Shown here: positions 1 to 64,000 of the stretch, one piece after another | Layout of the letters: the number at the start of each line of letters is the position of its first letter | Numbering within the stretch: position 1 is the stretch's first letter | The notes under the pieces: model-generated | What the model was told of the DNA's origin: nothing | Databases searched by the model: none | The model's input: only the letters and a program-made list of their open reading frames with translations | Made by a program: the position numbers and the translations under genes | Source: Anaeromyxobacteraceae bacterium | GTDB taxonomy: Bacteria > Myxococcota > Myxococcia > Myxococcales > Anaeromyxobacteraceae | Direction of reading: 5' to 3' | Assembly (NCBI GenBank): GCA_047602405.1 | Contig: JASGHJ010000001.1 | Coordinates: forward strand, 608,001 to 672,000 | Length of the DNA: 64,000 bases

Positions 1-906
1 GACCGGCACCGGGACACCCGCCTCGCGGGCGAGCCGGACGAGCGCGCCGGGCTGGTCCTCGAGCTCCGAGGGCAGGCCCGCGGCGAGGTCGCGCTGCATG
101 GACACCGTCGCGTCGGGCGGCGAGGCGTCGATGCGTGCCATGACCCTCGCGACCGTCTCGTCCGGCACCGGCACCCCGCGCGCGCGGCCCACGGCGACGA
201 CCTCGCGGACCGCGGCCTCGAGGAGCGCGCGCGCCTCCGGCACCGCGCGGAGCGGCCCGCACGGCGTGCGGGCCGCGGCGGCGACGGTGCCCCACGGCTC
301 GACGAGCGCGAACTTCTCCCACGCGGCGCGCTCGACGTCCGCCTCGACGATCGCCTCGGCGCCCGCGGCCCGCAGGAGCCCGGCGAGCGCCTCGAGCCGG
401 CTCGAGGGCCGATCCTTCCCGGCGCCGAGCTCACCGGTGGTCACGCGCGGCGGCGCGCCGACGTGCTTCACCCGCCCCGGCGCCTCGACCCAGGAGAGCA
501 TGTGCGCGAGCCCGCCCACGACCTGCCCGGCGGGCAGCGCGGCGAGGAGCCGGCCGGCCGAGAGCACGCCGTTCTGCAGCGGCACCGCGAAGCCGCCCTG
601 GGCTCCTCGACGCGGGGCGAGCAGCGGGGCGAGCGTGGGCGCGACCGCCTCCACCTGCCAGGCCTTCACCGCGAGGAGCACGGCGTCCGCGGGCGCGAGC
701 CCGGAGGGCGCGTCGGCGAGGCCGCCCCGGAACCCGTCCGGCGGGACCGTGAAGCTCGCGACGGTGGAGTCCACGCGCAGGCCCTCCGCGCGGATCGCGG
801 CGAGCCCCGCGCCGCGCACCACGAGCCCGACCTCCACGCCGCTCCGCGCGAGGAGCCCCGCGAGCAGCCCGCCCACGCCGCCCGCGCCCACGATGGCGAT
901 CCGCAT
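1..906 (-). CDS. panE: 2-dehydropantoate 2-reductase (ketopantoate reductase) family, runs off the left edge of the window
   Basis: Manual minus-strand translation from ATG 906 gives MRIAIVGAGGVGG (Rossmann GxGxxG); C-terminal SMQRDLAAGLPSELE motif; no stop inside the window. Confidence 0.85.
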   Translation of the reverse strand, partial: MRIAIVGAGGVGGLLAGLLARSGVEVGLVVRGAGLAAIRAEGLRVDSTVASFTVPPDGFRGGLADAPSGLAPADAVLLAVKAWQVEAVAPTLAPLLAPRRGAQGGFAVPLQNGVLSAGRLLAALPAGQVVGGLAHMLSWVEAPGRVKHVGAPPRVTTGELGAGKDRPSSRLEALAGLLRAAGAEAIVEADVERAAWEKFALVEPWGTVAAAARTPCGPLRAVPEARALLEAAVREVVAVGRARGVPVPDETVARVMARIDASPPDATVSMQRDLAAGLPSELEDQPGALVRLAREAGVPVPV

Positions 907-978
907 GGCCCCATCATCGCCGGTCCCGCACCGCCGCGCGAGGCTTGCCGCCGAGGCGGCGCTCCCGAAGGTTCGAGC

Positions 979-1539
979 GTGCGCTTCGTCCTCCTCCTCG
1001 CCCTGCTGTCGGTCCCCGCCGTCTCACACGCCCAGGAAGCCTCGGACCCCGCCGCCGGTGCCATCGTCACCGACGAGGGCGCCACCGAGCTCCTCGGCCG
1101 GGTCTACCGCAAGGGCGACGTGATCCAGCTGCCGGAGGGCACGCTCACGATCGAGGAGGACGCACACCCCGGCGAGGAGCAGGGTGTCGGCTCCTTCACG
1201 GTGATCACGCCGACGGTGGTCACCCCCGGTGAGGGCCCGGTGGCGGCGGCCCCCGTCGAGGCCCGTCCCGTCGACGACGGCGCATGGGCGTCCTCCACCG
1301 GGCGCGGCGCGGCCCCTCCCTGCGAGGCGGAGCGCAGCGCGTTCATCGCCGAGCTGTGGCGCGGGTGGGGCGTCGAGGTCGAGGACCCCGCCGCGTTCCT
1401 CGAGGGGCTCGCCGGCGGGGACCCGGGCCTCGTCCTCTCCTGGCTCGCCTCGGCCGAGCAGACCATCCGGCCGATCGCCTGGTCGTCCGGGCTCCGGGCG
1501 CGCGCCGACGCGCTCGCCGCCTGCGCGCGGCAGCGGTGA
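979..1539 (+). CDS. hypothetical exported protein
   Basis: GTG 979 in ORF 463..1539 opens a signal-peptide-like segment (VRFVLLLALLSVPAVSHA); GC-rich third codon positions. Confidence 0.6.
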   Translation: MRFVLLLALLSVPAVSHAQEASDPAAGAIVTDEGATELLGRVYRKGDVIQLPEGTLTIEEDAHPGEEQGVGSFTVITPTVVTPGEGPVAAAPVEARPVDDGAWASSTGRGAAPPCEAERSAFIAELWRGWGVEVEDPAAFLEGLAGGDPGLVLSWLASAEQTIRPIAWSSGLRARADALAACARQR

Positions 1540-1576
1540 GCTTCCCCGCGGGGCCGTTCCGTGTCATTCGGTTGCC

Positions 1577-2194
1577 GTGGAGACGGCCACCGAGTTCCTC
1601 CTGCGCTGGCACTACCTCGGCCTCTTCCTCGTGCTGCTCGTCGAGGAGGGCGGGGTGCCGCTGCCGGTGCCCGGCGACCTCTTCATCGCGGCCATGGGCG
1701 TGCTCGCCTACCAGGGGCTCGCGTCCTTCTGGCCGACCGCCGCGATCGTCACCGCCGCGACCGTGCTCGGCGCCGGGTTCCTCTTCCTCGTGTCGCGCCG
1801 GCTCGGGCGGCCGCTGCTCCTCCGGATCGCCCGCCGCTTCGGCTACACCGAGGCGCGCGAGGCGCGCGTGGAGGGCTGGGTCCAGGGCCAGGGGCCGTTC
1901 GCGATCGTGGTGGGCCGGCTCATCCCCGGGCTCCGCATCGTGCTCACGGTCGCGGCGGGCGCGCTGCGCGTCGACGGGCGCGTGTTCGCGATCGGCACGA
2001 CGATGGCGGGCGTGGTCTGGGCCACGCTCTACTTCTGGCTCGGGTGGTTGCTCGCGAAGGGCTACCGCACGCTCGGCCCCGGAGCGGGCGCCTGGCCGCT
2101 GCTCGCCGGCCTCGTCGTCGCCGGCCTCGGCCTGCTCGCGTGGCGCCTCGCGCGGAGCCGGCGCGGCCAGGAGGACGAGCCCACGCCGCGCTGA
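1577..2194 (+). CDS. DedA family membrane protein
   Basis: EEGGVPLPVPGD and GRLIPGLR motifs plus hydrophobic helices. Confidence 0.85.
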   Translation: METATEFLLRWHYLGLFLVLLVEEGGVPLPVPGDLFIAAMGVLAYQGLASFWPTAAIVTAATVLGAGFLFLVSRRLGRPLLLRIARRFGYTEAREARVEGWVQGQGPFAIVVGRLIPGLRIVLTVAAGALRVDGRVFAIGTTMAGVVWATLYFWLGWLLAKGYRTLGPGAGAWPLLAGLVVAGLGLLAWRLARSRRGQEDEPTPR

Positions 2195-2278
2195 GCCGGA
2201 CGGAGGGTGTACGCTCCGGGACGGCCGACCTCCATCCGGTGCTCGCACATCCACGCACCGCGAAGCAGGTTTCCCGAG

Positions 2279-2647
2279 GTGGGGGGCGCACTGATCATCC
2301 GACGGATCCTCCTCGTGGAGGACGACCCGGGCTCGCGAGACGCGATCCGGGCGCTGCTCGAGGCGTCCGGCTTCAACGTGACCGTCGCGTGCGACGGGCT
2401 CGAGGCCTGGGAGCTCCTCGCGCGTGGCCCCCGCCCGACCGCGGTCATCGCCGATCTCATCACGCCGCGCATGACGGGCAACGACCTCGTCGCGCGCATC
2501 CGGCGGACGCCCCGCCTTTCTCGCGTGCCGGTGATCGCGATGAGCGCCGCCGTGAACCAGGCGCGCAGCCCCGCCGCGGAGGCGTTCCTCGAGAAACCCT
2601 TCTCGAGGGAGCAGCTCGAGTGGGCGCTCCGACGGATCGGGGCGTGA
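2279..2647 (+). CDS. single-domain response regulator (receiver domain)
   Basis: ILLVEDD...ADLITPRMTG...VIAMSA...FLEKPF; start uncertain. Confidence 0.85.
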   Translation: MGGALIIRRILLVEDDPGSRDAIRALLEASGFNVTVACDGLEAWELLARGPRPTAVIADLITPRMTGNDLVARIRRTPRLSRVPVIAMSAAVNQARSPAAEAFLEKPFSREQLEWALRRIGA

Positions 2648-2696
2648 GGCCGGGCCCGGAGGTGGGCGGTCCGCGCCGCCCACCCCCTCGAGTCGC

Positions 2697-3563
2697 CTAC
2701 GGATGCCCGGTCGTCTTGTCGGCGTGGCAGGTGCCGCACTTCATGCCGGACGCCACCGGCTGGACGGTGCTCGTCGCCGGGTGGCAGGTGACGCAGGTGG
2801 CCGACTGGGCGTCCCGCGCGGGGGCGGTCCAGGTGCCCGCGCCCGCGAGGTACGTGTTCAGCATCTCGGCCACCTTGCCGGCCACGTCGGCCGTGAGGCG
2901 CGCGCAGCGGGCCTTCTTGTCGGCCCCGCCCGCCGACACGCCGTTCGCCGCGCACCAGTCGGAGACCGAGGCGTGGCACAGGTGCGAGTTCGGCGCCCGC
3001 TGCAGCTGCACGATGCCCGCCGCGGTGAAGTTCTTCGTCGTGCCGGTCTCGGCCGCGTCGACCGCGGTCGGGACGTAGGCCGGGAAGGCGTAGCCCTCGT
3101 ACCAGCGGAGGAGCTCGGTCATCATCGCGTTGCGCGCGTCGGCGTTCGCCACGATGGAGTTGATGATGAGCGTGCCGCCGAGCGCGGCGCCGCAGATCGA
3201 GCCGTAGCTCGCGATGCCGCCCCCGCCGAACTTGCCGAAGTCCTTCGGCATGAGCGAGAAGGGCTTGCCCACGGTGTCGGCGAGGTGGCCGAGCAGCGCG
3301 GCGTACGCGCCGTGGCAGCAGCCGCCGGCGTAGTAGCCGTGGTAGGCGACCTCGCGGACGGCCGCGGCGTCGAGCTGGTAGGTCGACGGCAGGTGCTGCT
3401 CGTACGGGAAGTCGGCGACCTGCGGCCCCGGATCCACGGGGGTGGTGTCGGTCTTCTTCTCCGAATCCTCCCCGCACGCGGACAGGCTGCCCAGGGTCAT
3501 CGCGCCGGCCAGCGTCAGGCCGGCCTTCGCCAGGAGGTTGCGCCTCGAGAGTTCGTTGCTCAC
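2697..3563 (-). CDS. C-GCAxxG-C-C family / split-Soret cytochrome c-like Tat lipoprotein with two CxxCH motifs
   Basis: SRRNLL twin-arginine signal, LSAC lipobox, GGCCHG, GSICGA, LCHAS, RCARL, C-terminal CVTCH and CGTCH; GAGGAG RBS before GTG 3563. Confidence 0.8.
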   Translation of the reverse strand: MSNELSRRNLLAKAGLTLAGAMTLGSLSACGEDSEKKTDTTPVDPGPQVADFPYEQHLPSTYQLDAAAVREVAYHGYYAGGCCHGAYAALLGHLADTVGKPFSLMPKDFGKFGGGGIASYGSICGAALGGTLIINSIVANADARNAMMTELLRWYEGYAFPAYVPTAVDAAETGTTKNFTAAGIVQLQRAPNSHLCHASVSDWCAANGVSAGGADKKARCARLTADVAGKVAEMLNTYLAGAGTWTAPARDAQSATCVTCHPATSTVQPVASGMKCGTCHADKTTGHP

Positions 3564-3878
3564 GGTCCTGCTCCTCGCGTCGGGTTCAGCGGCGCCGCCC
3601 TCGGCGCCATGGAGGGGCATGCTCCGCGTGCACCCTGCGTTAAGTCAAAGTGGTTCAGCGACGCAGGGATACGCGCGCGGAATGGCTCGGCTTCGCGCGC
3701 CTCGGCGCCGCGAAGGTGTTAACCCTCGAAGAATCTGCGCGAGGGTGGCCCGCCCGGGCCATGCGGCTGCGCGGCTGCGCCGCGAACCGCGGCGTGGGCG
3801 CGCAGGCGAGACCTCCCCCGCCCGGACCCTCGGTCCGGAGCGGCCACGCAACCCGTTCGCGGGCGACGCGGTGGCCGC

Positions 3879-5237
3879 CTACGGGCCGCCGACGAGCCCG
3901 GCCAGCTCGCCGAGCTCCGTGGCGCAGACCGCCGCGGCGAGGCCGAGCCGCTTCATCCGCTTCCAGAGCGTGACCCGCGAGATGCCGAGCGCGCGGGCGG
4001 CGCGCGTGCGGTTGCCGCCGGCCGCGGCGAGCGCCGCCTCGAGGGCGGCGCGCTCCTCCTCCGGGGCGCGCGCCGCCGCCGGCGGGGGCTCGGGCACGAG
4101 CCGGAGCGCGGCCGGCAGGTGCTCGCGGCGGAGCTCGGCGGCGCCCTGCGCGGCGAGGGCCGCGAGCTCGATCACGTGGAAGAGCTCGCGCACGTTCCCC
4201 GGCCAGCCGTGCGCCTCGAGGGCACACACCGCGTCGGCCGCGAGGTGCGGCCGGCCGGGGAGCCGGGCCAGCGCGGCGAGCGCGAGCTCGCCCACGTCGG
4301 AGGCGTGCTCGCGAAGCGGCGGCACGCGGAGCGGGAACGCGGCCAGCCGGAAGAAGAGGTCCGGCCTGAGCCGCCCCGCCGCGACGAGCGGCCGGAGATC
4401 CTCGAGCGCGGTCGAGAGGAACCGGACGTCCACCGACGTGCGGACGCCGCCCCGCTCCACCGTGCCGTCCTCGACCACCCTGAGGAGCCGCGCCTGCGGC
4501 GCCGCCGGGAGATCGCCGAGCGCGTCGAGGAGGAGCGCCCCGCCCTCCGCCTCGGCGATCGCCCGCTCGAGGCCGGCCTCGTCGAGCCCCGCGCACGCGA
4601 CCCGGACGAGCGGGCCGGCGGCGCGTGGGCCGAGCCGGTGGATGGCGCCGGCGACGGCGTCCTTGCCCGCCCCGCTCTCTCCGAGGAGGAGCACCGGCGA
4701 CCGGGCGCGCGCCACGAGCTCGATCATCCGGAACAGCTCGAGCATCACCGGGTGGCGCCCGAGGAGCCCGACGTACCGGCCCGCCACGTCGCCGCGGGCG
4801 TAGGGCGCCTCGCACGCGGACTCCACAGGCCCGACGGCGGCGAAGCTCTCCACGGCCCCGAGGGGCTCGCCCCGATCGCCGAGCAGGGGGACCGCGTTCT
4901 TGACGATCACGAGCACCCGGCCGTCCCGGGTGCGGATGGCGCACTGCTTCGACGACTTGCCGGTGCGGGCGAGGTCGCAGCGCAGCGGGCCGCCGCCGCA
5001 GGCGCAGCCGTTCTCGAGATCGCCGGCGAAGAGCGTGCAGCGCCGCCCGACCGCCTCGGCGCGCGACCAGCCGGTCACCTCCTCGGCGGCGCGGTTCCAG
5101 AAGGTGATCGTGCCCTCGAGGTCGGTCGTGAAGAGGCCGTCCGGCACGAGGTCGCCGAGCGCGCGGATGCGCGCCTCCGAGCCGAGGCCGAGGAGCGGCA
5201 GCGCCGGCGAGGCGGTCTGGGTGGGCGGGTGGGTCAT
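3879..5237 (-). CDS. PAS-AAA-Fis HTH transcriptional regulator (degenerate NtrC/bEBP family)
   Basis: PAS (FWNRAAEEVTGW), Walker A GESGAGKD, RPDLFFRL, WPGNVREL, HTH GNRTRAARALGISRVTLWKR; GAFTGA absent. Confidence 0.85.
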   Translation of the reverse strand: MTHPPTQTASPALPLLGLGSEARIRALGDLVPDGLFTTDLEGTITFWNRAAEEVTGWSRAEAVGRRCTLFAGDLENGCACGGGPLRCDLARTGKSSKQCAIRTRDGRVLVIVKNAVPLLGDRGEPLGAVESFAAVGPVESACEAPYARGDVAGRYVGLLGRHPVMLELFRMIELVARARSPVLLLGESGAGKDAVAGAIHRLGPRAAGPLVRVACAGLDEAGLERAIAEAEGGALLLDALGDLPAAPQARLLRVVEDGTVERGGVRTSVDVRFLSTALEDLRPLVAAGRLRPDLFFRLAAFPLRVPPLREHASDVGELALAALARLPGRPHLAADAVCALEAHGWPGNVRELFHVIELAALAAQGAAELRREHLPAALRLVPEPPPAAARAPEEERAALEAALAAAGGNRTRAARALGISRVTLWKRMKRLGLAAAVCATELGELAGLVGGP

Positions 5238-5267
5238 CTCCCTCGGGCCGATGATAGCCCGGGAGCG

Positions 5268-6026
5268 TCAGTTCCGCGCGACGCGCTGTCGCGGCGACGT
5301 TCGCGCCCAGCGCCCCCGGATGGGCGCCTCCTCCGTCAGCTCCCGGAGGTGCTTCACGAGCGCGGGCTTCGTGCCCGGCACGAGCTCGAGCTCCTCGGCG
5401 AGCGAGAGGTGCAGGACCTCGACGCCGTCGCGGTGTACGAGCGAGTAGCCGAAGGAGCGCCCGTTGCCGAGGTCGATGCGGGTCTCGCCGATCACCGCGA
5501 TGACCTGATCGAGCACGACCTCGCAGCTCGCCTGCGCGCCCGCGTCCGGCGCGCGGCAGCGCTCGATGATCAGGTTCCCGCCCGGGCGGAGCGCCGCCCA
5601 GACCGAGTAGCCGCGCTTCGTGGGGTCGTGCGCCGTCGAGGTGATCCAGCGCTCCGTCCCGGTGAGCCGCGCGACCGGCGCGGCCTCGCGGCGCGCGGGG
5701 AGGACGGTGAAGTCCGGGACCGCGCCGGGCTGGGGCAGGCCGGCCTGCGCCGGTCCGGGCCGCGCCTGCGCCGGCCGCGGCGAGGCATCGCGGGGAGCAC
5801 CGGGGACGGCGCGCCCGGCGGCCTCGACCGGCGCGATCGCTCCGGCGACGGCCTGGGGCTCGACCTCGGCGGCGGAGGGCTCCGCGGCCGGCGGCCGGAT
5901 CAGGTGCCAGACGCGCTCGACGTTCTGCCCGACCACGATCCCGAGCAGGAGCAGGATCACGCCGGCCTGGACGACGACCGCTCGCGGGGCCACGAGCCAC
6001 CGGGTGACACCGAGATCGTTCTTCAT
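5268..6026 (-). CDS. hypothetical membrane-anchored protein
   Basis: ATG ORF with an N-terminal TM helix, Pro/Ala linker and globular C-terminus. Confidence 0.6.
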   Translation of the reverse strand: MKNDLGVTRWLVAPRAVVVQAGVILLLLGIVVGQNVERVWHLIRPPAAEPSAAEVEPQAVAGAIAPVEAAGRAVPGAPRDASPRPAQARPGPAQAGLPQPGAVPDFTVLPARREAAPVARLTGTERWITSTAHDPTKRGYSVWAALRPGGNLIIERCRAPDAGAQASCEVVLDQVIAVIGETRIDLGNGRSFGYSLVHRDGVEVLHLSLAEELELVPGTKPALVKHLRELTEEAPIRGRWARTSPRQRVARN

Positions 6027-6184
6027 TGGAGCACCCTAGGCGGCCCGGACCCACACTGGCTGTGATGAAGGTCACGGGCCTACCGTCCCGGATGGGACGC
6101 GATCCCGCCGCGGGAACCCTCCGGCAGGGCGCGGCCACCGGCCGCAGTGCCGCGCCTCGCGCGCGCTCCCCAGATTCAGAGGCG

Positions 6185-6421
6185 ATGAGCCCACCCGTCC
6201 ACGCGATGGCAGCCCGGGACGCGGTCGCCGCCTGCCTGTTCGTCCTGCTGTCGATCGGCCTCGCGTGGACCGTCGCCGGCGGGGCCGAGGACTGGGCCCG
6301 GCGGCTCGGCGTGGTGTTCGTGGGGGCGGTGGTGATCGGGCTCGCCCTCGCCGCGGTGGCGGCGGTGGCGGGGATCACCCGGCGCCTCTCGGTGCGCGGC
6401 CCGAGTCACCGCCGGACCTGA
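6185..6421 (+). CDS. small two-TM membrane protein
   Basis: ATG 6185 after GAGG; two hydrophobic stretches. Confidence 0.5.
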   Translation: MSPPVHAMAARDAVAACLFVLLSIGLAWTVAGGAEDWARRLGVVFVGAVVIGLALAAVAAVAGITRRLSVRGPSHRRT

Positions 6422-6429
6422 GCCCAGGG

Positions 6430-6999
6430 TCAGCCGCCGGCGCCGGCGGGCCGGTAGCGGAGCACCACCGCCCCGGACCGGAGCTCGTGGCGCTCCACGA
6501 GCGTGAGCACCGCGCGCTCGCGGAGCCCGGCGAACAGGGTCGGTCCGTGGCCGGTCAGCACCGGGTGCACGATGAACTCGTACTCGTCGATGAGCCCCAG
6601 GTTCGCGAGCGCGAGGGGGAGGGTCACGCCGCCCACGAACAGCCCCTTCCCGGGCAGCGCCTTCAGCCGCCGCACGGCCTCGCCGAGGTCCCCGCGCAGG
6701 AGCTCCGCGTTCCAGTCGACCTCCGCGAGCGTGCTCGAGACGACGTACTTCTTCGCGGCGTCGATGGTCCGCGCGAAGGGCACCATCCACGGCGCCCCCC
6801 ACTCCGGCGCCTGGCCCGTGCGCGCGACCGGTCGCCAGGCCTCCTCCATCATCCGGTAGACGACGCGGCCGAAGATCAGGGCGTCGGCCTGCGCGAGGCT
6901 CGCCGCGGCGTGCTGGTGCAGCTCCTCGTCCGGGATCCCCACCCGGTGATCGACGCAGCCGTCGAGGGTGACGTTGATGGAGTAGCGCAGCGGTCTCAT
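6430..6999 (-). CDS. dihydrofolate reductase-like / RibD C-terminal domain protein
   Basis: SINVTLDG, FGRVVY, KYVVSSTL, GLIDEY..IVHPVLTGHGPTLF; start overlaps the upstream stop (ATGA). Confidence 0.85.
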   Translation of the reverse strand: MRPLRYSINVTLDGCVDHRVGIPDEELHQHAAASLAQADALIFGRVVYRMMEEAWRPVARTGQAPEWGAPWMVPFARTIDAAKKYVVSSTLAEVDWNAELLRGDLGEAVRRLKALPGKGLFVGGVTLPLALANLGLIDEYEFIVHPVLTGHGPTLFAGLRERAVLTLVERHELRSGAVVLRYRPAGAGG

Positions 7000-7865
7000 C
7001 GGGGCTCCGGCGCCGCCAGGAACTCCTCGATCATCGGCACGACCCAGGCGGCGTGCGCGCCGAGGACGGCGTCGTGGGTGGTGAGGGGGAGGATGGCGAG
7101 CCGCGCCCGCGGGATCAGCCGCGCGAGCGCGACGGCGTGCTCGGCCCGCACCACGTCCGCGTCGCCGGCCACGACGAGCGTCGGCGCCGTCACCGCCTTC
7201 ACCCGCGCGTCGGGCCAGTCGCGGAAGGCGAGCAGGCGGTCCGCGGTCTTCCGGAAGTAGGACGGGAGCCGCTCGGGGTGGGGCGAGGTCGCGCGGTAGA
7301 CCGCGGCGTACGCCGGCGGCACGTCCGCCACGGTCGCGCGCGCCATGCCCTCGAAGAACCCGGGCTGCAACCCGTCGCGCTTGACCATCCCGGAGATGAA
7401 GACGACCCGGCGCACGAGCCGCGGGTGGCGCGCGGCGGCCTCGAGCGCGATGGTCGCGCCGTTCGAGAAGCCCACGAGGTCTGCCCGGTCGATCCCGAGG
7501 TGCTTCAGGAGCGCCGCGGTGTCGTCGGCCGAGCCCTCGAAGGTGAACGGCCGGTCGACGTCGGCGGTCCGCCCGTGGCCTTGCTGGTCGAAGGCGATCA
7601 CGCGGTGCGTGCGCGCGAGCAGCGGGAGCGCGGCCGCCCACGTGGTCTCGATGGCGGGGTCGCCGCCGTGGAGCAGCACGAGCGGCGTGCCGCCCTCGGG
7701 GCCGTGCACCTCGTAGTAGAGGCTGAGCCCGTTCACCGGCGCGAACCCCCGCGCGACGGGCGGCGCCGAGGGGATCGCCGGGGGAGGCAGCGGTGGCGCG
7801 GCGGCCGCGAGGGCGGGCGGCGAGGCGAGCGCGGCGAGCAGGAGGAGCGGCGGCGAGAGGGCCAT
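6996..7865 (-). CDS. exported alpha/beta hydrolase
   Basis: Signal peptide, LLHGG, DQQGHGRT, nucleophile elbow GFSNG. Confidence 0.85.
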   Translation of the reverse strand: MALSPPLLLLAALASPPALAAAAPPLPPPAIPSAPPVARGFAPVNGLSLYYEVHGPEGGTPLVLLHGGDPAIETTWAAALPLLARTHRVIAFDQQGHGRTADVDRPFTFEGSADDTAALLKHLGIDRADLVGFSNGATIALEAAARHPRLVRRVVFISGMVKRDGLQPGFFEGMARATVADVPPAYAAVYRATSPHPERLPSYFRKTADRLLAFRDWPDARVKAVTAPTLVVAGDADVVRAEHAVALARLIPRARLAILPLTTHDAVLGAHAAWVVPMIEEFLAAPEPR

Positions 7866-7894
7866 GCCGGATTGGACACCGGCAGGCGCCGGGA

Positions 7895-9253
7895 TCATCG
7901 CGCCCGCTCGGGTCGCCACCGCACCGCGAGCGTCGCCAGCGCGGCGACCGCGAACGAGGTGAGCGAGGCCGAGAGCCAGGGCGGCGGGGGGCTCCAGCCG
8001 AGCGCGCCCTGCGCCCGCGTCCAGAGGTCCGACCACCCCGGCACCGTGCCGGGGTTGAGGAGCTGGTAGGCCGCGAAGCCGAGCACCCACGGCACCGTCA
8101 TGAGCGGCCGCGCGGGCGCGAGCGGGCCGGCCTCCCACCGCCCGCGCCGGAGCAGGTAGTAGTCGACGAGCAGCACGGCGAAGAGCGGGATGAAGACCGA
8201 GCCGATGAGGTAGAGGAAGTTCTGGTACTGCGCGACGTCCACGACGAGGCCGAGCGCGGTCGCCACGGCGCCGACCCCGACCGCCAGCAGCCGCCGATCG
8301 AGCGCGGGCCCGAGGTTCTGGGCCGAGAGCGCGGTCGAGTAGACGTTCGCGAACGCCTCGTCGACCTCGTCGAGCACGAGGATGGCGAGCGCGACCCCGC
8401 CCGCCGGGAGCGCGATCAGCGCGCCGAGCGGATCGGCGCCCGCCCCGGGCAGCGCCCGGACCGCGAGCACGCCGAGGAGGAAGTAGGCCGTCGCCGCGAG
8501 GCCGAAGCCCACGAGCGCGCCGCCGAAGGCGTCGCGCGGGCGCCGGGCGTGGCGCGCGTAGTCCGCGGCGAGCGGCGCCCAGGAGATCGGCAGCGCCACC
8601 ACCACGTCGAAGCCGAGCCAGAACCCCTGCCACGAGCCGCCCGCGGGCGCGGCGGCGCCGCGGCGGAGCACCTCGTAGAAGAGGTAGGCGGTCGCGGCGA
8701 GCACGAGCCAGACCGCGTACCGGCGCAGCCCCTGGACGAAGCCGAGCGGCCGGAGCGCGAGCGCGGTCGCGAGCGCGCCGGCGCCGAGCACGAAGACCTC
8801 CCGCGGGATCGCCGGGAAGAGCCGCGAGGCCCCGTCGGCGATGATCGCGACCTCGACCGCGGCCCACCCCACGCACTGCGCGATGTTGAGCGCGGTCGGC
8901 GTCCACGAGCCCCTGCGCCCGAGCAGCCCGCGCAGGAGCACCATCGCCGGCGCGCCGGTCTCGGCGCCGGGCACCGCGGCGAGCGCGAGCACCAGGCTGC
9001 CGATCAGCGTGCCGAGCACCACCGCGGTGATCGCGGCGGCGAGGCCGAGGGGCGGCAGTGCCGCCGACGGCTGGAGCACGAACGCGCCCGCGACGGGCAC
9101 GGTGAGCGTGATGCCGAGGTTGCCCCAGAGCGCCACCTGATCGGCGAGGCCCAGCGTGCGCGGCGGCGCCTCCGCGAGCGTGCGGGGCGCGTCGTGCGGG
9201 GTGGTCTCGGAGGTCGCGCCCAGGGTGCCGGACTCTCTACGACGGATGCCCAC
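7895..9253 (-). CDS. NCS1 purine/cytosine permease family transporter (CytX-like)
   Basis: About 12 TM segments, NIAQCVGW, SWAPLAADYARH, DEAFANVYS; start uncertain. Confidence 0.8.
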   Translation of the reverse strand: MGIRRRESGTLGATSETTPHDAPRTLAEAPPRTLGLADQVALWGNLGITLTVPVAGAFVLQPSAALPPLGLAAAITAVVLGTLIGSLVLALAAVPGAETGAPAMVLLRGLLGRRGSWTPTALNIAQCVGWAAVEVAIIADGASRLFPAIPREVFVLGAGALATALALRPLGFVQGLRRYAVWLVLAATAYLFYEVLRRGAAAPAGGSWQGFWLGFDVVVALPISWAPLAADYARHARRPRDAFGGALVGFGLAATAYFLLGVLAVRALPGAGADPLGALIALPAGGVALAILVLDEVDEAFANVYSTALSAQNLGPALDRRLLAVGVGAVATALGLVVDVAQYQNFLYLIGSVFIPLFAVLLVDYYLLRRGRWEAGPLAPARPLMTVPWVLGFAAYQLLNPGTVPGWSDLWTRAQGALGWSPPPPWLSASLTSFAVAALATLAVRWRPERAR

Positions 9254-9409
9254 ACGAGGAAAGGGGGAGTACGCCGCGGTACGCCGCGATGCGCCATGCC
9301 CGGCCGCCCGATCCTTGACGCTCGGTCGAGGCTGTCGCGCGGGCCTGGGCTTTTCGCCGGAGGGAAAGTTGTCCTAGCGTCGAGGGTCGTCCGGCTCGCT
9401 GGGGGTCGC

Positions 9410-12400
9410 ATGCACCGTTCACTCTCCGTCGCTCTCTCCGCCGCCCTCCTCGCCGGCTGCAGCGGCCTCGACCACACGAACCCGTTCGATCCCTCGACCC
9501 CAGCCTCGCAGCAGGCCCGGGCGACGCTCGTCGGCACCGTGACGAAGGAGGCCGGCGCCACCGCACCGGTCCTCTCGGGCGTGCGCGTCTCCATCCCGGG
9601 CTCGAGCCTCGGCGCGGACACCGACGCGGCCGGCCACTTCTCGATCTCCGACGTCCCCCCCGGCACCTACGCGCTGCAGGCCGTCGCGACCGGCTACGAC
9701 TCCGCCACCGTGACCGGCATCGCCGTGACCCTCGACGACGGCGACCGCGAGGTCGAGGTCCCCACCCTCTCCCTCGCCCTCTCCCGCGGCGCGGTCTCCG
9801 GCTTCGTCTCCGCCGAGGCGTTCGGCGCGGTGGACGCGATGATGCTCTCCGGCGCCCTCGTGAGCCTCGACGGCCTCCCCGGCGCCGCCACCACCGACGC
9901 GGCCGGCGGCTTCTTCCTCTCCGGCGTGCCCGCCGGCCAGTACACGCTGAGCGTGAAGCGCGTCGGCTTCGTCCAGGGCGGGAACCCCCTCTCCGTCACG
10001 GTCGCCGGGAACGCCGTCGCGACCCTCCCCAGCGTGCCGGTCGCCTGGGATCCGGGCGGCGTCTCGGGCTCGCTCCTCGTCCAGGGGGCCGCCACCTCGG
10101 GCGGCGTCACCGTGCGCGTGAAGGGGCTCACCCTCGTCGGCACGCCGTTCCAGGCCACGACCACGAGCGCGCCGGACGGCACCTGGGGGCTCGAGGGCGC
10201 GGTCCCCGCCGGCGACTACAACGTCACCTACGAGCTCACCGACTACGCGGTCGTCGCCGCGTCGACCACCGTGGCGCCCCACACCACCACGGCGCTCCCG
10301 GCGGTCACGCTCGTCCGGGACACCGGCAGCGTCACCGGCGTCGCCACGCTCCAGGGCACCGGCGACGCCTCCGGCATCCAGGTCACCCTCTCCCCGCAGG
10401 GCACCGCGACCGTGGCCGGCGCCGCGATCACCGACGGCGCCGGCGTCTGGGCCGTCAACGCGCTCCCGGTCGGCCTCTACGACGTCGCCTACCAGAAGAC
10501 CGGCTACCTGAAGCAGGCCGCCACCGTCCTCGTCCTCTCCAACCGGTCGGTCGCCGTCGCCGCCGCCTCGCTCCCGGTCATCCCGGGCGTGCTGCGCGGC
10601 CGCGTCCTCCTCGAGGGCGTCGCCGCCGGCGCGTGGCAGGGCACCACGGTCTCGATCGTCGGCGCGACCGGGCTCTCCACGACGACGGGCACCGACGGGA
10701 AGTGGGTCCTCTCCGGCGTCGGCTCCGGGGCGCTGCAGGTCGCGATCGACCACCCGGGCTTCGACGCGCAGACGATCCAGGTCGTCACCTCGCCCGGCGG
10801 CGACCTCACCCTCCTCGACGTCTCGCTGGCGGTCTCGCGCGGCGGCCTCGCCGGCACGGTCACGCTGCAGGGCGCCGCCTCCTCCGCGGGCGTGGTCGTC
10901 ACGGCCGCGGGTCCGGCGCGGCAGAGCACCGTCACCGACGCCACCGGCGCCTTCTCGCTCGCGGGCCTGCCCGTCGGGACGTACGCGGTCAGCGCCCGGC
11001 TCGACCCGGACTACGCGCCGCTCACCGTGGCCGGGCAGGTCGTGGCCGCCGGCGCGACCACGACGCTCTCGGGCTCGCCCCGCACGCTCTCGCTCCTCAC
11101 CACCGGGTCGATCGGCGGCACGGCCGCCGTCGAGCGCGGCTCGGCGGCCGGGATCGCGGTCGCGCTCTCCGGCGTGGACCGCAACGGCGCGCTCGTCACC
11201 CAGGGCGTGCAGACGGCGGCGGGCGGCGCCTACGCCCTGCCGTCGCTCCCGAACGGCTCCTACTCGCTCACCTTCACGAAGGCCGGCTACGACCCGGTCA
11301 CCTCGTCCGGCCTCACCGTGACGGGCGGCGCCGTGACCGCCCCCGCGGTCACGCTGCTCGCGGCGAAGGGCACGATCGCCGGCCAGGTCTCGCTCACGGC
11401 CGGCGCGGTGACGGGGTTCTCGGTCGGCTCCGACTTCTCCGGCGCGGTGGTGAGCCTCACCGGCGCCGATGTGCCGGTCCCGTCGGCCGTCACCGACCCT
11501 TCGGGCAACTACCGCTTCCCCGACGTGCCCGTCTCGCTCGCGGGGACCCCGTTCACCGTCACTGCCCGCAAGCCGAACTTCACGACCGCCTCCACGACGG
11601 TCACCGGCGTCGCGAACGCCACGGTCTCGGTGACCGCGCTCACGCTGCCCGTGAACGCGGGCTCGCTCGCCGGCACGGCGGTCCTCTGGGACGACGTCGG
11701 CAACGCCGGCCAGAACGCCACGAGCGCGGGCATCACGGTCCAGGTCTCCGGCGCGACCTTCAACGGCACCTCCTGGACGGTGACCCCGGCGCCCACCACC
11801 GCCGCGAACGGCGCCTGGAGCGTGCCGGCCATCCCGCCCGGCACCTACACCGTGACGCTCACGAGCGCGAGCCGCACCTGCGCCGCCGGCGGCTCGGCGA
11901 GCGTCACCGAGGGCGCCCCCGCCACGATCGCGGGCGCGGTCCGCTGCCAGGACGCGATCGCCCCCGGCACCGTGGTGCTCACCGCGCCGGCGCCCTACAC
12001 CACCTCGACCTCGGTCCCGGTCACGATCGCGAGCGCCGCCGCCGACGCGACCACCCCCTCCTCGAACTTCCGCGGCTACCAGCTCGCCGTCGGCGCGGCG
12101 CCGGACTGGAGCGCGGCGACGATCACCGCCGGCCAGCCCGGCGCGCTCACCTTCACCCTCCCGGCCGTGGACGGCGCCTACACGCTCTGGGCGCGCGCGG
12201 TCGACTGGATCGGCAACGCCGGCCCCGCCGCGAGCGCGGCGGTGACCCTCGACCGCGCCGCCCCCACCACCCCGACCCTGTCCACCCCGCGCGGCCAGGT
12301 GAACGACACCACCGCGGCGGTGACCGTGACCGGCTCCGAGGGCGACCCCGCCTTCCTGCAGTACGAGGCGTGCGTCGGCACCGCGGTCGGGGCCTGCCCG

Positions 12401-15007
12401 GCGAGCCCGTCGTGCTCGCCGCTCCTCGCCACCCCGAGCTCCTTCGCCGCGCCCCTCACCGCCGACAAGCGCAACTGCGTCTGGGCCCGCGCCCGCGACA
12501 AGGCCGGGAACACGAGCGGCGCGGCGGTGCTCGAGATCGTGAGCGACCTCACCCCGCCCACGCCGCCCACGGTCGTCCCGACCTTCGACCCGCTCGCCGT
12601 GGGGCTCCGGGCGACCTACGCCGACTTCTTCGTGACGGGCGGCCCGACCGACAAGCCCATGGGTGACCCGACCCCCTGGCTGAACGTGGCCTGGCTCGAG
12701 GTCGACTCCGGCGCCGGCTTCGTGCCGCTCTGCCCGGAGGCGGCCTGCCACCCGGCCAACACCTACCAGCCGTGCGCGGCGGCCTGCACGGCCGTCTGCA
12801 CCGACGCGCGGCGCGTCTGCGGCGGCACGGCGGGCAATGCGCCGTACGCGATCCGGGTCCCGCTCGCGGCCTCGTCCGCGAACGTGGTCTCGGTCCGCGC
12901 GGTGGACGTCGCCGGCAACGTGGGGAGCGCCTTCTCCCAGACGGTGAACACGCTGGGCCAGGGCGGCGTCCTCGCGAGCGGCGGGAACGCCTACCTCGAC
13001 AACGTCCGGATCAAGGGCTCGGTCGTCACCTGGTCCGGTGCGGGCGGGGTGTGGCTCACGGACCTGGGCCAGAACCTCAGGCCGGAAGCGACCGACCCCG
13101 CCTGCATCGTGGGCGCGGGCTCGGGCGGGGAGATCGGCGCCGAGCCCGCCAGCCAGTCGCTCGTCGTGCTCGTCGACGGGGCCACGAACTTCATCCGGGC
13201 CCGGCGGCGCGGCACCGGCCCCTGGTGCTCCGGGACCGACGCGACGACCTCCATCTACACGATCCCCGCCGGCTACACCGTGGGTGACGTGAGCGCAGCC
13301 GGCGAGCGCGCCGCGTTCATCCGCCGCACGAACGCCACCAGCACCTACGAGCTCCAGGTGATCGAGCCCGGCGCGAGCGGCCAGCTCGGCGTGGGCCCCG
13401 TCGCGGGGCCGTTCCTCGCGGCGACCTACGCCTCGCCGGCGCTCCCCCTGCAGATGCAGCTCGGCGGGAAGTACGCGATCACCTGGGTCTGGCTCGGCGG
13501 CTCGAACTACGCCTGGTACCTCGTCACCGCGAACGGCAGCGACTTCTCGGGCGGCGCCACCTCGCAGGCCCTCCCCGCCGGCACCTGGGGCGCGGCGGTC
13601 TCCGCCGACGGCTCGGAGATCGTCTACGCGGCGCAGTCCGGGATCAACGAGACCCTCACGGTGTGCAGGCCCGGCGCGGCCGGCGCGTACACGCCCGGCG
13701 GCGCGGGCTGCGTCACCCGCAGCTACCCGCTCGGCGCGATCAACACGACCGGCTCCCGCATCGCCATCGAGGGCACGCACGTGGTGGCGGTGGAGAACGG
13801 CTCGCCCGGCTACGTCACCGACTGGAACGCCGGCCCCGACGGCGTCTTCCAGGCGAGCGGGGGCGACGACACGCTCGTCCGCAACCTGCCCAGCACCGTG
13901 ACGCGGGCCTCGCCGTCGATCGGCTCGAACGGCCTCCTCGTGTACCGGAACGGCTACTCGCAGACCGACGGCACGCAGGACCTGCTCTGGCTCGACCTCT
14001 CGTCGCTGCGCTGGGAGGTGGCCGCCGCGGGCGAGCTGCGCTACCCGGTGGTCAACGGCGCGGGGGCGCTGTTCGCGGCGGACCTCGGCAGCAGCCGGCT
14101 CGTCTACCGGAGCGGCGACGGCAGGACCACCGCCGCGAGCACCGTCAACGGCTACTCGACGCCGGACTGGTCGTACGCCGCGGCCACGGGGAACGCGCTC
14201 GTCACGAACGACGCGTACGGGCTCTGGGTCTACCTCGCCGACCCGGGCGGCGGCTGGTTCGCCACCGTCCCGACGCCGACCAAGGTCTACACGGCCGGGG
14301 CCGGGAACAACACCTACTTCCTGACCGCGGGCGGCGGGAAGGCGCTCGCGCTCGAGCTCGTCTCGTCGACCTGGGTCCCGATCGTCCTCGAGCCCGGGGC
14401 CGGCACGCTCGCGACCGCCACCGCCGTGAACGTGCTCGCGGGAGCGGGCATCACCGCCTCCGGCTCGAACGCGGCCTTCGCCATCACGTCCCAGTACGCC
14501 TTCTTCAGCTGCGTCTCCTCGGGCACCCGCCTCTGCGTCCGCGAGGCGGGCGCGGACCACGTGTTCGGCACCGCCGACGACGCCGGCGGGACCGTCGTGC
14601 TGAAGCACGCGCCGAACGCGGCCATCGGCGTCGCGGGCACGCCGTTCGACGGCAGCGACGCCCAGGCCTGGGGCCGCAAGGTCGCCGTCACGTCCGGCGG
14701 ACACCTCTACGTGCTCGACGCGGGCCCCGACCTCCACTTCAACACCGCCGACGACGCCGAGGTGGATCTCGGCACGTTCAGCGGCGACCGGCGAGACTTC
14801 GCGCTCGCGGGCAACTTCGTCGCCTACCTCGCCGTCGGCGCGCCGGCCGGGAAGCAGGTGTTCCTCGTGGACCTCGTGACGAACAGCGGCCGCCAGCTCA
14901 CCGAGCACTACTCGGTGAAGCAGCAGGTGGTGGTGGAGCCGAGCGGCCGGGTGTTCTGGAAGGACGGCCTCTTCGCGAGCGCGGGGATCTTCACGCGGAC
15001 GCCGTGA
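9410..15007 (+). CDS. giant (1865 aa) surface lipoprotein with tandem carboxypeptidase-regulatory-like/Cna-B beta-sandwich repeats, Ig/FnIII-like domains and a probable C-terminal beta-propeller
   Basis: LLAGC lipobox then NPFDP; repeated TD..G.F....VP.G.Y.L....GY units; RAVDxxGN-type motifs; GPDG/GAD..F.T.DD motifs. Confidence 0.8.
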   Translation: MHRSLSVALSAALLAGCSGLDHTNPFDPSTPASQQARATLVGTVTKEAGATAPVLSGVRVSIPGSSLGADTDAAGHFSISDVPPGTYALQAVATGYDSATVTGIAVTLDDGDREVEVPTLSLALSRGAVSGFVSAEAFGAVDAMMLSGALVSLDGLPGAATTDAAGGFFLSGVPAGQYTLSVKRVGFVQGGNPLSVTVAGNAVATLPSVPVAWDPGGVSGSLLVQGAATSGGVTVRVKGLTLVGTPFQATTTSAPDGTWGLEGAVPAGDYNVTYELTDYAVVAASTTVAPHTTTALPAVTLVRDTGSVTGVATLQGTGDASGIQVTLSPQGTATVAGAAITDGAGVWAVNALPVGLYDVAYQKTGYLKQAATVLVLSNRSVAVAAASLPVIPGVLRGRVLLEGVAAGAWQGTTVSIVGATGLSTTTGTDGKWVLSGVGSGALQVAIDHPGFDAQTIQVVTSPGGDLTLLDVSLAVSRGGLAGTVTLQGAASSAGVVVTAAGPARQSTVTDATGAFSLAGLPVGTYAVSARLDPDYAPLTVAGQVVAAGATTTLSGSPRTLSLLTTGSIGGTAAVERGSAAGIAVALSGVDRNGALVTQGVQTAAGGAYALPSLPNGSYSLTFTKAGYDPVTSSGLTVTGGAVTAPAVTLLAAKGTIAGQVSLTAGAVTGFSVGSDFSGAVVSLTGADVPVPSAVTDPSGNYRFPDVPVSLAGTPFTVTARKPNFTTASTTVTGVANATVSVTALTLPVNAGSLAGTAVLWDDVGNAGQNATSAGITVQVSGATFNGTSWTVTPAPTTAANGAWSVPAIPPGTYTVTLTSASRTCAAGGSASVTEGAPATIAGAVRCQDAIAPGTVVLTAPAPYTTSTSVPVTIASAAADATTPSSNFRGYQLAVGAAPDWSAATITAGQPGALTFTLPAVDGAYTLWARAVDWIGNAGPAASAAVTLDRAAPTTPTLSTPRGQVNDTTAAVTVTGSEGDPAFLQYEACVGTAVGACPASPSCSPLLATPSSFAAPLTADKRNCVWARARDKAGNTSGAAVLEIVSDLTPPTPPTVVPTFDPLAVGLRATYADFFVTGGPTDKPMGDPTPWLNVAWLEVDSGAGFVPLCPEAACHPANTYQPCAAACTAVCTDARRVCGGTAGNAPYAIRVPLAASSANVVSVRAVDVAGNVGSAFSQTVNTLGQGGVLASGGNAYLDNVRIKGSVVTWSGAGGVWLTDLGQNLRPEATDPACIVGAGSGGEIGAEPASQSLVVLVDGATNFIRARRRGTGPWCSGTDATTSIYTIPAGYTVGDVSAAGERAAFIRRTNATSTYELQVIEPGASGQLGVGPVAGPFLAATYASPALPLQMQLGGKYAITWVWLGGSNYAWYLVTANGSDFSGGATSQALPAGTWGAAVSADGSEIVYAAQSGINETLTVCRPGAAGAYTPGGAGCVTRSYPLGAINTTGSRIAIEGTHVVAVENGSPGYVTDWNAGPDGVFQASGGDDTLVRNLPSTVTRASPSIGSNGLLVYRNGYSQTDGTQDLLWLDLSSLRWEVAAAGELRYPVVNGAGALFAADLGSSRLVYRSGDGRTTAASTVNGYSTPDWSYAAATGNALVTNDAYGLWVYLADPGGGWFATVPTPTKVYTAGAGNNTYFLTAGGGKALALELVSSTWVPIVLEPGAGTLATATAVNVLAGAGITASGSNAAFAITSQYAFFSCVSSGTRLCVREAGADHVFGTADDAGGTVVLKHAPNAAIGVAGTPFDGSDAQAWGRKVAVTSGGHLYVLDAGPDLHFNTADDAEVDLGTFSGDRRDFALAGNFVAYLAVGAPAGKQVFLVDLVTNSGRQLTEHYSVKQQVVVEPSGRVFWKDGLFASAGIFTRTP

Positions 15008-15016
15008 GGCGAGGGG

Positions 15017-15717
15017 TCACCGCCCCGTCGCGAGCGCGACGAGAGCGGCGACCGCCTCGTCGGGCACGGTGTGGCCGCCGTCGAACTCGAGGAAGCGCAC
15101 GGGCGCGAGGGTGCGCGACTCCGAGGGCGGGCAGACCTCGTCCCGGGCGCCATGCGCGAGGAGCACGCGCAGGCCCTTGCGGCGCGGGAGCTCGCCGCGC
15201 AGCCACATCCCGCACGGCGCGAACGCGGCGAGCGCGCCGATCCGCGGCTCCTCGACCGCGAGGTCCGCCGCGACGCCCGCGCCCTGCGAGAAGCCCGCCA
15301 CCGTCACCGGGAGCGGCGGCGTGCGCGCGAGCCACGGCGCGAGCGCGTCCCGGATCCGGGCGCGGCTCCGGGCTTGCTCGTCCGCGGTCCCGCCCCAGTG
15401 CTGCCCGGTCCGCGCGGCGTGGGGGCCCTCGAGCGAGATCACCGCGACGTCCGCGACAGCCCGGCCGCGCGGAGCCTGCGGGCGAGCTGCTCGCCCTGCC
15501 GGAGATCCCGGCCGAGCCCGTGCAGGTAGACGATGGCGGCGGAGGCCTCGGAGGGCCCCGGCCCGTCGACCGCCGCGAGGAGCGGCAGCGGCTCGGGGCG
15601 CTCCTTGCCGCCAGGGCGCGCGAGGACCCCGCCGACGATCGCGGCCGCGACGAGCACGGCGAGCGGGAGCCCGCGGCGCCAGCGGGACGGCGGCGGAGGT
15701 GAAGGAGTCCCGGTCAC
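15017..15717 (-). pseudogene. frameshifted phospholipase/carboxylesterase (alpha/beta hydrolase)
   Basis: N-part 15439..15717 (TM, VYLHG) and C-part 15017..15442 (GFSQG, AHGARDEV, FDGGH) are in different frames; adding one base near 15450-15460 joins them (LSADVAVISLEG). Confidence 0.7.
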
Positions 15718-15879
15718 TTGCCCGTGCGATTACCTCGCCGGCGGCTTAGTTCGCCAGGGCTCATCCCCGCGGTGGTGGACGCCGCCCCCGCAGGGACCTC
15801 ATCGATGAATGACCTCACGGATTCCGGGTTCACCCCTCGGGATGCCGCCTCTCCAGCCTCGAAGTCCCGGAGCCACCTC

Positions 15880-16419
15880 GTGTCGACCCTCCCCGTCCTC
15901 GCCGCGCTCGCCCTCCTCACCGCCGCCGATCCGCCGCGCCCGAAGCCGATCCAGGTCCCCGTCGTTCCGCCGCGCGCCGCCGACGTCGGCAGCATCGACG
16001 GCATGATCCGCGCCTGGTACGAGATCGTCTCGGGCCCCGCCGGCCAGCCGCGCGACTGGGGCCGCGACCGCACCCTCTACATCCCCGGCGTCCGGTTCGT
16101 GAGCGCCGTCGTGAAGGACGGGAAGCCCGCCGTCTCCGTGCGCGATCACCAGGCCTTCGTCGAGTACTCCGAGCCCTTCCTGCAGCAGGGCTTCTTCGAG
16201 AAGGAGATCCACCGCGTCACGACCCGGTACGGCACGATCGCGCACGTCTGGAGCACCTACGAGAGCCGCGCGAAGGAGGACGGGCCGGTCACCGAGCGCG
16301 GGATCAACTCGATCGAGCTCCACTGGGACGGCGCCCGCTGGTGGATCGCCGGCGCGCAGTGGTTCACCGAGTCGAAGGAGCACCCGATCCCGGCGGAGTT
16401 CCTGCCGGGCGGGAAGTGA
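15880..16419 (+). CDS. exported NTF2/SnoaL-like hypothetical protein
   Basis: Signal peptide; YEIVSGPAG, FFEKEI, IAHVWSTYE, RGINSIEL..DG.RWWI pattern; GGAG before GTG 15880. Confidence 0.7.
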   Translation: MSTLPVLAALALLTAADPPRPKPIQVPVVPPRAADVGSIDGMIRAWYEIVSGPAGQPRDWGRDRTLYIPGVRFVSAVVKDGKPAVSVRDHQAFVEYSEPFLQQGFFEKEIHRVTTRYGTIAHVWSTYESRAKEDGPVTERGINSIELHWDGARWWIAGAQWFTESKEHPIPAEFLPGGK

Positions 16420-16423
16420 GGAC

Positions 16424-18901
16424 CTAGTCCCTCGGCTTCCCCAGCTCCCGCCACCGCAACACCGCCGGCAGCACCACGAGCGCGGTCGCGAGGCAGGCGA
16501 CCTCGCCGAGCACGGCGAGCACGCCGAACGAGAACAGGGCCTGGTTGCGCGCCACGAGCAGGGACGCGTAGCCGAGGATCGTCGTGAGCGAGCAGAGCGC
16601 GACGGCGCCACCGGTCGTGCGCACGACCTCGGTGATGGAGCGGGCGTGATCGATGCGGCGCCGCGCGAAGATGTTGGTCGCGTAGTCGACGCCGATGCCG
16701 AAGGTGATCGGCAGGGCGATGAAGTTGAGCATGTTGAGCTTCAGGCCGAGCGCCCCGGCGAGGCCGAGGAACCAGGCCACCCCGAGCGCGAGCGCGGCGA
16801 GCACCCCGGCGGCGTCGGCGAGCGAGCGGCCGGCGGCGGTCCCGGCGCCGAACGCCACGACCACGAGCACGGCGACGCCCACGAGCGAGAGCAGGGTCGC
16901 ACGCGGGCCGTCCTGCTCGATGGCGTCGAGCACGTCGGCGAACACGAGCATCGAGGAGGCCACCGGCGCGTCGGCGGGGAGGTCGAGGCCGCGGAGCTCG
17001 GCCGCGAAGCGGCGCACGTCGTCGCCGTTCCAGACGTCGATCTTGCCCGACGGGTAGACGATGACCGGCGTCCCGACCCGCCCGTCGGACTCGGTGAGCT
17101 GCCGCTTCACGGAAGGCGGCAGGTCTGCGGCGCCGAAGGGGCGCAGGTCCGCGGGCGGGAGCACCGCCTTCACCATCAGCTGCCGGTCCGGCGGCAGGAA
17201 CGACAGGTGCTCCGGCGTCGCGAGCGCGCGGAGCTCCTGCACGAGGGGCAGCTTCGCCTCCTGGTCGTCCGGCACGACCGAGGCGATCGAGAGCACCGAC
17301 CCGAAGGTCGTGGCCGGGGTCGCGGCGACGTGGGCCTGCACGCGGGCGGCGAGCGCGCGGGCCTGCGCGACGTCGTGGCCGAGGATCACGGTGGGCGAGA
17401 GGTGCTCGCCGAAGAGCTCGTCGACCCGCTCGTCCCACCAGCCGGGGCCGCCCACCGCGAGGGCGGAGGCGTCGCGGAGCTTCCTGAAGTCGTGCTCGAT
17501 GGGGGCCCGCGCGAAGCGGGCGATCGCGACGCCGGCGGCGACGGTGAGCGCGAGCGCCACGAGCGCGGTGACGCGCGGCGCGCGGGCGACGAGCACCGAG
17601 ACGGCGTGCGTGAAGATCGGCCGCGAGGGGCGCTGGCCGTGGCGCGGGATCGGCGAGCGGGCCTCCCACGCGAGGACGAGCGGCGTGCCGACCGCGTAGG
17701 CGGCGACCCAGGAGAGCGCCATCCCGAGCCCGCCGATGAGGCCGAACTGGTTGAAGCCGCGGAAGTCGGTCGCGAGGAGCGAGCCGTACGCGACGCCGGC
17801 CGCGAGCGCGGCGGTGAGCGTCGCGAGCCAGGTGCCGTGCACCGCGACCCCCATCGCCTCGACCGGCGCCTTCCCGTGGCGGCGCTCCTCGAGGTAGCGC
17901 GCGAAGAAGATCAGCCCGACGTTGATGCCGTTGCCGATGACGATCGAGCCGAGGAACGCGGTGTTCGAGTTGAGGTGGCCGACGGCGAGCTCGGCGAGCC
18001 CGAAGGTGACGAACGTGCCCGCGAGGAGCGGCAGCCCCACCGCGAACACCGCCTTCCAGGTGCGGTTGTAGAGCGCGATGGCGAGCGCGACCGCGAGGAC
18101 CACGAGCGCCGTCGCCCAGACGAGGTCCTCGGCGAGCGCGTCGTGCTCGCGGACGTTCGAGGCGACGTAGCCGCCGTAGTCGACCTCGACGGCGGGGGCA
18201 CCCGGGGCGGCGGCGGCCTTCAGCGCCGCGACCTCGGCCTGCACGCGCGCCAGCAGCCCCTTCACCCGGGCGTAGTCGTCGGCGGGGCCGTTCATCCGCA
18301 CGACCATCGCGAGGATGGTCTGCTTCTCGCCGGGCTTCTTGCCGGAGACCTCGCCCGCCTGGTAGCCGGACGGGAAGCGCTGCGCGAGCGCCTCGCGGCC
18401 GGCGACGATCCGGCGGAGCACGGCCTCCACGTCGGGCGCGGCGCCCGGAGGCGGACGCCCCGCCCGCGCCGCCTCCTCCCACGCGATCCGGGCGCGCAGC
18501 GCGTCGCGCAGCGTGACGAGCTCGTCCTGCGTGGCGAAGAGCAGGAGCCTGGGCCGGAAGAAGTCGGTCGCCTCGTCGGTGCGGTAGTCCACCCACCGGA
18601 CGAGCTCCGTCGCCTGGTCCAGCCGCTCGGCGAGGTCGTCGGCGAAGAGCTGGAGCGACAGCAGGTCCGCGCCGGAGAGCACCACCGTGAGCTCGGCGTA
18701 CCCGCCGAACCGCCGCGCGACCTCCCGGGCGTCCACCGCGCCACGGCTCGTGCCGGGCAACAGCTCCGACATGTCGGGCCGGAGATCCCCGTACAGCCGC
18801 ACCGTGCCCCACAGGCCGAGCGCGGAGCAGAGGACCGCGAGGAGGAGCAGCGCCCGCCGGTGGCGGTCGGCGAAGCGGACCCAGCGCTCGGAGGGCGTCA
18901 C
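16424..18901 (-). CDS. MMPL/RND-family lipid transporter (HpnN/MmpL-like)
   Basis: Two TM blocks, IGNGINVG and FGIGVDY motifs; GTGA coupling to the upstream gene. Confidence 0.85.
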   Translation of the reverse strand: MTPSERWVRFADRHRRALLLLAVLCSALGLWGTVRLYGDLRPDMSELLPGTSRGAVDAREVARRFGGYAELTVVLSGADLLSLQLFADDLAERLDQATELVRWVDYRTDEATDFFRPRLLLFATQDELVTLRDALRARIAWEEAARAGRPPPGAAPDVEAVLRRIVAGREALAQRFPSGYQAGEVSGKKPGEKQTILAMVVRMNGPADDYARVKGLLARVQAEVAALKAAAAPGAPAVEVDYGGYVASNVREHDALAEDLVWATALVVLAVALAIALYNRTWKAVFAVGLPLLAGTFVTFGLAELAVGHLNSNTAFLGSIVIGNGINVGLIFFARYLEERRHGKAPVEAMGVAVHGTWLATLTAALAAGVAYGSLLATDFRGFNQFGLIGGLGMALSWVAAYAVGTPLVLAWEARSPIPRHGQRPSRPIFTHAVSVLVARAPRVTALVALALTVAAGVAIARFARAPIEHDFRKLRDASALAVGGPGWWDERVDELFGEHLSPTVILGHDVAQARALAARVQAHVAATPATTFGSVLSIASVVPDDQEAKLPLVQELRALATPEHLSFLPPDRQLMVKAVLPPADLRPFGAADLPPSVKRQLTESDGRVGTPVIVYPSGKIDVWNGDDVRRFAAELRGLDLPADAPVASSMLVFADVLDAIEQDGPRATLLSLVGVAVLVVVAFGAGTAAGRSLADAAGVLAALALGVAWFLGLAGALGLKLNMLNFIALPITFGIGVDYATNIFARRRIDHARSITEVVRTTGGAVALCSLTTILGYASLLVARNQALFSFGVLAVLGEVACLATALVVLPAVLRWRELGKPRD

Positions 18902-19554
18902 GGGTTCGGCATCCTCTCGAGCCGCGGACCCGCCGCGCCGAGCGCGAGGAACTCGAGCCCGTCGGCGCCGAGCGAGCCCGCGTTGGCGTAGCGGTCGCCC
19001 GGCACGAGGTGCTGGACGTGGACGTGGCCGAAGACGCCGAGGTCGAACGCGCCGCGCTCGACGACCGCGAGGCAGCGGCGGCGGAAGGTCCGCTCCATCG
19101 CGCCCTGCGCGAGCGTGCGCGCCGCCGCCTCGGCGAGCCAGGCCGCGCCGCGGACGACCGAGAGCCGGCCGAAGCGCCGCGAGATGCCGTCGCCGAGCCG
19201 GCCGATGGCGGAGGCGTTGACCGGGTCGGCGCGGTGGCCGTGCGCGACGAGCACCCGCCCCACGCCCGGCCACTCGAGCTCCACCTGCTCGTCGCCGTCC
19301 TCGGGGTCGTGGTTGCCGCGCGTGCGCGCGAGCCGGTGCTCCGCGTGGAGCGCCGCCATGGCCTCGACCACCGCCGGGTGCGCGGCCTCGCCCCGCCCCG
19401 GACCGGCGAAGAGCACGTCGAACACGTCGCCGTTCAGGATCACCCGCGCGCCCGCCGCGCCGGCGCGCTCGAGGAACGCGCGCGCGAGCCGGCCGTGCGC
19501 GGCCGGGCTCTCCGGGCCGAGGTGCCAGTCGGAGGCGATCCAGACCTCGCTCAC
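18898..19554 (-). CDS. calcineurin-like metallophosphoesterase (LpxH-like fold)
   Basis: SDWH, NGDVFD, GNHD, HGH, GHVH motifs; GTGA coupling. Confidence 0.85.
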   Translation of the reverse strand: MSEVWIASDWHLGPESPAAHGRLARAFLERAGAAGARVILNGDVFDVLFAGPGRGEAAHPAVVEAMAALHAEHRLARTRGNHDPEDGDEQVELEWPGVGRVLVAHGHRADPVNASAIGRLGDGISRRFGRLSVVRGAAWLAEAAARTLAQGAMERTFRRRCLAVVERGAFDLGVFGHVHVQHLVPGDRYANAGSLGADGLEFLALGAAGPRLERMPNP

Positions 19555-20285
19555 GCCCCGCCCCGGACCCGGTCGATGAGCGCCTGGGTGCGCTCCCAGG
19601 CGAGCTCCTGCAGCGGCTTCACGATCGCCATGTCGCGCGCGGCCTCCGGCCGCCGCTCCACCGCGATGGGCTCCCCGAGCACCACCCGGATGCGCGCCGG
19701 CAGCGGCACCGGCGACCAGAAGGAGAGCTTCCCGAGCCTCGCGCCCGGGTAGGCCTCCGCGCCGCCCACGATCGCGAGCGGCACGATGGGCGCGCCGCGC
19801 TTCAGCGCGAGCCGCGCGAAGCCGTACCGGCCCGCCCACTGCAGCCGGTAGAAGTCCCTCGACGGCTGCGCCTCGCGCGAGCCGCCGGGCGTGACGAGGA
19901 GCTGCTCGCCGCGCTCGAGCACGGCCTCGCAGGTGTCCTCGGCGGTGCCGATGATGCCGGCGATCTCCTTCGCGCGCGGCAGGCCCGGCAGGTACCGCTC
20001 GATCTGCGAGAGCCCGCCCACGATCCGGATCCGGTCCTGCTCCTCGCCGGTCTCGTGGAAGTGCTTCCAGCCGAGCAGGTAGCAGCCCATCACGAGGTCG
20101 GGCACGAAGTAGCTCGCGCCGTGGAGCGCCACGTAGATCGCCGGCCCACGCGGCGGCGGCCCGCCCTCGAGCGTCGTCCGGTGATACGCGCACATCGCGC
20201 GCGCCCACGGCAGGAAGAACCGGCGGTAGGCCCAGTGCGAGCGGTCCTGCAGCGGGGGCAGCTGGGCCTTGTCGTCGCGGGCCAT
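19551..20285 (-). CDS. lysophospholipid acyltransferase (PlsC/DGAT-like) 1
   Basis: IYVALH, LLVTPGGSREA, GFARLA..GAPIVP. Confidence 0.8.
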   Translation of the reverse strand: MARDDKAQLPPLQDRSHWAYRRFFLPWARAMCAYHRTTLEGGPPPRGPAIYVALHGASYFVPDLVMGCYLLGWKHFHETGEEQDRIRIVGGLSQIERYLPGLPRAKEIAGIIGTAEDTCEAVLERGEQLLVTPGGSREAQPSRDFYRLQWAGRYGFARLALKRGAPIVPLAIVGGAEAYPGARLGKLSFWSPVPLPARIRVVLGEPIAVERRPEAARDMAIVKPLQELAWERTQALIDRVRGGA

Positions 20286-20288
20286 CGG

Positions 20289-21035
20289 CTACGGGCTCCA
20301 GGCCGGACGCCGGCCCTTCGTGGCGCCCGTGAGGAGCGCCTGGGTCTCGGCCGCGACGCGATCGGCGAACGCGGCGAGGGCCGGGCCGTCGAGCGACGCG
20401 CCGTCGCGCGCGGGCGGCGGCGCGATGGGCGCGCCGAAGACGAAGTCGAGCGGCACCGGCAGCGGCAGGAGCGGGAGCCAGAGGCTGCCGGACCTACCGA
20501 GCGGGACGCGCCAGGGGTGCTGCTGGTCCGCGCCGGCGATGGCGAAGGGCACGACCGGCACGCCCGCCTTCGCCGCGATGCGCGCGAAGCCGCGCCGGCC
20601 CTTCCAGTCGATGACGTCCTTCGGGCCGTAGAGCTCGCGCGCGCCGCCCGGGAAGAGCAGCACCGACTCGCCGCCCGCGAGCGCCGCGAGCGCGGCCTCC
20701 TCGGTCGCCTCGATGGTGCCGACGTGGCGGCGGATCCACGACAGGCCGGGCAGGCGGTGGAGCGAGGTGCCGCGCTTCTCCATCGGCCGGAACGGGACCC
20801 GGTCGGAGTCCCAGAACGACACGAGGCCGAGGAGGATGATCTCGAGGTACAGGAACGTGCGCGGGTGCTTTCCGACGTAGACGACCGGGCGGTCCGCCGG
20901 CACCTCGTCGAGGCCGAGCACGCGCGGCCGGTACCAGAGCTTCAGCGCGCGCGCCGCGGGGACGATGACCGCCTTCTGGCGCCAGGTGCGCGGGAACCGG
21001 GCGTACCGGTCGTCCTTCCGATCCTCGGGTTGCAC
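20289..21035 (-). CDS. lysophospholipid acyltransferase (PlsC/DGAT-like) 2
   Basis: VYVGKH, LLFPGGARE, GFARIA..GVPVVP. Confidence 0.8.
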   Translation of the reverse strand: MQPEDRKDDRYARFPRTWRQKAVIVPAARALKLWYRPRVLGLDEVPADRPVVYVGKHPRTFLYLEIILLGLVSFWDSDRVPFRPMEKRGTSLHRLPGLSWIRRHVGTIEATEEAALAALAGGESVLLFPGGARELYGPKDVIDWKGRRGFARIAAKAGVPVVPFAIAGADQQHPWRVPLGRSGSLWLPLLPLPVPLDFVFGAPIAPPPARDGASLDGPALAAFADRVAAETQALLTGATKGRRPAWSP

Positions 21036-21044
21036 GGGCGAATC

Positions 21045-22211
21045 CTAGCCCCGGACGGCGCGGAGCGCGCGCGCCGCGAGGCCGCGCGCCGGGGGTGCGA
21101 CCTCGTGCTCGGCGAGCGCGACGCCGTAGACGTGGGCGACGCGCGCGGCGACGCGGGTCCAGGAGAGCGCCCCGGCGCGCGCCAGGCCGCGCGCGGAGAG
21201 CCGCTGGCGGAGCCCGGGGTCGGAGAGCGCGCGCTCGAGCGCACCGGCGAGGGCCTCCGCCTCGCCGCGGGCCGCGAGCAGCGCCGCGCCGCGGGCGGCC
21301 TCGGCGTAGCCGGGGAGGTCGCTCGCCACGACCGGGCAGCCGGCCGCCATCGCCTCCACGAGCACCATGCCGAAGCTCTCGCCGCCGAGCGACGGCGCGC
21401 AGAAGACGTCGGCGGTGCGATAGTGCTCGGAGAGCTCCGCGTCGGTGACGCGGCCGTGGAAGACGACGTCGAGGCCGCGGGCCCGCGCGGCGAAGCGCTC
21501 CTCGGGGCCGGCGCCGACCACGTGGACCTGGATCGCCCGCCCGCGCGCCAGCAGCCGGGCGGCCGCGTCGAGCAGCACCGAGAGGCCCTTCCGCTGCTCG
21601 CCGTAGCGGCCGACGAAGAGCACGCGCGGCACCGCGGGGTCGTCCGGGCCGAGCAGGCGCACGGGGCTGCGCGCCGGGCCGCCGGCCGTGAAGCGGGAGA
21701 GGTCGACGCCGTTCGGGATCACCGCGGTGCGGCCGCGGTACAGGGCGCGGGAGAAGTGCTTCGCCGCCCGCGAGACCGCGATGCCCACGTCGATGCGGTT
21801 GAGCCGGCCGGACGCGGAGATGACCCGGCGGAGCACGGTCTGCAGGGGCAGCTCCCGGTCGTCGTTCGCGTGGAACGTGGCGACGATGGGCAGCTGCTGG
21901 CGCAGCGCGAAGCGCCCGGGCCCCGGCACGATGGGCTCGTGGATGTGGACGAGGTCGAAGCAGCCCGCCTCGAGCACCTCGCGTGTGCGGCGCGCGGACA
22001 CGAGCAGGCCGACCCGGGCGACCGAGCCGTTCGCCGGCACCGGCACGACGCCGGGCAGGCCCACGCAGCCCTCGGGCACGGGCCCGCTCGCCGGCCCGAG
22101 CACCTCGGCCTCGTAGTCGAGGGTCCGCAGCGCGGCGGCGAGGCTCCAGGCGTGACGGTTCACGCCGCCGTCGCGGGAGAGGTCGTAGGGGGTGACGATG
22201 CAGACGCGCAC
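21045..22211 (-). CDS. GT4 glycosyltransferase, phosphatidyl-myo-inositol mannosyltransferase PimA-like
   Basis: TPYDLSRDGGV, PANGSVAR, HIHEP, VATFH, APSLGGESFGMVLVEAMAAG closely follow the motif series of mycobacterial PimA. Confidence 0.8.
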   Translation of the reverse strand: MRVCIVTPYDLSRDGGVNRHAWSLAAALRTLDYEAEVLGPASGPVPEGCVGLPGVVPVPANGSVARVGLLVSARRTREVLEAGCFDLVHIHEPIVPGPGRFALRQQLPIVATFHANDDRELPLQTVLRRVISASGRLNRIDVGIAVSRAAKHFSRALYRGRTAVIPNGVDLSRFTAGGPARSPVRLLGPDDPAVPRVLFVGRYGEQRKGLSVLLDAAARLLARGRAIQVHVVGAGPEERFAARARGLDVVFHGRVTDAELSEHYRTADVFCAPSLGGESFGMVLVEAMAAGCPVVASDLPGYAEAARGAALLAARGEAEALAGALERALSDPGLRQRLSARGLARAGALSWTRVAARVAHVYGVALAEHEVAPPARGLAARALRAVRG

Positions 22212-22228
22212 GCGGTGGCTCGCTGGCT

Positions 22229-23002
22229 TCAGGTCCCCGTCTTCTGCGCCGGCGGGGACTGCAGGGGCCGTGCCGCCGAGCTCTTGCCGTCATCTCGCGC
22301 ACGTAGCGCCCGGTAGATGACGACCATCCGCCCCACGGCGGTGGCTCCCGCGCCCACCGTGACGAGCACGCACACCACCTCCACGAGGAGCAACGCCCCG
22401 TCCCCGGGCAGGAATTCCGCGCCGATGAGCGTGAACATCATCGCCACGAGGCGGTGCGGCCGCTCCAGCCCGAAGCCGGGGCAGTCGACGCCCAGCCCCT
22501 CGCCGCGCGCCCGCGCGTACGAGACCATCAGCGAGGCGACCACCGCCGCGGCGGCCCAGAACGTGCCGGAACGGTGCGTGAACGCCCAGCCGACGCCGGC
22601 GAAGAGGGTGATCTCCGAGATGCGGTCGAGGTTGGAGTCGAGGAAGGCGCCGGCCGGCGACTGCGTCGAGGTCGAGCGCGCGAGCTCCCCGTCGAGGAGG
22701 TCGCACCACGACCCGAACACGAGCAGCACCGCCGCGAGCCCCCACTCGCGCAGGCCCACGAGGAGCGACGCCGCGGTCGTGAGCGCGAGCCCGATCGCGG
22801 TCATCCCGTTCGCGGAGATCCCGAGCGCGCCCGCGGCGCGGAGCACCGGCCGCGAGACGAAGTAGGCCCAGCGCCCGAGCAGCGGGATGAGCCCGGGGCC
22901 CGCCACCCGCGCCGGCGGAGCCGGGCGGGCGGCGAGGTAGAGGAGCGACGTGGCCGCCGCGGTGCCGACCAGCGAGGTGATCGCGAGCTGGCCGGCCGTC
23001 AT
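22229..23002 (-). CDS. CDP-alcohol phosphatidyltransferase, phosphatidylinositol-phosphate synthase-like
   Basis: DLLDGELAR...GAFLDSNLDR signature; SYARARGE and ERPHR as in PIP synthases; adjacent to ino1. Confidence 0.85.
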   Translation of the reverse strand: MTAGQLAITSLVGTAAATSLLYLAARPAPPARVAGPGLIPLLGRWAYFVSRPVLRAAGALGISANGMTAIGLALTTAASLLVGLREWGLAAVLLVFGSWCDLLDGELARSTSTQSPAGAFLDSNLDRISEITLFAGVGWAFTHRSGTFWAAAAVVASLMVSYARARGEGLGVDCPGFGLERPHRLVAMMFTLIGAEFLPGDGALLLVEVVCVLVTVGAGATAVGRMVVIYRALRARDDGKSSAARPLQSPPAQKTGT

Positions 23003-23005
23003 GCG

Positions 23006-24307
<1,302 letters not shown>

Positions 24308-24635
24308 GTACGCCTCACTGGCGGGGACGCGACGACGCGCGGTTGCCCCGATGAACGTTGCCGACGAGCCCGTCAACCACGGGTAGGACCCACGAACTGC
24401 ACGGGCATTCCCGGTTACGAGCGCCGCGACCGGCAACGGGGCGCGCAGCGCGGGACCCCTCATCGGGGTGTCCGGGAGGTCGGCCTTTTACAACATGCCG
24501 CGTCGAGCGGGAAGGGTCCGATCGTATGCCCCTGTGACGGCAGGTCGCAGGGACGCCTCCACGGACGGTCGGTCCGGTCGGGCCCCGAGCCGCGCGACGG
24601 GCCGGGCCGGTACACTGCATCCCGGGAGGCGGACC

Positions 24636-26129
24636 TTGGGCAGAGCGCGCGAGCGGATCCTGGCGGCGATCGACCTCGGCACGAACGCGATCCGCCTGGA
24701 GATCGCCCGCCCGCTGCCCGACGGCACGCTCGAGACGCTCCACCAGGAGCGGGATCCGGTCCGGCCGGGCGAGGGCGTCTTCGCGACGGGCTCGCTGCCA
24801 CGCCAGGTCGCGGATCGCGTGATCGCCACCCTCTCCCGCTACGCGGCGCTCTGCCGGCGCTACGGCGCCAGGGTCCGGGCGGTCGCGACGAGCGCGGTCC
24901 GGGAGGCGAAGAACAAGGACGAGCTCGTCCGGCGCGCCCGCCGCGAGGCGGGCATCGAGCTCGAGGTCGTGTCCGGTCGGGAGGAGGCGCGGCTCATCTG
25001 CCTGGGCGTGCTCTCGGATCGGCCTCCCCGCGCGCGCTCGCTCCTCATCGACATCGGCGGTGGCTCCACCGAGGTCATCGCCGCGGAGGGGGCGGTGCCC
25101 ACGAGCCTCACGTCGGTGAACCTCGGGGCGGTCCGCCTCACCGAGATCTTCGCGAGCGCGGGGAAGATCGAGGACGGGAAGCTCGCCGCGATGCGCTCGT
25201 TCGCCGCCGAGGCCTTCCGGGACGGGCTCCCGCGCAGCCCGCCTCGCGCGCGGGTCGCCCTCGGCAGCTCGGGCACCATCAACGCCATCGTCGCGGCGCA
25301 CGGGGATGGCCGCCGCCTCACGCGGAAGCGCTGCACGAGAGCGGTCGAGGAGCTCGCCGGCATGACGCTCGCCCAGCGGCGCCGGCTGCACGAGCCGCGG
25401 CGCGCGGAGGTGATCGTCGCCGGTGCGGTGATCCTCGAGGCCGCGATGCGCCACCTCGGCGTGGAGGCGCTCACGGCGGTCGACACCGGGCTGCGCAACG
25501 GCGTCCTGCGGGATCTCGCCGCCCGCTCGCCCGCGCTCGCGGCCGCCGAGGCCGCGGGCCGCACCGAGGCGGCGCTCGCGCTCGGCCGGCGGTTCGGCTT
25601 CGACGAGGCCCACGCGCGGCAGGCCGCGCGGCTCGCGCTCGCGCTCTTCGACCAGCTCGCCGGCGTGCACCGGCTCCCCGCGAGCGCCCGAAGCCTGCTC
25701 GAGTCGGCGGCGCTCCTCCACGACGTCGGGCACGCGGTGTCCCCGAGCCGCCACCACAAGCACACCTTCTACATCGTCCAGAACGCCGACCTCGCCGGCT
25801 TCTCCGACCGGGAGCGGCTGCTCCTCGCCCTCGTCGCCCGGTACCACCGGCGCTCCGTTCCCGATCGCGGGCGCGAGGACCTCGAGCTCCTCACCGGTCC
25901 GGAGCTCGTCACCGTCCGCCGGCTGGTCGCGCTCCTGCGCGTGGCGGACGCGCTCGACCGCAGCCACGCGCAGCACGTCCGGGCGCTCCGCGCGGCGGCG
26001 CGCGGCGGCGCCGTGCGCGTCTCGCTCCGCGCCGGCGGCCCGCTCCACCTCGAGCTCTGGGACGTCGCGCGCGAGGCCGGCTTCTTCCGGCAGGCGCTCG
26101 GCCGCCGGCTGGAGATCGCGGGGAGGTAG
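24636..26129 (+). CDS. ppx: Ppx/GppA exopolyphosphatase with C-terminal HD domain
   Basis: AAIDLGTN, ATSAVREA, EEARL, DIGGGSTE, LLHDVG; GGAGG before TTG 24636. Confidence 0.88.
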   Translation: MGRARERILAAIDLGTNAIRLEIARPLPDGTLETLHQERDPVRPGEGVFATGSLPRQVADRVIATLSRYAALCRRYGARVRAVATSAVREAKNKDELVRRARREAGIELEVVSGREEARLICLGVLSDRPPRARSLLIDIGGGSTEVIAAEGAVPTSLTSVNLGAVRLTEIFASAGKIEDGKLAAMRSFAAEAFRDGLPRSPPRARVALGSSGTINAIVAAHGDGRRLTRKRCTRAVEELAGMTLAQRRRLHEPRRAEVIVAGAVILEAAMRHLGVEALTAVDTGLRNGVLRDLAARSPALAAAEAAGRTEAALALGRRFGFDEAHARQAARLALALFDQLAGVHRLPASARSLLESAALLHDVGHAVSPSRHHKHTFYIVQNADLAGFSDRERLLLALVARYHRRSVPDRGREDLELLTGPELVTVRRLVALLRVADALDRSHAQHVRALRAAARGGAVRVSLRAGGPLHLELWDVAREAGFFRQALGRRLEIAGR

Positions 26130-26148
26130 GGATAGGCTCCGCGGCGCC

Positions 26149-27063
26149 GTGCTCGCCGCCTTGCTCGCCCTCGCCGCCCTCGCCGGCCCGGACGTCTCCC
26201 CGTCCGGGGCCTCGCTTCCGGCGGCCCGGCCTCCACCCGACGCGGCCATCGCCCGCGCGCTCGCGACCGCCCCCGCCGGCGCCGCCCGCGCCGTCGCGGC
26301 GACGGCGCCGCTCCGGGGCGCGCCCTACGCGCTCGACGCGCTCGGCGAGGCGGACGACCGCGACCCCGATCCGCGGTTTCGCCTCGACGCCTTCGACTGC
26401 ATGACGTTCGTCGAGACCGCGGTCGCGCTCGGGAACGCCGCGTCGCTCGAGGAGGCGCGGCGCCTGCTCGACCTCGTGCGGTACGAGGGCCCGCCCGCGC
26501 TCGCCTCCCGCCGGCACGAGGTCCTCTCGCAGTGGATCCCGCAGAACGTCGCGGCCGGGTGGGTGCGCGACGTCGCCGCCGAGGTCGCGCCCGGCGCCGT
26601 CGTGCGGGAGGAGAAGGTCTACTCGCGCGAGGCGTGGGCGCTCGTGCGGCGCGCGGGCCGCGCCATCCCGGGGCTGCCCCGCGCCCGCCTCCCGGTGGGC
26701 ACCTTCGCGGTGGACGTCGTGCCGCTCGACGCGCTGGCGGCGGCCGCGCCGCGGATCCCGGCGGGGACGATCGCGTTCGTCGTGCGCGACGACGCGCCCG
26801 ATCGCCCGAGCCGCGTCTCGCACGCGGGGCTCGTCTTCGAGGGGCCGGGCGGCGAGCGGTGGGTCCGGCACGCGACCTCCACCGTCGGCGTGGCGCGGGT
26901 GATCGAGGAGCCCCTCTCACGGTACGTGGAGCGCAACCGGAAGGCGCGGCCCGCCTGGCGGGTCGTGGGCCTGGCCCTCGTCCAGATCGCCGACAACCGG
27001 GCCCGCCTCGCCGAGGCGCTCGCCCACCGGCCCGCACCGGGAGTGCCGGCCAGGGTCCCCTGA
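26149..27063 (+). CDS. DUF1460 / NlpC-P60-like peptidoglycan amidase
   Basis: Signal peptide, G.PY...LGE, FDCMTFVE (catalytic Cys), SHAG (His). Confidence 0.75.
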   Translation: MLAALLALAALAGPDVSPSGASLPAARPPPDAAIARALATAPAGAARAVAATAPLRGAPYALDALGEADDRDPDPRFRLDAFDCMTFVETAVALGNAASLEEARRLLDLVRYEGPPALASRRHEVLSQWIPQNVAAGWVRDVAAEVAPGAVVREEKVYSREAWALVRRAGRAIPGLPRARLPVGTFAVDVVPLDALAAAAPRIPAGTIAFVVRDDAPDRPSRVSHAGLVFEGPGGERWVRHATSTVGVARVIEEPLSRYVERNRKARPAWRVVGLALVQIADNRARLAEALAHRPAPGVPARVP

Positions 27064-27088
27064 ACCCCCCGGAATCACGGGAGGGTTC
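27062..27088 (+). terminator. possible stem-loop after the amidase gene
   Basis: GAACCCCCCG-GAATCA-CGGGAGGGTTC imperfect inverted repeat; no clear U-tract. Confidence 0.3.
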
Positions 27089-27218
27089 CTACGTTATCCC
27101 GCGTCACGAAGGCGCGCGCGGGCCCTCCTTACCGGACTGCCTCACCCAGGAGCCCAGGCGCCCCGGCGGCCCGCGAAATACGGCCACGAACACCACGTAA
27201 CACCGCCCACACACCGAC

Positions 27219-27947
27219 ATGACCGCCACCGATCTCGCACAGGACGGCTCCGTCATCTGGACCACGCTCGCGGAGCCCGGGCTCGGGCTCGCACAGGCGG
27301 TCACACGGCGCCGGGCGCTCACCGCGCTCCTCGTCTCGACGCTCGCGGCGCTCGTCGCGACCGCCGTCATCCTCCCGCACCTCGACCTCGCGGCGCTCGC
27401 GGCGATGAAGCTGCGCCCCGACATGACGCCGCACGAGCGCACCGAGGCCATCGAGACCGCCGCGAAGCTGAACGCGGTCATGGCCTGGGGCGGGGCGGTG
27501 CTCGGCCCGGCGATCCAGGCGCTCTTCGTGAGCTGCTTCCTCTGGCTCGGCTTCTGGACCGCGGGCGCGAAGACCGGCTTCAAGGAGACCTTCACGGTCA
27601 CCGCGCACGGGCTCCTCCCGAACGCGCTCCGCGGCCTGCTCATGGCGCCCGCGGCGGTCGTGCACGCGCCGGTGAACCCGATGCAGCTCGACAGGCTGCT
27701 CCCCTCCAGCGTCGCCGCGCTCCTGCCGCCCTCCCTGCCGCCCCCGGCGCTCGCCGCGGCCTCCGCGCTCGACCTGTTCTCGCTCTGGGCGCTCTACCTC
27801 GTCGGCACCGGCATGGCGAAGGCCTCCGGGGCCTCCCGCCGGCGCTCCTTCGTCGTCGTCGCCGTGCTCTTCGTCGCCTACGTCGCGCTGCTCAAGATCG
27901 CGCCGTCCGCTGCCGCGGGCGGCCCCGGCCCCCGAGGAGGCCCGTGA
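27219..27947 (+). CDS. Yip1-family membrane protein (YknW-like accessory subunit)
   Basis: Five-TM pattern, LDLFSLW; first gene of the exporter operon. Confidence 0.7.
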   Translation: MTATDLAQDGSVIWTTLAEPGLGLAQAVTRRRALTALLVSTLAALVATAVILPHLDLAALAAMKLRPDMTPHERTEAIETAAKLNAVMAWGGAVLGPAIQALFVSCFLWLGFWTAGAKTGFKETFTVTAHGLLPNALRGLLMAPAAVVHAPVNPMQLDRLLPSSVAALLPPSLPPPALAAASALDLFSLWALYLVGTGMAKASGASRRRSFVVVAVLFVAYVALLKIAPSAAAGGPGPRGGP

Positions 27948-29311
27948 ACCCGCCCCGTCCCATCGCCGCGCTCGCCCTCGCGCTCGTCACCGCCTCCGCG
28001 GCGGTCCCGTCGCTCGCCGCGGCGCAGGCCGCCCCCATCACGCTCGAGGACGCGCTCGCCCGCGCGACCCGGCACAACGTCGAGCTCTCGCTCGCCCGCG
28101 AGGACGCCGCCGTCGCCGGCTCCGACCGCGTGTCGGCGCTCTCGAACGTCCTGCCGCGCCTCGACCTCTCCTCGACCTTCGGCCGCAGCTTCATCGGCGC
28201 GCAGAGCGGGTACGTGACCTCCACCGGCATCCCGGTCCCGGCCCAGCCCGCCTCCGACCAGGCCTACTACTCGCTCGGCGCGACGCTCTCGCAGCCGCTC
28301 TTCGACTGGACGGCGTTCCAGGGCGTGCGCGCCTCGGGCTACCAGCTGGCCGCCGCGGAGAAGCAGTACGACGAGCAGGTCCTCTCGACCGCCTTCGAGG
28401 TGACCCGCCGGTTCTACGAGGTGGTCCGCGCCGAGCGCACCCTCGCGGTGCTCGAGAAGACCGCCGCCCGCACGCAGGACCTCGTCGCCCGCGCCGACGC
28501 GCTGTTCGCGGCTGGCCGGGCCCCGCGCGCCGACACCTACACGAACCGGGTGAACCTCGCGAACGACCAGATCAACGTCGAGCGGCAGCGCGCCCGCGTG
28601 AACGCGGCCCGCACCTCGCTCGGCCAGGCCATCGGGCTCACCGGCTCCGAGGCCGCGAACCTCACCGTCGCGGTCCCGCCGGTCATGGACCGCACCGACC
28701 TGCGCCCCGGCCAGCCGCCGGCGCTCGACGAGCTCATCGCGACGGCGCAGAAGCGCCGGCCCGCGGTGGCCGCGGCGAAGGCCCAGGTCGCCGCCGCCGA
28801 CGCGAGCGTGCAGAGCGCGTGGGGCGGCTACCTCCCCTCGGTCGGCGCGCAGGTCAGCTACAACCGCAGCGGCCCGGAGCTCACCGGCAACGCCGGCGTC
28901 TACGGGGACCTCACCCGCGAGTACTCGTCCTCGGCGCTCGTCGTCGCGAGCTGGAACCTCTTCGAGGGCCGGCGCACGCAGGCGCAGGTGCAGCGCGCCG
29001 AGTCGAGCGCGCGGCGCGCCCGCACCGGCGAGGAGGCGACCGCCCTGCGCGTCGCGAAGGAGATCTCCGACGCCCGCGCGGTGGCCGCGTCCGGCGCCAC
29101 CCAGGTCGGCCTCGCCGCCGACAACCTCGCCACCGCCGACAAGGCCCTCTCCCTCGCCCGCGAGCGGCTCGAGGCCGGGCTCGCCACGCAGCTCGAGGTC
29201 CGAGAGGCCTCGCTCAACCTCACCCGCGCGGAGCTCTCGCTCGTCGAGGCCCGCATTGACCACGCAGTGGCGATCGCCGACCTGGCGCGCGCCTCCGGAG
29301 GACCGCTCTAG
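27944..29311 (+). CDS. TolC-family outer membrane efflux protein
   Basis: [41 protein letters not shown]. Confidence 0.9.
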
Positions 29312-29313
29312 CC

Positions 29314-30705
29314 ATGGCCTACCAGAACCCCGTGACCCGGACGGAGTCCGAGCCCCAGCGGCCCCCGGAGAAGCCTACGATTGCACCCATGCCGACCGCC
29401 CACCGCATGAGCTGGAAGAAGCGCATCTTCGCCGGGGTCTTCGTCCTCGCGATCGTCGCCATCACCGCCGGGTCGCTGATGCCGAAGCCGCAGCCGCCGG
29501 TGAACATCCAGGCGACGACGGCGAAGAAGGGCTCGATCACCCGCATCGTCACCGCGGGCGGCAAGCTCCAGGCGGCGACCGAGGTGAAGCTGTCCTCGAA
29601 CATCACCGGCGACCTCCTCTCCCTGACGGTGAAGGAGGGCGACGTGGTGAAGGCCGGCCAGGCGCTCGGCACCATCGACCCCCGCCGCTACGCCGCGCAG
29701 GTGTCGCAGTCCGACGCCCTCCGCGCGTCCGCCGCCGCCGACGTGCAGCAGCAGCGGGTGCTCGTCGCCCAGCTCGAGCAGGAGCTCGCCCGGGTGGAGC
29801 GGCTCGCGAAGTCCAACAACGCCTCCTCCGCCGAGGTCGACAAGGCGAAGACGGAGCTCGCCGCCGGCCGCGCGCGGTACGACGCGGCCCAGGGCCGGCT
29901 CGCCCAGTCCGAGGCGTCGCTGCGCGAGGCCCGCCACTCCTTCTCGATGACCACCCTGACCTCCCCGATCGACGGCGTCATCACGAAGCGCCAGAAGCAG
30001 GTCGGCGAGCGGATCCGCGGCTCCGACTTCTCCGAGGACGTCATCCTCATCATCTCCACGCTCTCCCAGATGGAGATGAAGATGGAGGTCGGCGAGCAGG
30101 AGGTGGTCTACCTCAAGGAGGGCGACACCGCCGAGGTCGAGATCGACGCGATCCCGGAGAAGAAGTTCCCGGCCAAGGTGGTCGAGGTCGCCCGCAACGC
30201 CAACGTGAAGAACGCCGGCACCGAGGGCGAGGTCACCACCTTCTTCGTGCGGCTCGCGCTGACCCAGGCCGTCTCGAACGCCCTCCCCGGCATGAGCGCG
30301 CAGGCCTCGGTCTTCACCGACACCCGCGACGACGCGATCGTGGTGCCCATCCAGGCCGTCACCGTGCGCCCGGAGAAGGACCTGAAGCCCGGCGGCGCGC
30401 CCGGCCAGGAGCAGCCGCCGCCGCAGCCGGAGGGCTCGGCCAACGCCAAGAAGGTGAAGCGCGACCCGATGCAGAAGGTGGTCTTCGTCGTGAAGGACGG
30501 CGTCGCGAAGATCCGCAAGGTCGAGACCGGCCTCGCCTCCGACACCGAGATCGAGATCGTGTCCGGCCTCGCCGAGGGCGAGAAGGTCGTGGAGGGCCCG
30601 TACCGCGTGCTCTCGCGCGAGCTCGAGGACGGCAAGCGCGTCGCCGAGCAGGACCAGGCCAAGAAGGGCGACGACAAGGCGAAGCCGGCCGAGAAGAAGG
30701 GGTAA
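29314..30705 (+). CDS. MacA-like periplasmic adaptor subunit
   Basis: [38 protein letters not shown]; start could be a downstream ATG. Confidence 0.88.
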
Positions 30706-30710
30706 CGACC

Positions 30711-31439
30711 GTGTCCGAGCCGCTCATCATCGTCGAGGACCTGCACCGCCACTACGAGGTCGGCGGCGAGGTCGTCCGCGCGCTCGACGGGGTCAGCTTC
30801 ACGATCCCGCGCGGCGAGTGGGTGGCCATCGTGGGCCAGTCCGGCTCGGGCAAGTCCACCCTCATGAACCTCCTCGGCTGCCTCGACACGCCCACCTCAG
30901 GCCTGTACCGGCTGAACGGCGCGGACGTGGCGGGGCTGCAGGACGACGAGCTCGCCGACCTCCGCAACAAGGAGATCGGGTTCGTCTTCCAGACCTTCCA
31001 GCTCCTGCCGCGCTCGACCGCGCTGCAGAACGTCGAGCTGCCGCTCGTGTACCGCGGCATCCCGAAGCGCGAGCGTCGCCTGCAGGCGGAGGAGGCGCTC
31101 GAGGCGGTCGGCCTCGGGAACCGCATGCACCACCGGCCGAACGAGCTCTCCGGCGGGCAGCGCCAGCGCGTGGCGATCGCCCGCGCGCTGGTCGGGAAGC
31201 CCTCCATGCTCCTCGCCGACGAGCCCACCGGCAACCTCGACTCGCAGACCGGCGAGGACATCATCCGGCTGTTCAGCGAGCTCCACCGGGGCGGCAACAC
31301 CATCGTGCTCGTCACCCACGAGCCGAAGCTCGCCGCGCGCTGCCCGCGCGCCATCAAGCTCTCCGACGGCAAGGTGATCGGCGACGGCCCCGGCAGCGAG
31401 ATCGCGCACCTCGGCGGGGCGCGGGCGGTGCCGGCATGA
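30711..31439 (+). CDS. MacB/LolD-type ABC transporter ATP-binding protein
   Basis: [38 protein letters not shown]. Confidence 0.93.
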
Positions 31440-32695
31440 AGCGCCTGGCCGCGGTGCGGCGGGTGCTCGCCGAGACGCTCGAGGGCATCCAGATCGCCGT
31501 CGGCAACCTCGCCGGCGCGCGGCTCAGGAGCGCGCTCACGACGCTCGGCATCGTCATCGGCGTGATGACGGTCATCACCATCGTCGCGATCATCCAGGGG
31601 CTCAACAAGTCGTTCGAGGCCCAGATCGCGAACCTCGGCGCGCACACGCTCTACGTGTCGAAGTGGGCCTGGTTCACGAACGGCCGCGACGCGTGGTGGG
31701 AGCTGCGCAACCGCAAGGACATGGGGAAGAAGGAGCTGCACGCGGTCGAGCAGCAGGCGACCCTCGCCGCCGTGGTGGCGCCGCAGCTCTTCACGCGGAC
31801 CGATCTCAAGCGCGGCGACCTCGAGACCCCGAACATCCAGCTCATCGGCACGAACGCGCAGTACCTCGCCACCGGCGCCGGCAACGTCGCGGCGGGCCGG
31901 TTCCTCGTCGAGACCGACGTGGACCTCTCCCGCTCGGTGGTGGTGCTCGGCTCCGACGTCGCCGACCGGCTCTTCCCGGGCTTCGAGAAGGAGCAGGTCC
32001 TCGACCGGAAGGTCGCGATCAGCGGCAAGGTCTACCAGGTGGTCGGGGTGATGGAGCGGCGCGGCCAGCTCCTCGGCATGAACATGGACGCGAACGCGAT
32101 GGTCCCCTACTCCGCGTTCATGCAGGACTTCGGGAACCGCCGCTCGATCAACATCGCGGTGACCGCGAAGCCCGAGGACCTCTCCGGCCTCGAGGACCAG
32201 CTCGTCGAGATCCTCCGCCGGGTCCGCCAGGTCCCGCCGGGCAAGAAGGACGACTTCTCGATCAACCGCCAGGAGCAGTTCATCCGCACCTACCAGCAGC
32301 TCACCGGGGCCCTCTACTCGGTGGCGGTCGGCGTCGGCCTGATCACGCTCATCGTGGGCGGCATCGGCATCATGAACATCATGCTGGTGTCGGTCACCGA
32401 GCGCACCCGCGAGATCGGCGTGCGGCGGGCGCTCGGCGCGCGGCGCTCGACCGTGCTGCTGCAGTTCCTCGTCGAGTCCGCCATCGTGGCGGCCGTCGGC
32501 GGCGCGATCGGCACGGCGCTCGGCCTCGGGCTCGCGCAGATCATCGCGCTCGCGACCCCGCTCGCCGCGACCGTGAGCATCTCGGCGGTGTTCCTGGGCA
32601 TCGGCTTCTCCGCCGCGGTGGGCCTGCTGTTCGGCAGCTGGCCGGCCTGGCGCGCGGCGCACCTCGATCCGGTGGAAGCGCTGAGGTACGAATGA
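31436..32695 (+). CDS. MacB/FtsX-type ABC permease 1
   Basis: [43 protein letters not shown]. Confidence 0.92.
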
Positions 32696-33924
32696 CCGCC
32701 CTCCTCGACACGATCGCGATGGCGCTCGGGACCCTCCGGGCGAACGTGCTGCGCTCCATCCTGACCCTCCTCGGGATCGTGATCGGGGCCGCCACGGTGG
32801 TGGCGATGATGTCCTTCACCGAGGGGCTGCGGGTGAAGCTCGGCACCGACTTCGCCCAGCTCGGCGCCGGCGCCTTCCAGGTCCAGAAGTGGCCGGCGAT
32901 GAGCTTCGGCCCGCGCGACTGGCGGAAGATCGAGCGCCGCCCCGACCTCACCCGCGAGCAGGGCGAGGCGCTGCGGTCGCTCCCGCACGTGCGGCACGTG
33001 TCGATCGAGGAGTACACGTTCAACCAGCCGCAGAAGCTCACCACGCGCGATCGCGCGACGAAGCAGAACATCGACGTCTGCGGCGGCCTCCCGGACTACG
33101 AGCCGGCGAACGGCGTGACCGTCGGGACCGGCCGGTTCCTCGTCGACACCGACATCCAGCTCGGGCGCCGGGTGGTCTTCATCGGCGCCGACGTGGCCGA
33201 CGCGCTCTTCCCCGGCATGGACCCCATCGGCCAGGAGGTCCGCATGCGCGGCGTCCCGTTCGAGGTCGTCGGGGTCGCGATGCGCAAGGGCTCGATGATG
33301 GGCCAGTCGAAGGACGGCTTCGCCGTCATCCCCTGGCCGGCGTTCGAGCGGGTGTACGGGAAGGCCCGCAACACCAACATCGCCATCGTGGCGTCCTCGC
33401 CCGCCGACGTGAAGGTCGCGCTCGAGGAGGTCGAGGCGAAGCTCCGCAAGCTCCGCGGCCTCGCCCCGCAGGACGAGAACGACTTCGACTACTACACCAA
33501 CGACACCGCGGCGGAGCTGTTCGACAACCTCGCCCGGATGGTCGCCGCGGCGACCGGCGGCATCTGCGCGCTCGCGCTGCTGGTGGGCGGCATCGGCATC
33601 ATGAACATCATGCTGGTGTCGGTCTCCGAGCGGACCCGCGAGATCGGGGTCAGGAAGGCCCTCGGCGCCCGGCGGGCCCGGATCCTGTCGCAGTTCCTGG
33701 TGGAGTCGGTCACCCTCTCGGTGCTCGGCGGCGTCCTGGGCGTCCTGCTCGGGGGTGGGATCGCCCTCGGCGCGAAGGCGATCCTGGACGTGCCGGCGAG
33801 CATCCCCGCCTGGGCGGTGGTACTCTCCCTCGTCCTCACGGGCGGGGCGGGCCTCGTGTTCGGCATCTACCCCGCCGCGCGAGCCTCCCGGCTCGATCCC
33901 GTCGAGGCGATGCGCACCGAATAG
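32692..33924 (+). CDS. MacB/FtsX-type ABC permease 2
   Basis: Same motifs; ATGA coupling. Confidence 0.92.
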   Translation: MTALLDTIAMALGTLRANVLRSILTLLGIVIGAATVVAMMSFTEGLRVKLGTDFAQLGAGAFQVQKWPAMSFGPRDWRKIERRPDLTREQGEALRSLPHVRHVSIEEYTFNQPQKLTTRDRATKQNIDVCGGLPDYEPANGVTVGTGRFLVDTDIQLGRRVVFIGADVADALFPGMDPIGQEVRMRGVPFEVVGVAMRKGSMMGQSKDGFAVIPWPAFERVYGKARNTNIAIVASSPADVKVALEEVEAKLRKLRGLAPQDENDFDYYTNDTAAELFDNLARMVAAATGGICALALLVGGIGIMNIMLVSVSERTREIGVRKALGARRARILSQFLVESVTLSVLGGVLGVLLGGGIALGAKAILDVPASIPAWAVVLSLVLTGGAGLVFGIYPAARASRLDPVEAMRTE

Positions 33925-33959
33925 GAGAACGCCGGCGCCCTGCGGCCGGCGCCGGCCTG

Positions 33960-35189
33960 ATGAGCTCGATCCTCGACACCATCGCGATGGCGCTCGGCAC
34001 CCTCCGCGCCAACGTCCTCCGCTCCGTCCTCACCCTCCTCGGCATCGTCATCGGCGCGGCCACCGTGGTCGCCATGATGTCGTTCACCGAGGGGCTCAAG
34101 GTGAAGCTCACCACCGACTTCGCCGAGCTCGGGGCGGGCACGTTCCAGGTGCAGAAGTGGCCGGCGATGGAGTTCGGCCACCGCGACTGGCGCAAGATCG
34201 AGAAGCGGCCGGACCTCACCCGCGAGCAAGGCGAGGCGATCCGCGACCTGCCGTACGTGAAGCACGTCTCGATCGAGGAGTACTCGCGCGCGCCCGAGAA
34301 GCTCACCACGCGCGAGCGCTCCACGAAGCAGAGCGTGGGCGTGGGCGGAGCGCTGCCCGACTACGAGCCGGCGAACGGCGTCCAGGTCGCCGACGGCCGC
34401 TTCCTCGTCGACACCGACATCCAGCTCGGGCGGCGGGTCATCTTCATCGCCGCCGACGTCGCCGACGCGCTCTTCCCGGACGGCGGCGCGGTGGGCGAGG
34501 AGGTGCGCCTGCGCGGCGTGCCCTTCGAGGTGGTCGGCGTGGCGGCGCGCAAGGGGGCGGTGCTCGGCCAGTCCCGCGACAACTGGGCGGTCGTCCCGTG
34601 GCCCTCCTTCGAGCGCGTGTGCGGCAAGAACCGCAACAACAACATCGCCATCCAGGCCACCTCGCCCGAGGACATGCCGAAGGCGATCGACGAGGTCATC
34701 GGGAAGCTCCGCCGGCTGCGCGGGCTCGCGCCGCAGGAGGAGAACGACTTCGACTGGTACTCGAACGACACCGCCGCCGAGCTGTTCAACAACCTCGCGG
34801 CGATGGTGGCCGCGGCGACGGGCGGCATCTGCGGCCTCGCGCTCCTCGTCGGCGGCATCGGGATCATGAACATCATGCTCGTGTCGGTGACCGAGCGGAC
34901 CCGCGAGATCGGCGTCCGCAAGGCGCTCGGTGCGCGGCGCGCCAGCATCCTCCGGCAGTTCCTGGTCGAGTCGGTGACCCTCTCGTTCATGGGTGGCGCC
35001 ATCGGCGTGCTGGTGGGCGCCGGGATCGCCCTCGGCGCGAAGGCCATCCTGGACGTCCCGGCGAGCGTCCCGGCGTGGGCAGTGCTACTCTCCCTCGCCT
35101 TGACCGGGGGGGCCGGCCTCCTCTTCGGCATCTACCCTGCCGCGCGGGCGTCGAAGCTCGACCCCGTCGAGGCGATGCGCACCGAGTAG
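33960..35189 (+). CDS. MacB/FtsX-type ABC permease 3 (close paralogue of permease 2)
   Basis: Same motifs; long segments identical to permease 2. Confidence 0.92.
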   Translation: MSSILDTIAMALGTLRANVLRSVLTLLGIVIGAATVVAMMSFTEGLKVKLTTDFAELGAGTFQVQKWPAMEFGHRDWRKIEKRPDLTREQGEAIRDLPYVKHVSIEEYSRAPEKLTTRERSTKQSVGVGGALPDYEPANGVQVADGRFLVDTDIQLGRRVIFIAADVADALFPDGGAVGEEVRLRGVPFEVVGVAARKGAVLGQSRDNWAVVPWPSFERVCGKNRNNNIAIQATSPEDMPKAIDEVIGKLRRLRGLAPQEENDFDWYSNDTAAELFNNLAAMVAAATGGICGLALLVGGIGIMNIMLVSVTERTREIGVRKALGARRASILRQFLVESVTLSFMGGAIGVLVGAGIALGAKAILDVPASVPAWAVLLSLALTGGAGLLFGIYPAARASKLDPVEAMRTE

Positions 35190-35214
35190 GCACGAACAGG
35201 AGAAGTCCGAGAGC

Positions 35215-35907
35215 GTGGAACGCGACAAGGTGATGAAGGAGATCCGCGGCTGGACCGTGACGATCCTGGCGGTCCTCGCGTTCCGGACGTTCCTCTACGA
35301 GGCGGTCTACATCCCGTCGGGCTCGATGATCCCGACGCTGCAGATCGGCGACTACGTCATCGTCGAGAAGTGGGCGTACGGCGCCCGGCTCCCGTTCACC
35401 GAGAGTGCGCAGGCGAGCTGGTCGTCCCCGAAGCGGGGCGACATCGTCGTGCTGCTCGCGCCCCCCGGCAACCCGCGCAACGACGACCTCATCAAGCGCG
35501 TCGTCGGCGTGGAGGGCGACACCGTCGAGATCCGCGACGGCTGGCTCGTCGTGAACGGCGAGCCCGTGCCGCGCGAGACCCTCTCCGGCGAGTGCACCTA
35601 CTGGGACAAGAACGAGGGCGGCCCGTGGCGGCAGGAGGACTGCGCCGACCACCTCGAGACCCTGGGCACCCACCGGTTCCACACCTACTGCAAGGCGAAC
35701 GGCCCCTGCGGCGACGACCTCGTGCCGACGAAGGTGCCGCCCGGCCACGTGTGGCTCGCCGGCGACCACCGCGACCGCTCGGCCGACTCGCGCTACTTCG
35801 GCCCGGTCCCGATCGGCCGCATCAAGGGCCGCGCGGTGATGGCGCTCGCGTCGTGGGGCCCGGACGGCCCGCGGTGGAACCGGCTGTTCCACTCGGTGAC
35901 GCACTAA
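35215..35907 (+). CDS. lepB: signal peptidase I
   Basis: SGSMIPTL (Ser), DLIKRVVG (Lys), GDHRDRSADSRYFG. Confidence 0.92.
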   Translation: MERDKVMKEIRGWTVTILAVLAFRTFLYEAVYIPSGSMIPTLQIGDYVIVEKWAYGARLPFTESAQASWSSPKRGDIVVLLAPPGNPRNDDLIKRVVGVEGDTVEIRDGWLVVNGEPVPRETLSGECTYWDKNEGGPWRQEDCADHLETLGTHRFHTYCKANGPCGDDLVPTKVPPGHVWLAGDHRDRSADSRYFGPVPIGRIKGRAVMALASWGPDGPRWNRLFHSVTH

Positions 35908-37844
35908 GAGCTTTCCCACAATTGCTCAAGCAAGTCGTGGGGCAGACCGGTTCGCCACCGGGCCCGCTCGGACGTGGTCTCCCGTGAGGAAGGCTCATTC
36001 CGGGTTGGGCCCGCGGCCGTGCCGGCGGTTCGCCGAGCCACCGGCGATGAGGCCGGTGTGGACGTCCGCCACGCGGGGCAACTGGCCTCGCGGGCGAAGA
36101 GGTCGTTTGACTCGGACCGGGTGTCTTGCCACCCGAGACACAGGTAGGGTGTGAGGAGGCGCTGGATTTCGGGGCGGGAGCCGTTTGCGGCGGCGTAGTC
36201 GACGCGCGCCGAGTCGGGTTCGCCGGAGAGGTCGAGCACGACGAAGCTCGCGAGCACCGCGGAGACGGCGTCGCGGTCGCCCTCGAGGCGACAGCGCGGG
36301 CAGCGGTGGACCCGGTCGGCGAGGGTCTTCGGCACGCGGGTGCCGCAGGGGCAATGCTGGGAGAGCGCGGTCGTGCGGGTGGGGATCCGGACGACGCCTC
36401 CCTTGGTCTGGGCGAGGCCTGCCACCGCCTTTGCCTCGCGGTCGATGGCCGAGACGAGCAGGCCCGGCGTGAATGCGGCCACGCCGCGGCCCCAGCGGCG
36501 CGCCCACGCGGAGATGTGGCCTTCCTCGGCGAAGATCCGGTAGCCGTGGGTTTGGACGACCTGGGCAGCCACGCGCCTGGCGCGGTCGCGGCGGGCCTGC
36601 ACCCCGGCAGCCGCGCTGGCGACCTCTTCGGCCCGAAGCCGCCGGTGACGGCGCGAGAGCTGGTCGCGCCGGTAGGCCTGGAGCGGCACGCCGTCTGACC
36701 TTGCGATCCTCGGCCCCTGGGGAATGACGTTCACGGGCGAGAGGCCAGCGGCGGCGCGTCGACGGGCGCGCTTCTCTTGCCGCTTCGACAGCCGGTACTG
36801 TTCCTGGTTGGCAGCGCGGCGGGACCGGTCCAGCGCCCGCTGCCTGCGGCGCTCGCGGCGGCGCCGGCCACGGTCGCGCTCCTTCGTGGCAAGGTCGCGC
36901 TCGATCCGCGTGAGGCGCAGGTCGCCTCCCGCCACCTGCGAGGCGATCGTCAGGTTCGATACGTTGACGTCCATCCCCGCGAGGCGGTCAGCCGCTGCGA
37001 CGGCGACCTCCGCCCGGCGCACCCTCGTGGCCGGCGAGACATAGGGCTCCTTCAGCACCATCAGGTGGGCTTCGTAACGCCAACCTCCCCGCGCGTGGGG
37101 CGCCCGGGTGCGGACGAGGTCGACCTTGTGCCAGAGGCTCGGGTCGGCGAGGTGGTAGTCGAGGATGGGTTGGTTGCACGGTGCCGTGGGCAGTCGCACC
37201 GGGAGGACCAGCGAGCCGTCGGCGAGCCCGCTGAACACGAGCATCAAAGGACCTTGGTAAGCCCACCAGTCGACGCGGCCGCCCGGGGCCGAGGGGGCTC
37301 CGAGGCGATGGCCCGCGAGCGACCCGTGCAGCCGGAAGGTCTCCCACTTCCGTGCCGTCGTGTGAGAGCGCGCGCGGCCGGGCAGCCTCCCGAAGTCGAA
37401 CCACCGTCCGACGTGGAGCAGTCCCTGCCGCTTTCCGGTCGCGTCGGGGAACAGGTGCCGCTCCGCCGGCGACCAGACCGAGTCGGCGAGGTGCATCGCG
37501 ATCGCCTTCGTGACGAAGCGCCGGAGGTGAGGTGCCGAGTCCAGAACGGCGTACGCGGTGTGCTCGAGCGCCCCCCGGCTGAGGCCGAGCCGGTCGCGCG
37601 TGCCCGCGACGTCCTGGGCCCGTTCGTGCTTCGCCGCCCAGCAGGCCCGCGTACGGTTCCGGGCCGCCCGCTGCAGCGCCCTCCGCACCCGGTACGCGTC
37701 CGCGAACATCCGCTCGAGCCGCCGACGCTGCTGGGGATCGTGGACGTCGAGCGCGAGCCGCAGGACCGACACGCCGTCCTCGGGCCGGCGTGCCCAGGGC
37801 TCCTGCTTGTTCGGACCGCGGGTCCGCCTGGGTTCGACTTCCAC
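35904..37844 (-). CDS. tnpB: large TnpB/Cas12f-like RNA-guided endonuclease candidate (RuvC + Zn ribbon), 646 aa
   Basis: RuvC-I AGMDVN, Arg-rich helix RRERRRQRALDRSRR, RuvC-II IFAEEG, SQHCPCG...HRCPRC, RuvC-III DRDAVSA. Confidence 0.8.
   Translation of the reverse strand: MEVEPRRTRGPNKQEPWARRPEDGVSVLRLALDVHDPQQRRRLERMFADAYRVRRALQRAARNRTRACWAAKHERAQDVAGTRDRLGLSRGALEHTAYAVLDSAPHLRRFVTKAIAMHLADSVWSPAERHLFPDATGKRQGLLHVGRWFDFGRLPGRARSHTTARKWETFRLHGSLAGHRLGAPSAPGGRVDWWAYQGPLMLVFSGLADGSLVLPVRLPTAPCNQPILDYHLADPSLWHKVDLVRTRAPHARGGWRYEAHLMVLKEPYVSPATRVRRAEVAVAAADRLAGMDVNVSNLTIASQVAGGDLRLTRIERDLATKERDRGRRRRERRRQRALDRSRRAANQEQYRLSKRQEKRARRRAAAGLSPVNVIPQGPRIARSDGVPLQAYRRDQLSRRHRRLRAEEVASAAAGVQARRDRARRVAAQVVQTHGYRIFAEEGHISAWARRWGRGVAAFTPGLLVSAIDREAKAVAGLAQTKGGVVRIPTRTTALSQHCPCGTRVPKTLADRVHRCPRCRLEGDRDAVSAVLASFVVLDLSGEPDSARVDYAAANGSRPEIQRLLTPYLCLGWQDTRSESNDLFAREASCPAWRTSTPASSPVARRTAGTAAGPTRNEPSSRETTSERARWRTGLPHDLLEQLWESS
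35907..36145 (-). ncRNA. predicted omega-RNA-like scaffold overlapping the tnpB 3' end
   Basis: Position at the element end under a poorly structured-looking protein tail; hairpins at 35915-35941, 36039-36058 and 36119-36134; boundaries are inferred. Confidence 0.4.
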
Positions 37845-38694
37845 CTTTTCACTTTAAGCCGAAGCCCTGACAGGCGTTCAGGGCCTCCGAGCAGGCGCCC
37901 TGGACGAAGTGAGCGACGTTCGCGGTTCCAGGGACGTGTCCGTGTCCCTCATACCGACCCACCGACTGCTCACCCTCGCGTCCATGACAGGGCGCGACCT
38001 CGCTCGCCTCCGGCGCGTGCTCCCCGCGTCCAGGTGCCGGGGGCGTCCCTGCTCGAGCTCGCCGCTGCACCGTCTCCTCGTCGCCTGCATCGCGCTGCGC
38101 ACCAACCTCACCCTGCGCGAGCTCGCCGCCGTCGTCGGCCTCTCGAAGTCGACCGTCCATCGCATCGTCGCAGCCTTCACGCCGAGGCTCGCTGGCCTCG
38201 CTCGCCCTCCCGTCCGAAGAGATCGCCGCGAGACCTGGATCGTCGATGGGACCCTCATCCCCACTCGTGATCACGGCCGCGCTGCGAAATCCAAGAACTA
38301 CCGCTGGTCCTGCAACGCCCAGGTGCTCGTGCGCTGGCGAGACCGTCGCGTCGTGGCCACGTCTGCCGGCGGGCCGGGCAACCGAAACGACCCGTTTCAT
38401 TTTCGCGGCTCCGAAATCGAATCGCTTTGCCTCGACCACCGCCGTGTGCTCGCCGACGGAGGATACCGAGGCGTCACCGGCCTTCGCATCCCTGTCTTCA
38501 GGAGCACCAGGATCGTTCGGGATCGCGCCTGGCGCCGCCATCGTCGCCGCCGGGCTCGCGTCGAACACGTCCTCGCTCGCCTCAAAGACTGGCGCGTCCT
38601 GCGCGACCACCGCCGACGCGGCCGCCACCTCGCGGCCACCGTGGCAGCCGTCGCCGTCCTTCACAATCTCAAGCGAAACTTGTGGGACAGCTCT
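35907..38694. mobile_element. IS5-family (ISL2/IS112-like) DDE element carrying a TnpB-like nuclease; 2788 bp
   Basis: Left TIR AGAGCTTTCCCACAA (35907-35921) and right TIR TTGTGGGACAGCTCT (38680-38694) match at 14/15; TA on both sides (35905-35906, 38695-38696); removal restores GCACTAGCCG. Confidence 0.88.
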
Positions 38695-38697
38695 TAG
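37909..38697 (+). CDS. IS5-family transposase (HTH + DDE_Tnp_4-like)
   Basis: TNLTLRELAAVVGLSKSTVHRIV HTH; IVDGTLIP, GNRND, ADGGYRG, RARVEHVLARLKDWRVL; start GTG 37909 or ATG 37984. Confidence 0.88.
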   Translation: MSDVRGSRDVSVSLIPTHRLLTLASMTGRDLARLRRVLPASRCRGRPCSSSPLHRLLVACIALRTNLTLRELAAVVGLSKSTVHRIVAAFTPRLAGLARPPVRRDRRETWIVDGTLIPTRDHGRAAKSKNYRWSCNAQVLVRWRDRRVVATSAGGPGNRNDPFHFRGSEIESLCLDHRRVLADGGYRGVTGLRIPVFRSTRIVRDRAWRRHRRRRARVEHVLARLKDWRVLRDHRRRGRHLAATVAAVAVLHNLKRNLWDSS

Positions 38698-39422
38698 CCG
38701 GCGGTCTCAGCCTCCCCGCCGCGCGCGAGCAGCCGCTCGAGGCTCCCGAGCACGAGCCCCAGTCCGACCTCGAACTCGTGCTCGTAGGACGAGGCGCGGC
38801 CGTTGCTCCCGGGCGGCGTCCGTCCCCTCACGAACGCCCACATCTCCCGGATGTTCGGGAGCGCGCCAGCCGGAAAGTCCGGCTGCGGGCCGCCGGCGGC
38901 CTCGCGCGCCGAGGCGATCCAGCTGACCTCCTGCAGCACGAAGCCGTAGATGAAGCTGTCGAGGAGGATGAGGGCGTCGTACGTCGCCTCGATCGAGAAC
39001 CCGGCCCCGCGCAGGATGCCGATCAGCGCCTCGAAGATGGGCAGCCGGGCGGAGCCGAAGTCCACCCGCGCCTCGATGAGCCCGGGCGCCCAGGGGTGCA
39101 GGAGGAGCACGCGGCGGGCGGCGCGGGCGCGGGTGCGCAGCGCCTCCTGCCAGGCGGAGCCCGCGTCCGGCACGCCGAACTCCCCCCCGACGAGGTCGAC
39201 GATGCCGTTGAGGAGGTCGTCCTTCCCGGCGACGTGGTTGTAGAGGGACATCGCCTCCACGCCGAGGGCGTCGCCGAGCCGGCGCATCGAGAGCGCGCCG
39301 AGCCCCTCCGCGTCGGCGAGCGCGATCGCCGCGCGCAGCACCCGCGCGCGGTCGAGGGGCGCGCGGGCCGGAGCGCGCCGTGGCGTGCGGCGGGCACCGC
39401 TCCGCGGTCCGGTCTGCCGCAT
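38694..39422 (-). CDS. TetR-family regulator with TetR_C domain
   Basis: LSMRRLGDALGVEAMSLYNHVAGKDDLL; start 39422 or 39428. Confidence 0.9.
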   Translation of the reverse strand: MRQTGPRSGARRTPRRAPARAPLDRARVLRAAIALADAEGLGALSMRRLGDALGVEAMSLYNHVAGKDDLLNGIVDLVGGEFGVPDAGSAWQEALRTRARAARRVLLLHPWAPGLIEARVDFGSARLPIFEALIGILRGAGFSIEATYDALILLDSFIYGFVLQEVSWIASAREAAGGPQPDFPAGALPNIREMWAFVRGRTPPGSNGRASSYEHEFEVGLGLVLGSLERLLARGGEAETAG

Positions 39423-39444
39423 CCCCATCCGGCCTCCTGTCACA

Positions 39445-39470
39445 CGTACGACGTAAGCTTACTCTGTAAG
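39445..39470. promoter_or_regulatory. tandem palindromic operators, probably for the adjacent TetR
   Basis: CGTAC-GAC-GTAAG directly followed by the perfect CTTAC-TCT-GTAAG between divergent genes. Confidence 0.7.
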
Positions 39471-39522
39471 TCGTCCGGAGGCAAGCGTGCTCCGGCCCCA
39501 GCTGCCCCGAGGAGGAACCGAC

Positions 39523-40164
39523 ATGACCGCGCTCGTAGCCCTCTTGCTCGCCGGACAGGTCTCGCAGGTCTCGCAGGTCTCGCAGGTCTCGCAGGTCTCG
39601 CAGGTCGAGGTCGCGTCCGCCGCGCCAACCGCCCCGCATCGCTTCTTCGTCTCGAGCCCCTACCTCTCCTTCACGAACTGGATCGGCGAGGACGTCGGCA
39701 TGTACGAGCTCCACGCCGGCTATCGGCTCACCGACCGCGACCGCGTCGGCGTGAAGGCCGTCACCTGGAAGCTCAACAAGCCCCTCGGCATCCCGGCCTG
39801 GGATCCGGCCCTGTTCGAGAAGAGCGAGTACTACCCGGGCCGCGTCCGGGAGTACGGCGTCGGCGCGTTCTACCAGCGCATGCTCTGGAGGGGCCTCTTC
39901 GCCACGGCCGAGCTCGTGCCGCTCCGGAAGGTGTTCCTGGACCGGCACGGGAAGGAGCTCGAGACGGGCTTCCGCCTCTACGCCTCCCTCCACGTCGGCT
40001 ACCACCTGTCGTTCTTCCGCGACCGGCTGTTCATCGAGCCGCAGGTGCACTGCAACGGGTGGCCCGTCGACTCGAAGGGCCCGGAGGGCTTCCGGCGCAT
40101 GGACGCCCGATGGAACAGCTACTTCCTGTTCGAGCCGAACCTGTACCTCGGCGTGAACCTGTGA
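39523..40164 (+). CDS. probable outer-membrane beta-barrel protein
   Basis: GGAGG RBS, signal peptide, alternating aromatic strands, C-terminal PNLYLGVNL. Confidence 0.65.
   Translation: MTALVALLLAGQVSQVSQVSQVSQVSQVEVASAAPTAPHRFFVSSPYLSFTNWIGEDVGMYELHAGYRLTDRDRVGVKAVTWKLNKPLGIPAWDPALFEKSEYYPGRVREYGVGAFYQRMLWRGLFATAELVPLRKVFLDRHGKELETGFRLYASLHVGYHLSFFRDRLFIEPQVHCNGWPVDSKGPEGFRRMDARWNSYFLFEPNLYLGVNL
39556..39606 (+). repeat. 9-bp tandem repeat (CAGGTCTCG) x5 plus 6 bp
   Basis: Perfect copies at 39556, 39565, 39574, 39583, 39592; encodes QVS repeats. Confidence 0.95.
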
Positions 40165-40179
40165 CCCGGGCCAGGCCCG

Positions 40180-40776
40180 CTACGGCGCGGGCTTCGCCTT
40201 CACCACGCTCGCCTTCAGGATCCGCACCGCCGGCGTGAGCGTCTGCCCGTCGGCGGGCGCGGCCTGGATCTTCCGCACCACGTCCATCCCCTTCACGACC
40301 TGCCCGAAGGCCGCGAAGCCCTGGCCGTCGGGGTTGCGCTTCCCGCCGAAGTCGAGCTCCGGCTGCGGTCCGACGCAGACGAAGAAGTCGCTCGTGGCGC
40401 TGTCCGGCTCGGCGCGCGCCATCGAGATCGTGCCGTCGAGGTGCCTCAGGCCCGTCTTCGTCGTGCGCTCGAGGCCGATGGCGGGCCAGCCCTTCGCCTC
40501 CTGCTCCGGCGCGACGCCGCCCTGGATGACCTCGATCTTCACCTTGTTGTTGGGCTGGTTGTCGGGCTTCAGCGTCACCGTCCGGTGGAACCGCCCGCCG
40601 TCGTAGTGCCCGGCCTCGACGTAGCGCAGGAAGTTCTTCGCGGTGACCGGCGCGTGCGCGACGTCGACCGCGAGCTCGAGCTCGCCGAGGCCGGTGGTCA
40701 TGACGACGTGGACGGGCTTCGTCGCGGCGGGGCCCGGGGCGGTGAACAGGATGGCGAGGAGCGAGGCGGCGAGCAT
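40180..40776 (-). CDS. cyclophilin-type peptidyl-prolyl isomerase (exported)
   Basis: APVTAKNFLRY, FHR, VIQGG, ISMAR, SATSDFF, FAAFGQVVKGMDVV. Confidence 0.9.
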   Translation of the reverse strand: MLAASLLAILFTAPGPAATKPVHVVMTTGLGELELAVDVAHAPVTAKNFLRYVEAGHYDGGRFHRTVTLKPDNQPNNKVKIEVIQGGVAPEQEAKGWPAIGLERTTKTGLRHLDGTISMARAEPDSATSDFFVCVGPQPELDFGGKRNPDGQGFAAFGQVVKGMDVVRKIQAAPADGQTLTPAVRILKASVVKAKPAP

Positions 40777-40785
40777 GGGAGGAGT

Positions 40786-41565
40786 CTACCGCGGCCTGGG
40801 GTGCAGGACGGCGTGTACGGCCTGGCCGGCGGTGTGGACCCCCGGGGCGACCTGCTCGATGACCAGCGCAGCCGAGACCGTCATCACGAGCACGAGGAGG
40901 GCCGGGCCCCAGGTCGCCCTCGCCGCGGCGCTCCAGGGCTCCTGCACGAGGGGCCTCCCGCGGATGCTCCGGTAGACGAGCCCGCCGAAGGTCGCGTCCA
41001 GCGCCACCTCAGCGAGCAGGCCCGGAGCCGTCCAGACCAACCAGACCGAGACGATGAGCGCCGTGGCGGTCAGGGCCGCGAGCACCGTCACCACGATCGC
41101 GAAGGCGATCCCCTCGAGGTCGAGATCGAGGTCCGGCACGGGCAGGTCGAAGCCGGAGGACGGAGCCTCCACCTCGACGAGGCCCAGGTCCACGGGACCG
41201 CCCGGTCCGCGCGCACCGCGGAGCGCATGGTTGGCCAGGTCCCACGCGCCGCCGGGATCTTCCGCGACGGCGTCCAGGGTCCGGCCGGCCGCCTCCCCGA
41301 GGAAGCGAGCATCCGGTCCGATCCCGGCCGCGACGAGCAACCAGACGCGCAAGAGCACGAGGAACGTGGCGTAGGCGGCGAGGACCCCGAGCAGCCACCG
41401 GAGCGCCATCCGATCCACGCCGTGATGCAAGAGGAACACCGAGGTCAGGAAGCCCACGGCCGCGGTGAGGGTGATCATCCCGAGCATCGCGAGCCGTGGG
41501 TGTCCGCGCTCCACCCACCGCCGCATCTTCGCGTGCTCCCGGGTCCGATCGAAGCGAAGCGCCAT
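40786..41565 (-). CDS. hypothetical multi-TM membrane protein
   Basis: Several hydrophobic helices with an acidic loop (DLPVPDLDLDLEG); start uncertain. Confidence 0.6.
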   Translation of the reverse strand: MALRFDRTREHAKMRRWVERGHPRLAMLGMITLTAAVGFLTSVFLLHHGVDRMALRWLLGVLAAYATFLVLLRVWLLVAAGIGPDARFLGEAAGRTLDAVAEDPGGAWDLANHALRGARGPGGPVDLGLVEVEAPSSGFDLPVPDLDLDLEGIAFAIVVTVLAALTATALIVSVWLVWTAPGLLAEVALDATFGGLVYRSIRGRPLVQEPWSAAARATWGPALLVLVMTVSAALVIEQVAPGVHTAGQAVHAVLHPRPR

Positions 41566-41764
41566 CGGCCACCCCCGCGAACCAGCGGACCAGATCGCGG
41601 CGCGGGACGCGAGCGAAACCGGACGCGACCGAAGGGGTCGCGCGTCACTGTCAGCCAACCTCAGTGTGAGGATCGAATTCTCGAAGGTAAGGGGTCGAGG
41701 GCCTCCAGGTGAAGCTCGTCCTCACGGACGGCAGCGAGCGCACGGTCGACCTCGCGCCGCTCAC

Positions 41765-43423
41765 CTACCCCTCCGCCTCCTCGGCGGCGTCCGTCCCGCC
41801 CTCGCGCTCGCCCTGCGCGAGGAAGATCCGGCGCACGGTCTCGATGGTGTCGGCCTGCTCCACCGGCTTGTCCTCGCGGTAGCGCTTCACGCGCGCGAAG
41901 CGGAGCGCGAGGCCGCCGGGGTAGCGGGTCGAGGCCTGCAGGCCGTCGAAGGCGATCTCGACGACGAGCTCCGGGCGGACGTGCACGACCCAGCCGTCGG
42001 ACTCGCCGAGCGCCATCGAGCGCAGCTTCTCGGTCTGCCAGCGCAGCATCGCGTCGGTCATGCCCTTGAAGGTCTTTCCGAGCATGACGAAGCCGCCGTG
42101 CTCGGGGTCGCGGGCGCCGAGGTGCAGGTTGGAGAGCCAGGCGCTCCGGCGGCCGGAGCCCTTCTCGACCGCGAGCACGACGAGGTCGAGCGTGTGGGCG
42201 CGCTTCACCTTGCGCCAGGCGGCGCCGCGGCGGCCCGCCTCGTAGGGCGCCTCCAGCGACTTCGCGACGATCCCCTCGTGGCCGCGGCCGAGCGCGCCGT
42301 CGAGGAACTCGGTCGCGTCGTCGAGGTCGTCGGTCACGAGCCGGGGCACGCGCATCGTGGCGGGGACCTCGGCCGCGAGCCGCTCGGCGCGGTCGCGCGC
42401 GGTGCGGCCCACGAGGTCCTCGCCGCCGGCGTGGAGGAGGTCGAAGAAGAGGGCGGTGAGGAGCGGACCGCCCCTCGTCTCCGCCCGTTCATCCCGAGCG
42501 TTGGCCCCGCGAAGCGGGTCCGGAGTCGAGGGACGCTCGGGGTGAACGGCTCCAGAGACGTCGCGCCCCCGTCGCCCGAACCGGCTCATCGTGACCTGGA
42601 AGGGCTCGGGCGTGCCGTCGGGCCGGAGCGCGATGGCCTCGCCGTCGAGCACGATCGAGCCGACCGGGAGCCTCTTCACCGCGGCGACGATCTCCGGCAC
42701 CGCGGGCGTCACGTCGCGCAGCGTGCGGGAGAACACGCGTACCTCGTCGCCGTCCCGGTGCACCTGGACCCGGGCGCCGTCGAGCTTCCACTCCAGCGCC
42801 GCCTCGCCGAGCTCGTCGAGCGCCTCGGCGACGTCGGCGGCGGGCGAGGCGAGCATCGGCGAGACCGGCTCGAGGAGGCGCAGCCGGAAGCGCGCGAGGC
42901 CCGCCAGGCTCTCCCCGAGCGCCGCCTCGGCGACCTCGGCGAGCGCGCCGCCCATCATCGCGGCGCGCCGGACCTCGTGGGCGGGGACCTCCGCGGCCTT
43001 CGCGACCGCCTCGACGAGCACGCCCTCGAGGGCGCCCTGGCGGAGCTCGCCGAGCAACAGCCCGGTGAGGAACGCGCGCTCCTCCGCGGTCGCCCGGGAG
43101 AGGAGACCCTCCAGCGTCCGGCGCCGCTCGCCGGCGGAGCCGCCGCCGCGCGCCGCGGCGATCCGCTCGAGCGCGGCCTGCACGTCGGCGAGCTCGAGGG
43201 TGGGCTCCGCGGCCGCGGGGACGGCCTCGAGCGCCGCGCGGACCGTGGCGTGGCCGAGGCCGATCCGGCCCTGCACGAGCTCGCCCGCGAGCCACGCGGC
43301 GCCGAGGCGGCGCTCGCCCGGGCCGAGCGCGCGCAGCACCGCCGCGAGCCGCGAGACCTTCTCGAGGCGCGCGGAGGTACGGGCGACCTCGGCGGAGGTC
43401 CGGGCGAGCTCCTGTAACCTCAC
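41765..43423 (-). CDS. ATP-dependent DNA ligase (LigB-like)
   Basis: PMLA, EWKLDGARVQ, LDGE, FDLL, EGIVAK, WRKVK, LRFAR; GTGA coupling to the upstream gene. Confidence 0.92.
   Translation of the reverse strand: MRLQELARTSAEVARTSARLEKVSRLAAVLRALGPGERRLGAAWLAGELVQGRIGLGHATVRAALEAVPAAAEPTLELADVQAALERIAAARGGGSAGERRRTLEGLLSRATAEERAFLTGLLLGELRQGALEGVLVEAVAKAAEVPAHEVRRAAMMGGALAEVAEAALGESLAGLARFRLRLLEPVSPMLASPAADVAEALDELGEAALEWKLDGARVQVHRDGDEVRVFSRTLRDVTPAVPEIVAAVKRLPVGSIVLDGEAIALRPDGTPEPFQVTMSRFGRRGRDVSGAVHPERPSTPDPLRGANARDERAETRGGPLLTALFFDLLHAGGEDLVGRTARDRAERLAAEVPATMRVPRLVTDDLDDATEFLDGALGRGHEGIVAKSLEAPYEAGRRGAAWRKVKRAHTLDLVVLAVEKGSGRRSAWLSNLHLGARDPEHGGFVMLGKTFKGMTDAMLRWQTEKLRSMALGESDGWVVHVRPELVVEIAFDGLQASTRYPGGLALRFARVKRYREDKPVEQADTIETVRRIFLAQGEREGGTDAAEEAEG
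42485..42549. repeat. REP-like palindromic element, copy 1 (inside the ligase CDS)
   Basis: CCGTTCATCCCGAGCGT ... ACGCTCGGGGTGAACGG (16/17 inverted repeat) with an internal CCGGAGTCGAGGGAC block. Confidence 0.75.
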
Positions 43424-43752
43424 AGGGTGATGACCTGGTCCACCTTCGCGGGCGCGAGCGCCCTGTAGAGGTCCGGGAAGCAGCCGATCGGCACGCCCTC
43501 GAAGAGGCGGTCGGCGATGTTGCGCTGGTAGCAGCACTGGTCGCAGCCCATGAGCAGCATGCCGGTCTTCTTCGAGAGCGCGTGCAGCCGCTCGCCGGTG
43601 GGGTTGCCGCGGGTGAGCAGGTAGTTGTTGTCGAAGAAGAAGAACATGCCGGCGACCTCGGCCCCGTGCCGGCCCTCCTCGAGCTGGGGCACGATCATCT
43701 TCTCGAGGATGAACGAGGCGTTCGGGGTGGAGAACACGTAGGCGACCTTCAT
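43420..43752 (-). CDS. DsrE-related sulfur-relay protein (SaoD-like)
   Basis: MKVAYVF, PQLEEGRHG, GMFFFFDN, GCDQCC, GCFPDLY, DQVITL. Confidence 0.7.
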   Translation of the reverse strand: MKVAYVFSTPNASFILEKMIVPQLEEGRHGAEVAGMFFFFDNNYLLTRGNPTGERLHALSKKTGMLLMGCDQCCYQRNIADRLFEGVPIGCFPDLYRALAPAKVDQVITL

Positions 43753-44144
43753 GCGGGCTCCTGGGCAGGGGTGGGACGGGTGACGCGAGAGAGGGCGTCC
43801 AGGACCGCCGCGGCGACGATGGCCGCGCGGTCGCGGTGGGCGGGGTGGATCCCGCGGACCCGCGCCTGCAGCGCGGCCGGGCCGAGGTCGGTGACGCCGG
43901 CCTCGAGCGCGCGGCAGGCGGCCTCGGCGTACGCGACGAGCGAGGCGCAGACGGTGGCCTGGAACCGGGCGCGCGCGACCCACCCTCGGCCGTCGAGCCA
44001 CAGCCCCACGCGCACGAACCGGTCGCCGGCGCGCGCCTCGCCGAGGACGTGCGGACCGTCGAGGGGCCCGCCGTGGGCGGGATCGGAGAGGAGGTCGCCC
44101 GCCGTGGGGACGGCCGCCCGCGGCGCGGAGGGGTCCGGGTTCAC
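43749..44144 (-). CDS. degenerate IscU/NifU-N-like protein
   Basis: DPAHGGPL...GD.....L......ARFQATVCASLVA pattern of the IscU/SufU fold; start uncertain. Confidence 0.55.
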   Translation of the reverse strand: MNPDPSAPRAAVPTAGDLLSDPAHGGPLDGPHVLGEARAGDRFVRVGLWLDGRGWVARARFQATVCASLVAYAEAACRALEAGVTDLGPAALQARVRGIHPAHRDRAAIVAAAVLDALSRVTRPTPAQEPA

Positions 44145-44224
44145 CCCCGGGAGTGTGGTGGAGTCCTCGCGCCGCCGCCACGCCCATGTGAATGCGGCCC
44201 GCGGCCGGGGCGTGGCAACCAGGA

Positions 44225-44683
44225 TCAGTACTTCGAATCCTCCGCCTCGATGAGGCGGTAGATCGCGGCCGCGTCGGGCGCGGCCAGGATCGTCTCGCGG
44301 AACGCCGGGTTCTTGAAGATCCGGCTGATGCGCGCGAGGGCCTTCAGGTGCGCCCCGGCCGAGTTCTCGGGCGCGAACAGCGTGAAGAAGAGGTAGGTGG
44401 GCTTGCCGTCGATGGCGCGGAAGTCCACGCCGCCCGGCGCACGGCCGAAGCTCGCGATCAGGCCCGGGAGCCCGGCGACCTTGCCGTGCGGGATGGCCAC
44501 GCCGTCGCCGATGCCGGTCGACCCGAGCTTCTCGCGCTCCAGCAGCGTCTCGAGGAGCTTCTGAGGATCCACCCGCTGCGCCGCGGCCAGCGGCCGGCAC
44601 AGCTCGGCGAGCGCGGCCGCCCCGGTCGCGCCGGAGACGTCCGCGAGCACCGCTTCTGGCCGGAGGAACTCGACGATCTTCAT
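44225..44683 (-). CDS. ptsN: PTS IIA-like nitrogen regulatory protein
   Basis: REKLGSTGIGDGVAIPH, HLKALARIS; rpoN operon context. Confidence 0.92.
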   Translation of the reverse strand: MKIVEFLRPEAVLADVSGATGAAALAELCRPLAAAQRVDPQKLLETLLEREKLGSTGIGDGVAIPHGKVAGLPGLIASFGRAPGGVDFRAIDGKPTYLFFTLFAPENSAGAHLKALARISRIFKNPAFRETILAAPDAAAIYRLIEAEDSKY

Positions 44684-44800
44684 CGGCGCGAACCCCAGCT
44701 AACACAGGTGCGGACGACCCGGCAAGACGGCAAGCCAGGCTTCGCGCGGGTTCGTGCGCGGGGCGCGGGGCCCGGCGGCCCCGCGTCCCGTGACCGCGGC

Positions 44801-45403
44801 TCAGGCCCGGCCGTTCACCGCCTGCTTCATGGGCGCGGCGGTCCCGGTCCCGGCCTCCAGCAACCCGAGGGTGCCGTCGTCGCGCTTGTAGACGACGTTC
44901 ACGGCCTGGGTCGCCTCGTTCAGGAACACGAAGAAGGTCGAGTCGAGCAGCTCCATCTGCAGGATCGCGTCGTCCACCGACATCGGCCGCGCCTCGAAGC
45001 GCTTGCTCTTCACGACCCGGTGGCTGGGACGGTCGGGGTTCTCGAGCACGTCGAGGACGTCGTGGCGGACGTCGACCGCCTGGGAGGCGGCGAGGGGGAC
45101 CGGCGTCGGGGAGGACTTCCTGGTGGTGATCTTCTCCTTGTGCTTCTTGAGCTGGCGCTCGATGCGCTCGGCGGCGGCGTCGATGGAGGCGTACATGTCC
45201 TCGGACTTCGCGGTGCCGCGCAGCAGGAACTTGCCGGCCTTCAGGGTGATCTCGGCGTGGTGGTGCAGGTGCTCGACGTGGAGCACGGCGTGCGCCTCGC
45301 CGGGCCTGTCGACGTACCGCTGACAGTGCTCGATGCGGCTGCGCACGTGGTCCTTCAGCGCTTCGGTGGGCTCGAGATGCCGGAAGGTGACGTTGACCTG
45401 CAT
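44801..45403 (-). CDS. hpf: ribosome hibernation promoting factor (long HPF)
   Basis: MQVNVTFRH, DMYASID, PMSVDDAILQMELL, NVVYKRDDG. Confidence 0.92.
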   Translation of the reverse strand: MQVNVTFRHLEPTEALKDHVRSRIEHCQRYVDRPGEAHAVLHVEHLHHHAEITLKAGKFLLRGTAKSEDMYASIDAAAERIERQLKKHKEKITTRKSSPTPVPLAASQAVDVRHDVLDVLENPDRPSHRVVKSKRFEARPMSVDDAILQMELLDSTFFVFLNEATQAVNVVYKRDDGTLGLLEAGTGTAAPMKQAVNGRA

Positions 45404-45682
45404 GAGTTGCTCCCTCAGCCTGCGGGGGAAAATGCTACGGCCGCGCTCCGGCGGATGCTGCTTCCGCCGGCCTCGCGGCCGTTCGATGTTGCCCACGGAC
45501 GGACAACATTCACGTGAGGATTGTAACGCCCTCGAGCGGGCGGGGATCCGCCCCGTGGTCGAAGGACGGGATCCTGAGTGGGTCCACCCGCGGGGGCGGG
45601 TGCGGGGCGCACGTGCACCGACCCGCGGTACGGGCGCTCGGCAGATTGACCGGTTCGGCTCGCGAAGCCGCTCGCGCGCGGA

Positions 45683-47188
45683 CTAAAAGTACTTCTTGCG
45701 CTTCGAGCTCGGCAGGATCCCCAGCACCTCGCGGTACTTCGCCACGGTGCGGCGCGCGATCTCGATGTTCTGGGTCTTCAGGATCTCGACGATCCGCTGG
45801 TCCGAGTGGGGATGGCGCGGGTCCTCGGCGGAGACGATCTGGCGGATGTGGTTCTTGACCGCCTCGGAGGCGATCTCGTCGCCGCCGGTCTTCGCGATGG
45901 CCGAGTTGAAGAAGAACTTGAGCTCGTAGATGCCCTGCGGCGTGTGGACGTACTTGTTGGTCGTGACCCGCGAGACGGTCGACTCGTGCATCCCGATGTC
46001 CTCGGCGACGTCGCGGAGGATCAGCGGCTTCAGGTGCGCGATGCCGCGGTCGAGGAAGTCCCGCTGGAACTTCACGATCGACTCGGTGACCTTGTAGATG
46101 GTCCGCTGGCGCTGGTGGATGGAGCGGATGAGCCACACCGCGCTGCGCAGCTTGTCCTGGATGTACTCCTTCGCGGCGCCGGCCTGCCCGTTCTTGAGCG
46201 CCGCCCGGTACATGCCGGAGATGCGGAGCTTCGAGAGGCCGTCGTCGTTGAGGACGGTGACGTACTTGTCCCCCATCTTGTGAACGTAGACGTCGGGGGT
46301 GATGTACTGCGCGTCCTCGCCGGTGTACGCGCGGCCGGGCTTCGGCTCGAGCTTCGAGATCACCCGGACGGCCTTCACGACCTCCTCGATGGTGATCTTG
46401 AGGTCCTTCGCGATCGCCTGGAAGTTCTTCGACTCGAGGTGCTTCAGGTGACGCTCGATGATCGCGACGATCTCGGGCGTGTCGGCGTTGATGTGGCGGA
46501 CCTGGAGCAGGAGGCACTCGCGCAGGTTGCGGGCGGCGACGCCAATCGGGTCGAGCGTCTGGACCTTGTGCAGCACGTGCTCGGCGAACTCGACGCCGCA
46601 GCCGCACTCGAACGACACGCGGACGATCGGGTCGCGCGGGGTCGCGTCCTCGGTCTCGCCCTCGACCGCCGGCATCTTGAAGTAGCCGTCGTCGTCGAGG
46701 TTCCCGATGATGAACATCGCGACCTGCTCCTCCTCGTGCGTGAAGTGCGAGAGGCGGAGCTGCCAGACGAGGTGGTCGACGAGGTCGGTCTTCTTGGTGA
46801 GGGTGGCCTCGTAGCCGGGGAGCTCCTCGTCGGCGAGGCCGCGGTTCGACGGCGCGGTGTGGCCCTGGAGCTGGTAGTGGTCGAGGTACTGGTCCCAGTC
46901 GATCTCGTTCTGGCCCTCCTCGCCCTTCACCTCCTCGGCGCGTTCGGCCTCCTTGTGCTCGGGCTTGGCCTCGTGCTCGGCGACCTCGGCGGGGCTCTCG
47001 CCGCTCTGGACCGGCTCCTCCTCCGGCTCGTCGGCGCCCTCGAGCATCGGGTTCTCGGTGACCTCGGTGCGGATGAGGTCCACGAGCTCCATCCGCGAGA
47101 GCTGGAGCAGCTTGATGGCCTGCTGCAGCTGGGGCGTCATCACCAGCTGCTGCGTCATCTTGAGGCTTTGCTTCAGCTCGAGGCTCAT
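45683..47188 (-). CDS. rpoN: RNA polymerase sigma-54 factor
   Basis: [23 protein letters not shown], RpoN box [10 protein letters not shown]. Confidence 0.97.
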
Positions 47189-47934
47189 CTCGCTTCCGTC
47201 CCCTCTTCCAGCCTGAACTTCTCGCCGAGGTACACCGCCCGCGCGCGCGGGCTGGCCGCGATCTCGGCCGGGGTGCCGGCCTCGAGCAGCGTGCCCGACG
47301 AGAGGATGTAGGCCCGGGTGCAGATGCCGAGCGCCTCGCGCACGGCGTGATCGGTGATGAGGACGCCGATGCCCCGGTCGCGGAGCGACCCGATGAGGCG
47401 CTGCAGCTCGCCCACCGCGATGGGGTCGACGCCCGCGAAGGGCTCGTCGAACAGGATGTGGCGCGGGTCGGAGAGCAGGCTGCGCGCCACCTCGGCCCGG
47501 CGCCGCTCCCCGCCGGAGAGCTGCTCGCCGAGGCTGTTCACGATCTTCTCGAGCCGGAACTCCTCGATGAGCGCGTCGGCCCGCCTCTCGCGCTCGGCCT
47601 TGCCCTTGCCGAGCGCCTCGAGCACGGCGATGAAGTTCTGCCGGACGGTCAGCTTCCGGAAGATCGACGCCTCCTGCGGCAGGTACCCCACCCCGAGCCG
47701 CGCGCGGCGGTGCATCGGGAGCTTCGTGAGGTCGGCGTCGCCGAGCGTCACCTTGCCGGCGTCGGGCACGACGAGCCCGACCACCATGTTGAACGAGGTC
47801 GTCTTGCCCGCGCCGTTCGGCCCGAGCAGCCCGACCACCTCGCCCGGCTCGACGTGGAAGGACACGCCGTCGACCACGCGGCGGCCGCGGTAGGTCTTCT
47901 GGAGGCCCTCGGCCTTGAGCAGGTCGGCGCTCAC
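47185..47934 (-). CDS. lptB: LPS export ABC transporter ATP-binding protein
   Basis: [35 protein letters not shown]. Confidence 0.95.
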
Positions 47935-48542
47935 CGCTTCACGTCCCCCGCGCCCTTCGCCCGGCGCCGCTCCTGGAGCTCGGCCTTGCGCTGCTCGACC
48001 TCGTCGTTCGGCACCGTCACCTGCACGGGCTTTCCGGGCTCGCCCTCGAACCGGACCTCGTCCTCCCTGAGGTCGTAGACGAGCTTCGTGCCGCGCGCCT
48101 CGCTGCCCGCGTCGCGCAGCACCGGGTTGCCCTCGCAGGTGACCCGGTCGCTCGCGCCGTCGAAGACCGCGCGGTCGCAGGTGAGCTCCCGCAGGCCGCG
48201 CACGAGGCGGACGTCGCCGGTGCAGTTCGCGGTGGCGACGCGGTTCGAGGCGTCGGTGCGGACGAGGATCTCCTTGCAGCTGAGCCGCGCGTCGTCGCGG
48301 GTCAGCACCACCGGCGCACCGCGGCTCGAGGCCGCCATCTCGCGCTTCTTGAACCGGTACTGGACGTCGACCGCCTCGAGCACGAGCAGGCCCCCACCGG
48401 TGGTGGCGAGGCGGGCGCCCGGCTGCCTCGCCGCGGCCTTCGCCGCGGCCTTCGCCGGCGGCGCCTTCGGCGCGACGGCGGCCGCCGGGGCGGCGACCGG
48501 CGCCTGGAGCGCCAGCGCGGCGATGAGGCCGAGCACCGTCAC
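47931..48542 (-). CDS. lptA: LptA/OstA-family protein
   Basis: Signal peptide, beta-jellyroll-like GDVRL, GNPVL, G.KLVYDL; position upstream of lptB. Confidence 0.7.
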
Positions 48543-49072
48543 CGGGTCCCCGCCTCCTGCGCCTCGAGCCGGACCCCGCCGCCGACCGTGAGGTCGCCGG
48601 AGCGCGGATCCGCGGTGAACCCCTTGCCCGTCAGCTTCCAGGCGGCCTTGCCCGTGCCGTCGACGGCGACCGGCTCCTCGCCCCGGATCAGGGGCGGCGG
48701 GCCGGCCACGTAGGTCGCGGAGGCCGTCCGGGCGGTCGCGTCGGCCCGCTGGAGGACGAGGCCGCCCGAGGCCGTGAAGGTCCGCTCCTTGAGCCTTCCG
48801 TGGCCCTCGGCGGCGGTCAACCGGGCGTCGCCGCCCGACGGGGCCGCGAGGTCCGCGGTGAGATTCCGTGCCAGGAGCTCGTTCGTCGCCCGCCGGTAAT
48901 CGGCGCGGGCGGCCTGCCCGGACGCGCGCAGCGCGCTCCCCCGGTAGACCCTGAACTGCACCCCTTCGAGCTTCAGACCTGGCACGAGCTCCTCGGACGA
49001 CCCCTGACCGCTCTGTCGACAACCGGCGCAGACGAGGGCCATCCACAGCGCCACCCACGTCGACCGGCTCAT
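48539..49072 (-). CDS. lptC: LptC-like lipoprotein
   Basis: Lipobox-like VCAGC, beta-rich sequence; position upstream of lptA-lptB. Confidence 0.6.
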
Positions 49073-49329
49073 CCAAGACCGCCAAACCATAGCATTCTTT
49101 CCCCGTCTGATCGACGGGCACACCCCTTGCTAGTGTTTGTCAAGGCCCCTGGTCTAGGCAGCGGAAAGCTCAGCCTTTTTTCGGCATCGACTTTGCTAGG
49201 GGTGCCGCTTGCCTTCAGGGCCTCGGATCAGGCAGGCGGCCGGACGGGGTCCCTCCCGGCCGCGAGGGCGGGAGGGTACCACGGGCCAAAACCGAGGGCC
49301 CGCGGCGGGGCGCGGTGTACTTTCGCAGG

Positions 49330-49996
49330 GTGGAAACGACTCCGGGCGTACCCGCCCCGCCGCTCCTCCGCCCGTACACGCCGTGGGCCACGCGGATCAC
49401 GCTCGCGGTCGTGGCGGCCGTGTCGCTCCTCGCCCTGGTCCTGCCGGCCGGCGCGCTGCTCGACCACCTCAGGAAGGACAACGACGCCCTCGACGACGGC
49501 GAGTGGTGGCGCCTCGTGACGCCCGGCCTCGTGCACGGCAACGCGATGCACCTCGCGATGAACGGCATCTTCCTCGCCGACCTCGGCGGCCTCGTCGAGC
49601 GGCTCTTCGGCCCGGGGCGGATGCTGCTCGTGCTGTGGGGCTCGGTGGTGACCGGCACGCTCGCGAGCTACCTCGTGAACCCGTCGCCGTCGGTCGGCAT
49701 CTCCGGCGGGCTCTTCGGCCTCGTCGGGGCGCTCCTCGCCCAGGGGCTCCGGCACTGGCGCCGGCTCTCGCCGGAGGGCCGCAAGCTCTTCCTGCGTGGG
49801 CCGATCGAGAATCGTGCTCCTCAACCTCGCGCTCGGCTTCGCGCTGCCCTCGATCGACAACTCCGCCCACCTCGGCGGCCTCGTGGGCGGCCTCGTGATC
49901 GGGGTGGTCGCCGGCTTCCCGCCGGACGTGCGGGCGCTGCTCGGGGCGCGGCCGCAACAGCCGCCTCCCTTCATGGACCGCTCCCCCCGAGCGTAG
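49330..49996 (+). pseudogene. frameshifted rhomboid intramembrane protease
   Basis: EWWRLVT, H.N.MH, VGISG (Ser) in one frame; IDNSAHLGG (His) in another; one extra A at about 49810 (ATCGAGA-ATCGTG). Confidence 0.75.
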
Positions 49997-50003
49997 GGCC
50001 GCG

Positions 50004-50864
50004 TCAGCGGCCCGGAGCCGAGGGGCGGGACGCCCGCGCGATCAGCGCGTCGAGCCCGGGCCACCCGTCCCGGCGCAGCGAGAACTTCCCGGCCGCGTCG
50101 CCCCACCGCTCGCCGGCGGTCAGCCGCGCCGCGAGCAGCGCCGGGTCGCGCACCCAGGTGCCGCCGAGCGCCGTCACGCCGCGGGCGAAGAGCGCGTCCG
50201 GCACGAAGCTCGCCGACGGGCCGACGATGACGAGCTCCCGCGCGCCCCGGGCCGCCGCGAGCACCCCGTCGAGCGTGTCGTTGAGGAGCACCGTGCTCGT
50301 CGAGACCACGGCGTCGCAGCCGGCGAGCCGGGCGGGATCGAGGGTGACGGTGAGCCCCGGCTCCTCGCGCACGAGCTCGCCCTTCAGCTCGAGCACGGTG
50401 AGCCCGATGCCCTGCTCGCGGGCGCGCCGCACGAGCGGCGGGAAGAAGCCGATCATCCCGAGCCGGCCGCCCGGCGCGGCGCCGATCGAGCCGAACGCAT
50501 CGACGGCGGGATCGGGCGTGAACCCGGCGCGGTCGAGGAGGTGCCGGGTGAGCGCGTTCAAGGCCGCGAGCCCGAGCGCCCGCGCCGCGGGATCCGGCGA
50601 GGCGAGGCCCTCGGCGAGCGCGAGGGCGCCGCGCGCCACGAGCGCGCCCGCGTCGAGCGCCTGGAGCCGCGCGCGCGTGTCGCCGAGGAGCACGTAGCAG
50701 AGCCCGGTCGCGCCGCCCTCGAGCTGCACGGCGAGGAACGAGCCGTCCTTCTCCGGCGCGGCGTGCTCCGGCGACGGGACGAGGACCCGCGCGACCGGCG
50801 GCGGCGGGACCGCGGCCGCGATGCGCCGCGCGGCGGCGACGAGCTCGGCGTGGAGGGTGCTCAC
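50004..50864 (-). CDS. DUF364 / Rossmann-like domain protein
   Basis: LGLAALNA, GMIGFFPPL, STVLLNDTLD, VGPSASFVPDALFARGV. Confidence 0.75.
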   Translation of the reverse strand: MSTLHAELVAAARRIAAAVPPPPVARVLVPSPEHAAPEKDGSFLAVQLEGGATGLCYVLLGDTRARLQALDAGALVARGALALAEGLASPDPAARALGLAALNALTRHLLDRAGFTPDPAVDAFGSIGAAPGGRLGMIGFFPPLVRRAREQGIGLTVLELKGELVREEPGLTVTLDPARLAGCDAVVSTSTVLLNDTLDGVLAAARGARELVIVGPSASFVPDALFARGVTALGGTWVRDPALLAARLTAGERWGDAAGKFSLRRDGWPGLDALIARASRPSAPGR

Positions 50865-50957
50865 CCGAACCCGACCGTACCCGTCAGGAGTGGCTCCGCA
50901 CAAGCGCGTACGTGCGCGGCTTCCCGATCCGCGACGCGCTGCCGTGACGCCGAGCGG

Positions 50958-51167
50958 TCAGTCCGCCCAGCTCAGCGCGAGCGCGCCGAGGAGGACGAGC
51001 GGCGTGAGCACCGCGATCCCGACGACCGCGAGCTCCACCCCCACCGCGCCCAGCGCGACGGTCGAGGCGATGGCGAGCAGCCAGGTGGCGTCGCGGGTCG
51101 CGTCGCTCACGAGGCGGGTGTGGTCGTGCAGCCAGACGTGCGAGAGGGACTGCGCGTGAACGCTCAT
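50958..51167 (-). CDS. small hydrophobic protein
   Basis: ATG after GGAGAG; C-terminal hydrophobic hairpin. Confidence 0.5.
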   Translation of the reverse strand: MSVHAQSLSHVWLHDHTRLVSDATRDATWLLAIASTVALGAVGVELAVVGIAVLTPLVLLGALALSWAD

Positions 51168-51370
51168 GGTCTCTCCGGTCCTCCGTCGAGTGGTGGCTCC
51201 GGCCACCATCACGCAGGGTGATGAGGAAGGGAGGGTGGCCGAACGCCTCGCCTCACCGAGGGCGAGGCCAGGCGCGCGCGCGAGGCCGCGCGCGGCGCGG
51301 CGTCGCCGGGGCGCCGAGGGGGCACCCCCGGAAGGCCCGGGCCCTCCGCGCCGGGATTCGGGGCCCGGCG

Positions 51371-52093
51371 CTACGGGTGCCCGCGCCGGCCGCCGTGTCC
51401 GGGCTCAGCGGCGCCGCGGCCCGGGTGCGGGCGGGGGGCGGCCTGTCCGGGCTCCGCCGCGTGCGGGCGCGGGTGCGGGCGCGGGCCGGCCTGGCCCGGA
51501 CGCGCCGGGTGCGGGCGCACCGGCGCGGGCCGGTGCTCGCCGACGCCGGTGCGGTAGTACGCCGGCGCGTGGGACCAGCCGCGCGGACCCCAGCGTCGCG
51601 GGCCCATCCAGCCGCGGTACGGACCCCACCCGCGGTAGGCGCCCCAGCCCCAGTAGCCGCCGACGCGGAACCACGGCCGTGACCACCACGAGAACGCCAC
51701 GACGCCGCCCGGGCCCCAGTACGGCTGCGGGCCGTAGCCATACACCCACGGTGCAACGACCCATCGCCAGCCGTAGGCCGGGTAGAAGACGAACGCCGAC
51801 GGGAAGAGCTGCGGGTCGCCCGGGATCGCGTAGTACTGCGGCTCGTAGGGCATCCAGAGCCAGCCGTACTGCGCCGTGTAGACCCAGCGGCCGACTGCCG
51901 GGGCCGGCGCGGCGGGGGCCGGCGCGGGCGCGGCCTCGGGCACGGCGGGCGGCTGGGCAGGCGGAGGCGGCGGCGCGTCGGCGGGGGCCGAGGTGGCGGG
52001 CGGCGCGGGCTCGGGCGGCAGCGGCGGCGCACCCTGGGACCGCGCGAGCGCGGGCAGGGCGGCGAGGAGGACGGCGATCGAGACGCGCGACAT
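51371..52093 (-). CDS. exported Pro/Gly/Trp/Tyr-rich hypothetical protein
   Basis: AAGGAG RBS, signal peptide, GRWVYTAQYGWLWMPY, WRWVVAPWVYGYGP. Confidence 0.7.
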   Translation of the reverse strand: MSRVSIAVLLAALPALARSQGAPPLPPEPAPPATSAPADAPPPPPAQPPAVPEAAPAPAPAAPAPAVGRWVYTAQYGWLWMPYEPQYYAIPGDPQLFPSAFVFYPAYGWRWVVAPWVYGYGPQPYWGPGGVVAFSWWSRPWFRVGGYWGWGAYRGWGPYRGWMGPRRWGPRGWSHAPAYYRTGVGEHRPAPVRPHPARPGQAGPRPHPRPHAAEPGQAAPRPHPGRGAAEPGHGGRRGHP

Positions 52094-52395
52094 GGCGGCT
52101 CCTTCCTTCCGTACCTTCAACACCTGTCGGGGCCGCGTGTCGCGGGGTCGACCCACCCGGGGCTGCGCCTTGGCGCAGCAGGGGGCGGAAGAGCGCGTCC
52201 CCCGACGACCCGCGGCCGGACCGAAGGCGCATCTCGGCTCCGGCCTCGAGGCGTCGCCCGGGGAGGCCTGGCGCTGGACCTGGGTGGAGCCGAACGTGCT
52301 GCGCGCCTCGACAATGTCGCGCCGTCGTCATGCCAAGCGTGCTTCGATGTGCGCTGGCGAGCGACTGCCGTCGTCGGGCTGGAGGGGCTCTCGAG

Positions 52396-52974
52396 ATGAG
52401 CAGCATATCGAAAGACGACAAGGCGCTGGCCAGCGCGATCGCGGCGACCTTCGGTGGAGTCCCGCGGGTCACGCGGTACTACGATGATCCCCGGACCCAC
52501 TCGATCGACATCTTGCGCGCGGTGGACCGCCCGCAGGCGGGAGTGACGAGCTGGTCGACCGTAGGGCTGTACAAGTCACCGCTCTACCTTCGTGACAACG
52601 AGTACCCTGCGCGAGTCGAGATCGTCGGGGCGTGCGGGTCGGCATTCGAGGATTTCGGAAGCGTCCTCGCCACAGCCGCGTTCAACATCGCAAAGGATCG
52701 CTGGTTCTGCGCGCCAGGGGTCATCTTCCCTGACGTCGTCAAGATGTACCGGCCAAGTGGCACGATGCGACACGGCCTGTTCGTACCTCCGTTTCTCTGG
52801 GACTCGTTGCGCACGCTCAAACTTGGCGGTCGCGATGTCGCTTTCTTGCTGCTCGTGCCCATCTCCGAGGGCGAGTGCAAGTTGGCGGAAGCGGAAGGGC
52901 CAGCGCAGCTCGAGGCGCTGTTCGAGAAGGAACAGATCGACATCTTCGACATCGACCGCCCCTCGGCCGTGTGA
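52396..52974 (+). CDS. Suppressor-of-fused (SUFU) domain protein, immunity-protein-like (YqcF-like)
   Basis: GGAGG RBS; YYDD...SIDIL, SWSTVGL, RVEIVG, PGVIFPD, PPFLW, LLVPISEGE, DIFDIDRPS; codon usage less GC-skewed than neighbours. Confidence 0.75.
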   Translation: MSSISKDDKALASAIAATFGGVPRVTRYYDDPRTHSIDILRAVDRPQAGVTSWSTVGLYKSPLYLRDNEYPARVEIVGACGSAFEDFGSVLATAAFNIAKDRWFCAPGVIFPDVVKMYRPSGTMRHGLFVPPFLWDSLRTLKLGGRDVAFLLLVPISEGECKLAEAEGPAQLEALFEKEQIDIFDIDRPSAV

Positions 52975-52986
52975 TCTCGACGGCAA

Positions 52987-53235
52987 GTGACTCATCGCGC
53001 GACCCTCGCGTTTGCAGCACCGAGGAGTTCATCGTCCACCGCGGTCGAGAAGTACGGCCGGTCGGTGCAGCTCGTCCCGGCCGGCGGCCCCGACGAGCCG
53101 GGCCTCTTCCCGTACACGGTCGGGCCATCGAGGCGTCGAGCGGTTGGACGCACGCCGATGAGGAGGCCCGGGAGCGATGGTCCGCGGATTGTCCGTCGGG
53201 TCGGCCGAACGGACGGTGCTCACGCGCCCGAATGA
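52987..53235 (+). pseudogene. possible decayed DUF4262-like gene fragment
   Basis: VEKYGRSVQLV....EPGLFPYTVG resembles the family N-terminus as I recall it; similarity stops soon after. Confidence 0.35.
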
Positions 53236-53274
53236 CGGCCCGAGTTGCGCCCTCGCGCCCGAGGAAATGTCAGA

Positions 53275-54958
53275 CAGACCTGATTCCCGCTGAGGGGTCG
53301 CGGCGCGGGTACGGCGCCGGCGGCGCTTGAGGTTCCGACCTACTTCGCGAAGGGCACGGCTTTCGTGGCGCGGGTGAGTTCTTCCCCCGGTGGCCGCGGT
53401 TTCCTGATCGGCAAGATCGACGGGCGGATCGGGCCCGGCGATCATCGCCTCCGCGCAATGAGAAGGGGTGGAGCCAAGGCCGGCCCCACCCCCAAGACGG
53501 CCGAACTCGCGCAAACGAGAAGAGGCCGGGAGGCAGGAGATCATGCCGATCACCGAAGCACAAGCCCGGCGTGCGTTGCGGCACGCCGACATCCCCTGGG
53601 ACCGGGAGGTGGACGACCCGCGCGAGGATCCGTGGGTCGTTCACGACCACTACGGTCTGCTCGGCGGCCTCGCCGCCGCGTTCGCCGTGGGCCGGTACCG
53701 GCTGCGGCACGCCGAGAACTTCCTCGCCGATCTTGGCGTGGGCGCGCGTCGCGCGCTCGGCCTCGGCCGGCGGACGCCGAGCGACACGACGCTCTACAGG
53801 CTGCTGGCCGGGCAGGACGCGGCGGGTTTCGAGGAGACCGTCTTCGCCCAGGTGAAGGACCTCGTCGCGCGGAAGGTCGTGAAGCACGACCGGTTCCGCG
53901 TCGGAGTCGTGAGCTTCGACGGCAAGGGCACCTGGTCGCGGACCGACGGCGAGCCGGTCGAAGGCGCAAAGCGGGCGGTCGACGATTTCCACGGGGTGAC
54001 GATCCAGAGCTTCGGCGCGATGCGCGCGGCGCTCACCTCGTCGTCCGTGTGCCCGTGCGTCGGGCAGAAGGTCATCGGCTCCAAGGAGGGCGAGGTCCCC
54101 GCCTTCCGCGAGCTCTTCCCACGCGTGTGCGAGGCGCTGGGAGAGCGCTTCAAGATCATCACCGGCGATGCGGGTCTGTGCGCGCGAGAGAGCGCCGAGC
54201 TCGTGGCCGAGCGCGGTCGCTGGTACCTCTTCACGCTGAAGGGAAACCAGCCTCACCTGCACGGCCTCGCGAGCGACTTCCGCTGCTACGAGATGGGCGT
54301 GCCGCTGGCGCGGACGACGGACCGGTACCGCGGTCACAGCGTCGTGCGGGAACTCTACGCCGTCGACGTCGCGGGCAGCCGCATGGTCGACATCGCCGAC
54401 GCTCAACAGCTCTGGTACGTCTGCCAGACTACCTACGCACCGAACGGCGGGTGCGTCGCCGTCGAGCAGCGGTACTTCGTCACCTCGATCCCCTCGCGCA
54501 CCTTCTCGCGCGGCGAGGAACTCGCCCTCGTGCGCCTGCACTGGGCCATCGAGAACGGCTGTCACTGGGCGATGGACGTCGCGCTTCGCGAGGACGAGGC
54601 GCAGCCCTGCCAGGTGAGCCGAGCGGCCATCGAGGCCGTCAGCTGGCTGCGCATCATCGGCTACAACGCCGTCAGCGCCTGGCGACAGCTCGCACCGCAG
54701 AAGGACCGAAAGCCCATCAGCTGGGAGCGCGCGAAGGAGACCCTCCGCGACGCGCTGGTGCTCGCCGGACGCGATCACCTCGAGCCGCTCTCAGCCGACA
54801 CCTGAACCCACGGCCGGCCGCCGTCCCCCCTCCTCCTTGCGCGCGACAACCGAGAACGTCCCCGGCCCTCGGCCGCTGCCGACCTTCGTCTTCACGTCGC
54901 GGCAGGACCCTTGAACCGGCAGACGTACCTGAACCCCACCGAACGCGGATCAGGTCTG
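53275..54958 (+). mobile_element. ISAs1-family insertion sequence, 1684 bp
   Basis: TIR CAGACCTGAT (53275-53284) / ATCAGGTCTG (54949-54958); 10-bp direct repeat AAATGTCAGA at 53265-53274 and 54959-54968. Confidence 0.9.
53543..54805 (+). CDS. ISAs1-family transposase
   Basis: PSDTTL, SFDGK, ITGDA, TLKGNQP, HWAIENGCHWAMDVALRED; AGGAG RBS. Confidence 0.9.
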   Translation: MPITEAQARRALRHADIPWDREVDDPREDPWVVHDHYGLLGGLAAAFAVGRYRLRHAENFLADLGVGARRALGLGRRTPSDTTLYRLLAGQDAAGFEETVFAQVKDLVARKVVKHDRFRVGVVSFDGKGTWSRTDGEPVEGAKRAVDDFHGVTIQSFGAMRAALTSSSVCPCVGQKVIGSKEGEVPAFRELFPRVCEALGERFKIITGDAGLCARESAELVAERGRWYLFTLKGNQPHLHGLASDFRCYEMGVPLARTTDRYRGHSVVRELYAVDVAGSRMVDIADAQQLWYVCQTTYAPNGGCVAVEQRYFVTSIPSRTFSRGEELALVRLHWAIENGCHWAMDVALREDEAQPCQVSRAAIEAVSWLRIIGYNAVSAWRQLAPQKDRKPISWERAKETLRDALVLAGRDHLEPLSADT

Positions 54959-54976
54959 AAATGTCAGACCCCTGAG

Positions 54977-54993
54977 CTATACATGCGTTCAGA
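54977..54993 (+). promoter_or_regulatory. myxobacterial-type LexA (SOS) box
   Basis: CTATACATGCGTTCAGA matches 16 of 17 positions of the Myxococcus xanthus consensus CTRHAMRYBYGTTCAGS; abuts ATG 54994. Confidence 0.7.
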
Positions 54994-56991
54994 ATGAACG
55001 CGGGACACCCCACTGCCGCAGGGCCTTCCGGGTCGTCACCCGCGGTGGCGTCGCCCGCCGCGGCGCCGCCCACCGGGTCCCCGCGCCCCGCGCGCCGCCC
55101 GCGGGGCGACGACGCCTTCCTCGCCCGCCTCGAGGCGCGCGCGGCCGCGGCGAAGGGCGAGCCGTCGAAGCTCGTCCTCTCGCGTGCGGACGGGAAGCGG
55201 CTCGTCGCGCTCGCGGTGAAGCTGGCCCGCGGGCACGGCCCGGAGGACCTCCGCGTCGGAGAGGGGCTGTGGACGCTCCGGCCTCACGATTTCAAGCTCG
55301 GCTACAACGGCATCGGCGACCTCGCCCTCGACCGGCTGGGGATCGATCCCGCCCACGCGCGGTGGCTCGCCGGCCTCGCCGAGAAGCTCGCCACCCGGCC
55401 GCTCATCCGCGCCGCGGTCGCCTCGGGCGAGCTCTCGATGCGCAAGGCCGAGGCCATCGTGGACGCGGCCGTCGACGAGAAGCTCGAGGCCTACTGGCTC
55501 GGCCGCGCGAGGCTCGAGCCGGTCCGGGAGCTCGAGCGGCTCACGAAGCCGGGGACGAACCCGTACGACGAGGGCTGGCGGGATGTCGTGGCCCGGCTCG
55601 AGGACCCCGTCCACCGGGAGCACGTCGAGTACGCCTTCGAGGTCGCCTCGGTGATCCTCGGCGACCCCGACGCGCCGAAGTGGAAGGTCATCCGGGCGCT
55701 CTGCATGGAGTTCCTCGGGGGTCATCCGGTGCCGGTCGCTCCGGGTGCGGACGCCGGCGAGGGACCGTCAGTTGTGGCGCGTCCGCCCGAGGGACCGTCA
55801 GGTGTGGCGCGTGGGCCGGAGGAGGCGGGGGCTCCGGTGCCCGAGGCCACGGGAACGACGGGAGCGCCCGAAGCCGGACCGTCAGGTGTGGCGCGCAGTC
55901 CGGCGGTTGAACCGTCAGGTATGGCGCGTGCCGCTGCGGCGCGCCTGCCCCCGCCGCCCTGCCCATCGCCCCAGCAGCTCCTCCGCGAGCTCGCGCGGCT
56001 CCAGAAGGCCCGCCTCCCCGACGAGGAGCGGTTCGGCCGGGCCATCCTGCTCGTGCGCGTCTTCCGGGCCTACCGACTCGCAGGCGCCCGGACGTTCGAG
56101 GTCTTCTGCGTCGAACAGCTCGGCGTCGCCCCGTCGACGGCCCGCCAGCGCATGACCCTCGAGCGGAACCTCCGCGCGCTCCCCGAGCTCCGCGAAGCGC
56201 TACGCACCGGCGCCCTCTCCTACGAGCAGGCCCGCGCCGTCGCGAAGGTCGCCACCCCCGCGGACGTCGCGCCGCGCATCGTCGCGGCCGCGAAGAAGCC
56301 CGCCATCGAGACCCGCCGTGAGGTGCAGCAGGAGCTGGACCAGCAGATGTGGCGCGAGGGGACGGTCAAGGCTTCGGTCCCGCGCGACGTGGACGAGCTC
56401 TTCGCCGAGGCCCTCCTCTCCGCCCGGCTGCGCTCCGGGCCGGGGCTCTCCCCCGGGCAGGCGCTCTTCCTCATGAGCTTCCACTTCACCGATGTCTGGG
56501 AGCCGCTCGCGCTCGACCTCGTCCTGAAGGCCGATGAGATCAAGCTCCGTGACGGCGGCCGCTGCCAGGTCCCCGGCTGCTCCCACCCCGCGGAGCACGT
56601 GCATCACGTCCGCTTCCGGTCACAGGGCGGCCGTACCACGGGCACCAACCTCGTGAGCGTGTGCTCGGCCCACCACCTCATCGGCATTCACAAGGGGTTC
56701 ATCCGCGTGTCCGGCACCGCCCCCGGCGGCCTCGTCTGGGAGTTCCTCGGCCGCGACTCCGAGGAGATCGCGCTCCTCTTCCCGGAGGACCCCGCCGAGC
56801 GTGACGAGGGTTCCCAGGCTGGGGCTTCGGTGATGGAGCCCGCCGCTTCGCCCGCCGCTCCGGCCAGAGCCACGGCTCCCTGGCGCAGCGAGGACGGTGA
56901 ACCTTTGGGCTTTCCTACCCGATGCCCTTCGCCTTGCGGATCAGGTCGCAGAGCTCGCGCACCGCGCCGCGGCCACCCTTCGCGGTCGTGA
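54994..56991 (+). CDS. HNH endonuclease with duplicated DUF222-like helical regions
   Basis: RDGGRCQVPGC...HVHHVRFRSQGG...NLVSVCSAHH; two similar segments (RAAVASGELSMRKA / REALRTGALSYEQA); 3' end overlaps convergent kdsC. Confidence 0.8.
   Translation: MNAGHPTAAGPSGSSPAVASPAAAPPTGSPRPARRPRGDDAFLARLEARAAAAKGEPSKLVLSRADGKRLVALAVKLARGHGPEDLRVGEGLWTLRPHDFKLGYNGIGDLALDRLGIDPAHARWLAGLAEKLATRPLIRAAVASGELSMRKAEAIVDAAVDEKLEAYWLGRARLEPVRELERLTKPGTNPYDEGWRDVVARLEDPVHREHVEYAFEVASVILGDPDAPKWKVIRALCMEFLGGHPVPVAPGADAGEGPSVVARPPEGPSGVARGPEEAGAPVPEATGTTGAPEAGPSGVARSPAVEPSGMARAAAARLPPPPCPSPQQLLRELARLQKARLPDEERFGRAILLVRVFRAYRLAGARTFEVFCVEQLGVAPSTARQRMTLERNLRALPELREALRTGALSYEQARAVAKVATPADVAPRIVAAAKKPAIETRREVQQELDQQMWREGTVKASVPRDVDELFAEALLSARLRSGPGLSPGQALFLMSFHFTDVWEPLALDLVLKADEIKLRDGGRCQVPGCSHPAEHVHHVRFRSQGGRTTGTNLVSVCSAHHLIGIHKGFIRVSGTAPGGLVWEFLGRDSEEIALLFPEDPAERDEGSQAGASVMEPAASPAAPARATAPWRSEDGEPLGFPTRCPSPCGSGRRARAPRRGHPSRS
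55764..55929 (+). repeat. four 19-bp direct repeats, consensus ACCGTCAGGTGTGGCGCGT, inside the HNH gene
   Basis: Copies at 55764, 55794, 55878, 55911 with at most 1 mismatch each; gaps of 11, 65 and 14 bp. Confidence 0.9.
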
Positions 56992-57526
56992 CGAAGTGCG
57001 CGGCGGCCTTCGCCTCGGGCATCGCGTCGGCGGGGCACGCGGAGAGGCCGACCTTGCGCAGCAGCGGGACGTCGTTCACGTCGTCGCCCATGTACGCGAC
57101 CTCGTCGTCGGCGACGCCGAGCGCGCCCAGCGCGGCGTAGCCCTCGAGCTTGTCGCGCTGGGCGAAGACCATGTGCTTGAAGCGGAGCTCCTCGAGCCGC
57201 TTCTGCGTCGCCCTGCCCGGCCGGCCGGAGATGACGCCGAAGTCCACGTGGTCGCGGAGCAGCACCACGCCGTGGCCGTCGCGCACGTCGAACGCCTTCA
57301 GGGCCTCGCCGTCCGGGCCGTAGTAGAGCCGCCCGTCGGTGAGCACGCCGTCGACGTCGAGGAGCACGAGCTTGATCCGCGCGGCGCGGCGCACGAGCTC
57401 CTGGGGCGGGATGCGACTCCGTGACCCGGAGGGTCCCTCGACTCCGGCCCGGCCGGCGCCGGGCCTACGCTCGGGACGAACGGAGGCGCGAGGCTTCGAG
57501 CTCTGAGGAGGGGCCCGGCGCTTCAC
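56915..57526 (-). CDS. kdsC: KDO-8-phosphate phosphatase (HAD family)
   Basis: LLDVDGVLTDG, KAFDVRDG, YMGDDVND, GGRGAVRELCD; GTG overlaps the kdsA stop. Confidence 0.9.
   Translation of the reverse strand: MKRRAPPQSSKPRASVRPERRPGAGRAGVEGPSGSRSRIPPQELVRRAARIKLVLLDVDGVLTDGRLYYGPDGEALKAFDVRDGHGVVLLRDHVDFGVISGRPGRATQKRLEELRFKHMVFAQRDKLEGYAALGALGVADDEVAYMGDDVNDVPLLRKVGLSACPADAMPEAKAAAHFVTTAKGGRGAVRELCDLIRKAKGIG
57433..57483 (-). repeat. REP-like palindromic element, copy 2 (in the kdsC 5' region)
   Basis: Minus strand CCGTTCGTCCCGAGCGTAGGCCC...CCGGAGTCGAGGGAC shares both conserved blocks with 42485-42534. Confidence 0.75.
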
Positions 57527-58347
57527 GGGCGCCTGACCGCCGCGCGGATGGCGAGGACGTCGGTGAGCACGGCGTCGGCCATCGCGAAGTCGAGCGAGTT
57601 CGGGCCGTCCGACTTCGCGACCGACGGGTCCTCGTGGATCTCCGTGAAGAGCGCGTCGATGCCGACCGCGGCCGCCGCGCGGGCGAGCGGGGCGACGTAC
57701 TGGCGCTCGCCGCCGGTGGTGTCGCCGCCGGACCCCGGCAGCTGCACCGAGTGCGTCGCGTCGAGGCAGACCGGCACGCCGAGCTCGCGCATGATCACGA
57801 GCGACCGCATGTCGACGACGAGGTTGCCGTAGCCGAAGGTGGCGCCGCGCTCCATGAGGAGCACGTCCTTCTGCCCGACCTCGGCGCACTTCGCGACGGC
57901 GTGGCGCATCTCCTTCGGGGCGAGGAACTGGCCCTTCTTGATGGAGACGCTCTTCCCGTGCTTCGCGCAGGCGAGGACGAGGTCGGTCTGGCGGCAGAGG
58001 AACGCCGGGATCTGCAGCACGTCGACGACCTTGCCGGCCTGCTCCGCCTGCCAGGTCTCGTGCACGTCGGTCGTGCAGGGGAGCCCGGTCTCGCGCTTCA
58101 CCGCCTCGAACGCGGCGAGCGCCTTCTCGAGGCCGATGCCCCGGTAGCTCTTGCCCGAGGAGCGGTTCGCCTTGTCGAAGCTCGCCTTGAAGACGGCGTT
58201 CACGCCGTGCTTCTCGGCGAGCGCCTTCACCTTGCGGGCGTGGGCGAGCGCCTGCGCCTCCGACTCCATCACGCACGGCCCGGCGATGAGCAGCAGCTTC
58301 TGCCCGTCGCCGACGGCGTGCCCGCCGATCCTCGAGAGCACCGCCAT
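57523..58347 (-). CDS. kdsA: KDO-8-phosphate synthase
   Basis: IAGPC, KASFDKANRSS, QIPAFLCRQTD, KKGQF, DATHSVQ, SDGPN. Confidence 0.96.
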   Translation of the reverse strand: MAVLSRIGGHAVGDGQKLLLIAGPCVMESEAQALAHARKVKALAEKHGVNAVFKASFDKANRSSGKSYRGIGLEKALAAFEAVKRETGLPCTTDVHETWQAEQAGKVVDVLQIPAFLCRQTDLVLACAKHGKSVSIKKGQFLAPKEMRHAVAKCAEVGQKDVLLMERGATFGYGNLVVDMRSLVIMRELGVPVCLDATHSVQLPGSGGDTTGGERQYVAPLARAAAAVGIDALFTEIHEDPSVAKSDGPNSLDFAMADAVLTDVLAIRAAVRRP

Positions 58348-58350
58348 GGG

Positions 58351-60793
<2,443 letters not shown>

Positions 60794-60988
60794 ACCGGGA
60801 GCCCAAACTAGACGGCGCGATCCCCCGAGTCAACGGCCGACCGATGCGGGACGACCGAGCGTACGCGCCGTACCACCTTCGTGCTGCGTGGGCGGGGACT
60901 TGGGGTGCGGCGTGCGGTTCCGTACTTCCCGGTTGACGCGGGGGCGCCGATGGGAGGTGTCCGGAAACCGTGCGTTTCCGCGGCGGCG

Positions 60989-63502
60989 CTACCCCGGCTC
61001 GCCGAGACGTCGCACGCCCTCGGCGGCCTTCACGGCGTCGGGGTGTCGCTCCCCGCTCGTGGCGGCGAGCTGGGTCCGCGCCTCCCGGTAGCTCGCGAGC
61101 GCCTCGAGGCGCTGGCCCAGCCGCTCCTGGATCTCGCCGAGGAGGAGGTGCGCCCGGCCGAGCTGAGGCGTGCGCGCCCGCCCGGCGGCCTGCTCCCGGG
61201 CGGCGTCGAGCGCGGTGCGCGCATCCTCGACGGCGAGGTCGAGCTCGCCCGCCGCGAGCTCCACCATGGCCCGGAGCCGGTGCGCGTTGTGCTTCCCCTC
61301 GCGCGTCACCGCCTTGCCGTCCGGGCCGAACAGCCGCTCCGACGCGCGGCGCGCCTCGAGGACGTTGCCGGTCGCCACCTCGACGTACCCGCGGACGAAG
61401 TGCGCGAACGCGACCTGCGGCACGGCGGGCGGCAGCGTCGCGGCCACGCGCTCCGCCTGGATCGACACCCTGCGCGCCTCCTCGAGCCGCCCCATGTTCC
61501 GCAGCGCCATCGCCGCGCCCGCGCGCGAGTTCGCCTCCTCGGCCGCGACGCCGTTCCGGCGGGCCTGGTCCGCGGCGCGCTGGAAGTTCTCGTACGACGA
61601 GGCGTAGTCGCCGAGCGAGCCCTGCACGTAGGCGAGGTGGCCGACCACCACGTCCGGCGCCTCCCGTGGCGCGAAGGACGCGACCACCTCCTGCAGCAGC
61701 GGCGCGGCGCCGCGGAGGTCGCCCACGAAGATCAGGGTGTCGGCGAGGTCGTAGCGGAGCTGGTTCGCCATCGGCGCCGATCCGAGCCCGCCGGCGCCGA
61801 GGATCCCGAGCGCCTCCTCGAGGTGCGCGATCCCCTCGCGCACGAGGTCGGCCTGGCACTCGGCGTAGCCGAGCCGCCCGACCACGTCGCCCCTCAGCCG
61901 GGGCGAGGGCGCCGGCACGCGCGCGAGGAGCCCGACCGCGTCACGGGCGAGCGCGAGCCCCACCTCGGGCGGCGCCCCGTGCCGCGCGAGCGTGGTGGCC
62001 GCGGCGAGGCAGCCGATGCGCGTCGTGACCTCGAGCGCGGGATCGGCGGCGAGCGCGCGCACGCGCTCCAGGCTCGGGTCCGAGGCCGGCGTGTCCTGGT
62101 CCCACGCGGCCCGCCGGCACTCGGCCTGGGCGGCGAGGTCCCGGTCGGCCGTGCGCGCGAGCAGGACCTGCGCGCGCTCGAGGAGCGCGATGGAGGCGTT
62201 CCTGTCGTCGAGGATGGCCTGGTAGTCGGAGAGCGCGAGCAGCACCAGGGCCTCGCGATCGGGCGCGGTGGCGAACGTGGACCGCGCCTCGGCGGCGGTG
62301 TCGGCGAGCAGCCTCCGGATCGCGGCGACGTCGAGCGTGCCCGCGGCCTGCTGGATCAGGTGGTCGAGCACCTCGCCGAGGGCGGTCGAGCGCGCGAGGA
62401 GCAACCCGGCCCGGTCCCGCTCGGCGACGGCGCGCCGGGCCTGCCAGAGCGTGGTGCCGAGCCCCGCGGCGAGGGTCACGACGAGGGCGGCCGCGGCCCC
62501 GACCGCGAGCCGGTGGCGGCCCACGAACTTGCGCAGCCGGTAGCCCGTCCCGTCCGGCCGCGCCTGCACCGGATTGCCGGCCAGGTGGCGGCGGACGTCC
62601 TGGGCGAACGCGTGCACCGTCGCGTAGCGCTCCGCCGGATCGCGCTTCATCGCCTTCGCGACGATCACGTCGAGGTCGCCGCGCAGCGCCGCGCGCGCCG
62701 CCGGCGGCGCGACCTCGCTCGGCGGCGGCGCGGTCGCCTGCTCGAGCGCGCGCGCGTAGCTCCCGGGCACGTCTCGCGAGAGCCGGTAAGGCCGCACGCC
62801 CGCGAGGAGCTCGTAGAGCAGCACGCCGAGCGCGTACACGTCGGTCGCCACGGTGACGGGGCGCCCCTCGAGCTGCTCGGGGGCGGCGTAGTCGGGGGTG
62901 AACGCGTGCCCCGCGACCTCGGTCGTCTGCGAGGACGACTCGCCCTCGCCGAGGAGCTTCGCGATCCCGAAGTCCAGGAGCCGGACGTCGCCGGCCGCGG
63001 TCACGAGGACGTTCGCGGGCTTGAGGTCCCGGTGCACGACGAGGCGGGCGTGCGCGAGCGCCACCGCGTCGGCCACCTGCAGGAACAGGCCGAGCCGCTC
63101 CCGCACCCCGAGCCGCCGCGCCTGCGCGTGACGGTCGAGCGGCTCCCCGTCGACGTACTCCATCGCGAGCCAGGGCCGGCCCGACGCGTCGACGCCGGCG
63201 TCGTAGAGCCGGGCGATGTTCGGGTGCTCCATGGCGGCGAGCGTGTCGCGCTCGCGCGCCATGCGGCGGTGCAGCCCGGCCGGATCCGCGGCCCAGCGCG
63301 GCAGCTTCAGCGCCACCCGGCGCGCGAGCTGCCCGTCGGCGCGCTCCGCGAGCCAGACGGCGCCCAAGCCGCCCCTGCCGAGCTCCCGGAGGAGGACGTA
63401 CGGCCCCACCCGATCACCCACGCCGGAAGCCGCGCCCGGCTCCTGCGCGGTGGACGTTCCGTCGGGGAGGGTCTCGGGCCAGGGGGCATCGTTCCGGGTC
63501 AC
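60989..63502 (-). CDS. Hanks-type Ser/Thr protein kinase with TM helix and TPR-like C-terminus
   Basis: LGRGGLG.V, VALK, HRDLKPAN, LLDFG, YAAPE, DVYALG. Confidence 0.92.
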   Translation of the reverse strand: MTRNDAPWPETLPDGTSTAQEPGAASGVGDRVGPYVLLRELGRGGLGAVWLAERADGQLARRVALKLPRWAADPAGLHRRMARERDTLAAMEHPNIARLYDAGVDASGRPWLAMEYVDGEPLDRHAQARRLGVRERLGLFLQVADAVALAHARLVVHRDLKPANVLVTAAGDVRLLDFGIAKLLGEGESSSQTTEVAGHAFTPDYAAPEQLEGRPVTVATDVYALGVLLYELLAGVRPYRLSRDVPGSYARALEQATAPPPSEVAPPAARAALRGDLDVIVAKAMKRDPAERYATVHAFAQDVRRHLAGNPVQARPDGTGYRLRKFVGRHRLAVGAAAALVVTLAAGLGTTLWQARRAVAERDRAGLLLARSTALGEVLDHLIQQAAGTLDVAAIRRLLADTAAEARSTFATAPDREALVLLALSDYQAILDDRNASIALLERAQVLLARTADRDLAAQAECRRAAWDQDTPASDPSLERVRALAADPALEVTTRIGCLAAATTLARHGAPPEVGLALARDAVGLLARVPAPSPRLRGDVVGRLGYAECQADLVREGIAHLEEALGILGAGGLGSAPMANQLRYDLADTLIFVGDLRGAAPLLQEVVASFAPREAPDVVVGHLAYVQGSLGDYASSYENFQRAADQARRNGVAAEEANSRAGAAMALRNMGRLEEARRVSIQAERVAATLPPAVPQVAFAHFVRGYVEVATGNVLEARRASERLFGPDGKAVTREGKHNAHRLRAMVELAAGELDLAVEDARTALDAAREQAAGRARTPQLGRAHLLLGEIQERLGQRLEALASYREARTQLAATSGERHPDAVKAAEGVRRLGEPG

Positions 63503-63619
63503 GCGCGATCCCTAGCCGCCCGGGAGCCCGTTCACGCGTGGAATCCCGGGGATTCTCCCGAGGGGTTCCCTCGGTCTCCCGTCGCGGGCGCGCCGCGTCG
63601 GTGCGATGAGCGCGGCGCG

Positions 63620-64000
63620 TCACCCTCGCTCGGCGAGCCGGCGCACGGCGAGCCCGCCGAAGACCACCGTGACGCCGGCGAGCGCGGCCGCCGCGATCCC
63701 GGGTGGGATGAAGCGGAACTCGTGGACCCCCGCCGCGGCGAGCGCGAGCTGGTTCAGGTGGAACGCCGGCCAGACGACGACCCAGGGCTCGAGGAACGCC
63801 GGCAGGGGGATGAACAGCCCCGAGAGCCAGAGCATCGGCAGGAACACGAGGTTCGTGATCGCCGGCGCCGCGGAGCCGGAGGCGTGGGCGCCGATGAAGA
63901 GGCCGAGCGCGCTCATGGGGACGGTGCCGGCGAGGAGCGCGAGGCACATCGCCGCGATCCGGGGGCCGGGGAGCGGCAGCGTGCCCGCCACCGCCGCGGC
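63620..64000 (-). CDS. ABC-2 type transporter permease, 5' part outside the window
   Basis: NLVFLPMLWLSGLFIP...P.FL......WP..HL pattern. Confidence 0.75.
   Translation of the reverse strand, partial: AAAVAGTLPLPGPRIAAMCLALLAGTVPMSALGLFIGAHASGSAAPAITNLVFLPMLWLSGLFIPLPAFLEPWVVVWPAFHLNQLALAAAGVHEFRFIPPGIAAAALAGVTVVFGGLAVRRLAERG

Follow-up and report, generated by a model that had tools for sequence, protein, structure and literature searches.

How TnpB works together with a cut-and-paste transposase is posed as an open question in print, both in the discussion of Yoon et al. (2023; PMC10711439) and in section 6.2 of a 2026 review (PMC13565253), and a locus in the genome of an Anaeromyxobacteraceae bacterium raises it in concrete form. 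In the window analysed here, a 64,000-nucleotide stretch of contig JASGHJ010000001.1, a tnpB gene and a transposase gene lie divergently between inverted repeats, and a sequence-only reading had proposed that hairpins at the tnpB-side end form an omega-RNA that takes its guide from the flanking DNA. Is there such an RNA, where would its scaffold end and its guide begin, and what would the pair be expected to cut?

The element, its target site and its TnpB

The element is of the IS5 type (Table 1), having an N-terminal HTH, a DDE transposase, short inverted repeats and a TA duplicated in CTAG. Its transposase scores above the Pfam cut-offs for DDE_Tnp_1 and DDE_Tnp_4 and below that for HTH_Tnp_4, and its top NCBIfam match, transpos_IS5_4, reaches 47.6 bits against a cut-off of 140. 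Membership in IS200/IS605 was ruled out, as this requires a Y1 HUH transposase, no inverted repeats and no duplication, and so was membership in IS607, which requires a serine recombinase and GG ends. Searches for a group I intron core of the IStron kind (Rfam, 35000-39500, E≤1) gave no such match, and 34000-42000 holds no regularly spaced repeat family of the CRISPR kind. The two inverted repeats differ at one position, 35913, and this mismatch is private to the window copy.

The insertion target was the shared stop of the convergent lepB and tetR-like genes, and after insertion both host genes stop at TAA and both element genes at TAG. Across the family the target is CTAG, with C before the TA in 57/57 left ends and G after it in 74/75 right ends (seven left ends and one right end, out of register, are excluded from these counts). 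The length of the duplication is fixed as TA by empty orthologous sites with a single TA, which the window's own genome provides for 2 of the 33 junctions tested; for the window's own insertion site an exact empty allele was not found, the closest relative reading TGA there. CTAG is scarce in this genome, where base content predicts 14189 sites and 1073 are present. The duplication closes an open frame in 26/41 and 45/60 flanks, compared with 50% when every CTAG side in the genome is counted, but as other frames do equally well in 39% of cases, an insertion preference for host stop codons is only suggestive.

Six copies in the window's genome carry tnpB, one short remnant is also present, and the flanks differ in every case. 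Relatives were collected from 64 genome loci and 71 metagenome loci, with 772 proteins among 7985 candidates scored; five plasmid records carry relatives, while 26 pattern matches in viral contigs yielded none. The nearest relatives are in Anaeromyxobacter, followed by other Myxococcota, Actinomycetota and scattered phyla, and the spread within the phylum is patchy (3/301 genomes). Many copies that have no transposase still carry tnpB and the RNA described below.

In profile searches the tnpB product gives only a weak zinc-finger match, and it is far from curated TnpB models (27.5 bits, cut-off 100; for the IS607_TnpB model, 26.6 against a cut-off of 350). Its AlphaFold model has a mean pLDDT of 81.8 and is confident from about residue 20 to 570, falling below 50 for residues 571-646, and the top Foldseek matches are AsCas12f, Cas12m2, ISFba1 TnpB, TranC and ISDra2 TnpB, at 11-16% identity. 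Among the loci covering each residue, D292 is kept in 135/136, E440 in 128/128 and D525 in 119/119, and the four zinc cysteines are kept in at least 90% of 106 aligned proteins. Fold and conservation together indicate that the 646-residue protein is a divergent TnpB with a Cas12f/TnpB fold and an intact D-E-D site, and a predicted nuclease.

Table 1. Features of the element and its flanks, in window coordinates.
Feature	Position	Strand	Remarks
IS5-type element	35907..38694		2788 bp; transposase and tnpB divergent
Inverted repeat, tnpB side	35907..35921	+	15 bp; doubles as predicted RNA scaffold 3' end
Inverted repeat, transposase side	38680..38694	-	15 bp
TA duplication, tnpB side	35905..35906		target CTAG; completes tnpB stop TAG (minus strand) and lepB stop TAA
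TA duplication, transposase side	38695..38696		supplies transposase stop TAG and tetR-like gene stop TAA
IS5-type transposase, 262 aa	37909..38697	+	HTH_Tnp_4 and DDE_Tnp_4/DDE_Tnp_1; D113, D183, E219 assigned from sequence
tnpB, 646 aa	35904..37844	-	RuvC D292, E440, D525; C4 zinc finger; fold ends near aa 570
Disordered 76-codon tnpB tail over RNA	35907..36134	-	reading frame kept, amino acid sequence not
Predicted omega-RNA scaffold, about 230 nt	35905..36135	-	5' end placed by the first conserved hairpin
Hairpin H1, conserved loop GCAAGR	36119..36134	-	loop bases 36127-36124 are the predicted pseudoknot 5' strand
5' multibranch domain	36032..36117	-	P2 (36117-36110 with 36038-36032) encloses P4 (36092-36072) and P5 (36058-36039)
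Long 3' arm, helices P6-P10	35946..36026	-	strongest covariation
Terminal stem-loop P11	35912..35944	-	inverted repeat forms its 3' strand; 81-89% paired, only P3 being weaker
Predicted pseudoknot 3' strand	35906..35909	-	last three element bases and duplication T
Predicted guide	35886..35904	-	starts at 35904 or 35903 and runs outward; antisense to lepB 3' end; length inferred
Predicted TAM source GGCTA	38695..38699	-	other flank; family consensus SSCTA
lepB, host signal peptidase gene	35215..35907	+	guide donor
Host TetR-family gene	38694..39443	-	convergent on lepB

A covarying structure at the tnpB-side end

The three hairpins from which the sequence-only reading started are where it had placed them, CCCAC..TTGC-TCAA-GCAA..GTGGG at 35915-35941, CACCGGC-N6-GCCGGTG at 36039-36058 and, on the minus strand, GGGTG-GCAAGA-CACCC at 36134-36119. 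Its caution that hairpins alone are weak evidence was well placed, since the window folds with a z of only -2.09 and 8/200 shuffles fold equally well. The check that it had proposed, covariation among homologous element ends, gave a clear pass, on the tnpB strand and with a sharp edge of conservation at the element end. On the evidence of these alignments the three hairpins are part of a covarying structure of about 230 nt, present in Myxococcota and Actinomycetota. The middle hairpin survives in part, its CACC/GGUG base being conserved while the length of its upper stem varies.

RNAalifold, applied to 30 genome sequences, returned 47 pairs, 25 of them with two-sided changes, and a 57-pair model extends this consensus with P3 and P11, a lengthened P4 and the pseudoknot, all placed by eye. 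The model has 94.4% of cells paired and compensatory change at 30/57 pairs in the window and 37 metagenome sequences, and 94.0% and 27/57 in the 30 genome sequences; neither score was reached in any of 500 shuffles, and sliding the partners lowers pairing to 32-42%. P3, P11 and the pseudoknot were added after alignment A3 was seen, and A3 is fully independent only for the RNAalifold helices. A blind mutual-information scan of 67 sequences returned only predicted pairs as its seven strongest column pairs. In a further alignment of 26 rows (23 actinobacterial and three others), H1, P2 and the pseudoknot are 99.5% paired. P2, near-invariant in Myxococcota, has both strands replaced in Streptomyces, Euzebya and two mycobacterial plasmids (four distant plasmid loci), and at the mycobacterial loci H1 is entirely rebuilt around an unchanged GCAAGA loop. 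When read on the tnpB strand, G-U cells outnumber A-C cells by 84 to 32, and the structure is present at one element end only.

A covariance model spanning the 110-nt 5' domain matches exactly the six tnpB copies in the window's genome and nothing else. Beyond it, the model finds matches in 4/37 genomes of the genus and in 24/32 chosen sources at E≤0.01 (29 at E≤0.06); those missed are L069, L169 and L170, i.e., the remnant and both mycobacterial loci. Rfam searches of 35000-39500 returned nothing credible, with two matches that are both far under the gathering threshold, and a scan for sigma-70 promoters and terminators gave no promoter and one terminator-like site, at chance level and far from the RNA region. 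Some candidate contacts were set aside. Helix P3 slips in register and is paired in only 69-76% of cells; a pairing of UGAG (35997-35994) with the tip CUUA never covaries, several actinobacterial rows reading CGAG or CCAG; and a pairing of the loop C with the target G is broken by one Streptomyces row.

At the outer edge, conservation ends abruptly after CT|TAG, the element ending at 35907. A profile that stops before the tip matched 56/71 metagenome loci, and CTTAG followed by free sequence stands in 50/54 readable ends. The H1 loop bases AAGA are complementary to UCUU at 35909-35906, the last U being the T of the duplication, and these four pairs are 95-100% paired. Three of them are near-invariant and show no covariation, being also under transposase and target constraint; the fourth (36124-35909) varies, reading A-U in 63 sequences, G-C in 21, G-U in 2 and a broken A.C in 4 (n=90). 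On a quick tree the G-C form falls in at least three lineages (L006, L009 and a Micromonosporaceae clade) and the broken form in two (L108/L110 and L112/L114), with other pairs broken in L056 and L033. The complementarity and this pattern of change make it likely that the H1 loop pairs with the element tip and the duplication T as a TnpB-type pseudoknot.

The earlier suggestion that the terminal inverted repeat doubles as the scaffold end agrees with the structure alignments, in which it serves both the terminal stem and the pseudoknot. The two ends of the element differ as expected, since the right end would have this extra role in the RNA. The tip AG occurs at 73/75 tnpB-side and 43/57 transposase-side ends (p 2e-4, although kin are not independent), the third repeat base is A at 69/75 and 30/57, and none of 18 actinobacterial left ends located, among 31 loci examined, starts with A. 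A right end of the form CC|TAG, which would place a TAM before the element's own guide, is seen in 1/75, and this one is the remnant that has lost H1.

Predicted guide and TAM, and the open frame through the predicted scaffold

The sequence-only reading began the guide with UA. These two bases most likely belong to the scaffold, the U being paired in the predicted pseudoknot, and there is precedent in IS607 TnpB and Fanzors. As the fixed flank base belongs to the scaffold in the former and the duplication is predicted to in the latter, the guide here is probably to be read from the G at 35904 or from 35903, and the fixed G after the TA may be scaffold too. The TAM is probably (S)SCTA(G), a prediction that takes it from the other flank. 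CTA is fixed on that flank, and of 40 complete elements, 23 have more G/C in the two preceding bases on the left than on the right, 4 have less and 13 are tied (p 3e-4). Against all genome CTAG sites, position -3 is enriched (p 0.007) and position -2 is not significantly so (43/56, p 0.09), and the left-right asymmetry could reflect a transposase preference. The filled right end reads TCTTA as opposed to SSCTA. The prediction that only the empty site is cut depends on one base, a C or a T at the third position ahead of the guide. Behind CTA, a match to 16 guide bases with up to two mismatches occurs nowhere else in the genome.

The reading frame of tnpB had been said to run about 120 codons past RuvC-III, and D525, at 36272-36270, is indeed followed by 121 codons up to the TAG at 35906-35904. 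The overlap of this extension with the RNA holds for the last 76 codons, the first 45 being folded protein. The third-codon excess that marks selection on the protein stops at residues 567-570, which is where H1 starts, and this coincides with the drop in pLDDT. A folded domain in the tail is ruled out by pLDDT values below 50 and the absent codon signature. The frame nevertheless stays open to the target-supplied TAG in 55/66 and 17/29 unique sequences of two groups. The RNA part has a length that is a multiple of three in 72/89 sequences and 18/30 distinct lengths (p 0.002), and stops among those 72 number 6 in the tnpB frame and 20 to 72 in the other five, with 18% of shuffles open. Translation through the scaffold, and not the peptide, seems to be under selection. 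Our guess is that the open frame provides a tether for loading in cis, or else avoids a stop-less mRNA after 3' trimming.

Competing explanations and relation to known systems

We consider it quite probable that the structure of about 230 nt is the omega-RNA of the element's TnpB, cut from the mRNA, pseudoknotted and carrying about 16-20 flank bases as its guide. The tnpB mRNA would read through the element end into the flank, TnpB would trim the 5' end of the RNA near 36135, and the loop of the first hairpin would pair with the element tip and the duplicated T. The other flank would provide the TAM that TnpB reads, a sequence like (S)SCTA(G). On an allele without the element, TAM and target would be adjacent and would be cut, and repair from the filled copy would keep or spread the element; the filled end, with TCTTA in place of SSCTA, would be spared. 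Cut-and-paste excision is not expected to be scarless, as stated in section 6.2 of PMC13565253, and since a TA-TA footprint would be missed, the substrates are likely to be sites left by precise excision or naive alleles that come in. A further-reaching version, which we put forward tentatively and think rather unlikely to hold, is that this TnpB lineage is fully adapted to cut-and-paste transposition, one CTAG giving the TAM, the last pseudoknot base and both stops, and the tail acting as a tether. The ribosome would then unfold the scaffold and pass TnpB, as soon as it has folded, on to the RNA of the same transcript in cis.

The RNA might also be a guide RNA for a complex that binds and does not cut, acting as a Cas12m-like roadblock or steering the transposase to the vacated CTAG. 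Cas12m structures are among the top fold matches, the protein is about 150 residues larger than tested TnpBs, and cut-and-paste leaves a break anyway, so that a nuclease would add little; however, the catalytic residues and zinc finger are kept across relatives that have diverged by 50%, and the many transposase-less copies that keep tnpB and the RNA fit the pattern of nuclease-maintained elements, and we regard binding alone as improbable. That the frame stays open throughout the structure, which a cut-out RNA does not obviously need, would suit a cis-acting element of the tnpB mRNA (a stabiliser, or a control of translation or termination) in place of a guide scaffold. This we think very improbable, as the tip pairs with a distant loop exactly at the position of the TnpB pseudoknot, conservation stops at the target edge and the RNA region contains no terminator-like site. 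Least credible of all is that the hairpins serve in single-stranded DNA as transposase signals, as DNA hairpins do at IS200/IS605 ends, or simply reflect high GC together with conservation of the protein, as the modest single-sequence z might suggest. The compensatory changes, the one-strand excess of G-U, the restriction to one end and the lack of a third-codon signature in the region all argue against it, as does the combination of a DDE transposase with inverted repeats.

TnpBs with DDE transposases inside inverted repeats have been described as branches DDE-1 to DDE-6 (Altae-Tran et al., 2023; PMC10691335), and the 2026 review names ISL2, IS630 and IS1031 as partners of DDE-linked TnpBs (PMC13565253). 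The window's family very probably falls in one of these six branches, with which, as far as that description goes, it shares a TnpB inside inverted repeats, a DDE transposase, a tnpB gene whose 3' end lies no more than 250 bp from the element terminus and solo tnpB copies mobilised in trans. For DDE-linked TnpBs, a literature search that mostly lay outside subscription journals turned up neither an RNA structure nor a pseudoknot, guide start or TAM. With the IS200/IS605 omega-RNAs (ISDra2, ISFba1, Ama) the element shares a related protein fold and, as predicted, a scaffold over the gene end, a flank-derived guide and a likely pseudoknot in which the last scaffold bases pair with an apical loop, and an IS200/IS605 TnpB is reported to process its own RNA from the mRNA (PMC10278001). 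It differs from them in having a DDE and not a Y1 transposase, inverted repeats and a duplication, a longer scaffold (about 230 nt) that is predicted to extend past the element end, and a larger protein (570 folded residues). IS607 TnpB (ISXfa1) and Fanzor2* keep the pseudoknot and have fixed flank bases in the scaffold, as is predicted here, the repeats and duplication of Fanzor2* being predicted parts of it in the account of Yoon et al. (2023; PMC10711439), but here there is no serine recombinase and the host is bacterial. Fanzor1, in eukaryotic DDE transposons, has the inverted repeat and duplication inside the scaffold and the duplication in the TAM, as is predicted here too, but it has lost the pseudoknot and rearranged RuvC-II, whereas here E440 is canonical and a pseudoknot likely. 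Cas12f and Cas12m are the closest solved folds; the present system, in contrast, is mobile and multi-copy and has its own transposase.

The duplications and inverted repeats of cut-and-paste transposition constrain both the TAM and the scaffold of a TnpB. The family yields a full and testable set of predictions, comprising the scaffold limits, a pseudoknot with natural compensatory variants, the guide start to within one base and the TAM, and it may give a programmable nuclease that is distant from those tested and uses a GC-rich CTA(G) as its TAM. The conserved frame across the RNA suggests that translation and RNA loading are coupled, and if the further-reaching version is true, the element would correspond in bacteria to what Fanzors are in eukaryotes, and a single base, C or T, would separate self from non-self.

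Insertion into a shared stop codon

The insertion site of the element is the CTAG stop common to two convergent host genes (35904-35907 and 38694-38697), and both genes remain intact despite the insertion. The stop supplied by the target also closes the transposase frame at 44 of the 56 left ends examined. In the neighborhood, a 225-aa ORF contains, downstream of its signal region, 9-bp tandem repeats coding for (SQV)n (39547-39606).

The tnpB gene and its predicted RNA

Upstream of the tnpB start codon, the arrangement TGTCA, 11 nt, TAnnnT and a further 6-9 nt is conserved in the window and in 41 other loci, as counted with a pattern derived from the alignment itself and without a control. 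From its sequence, this arrangement resembles a promoter of the leaderless kind for tnpB, although its spacer would be unusually short, and the candidate overlaps the start of the divergent transposase gene. In the TnpB protein, E470, 55 residues upstream of RuvC-III, is a second invariant glutamate in addition to the canonical E440.

The tnpB-side repeat of the window copy carries a private G-to-T change at 35913, where other copies read GTCCC; the change costs the terminal stem of the predicted omega-RNA one pair.

Candidate promoter and non-autonomous copies (G000, genome; C1 and C2, its contigs; L, related loci)
Feature	Position	Strand	Remarks
Candidate tnpB promoter	37845-37875	minus	conserved pattern upstream of start codon
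Non-autonomous copies, ~2.2 kb	G000:C1:600k, C1:1536k, C2:2144k; L029-L063		transposase lost; tnpB, RNA and both ends kept

Other copies and derivatives

Dactylosporangium is rich in non-autonomous copies, in which divergence has accumulated between the left end and the right end. Another copy, L067, has a 1.7-kb element (G000:C2:798301-799982) lodged between its two genes; this inserted element contains a transposase-like frame of 447 codons and, by its motifs, may be ISAs1-like. At locus L173 (G001:C13, a contig of a second genome), the RNA match adjoins transposase fragments and just the final 87 codons of tnpB; judged by its sequence, L173 is a deletion derivative that retains the entire predicted RNA.
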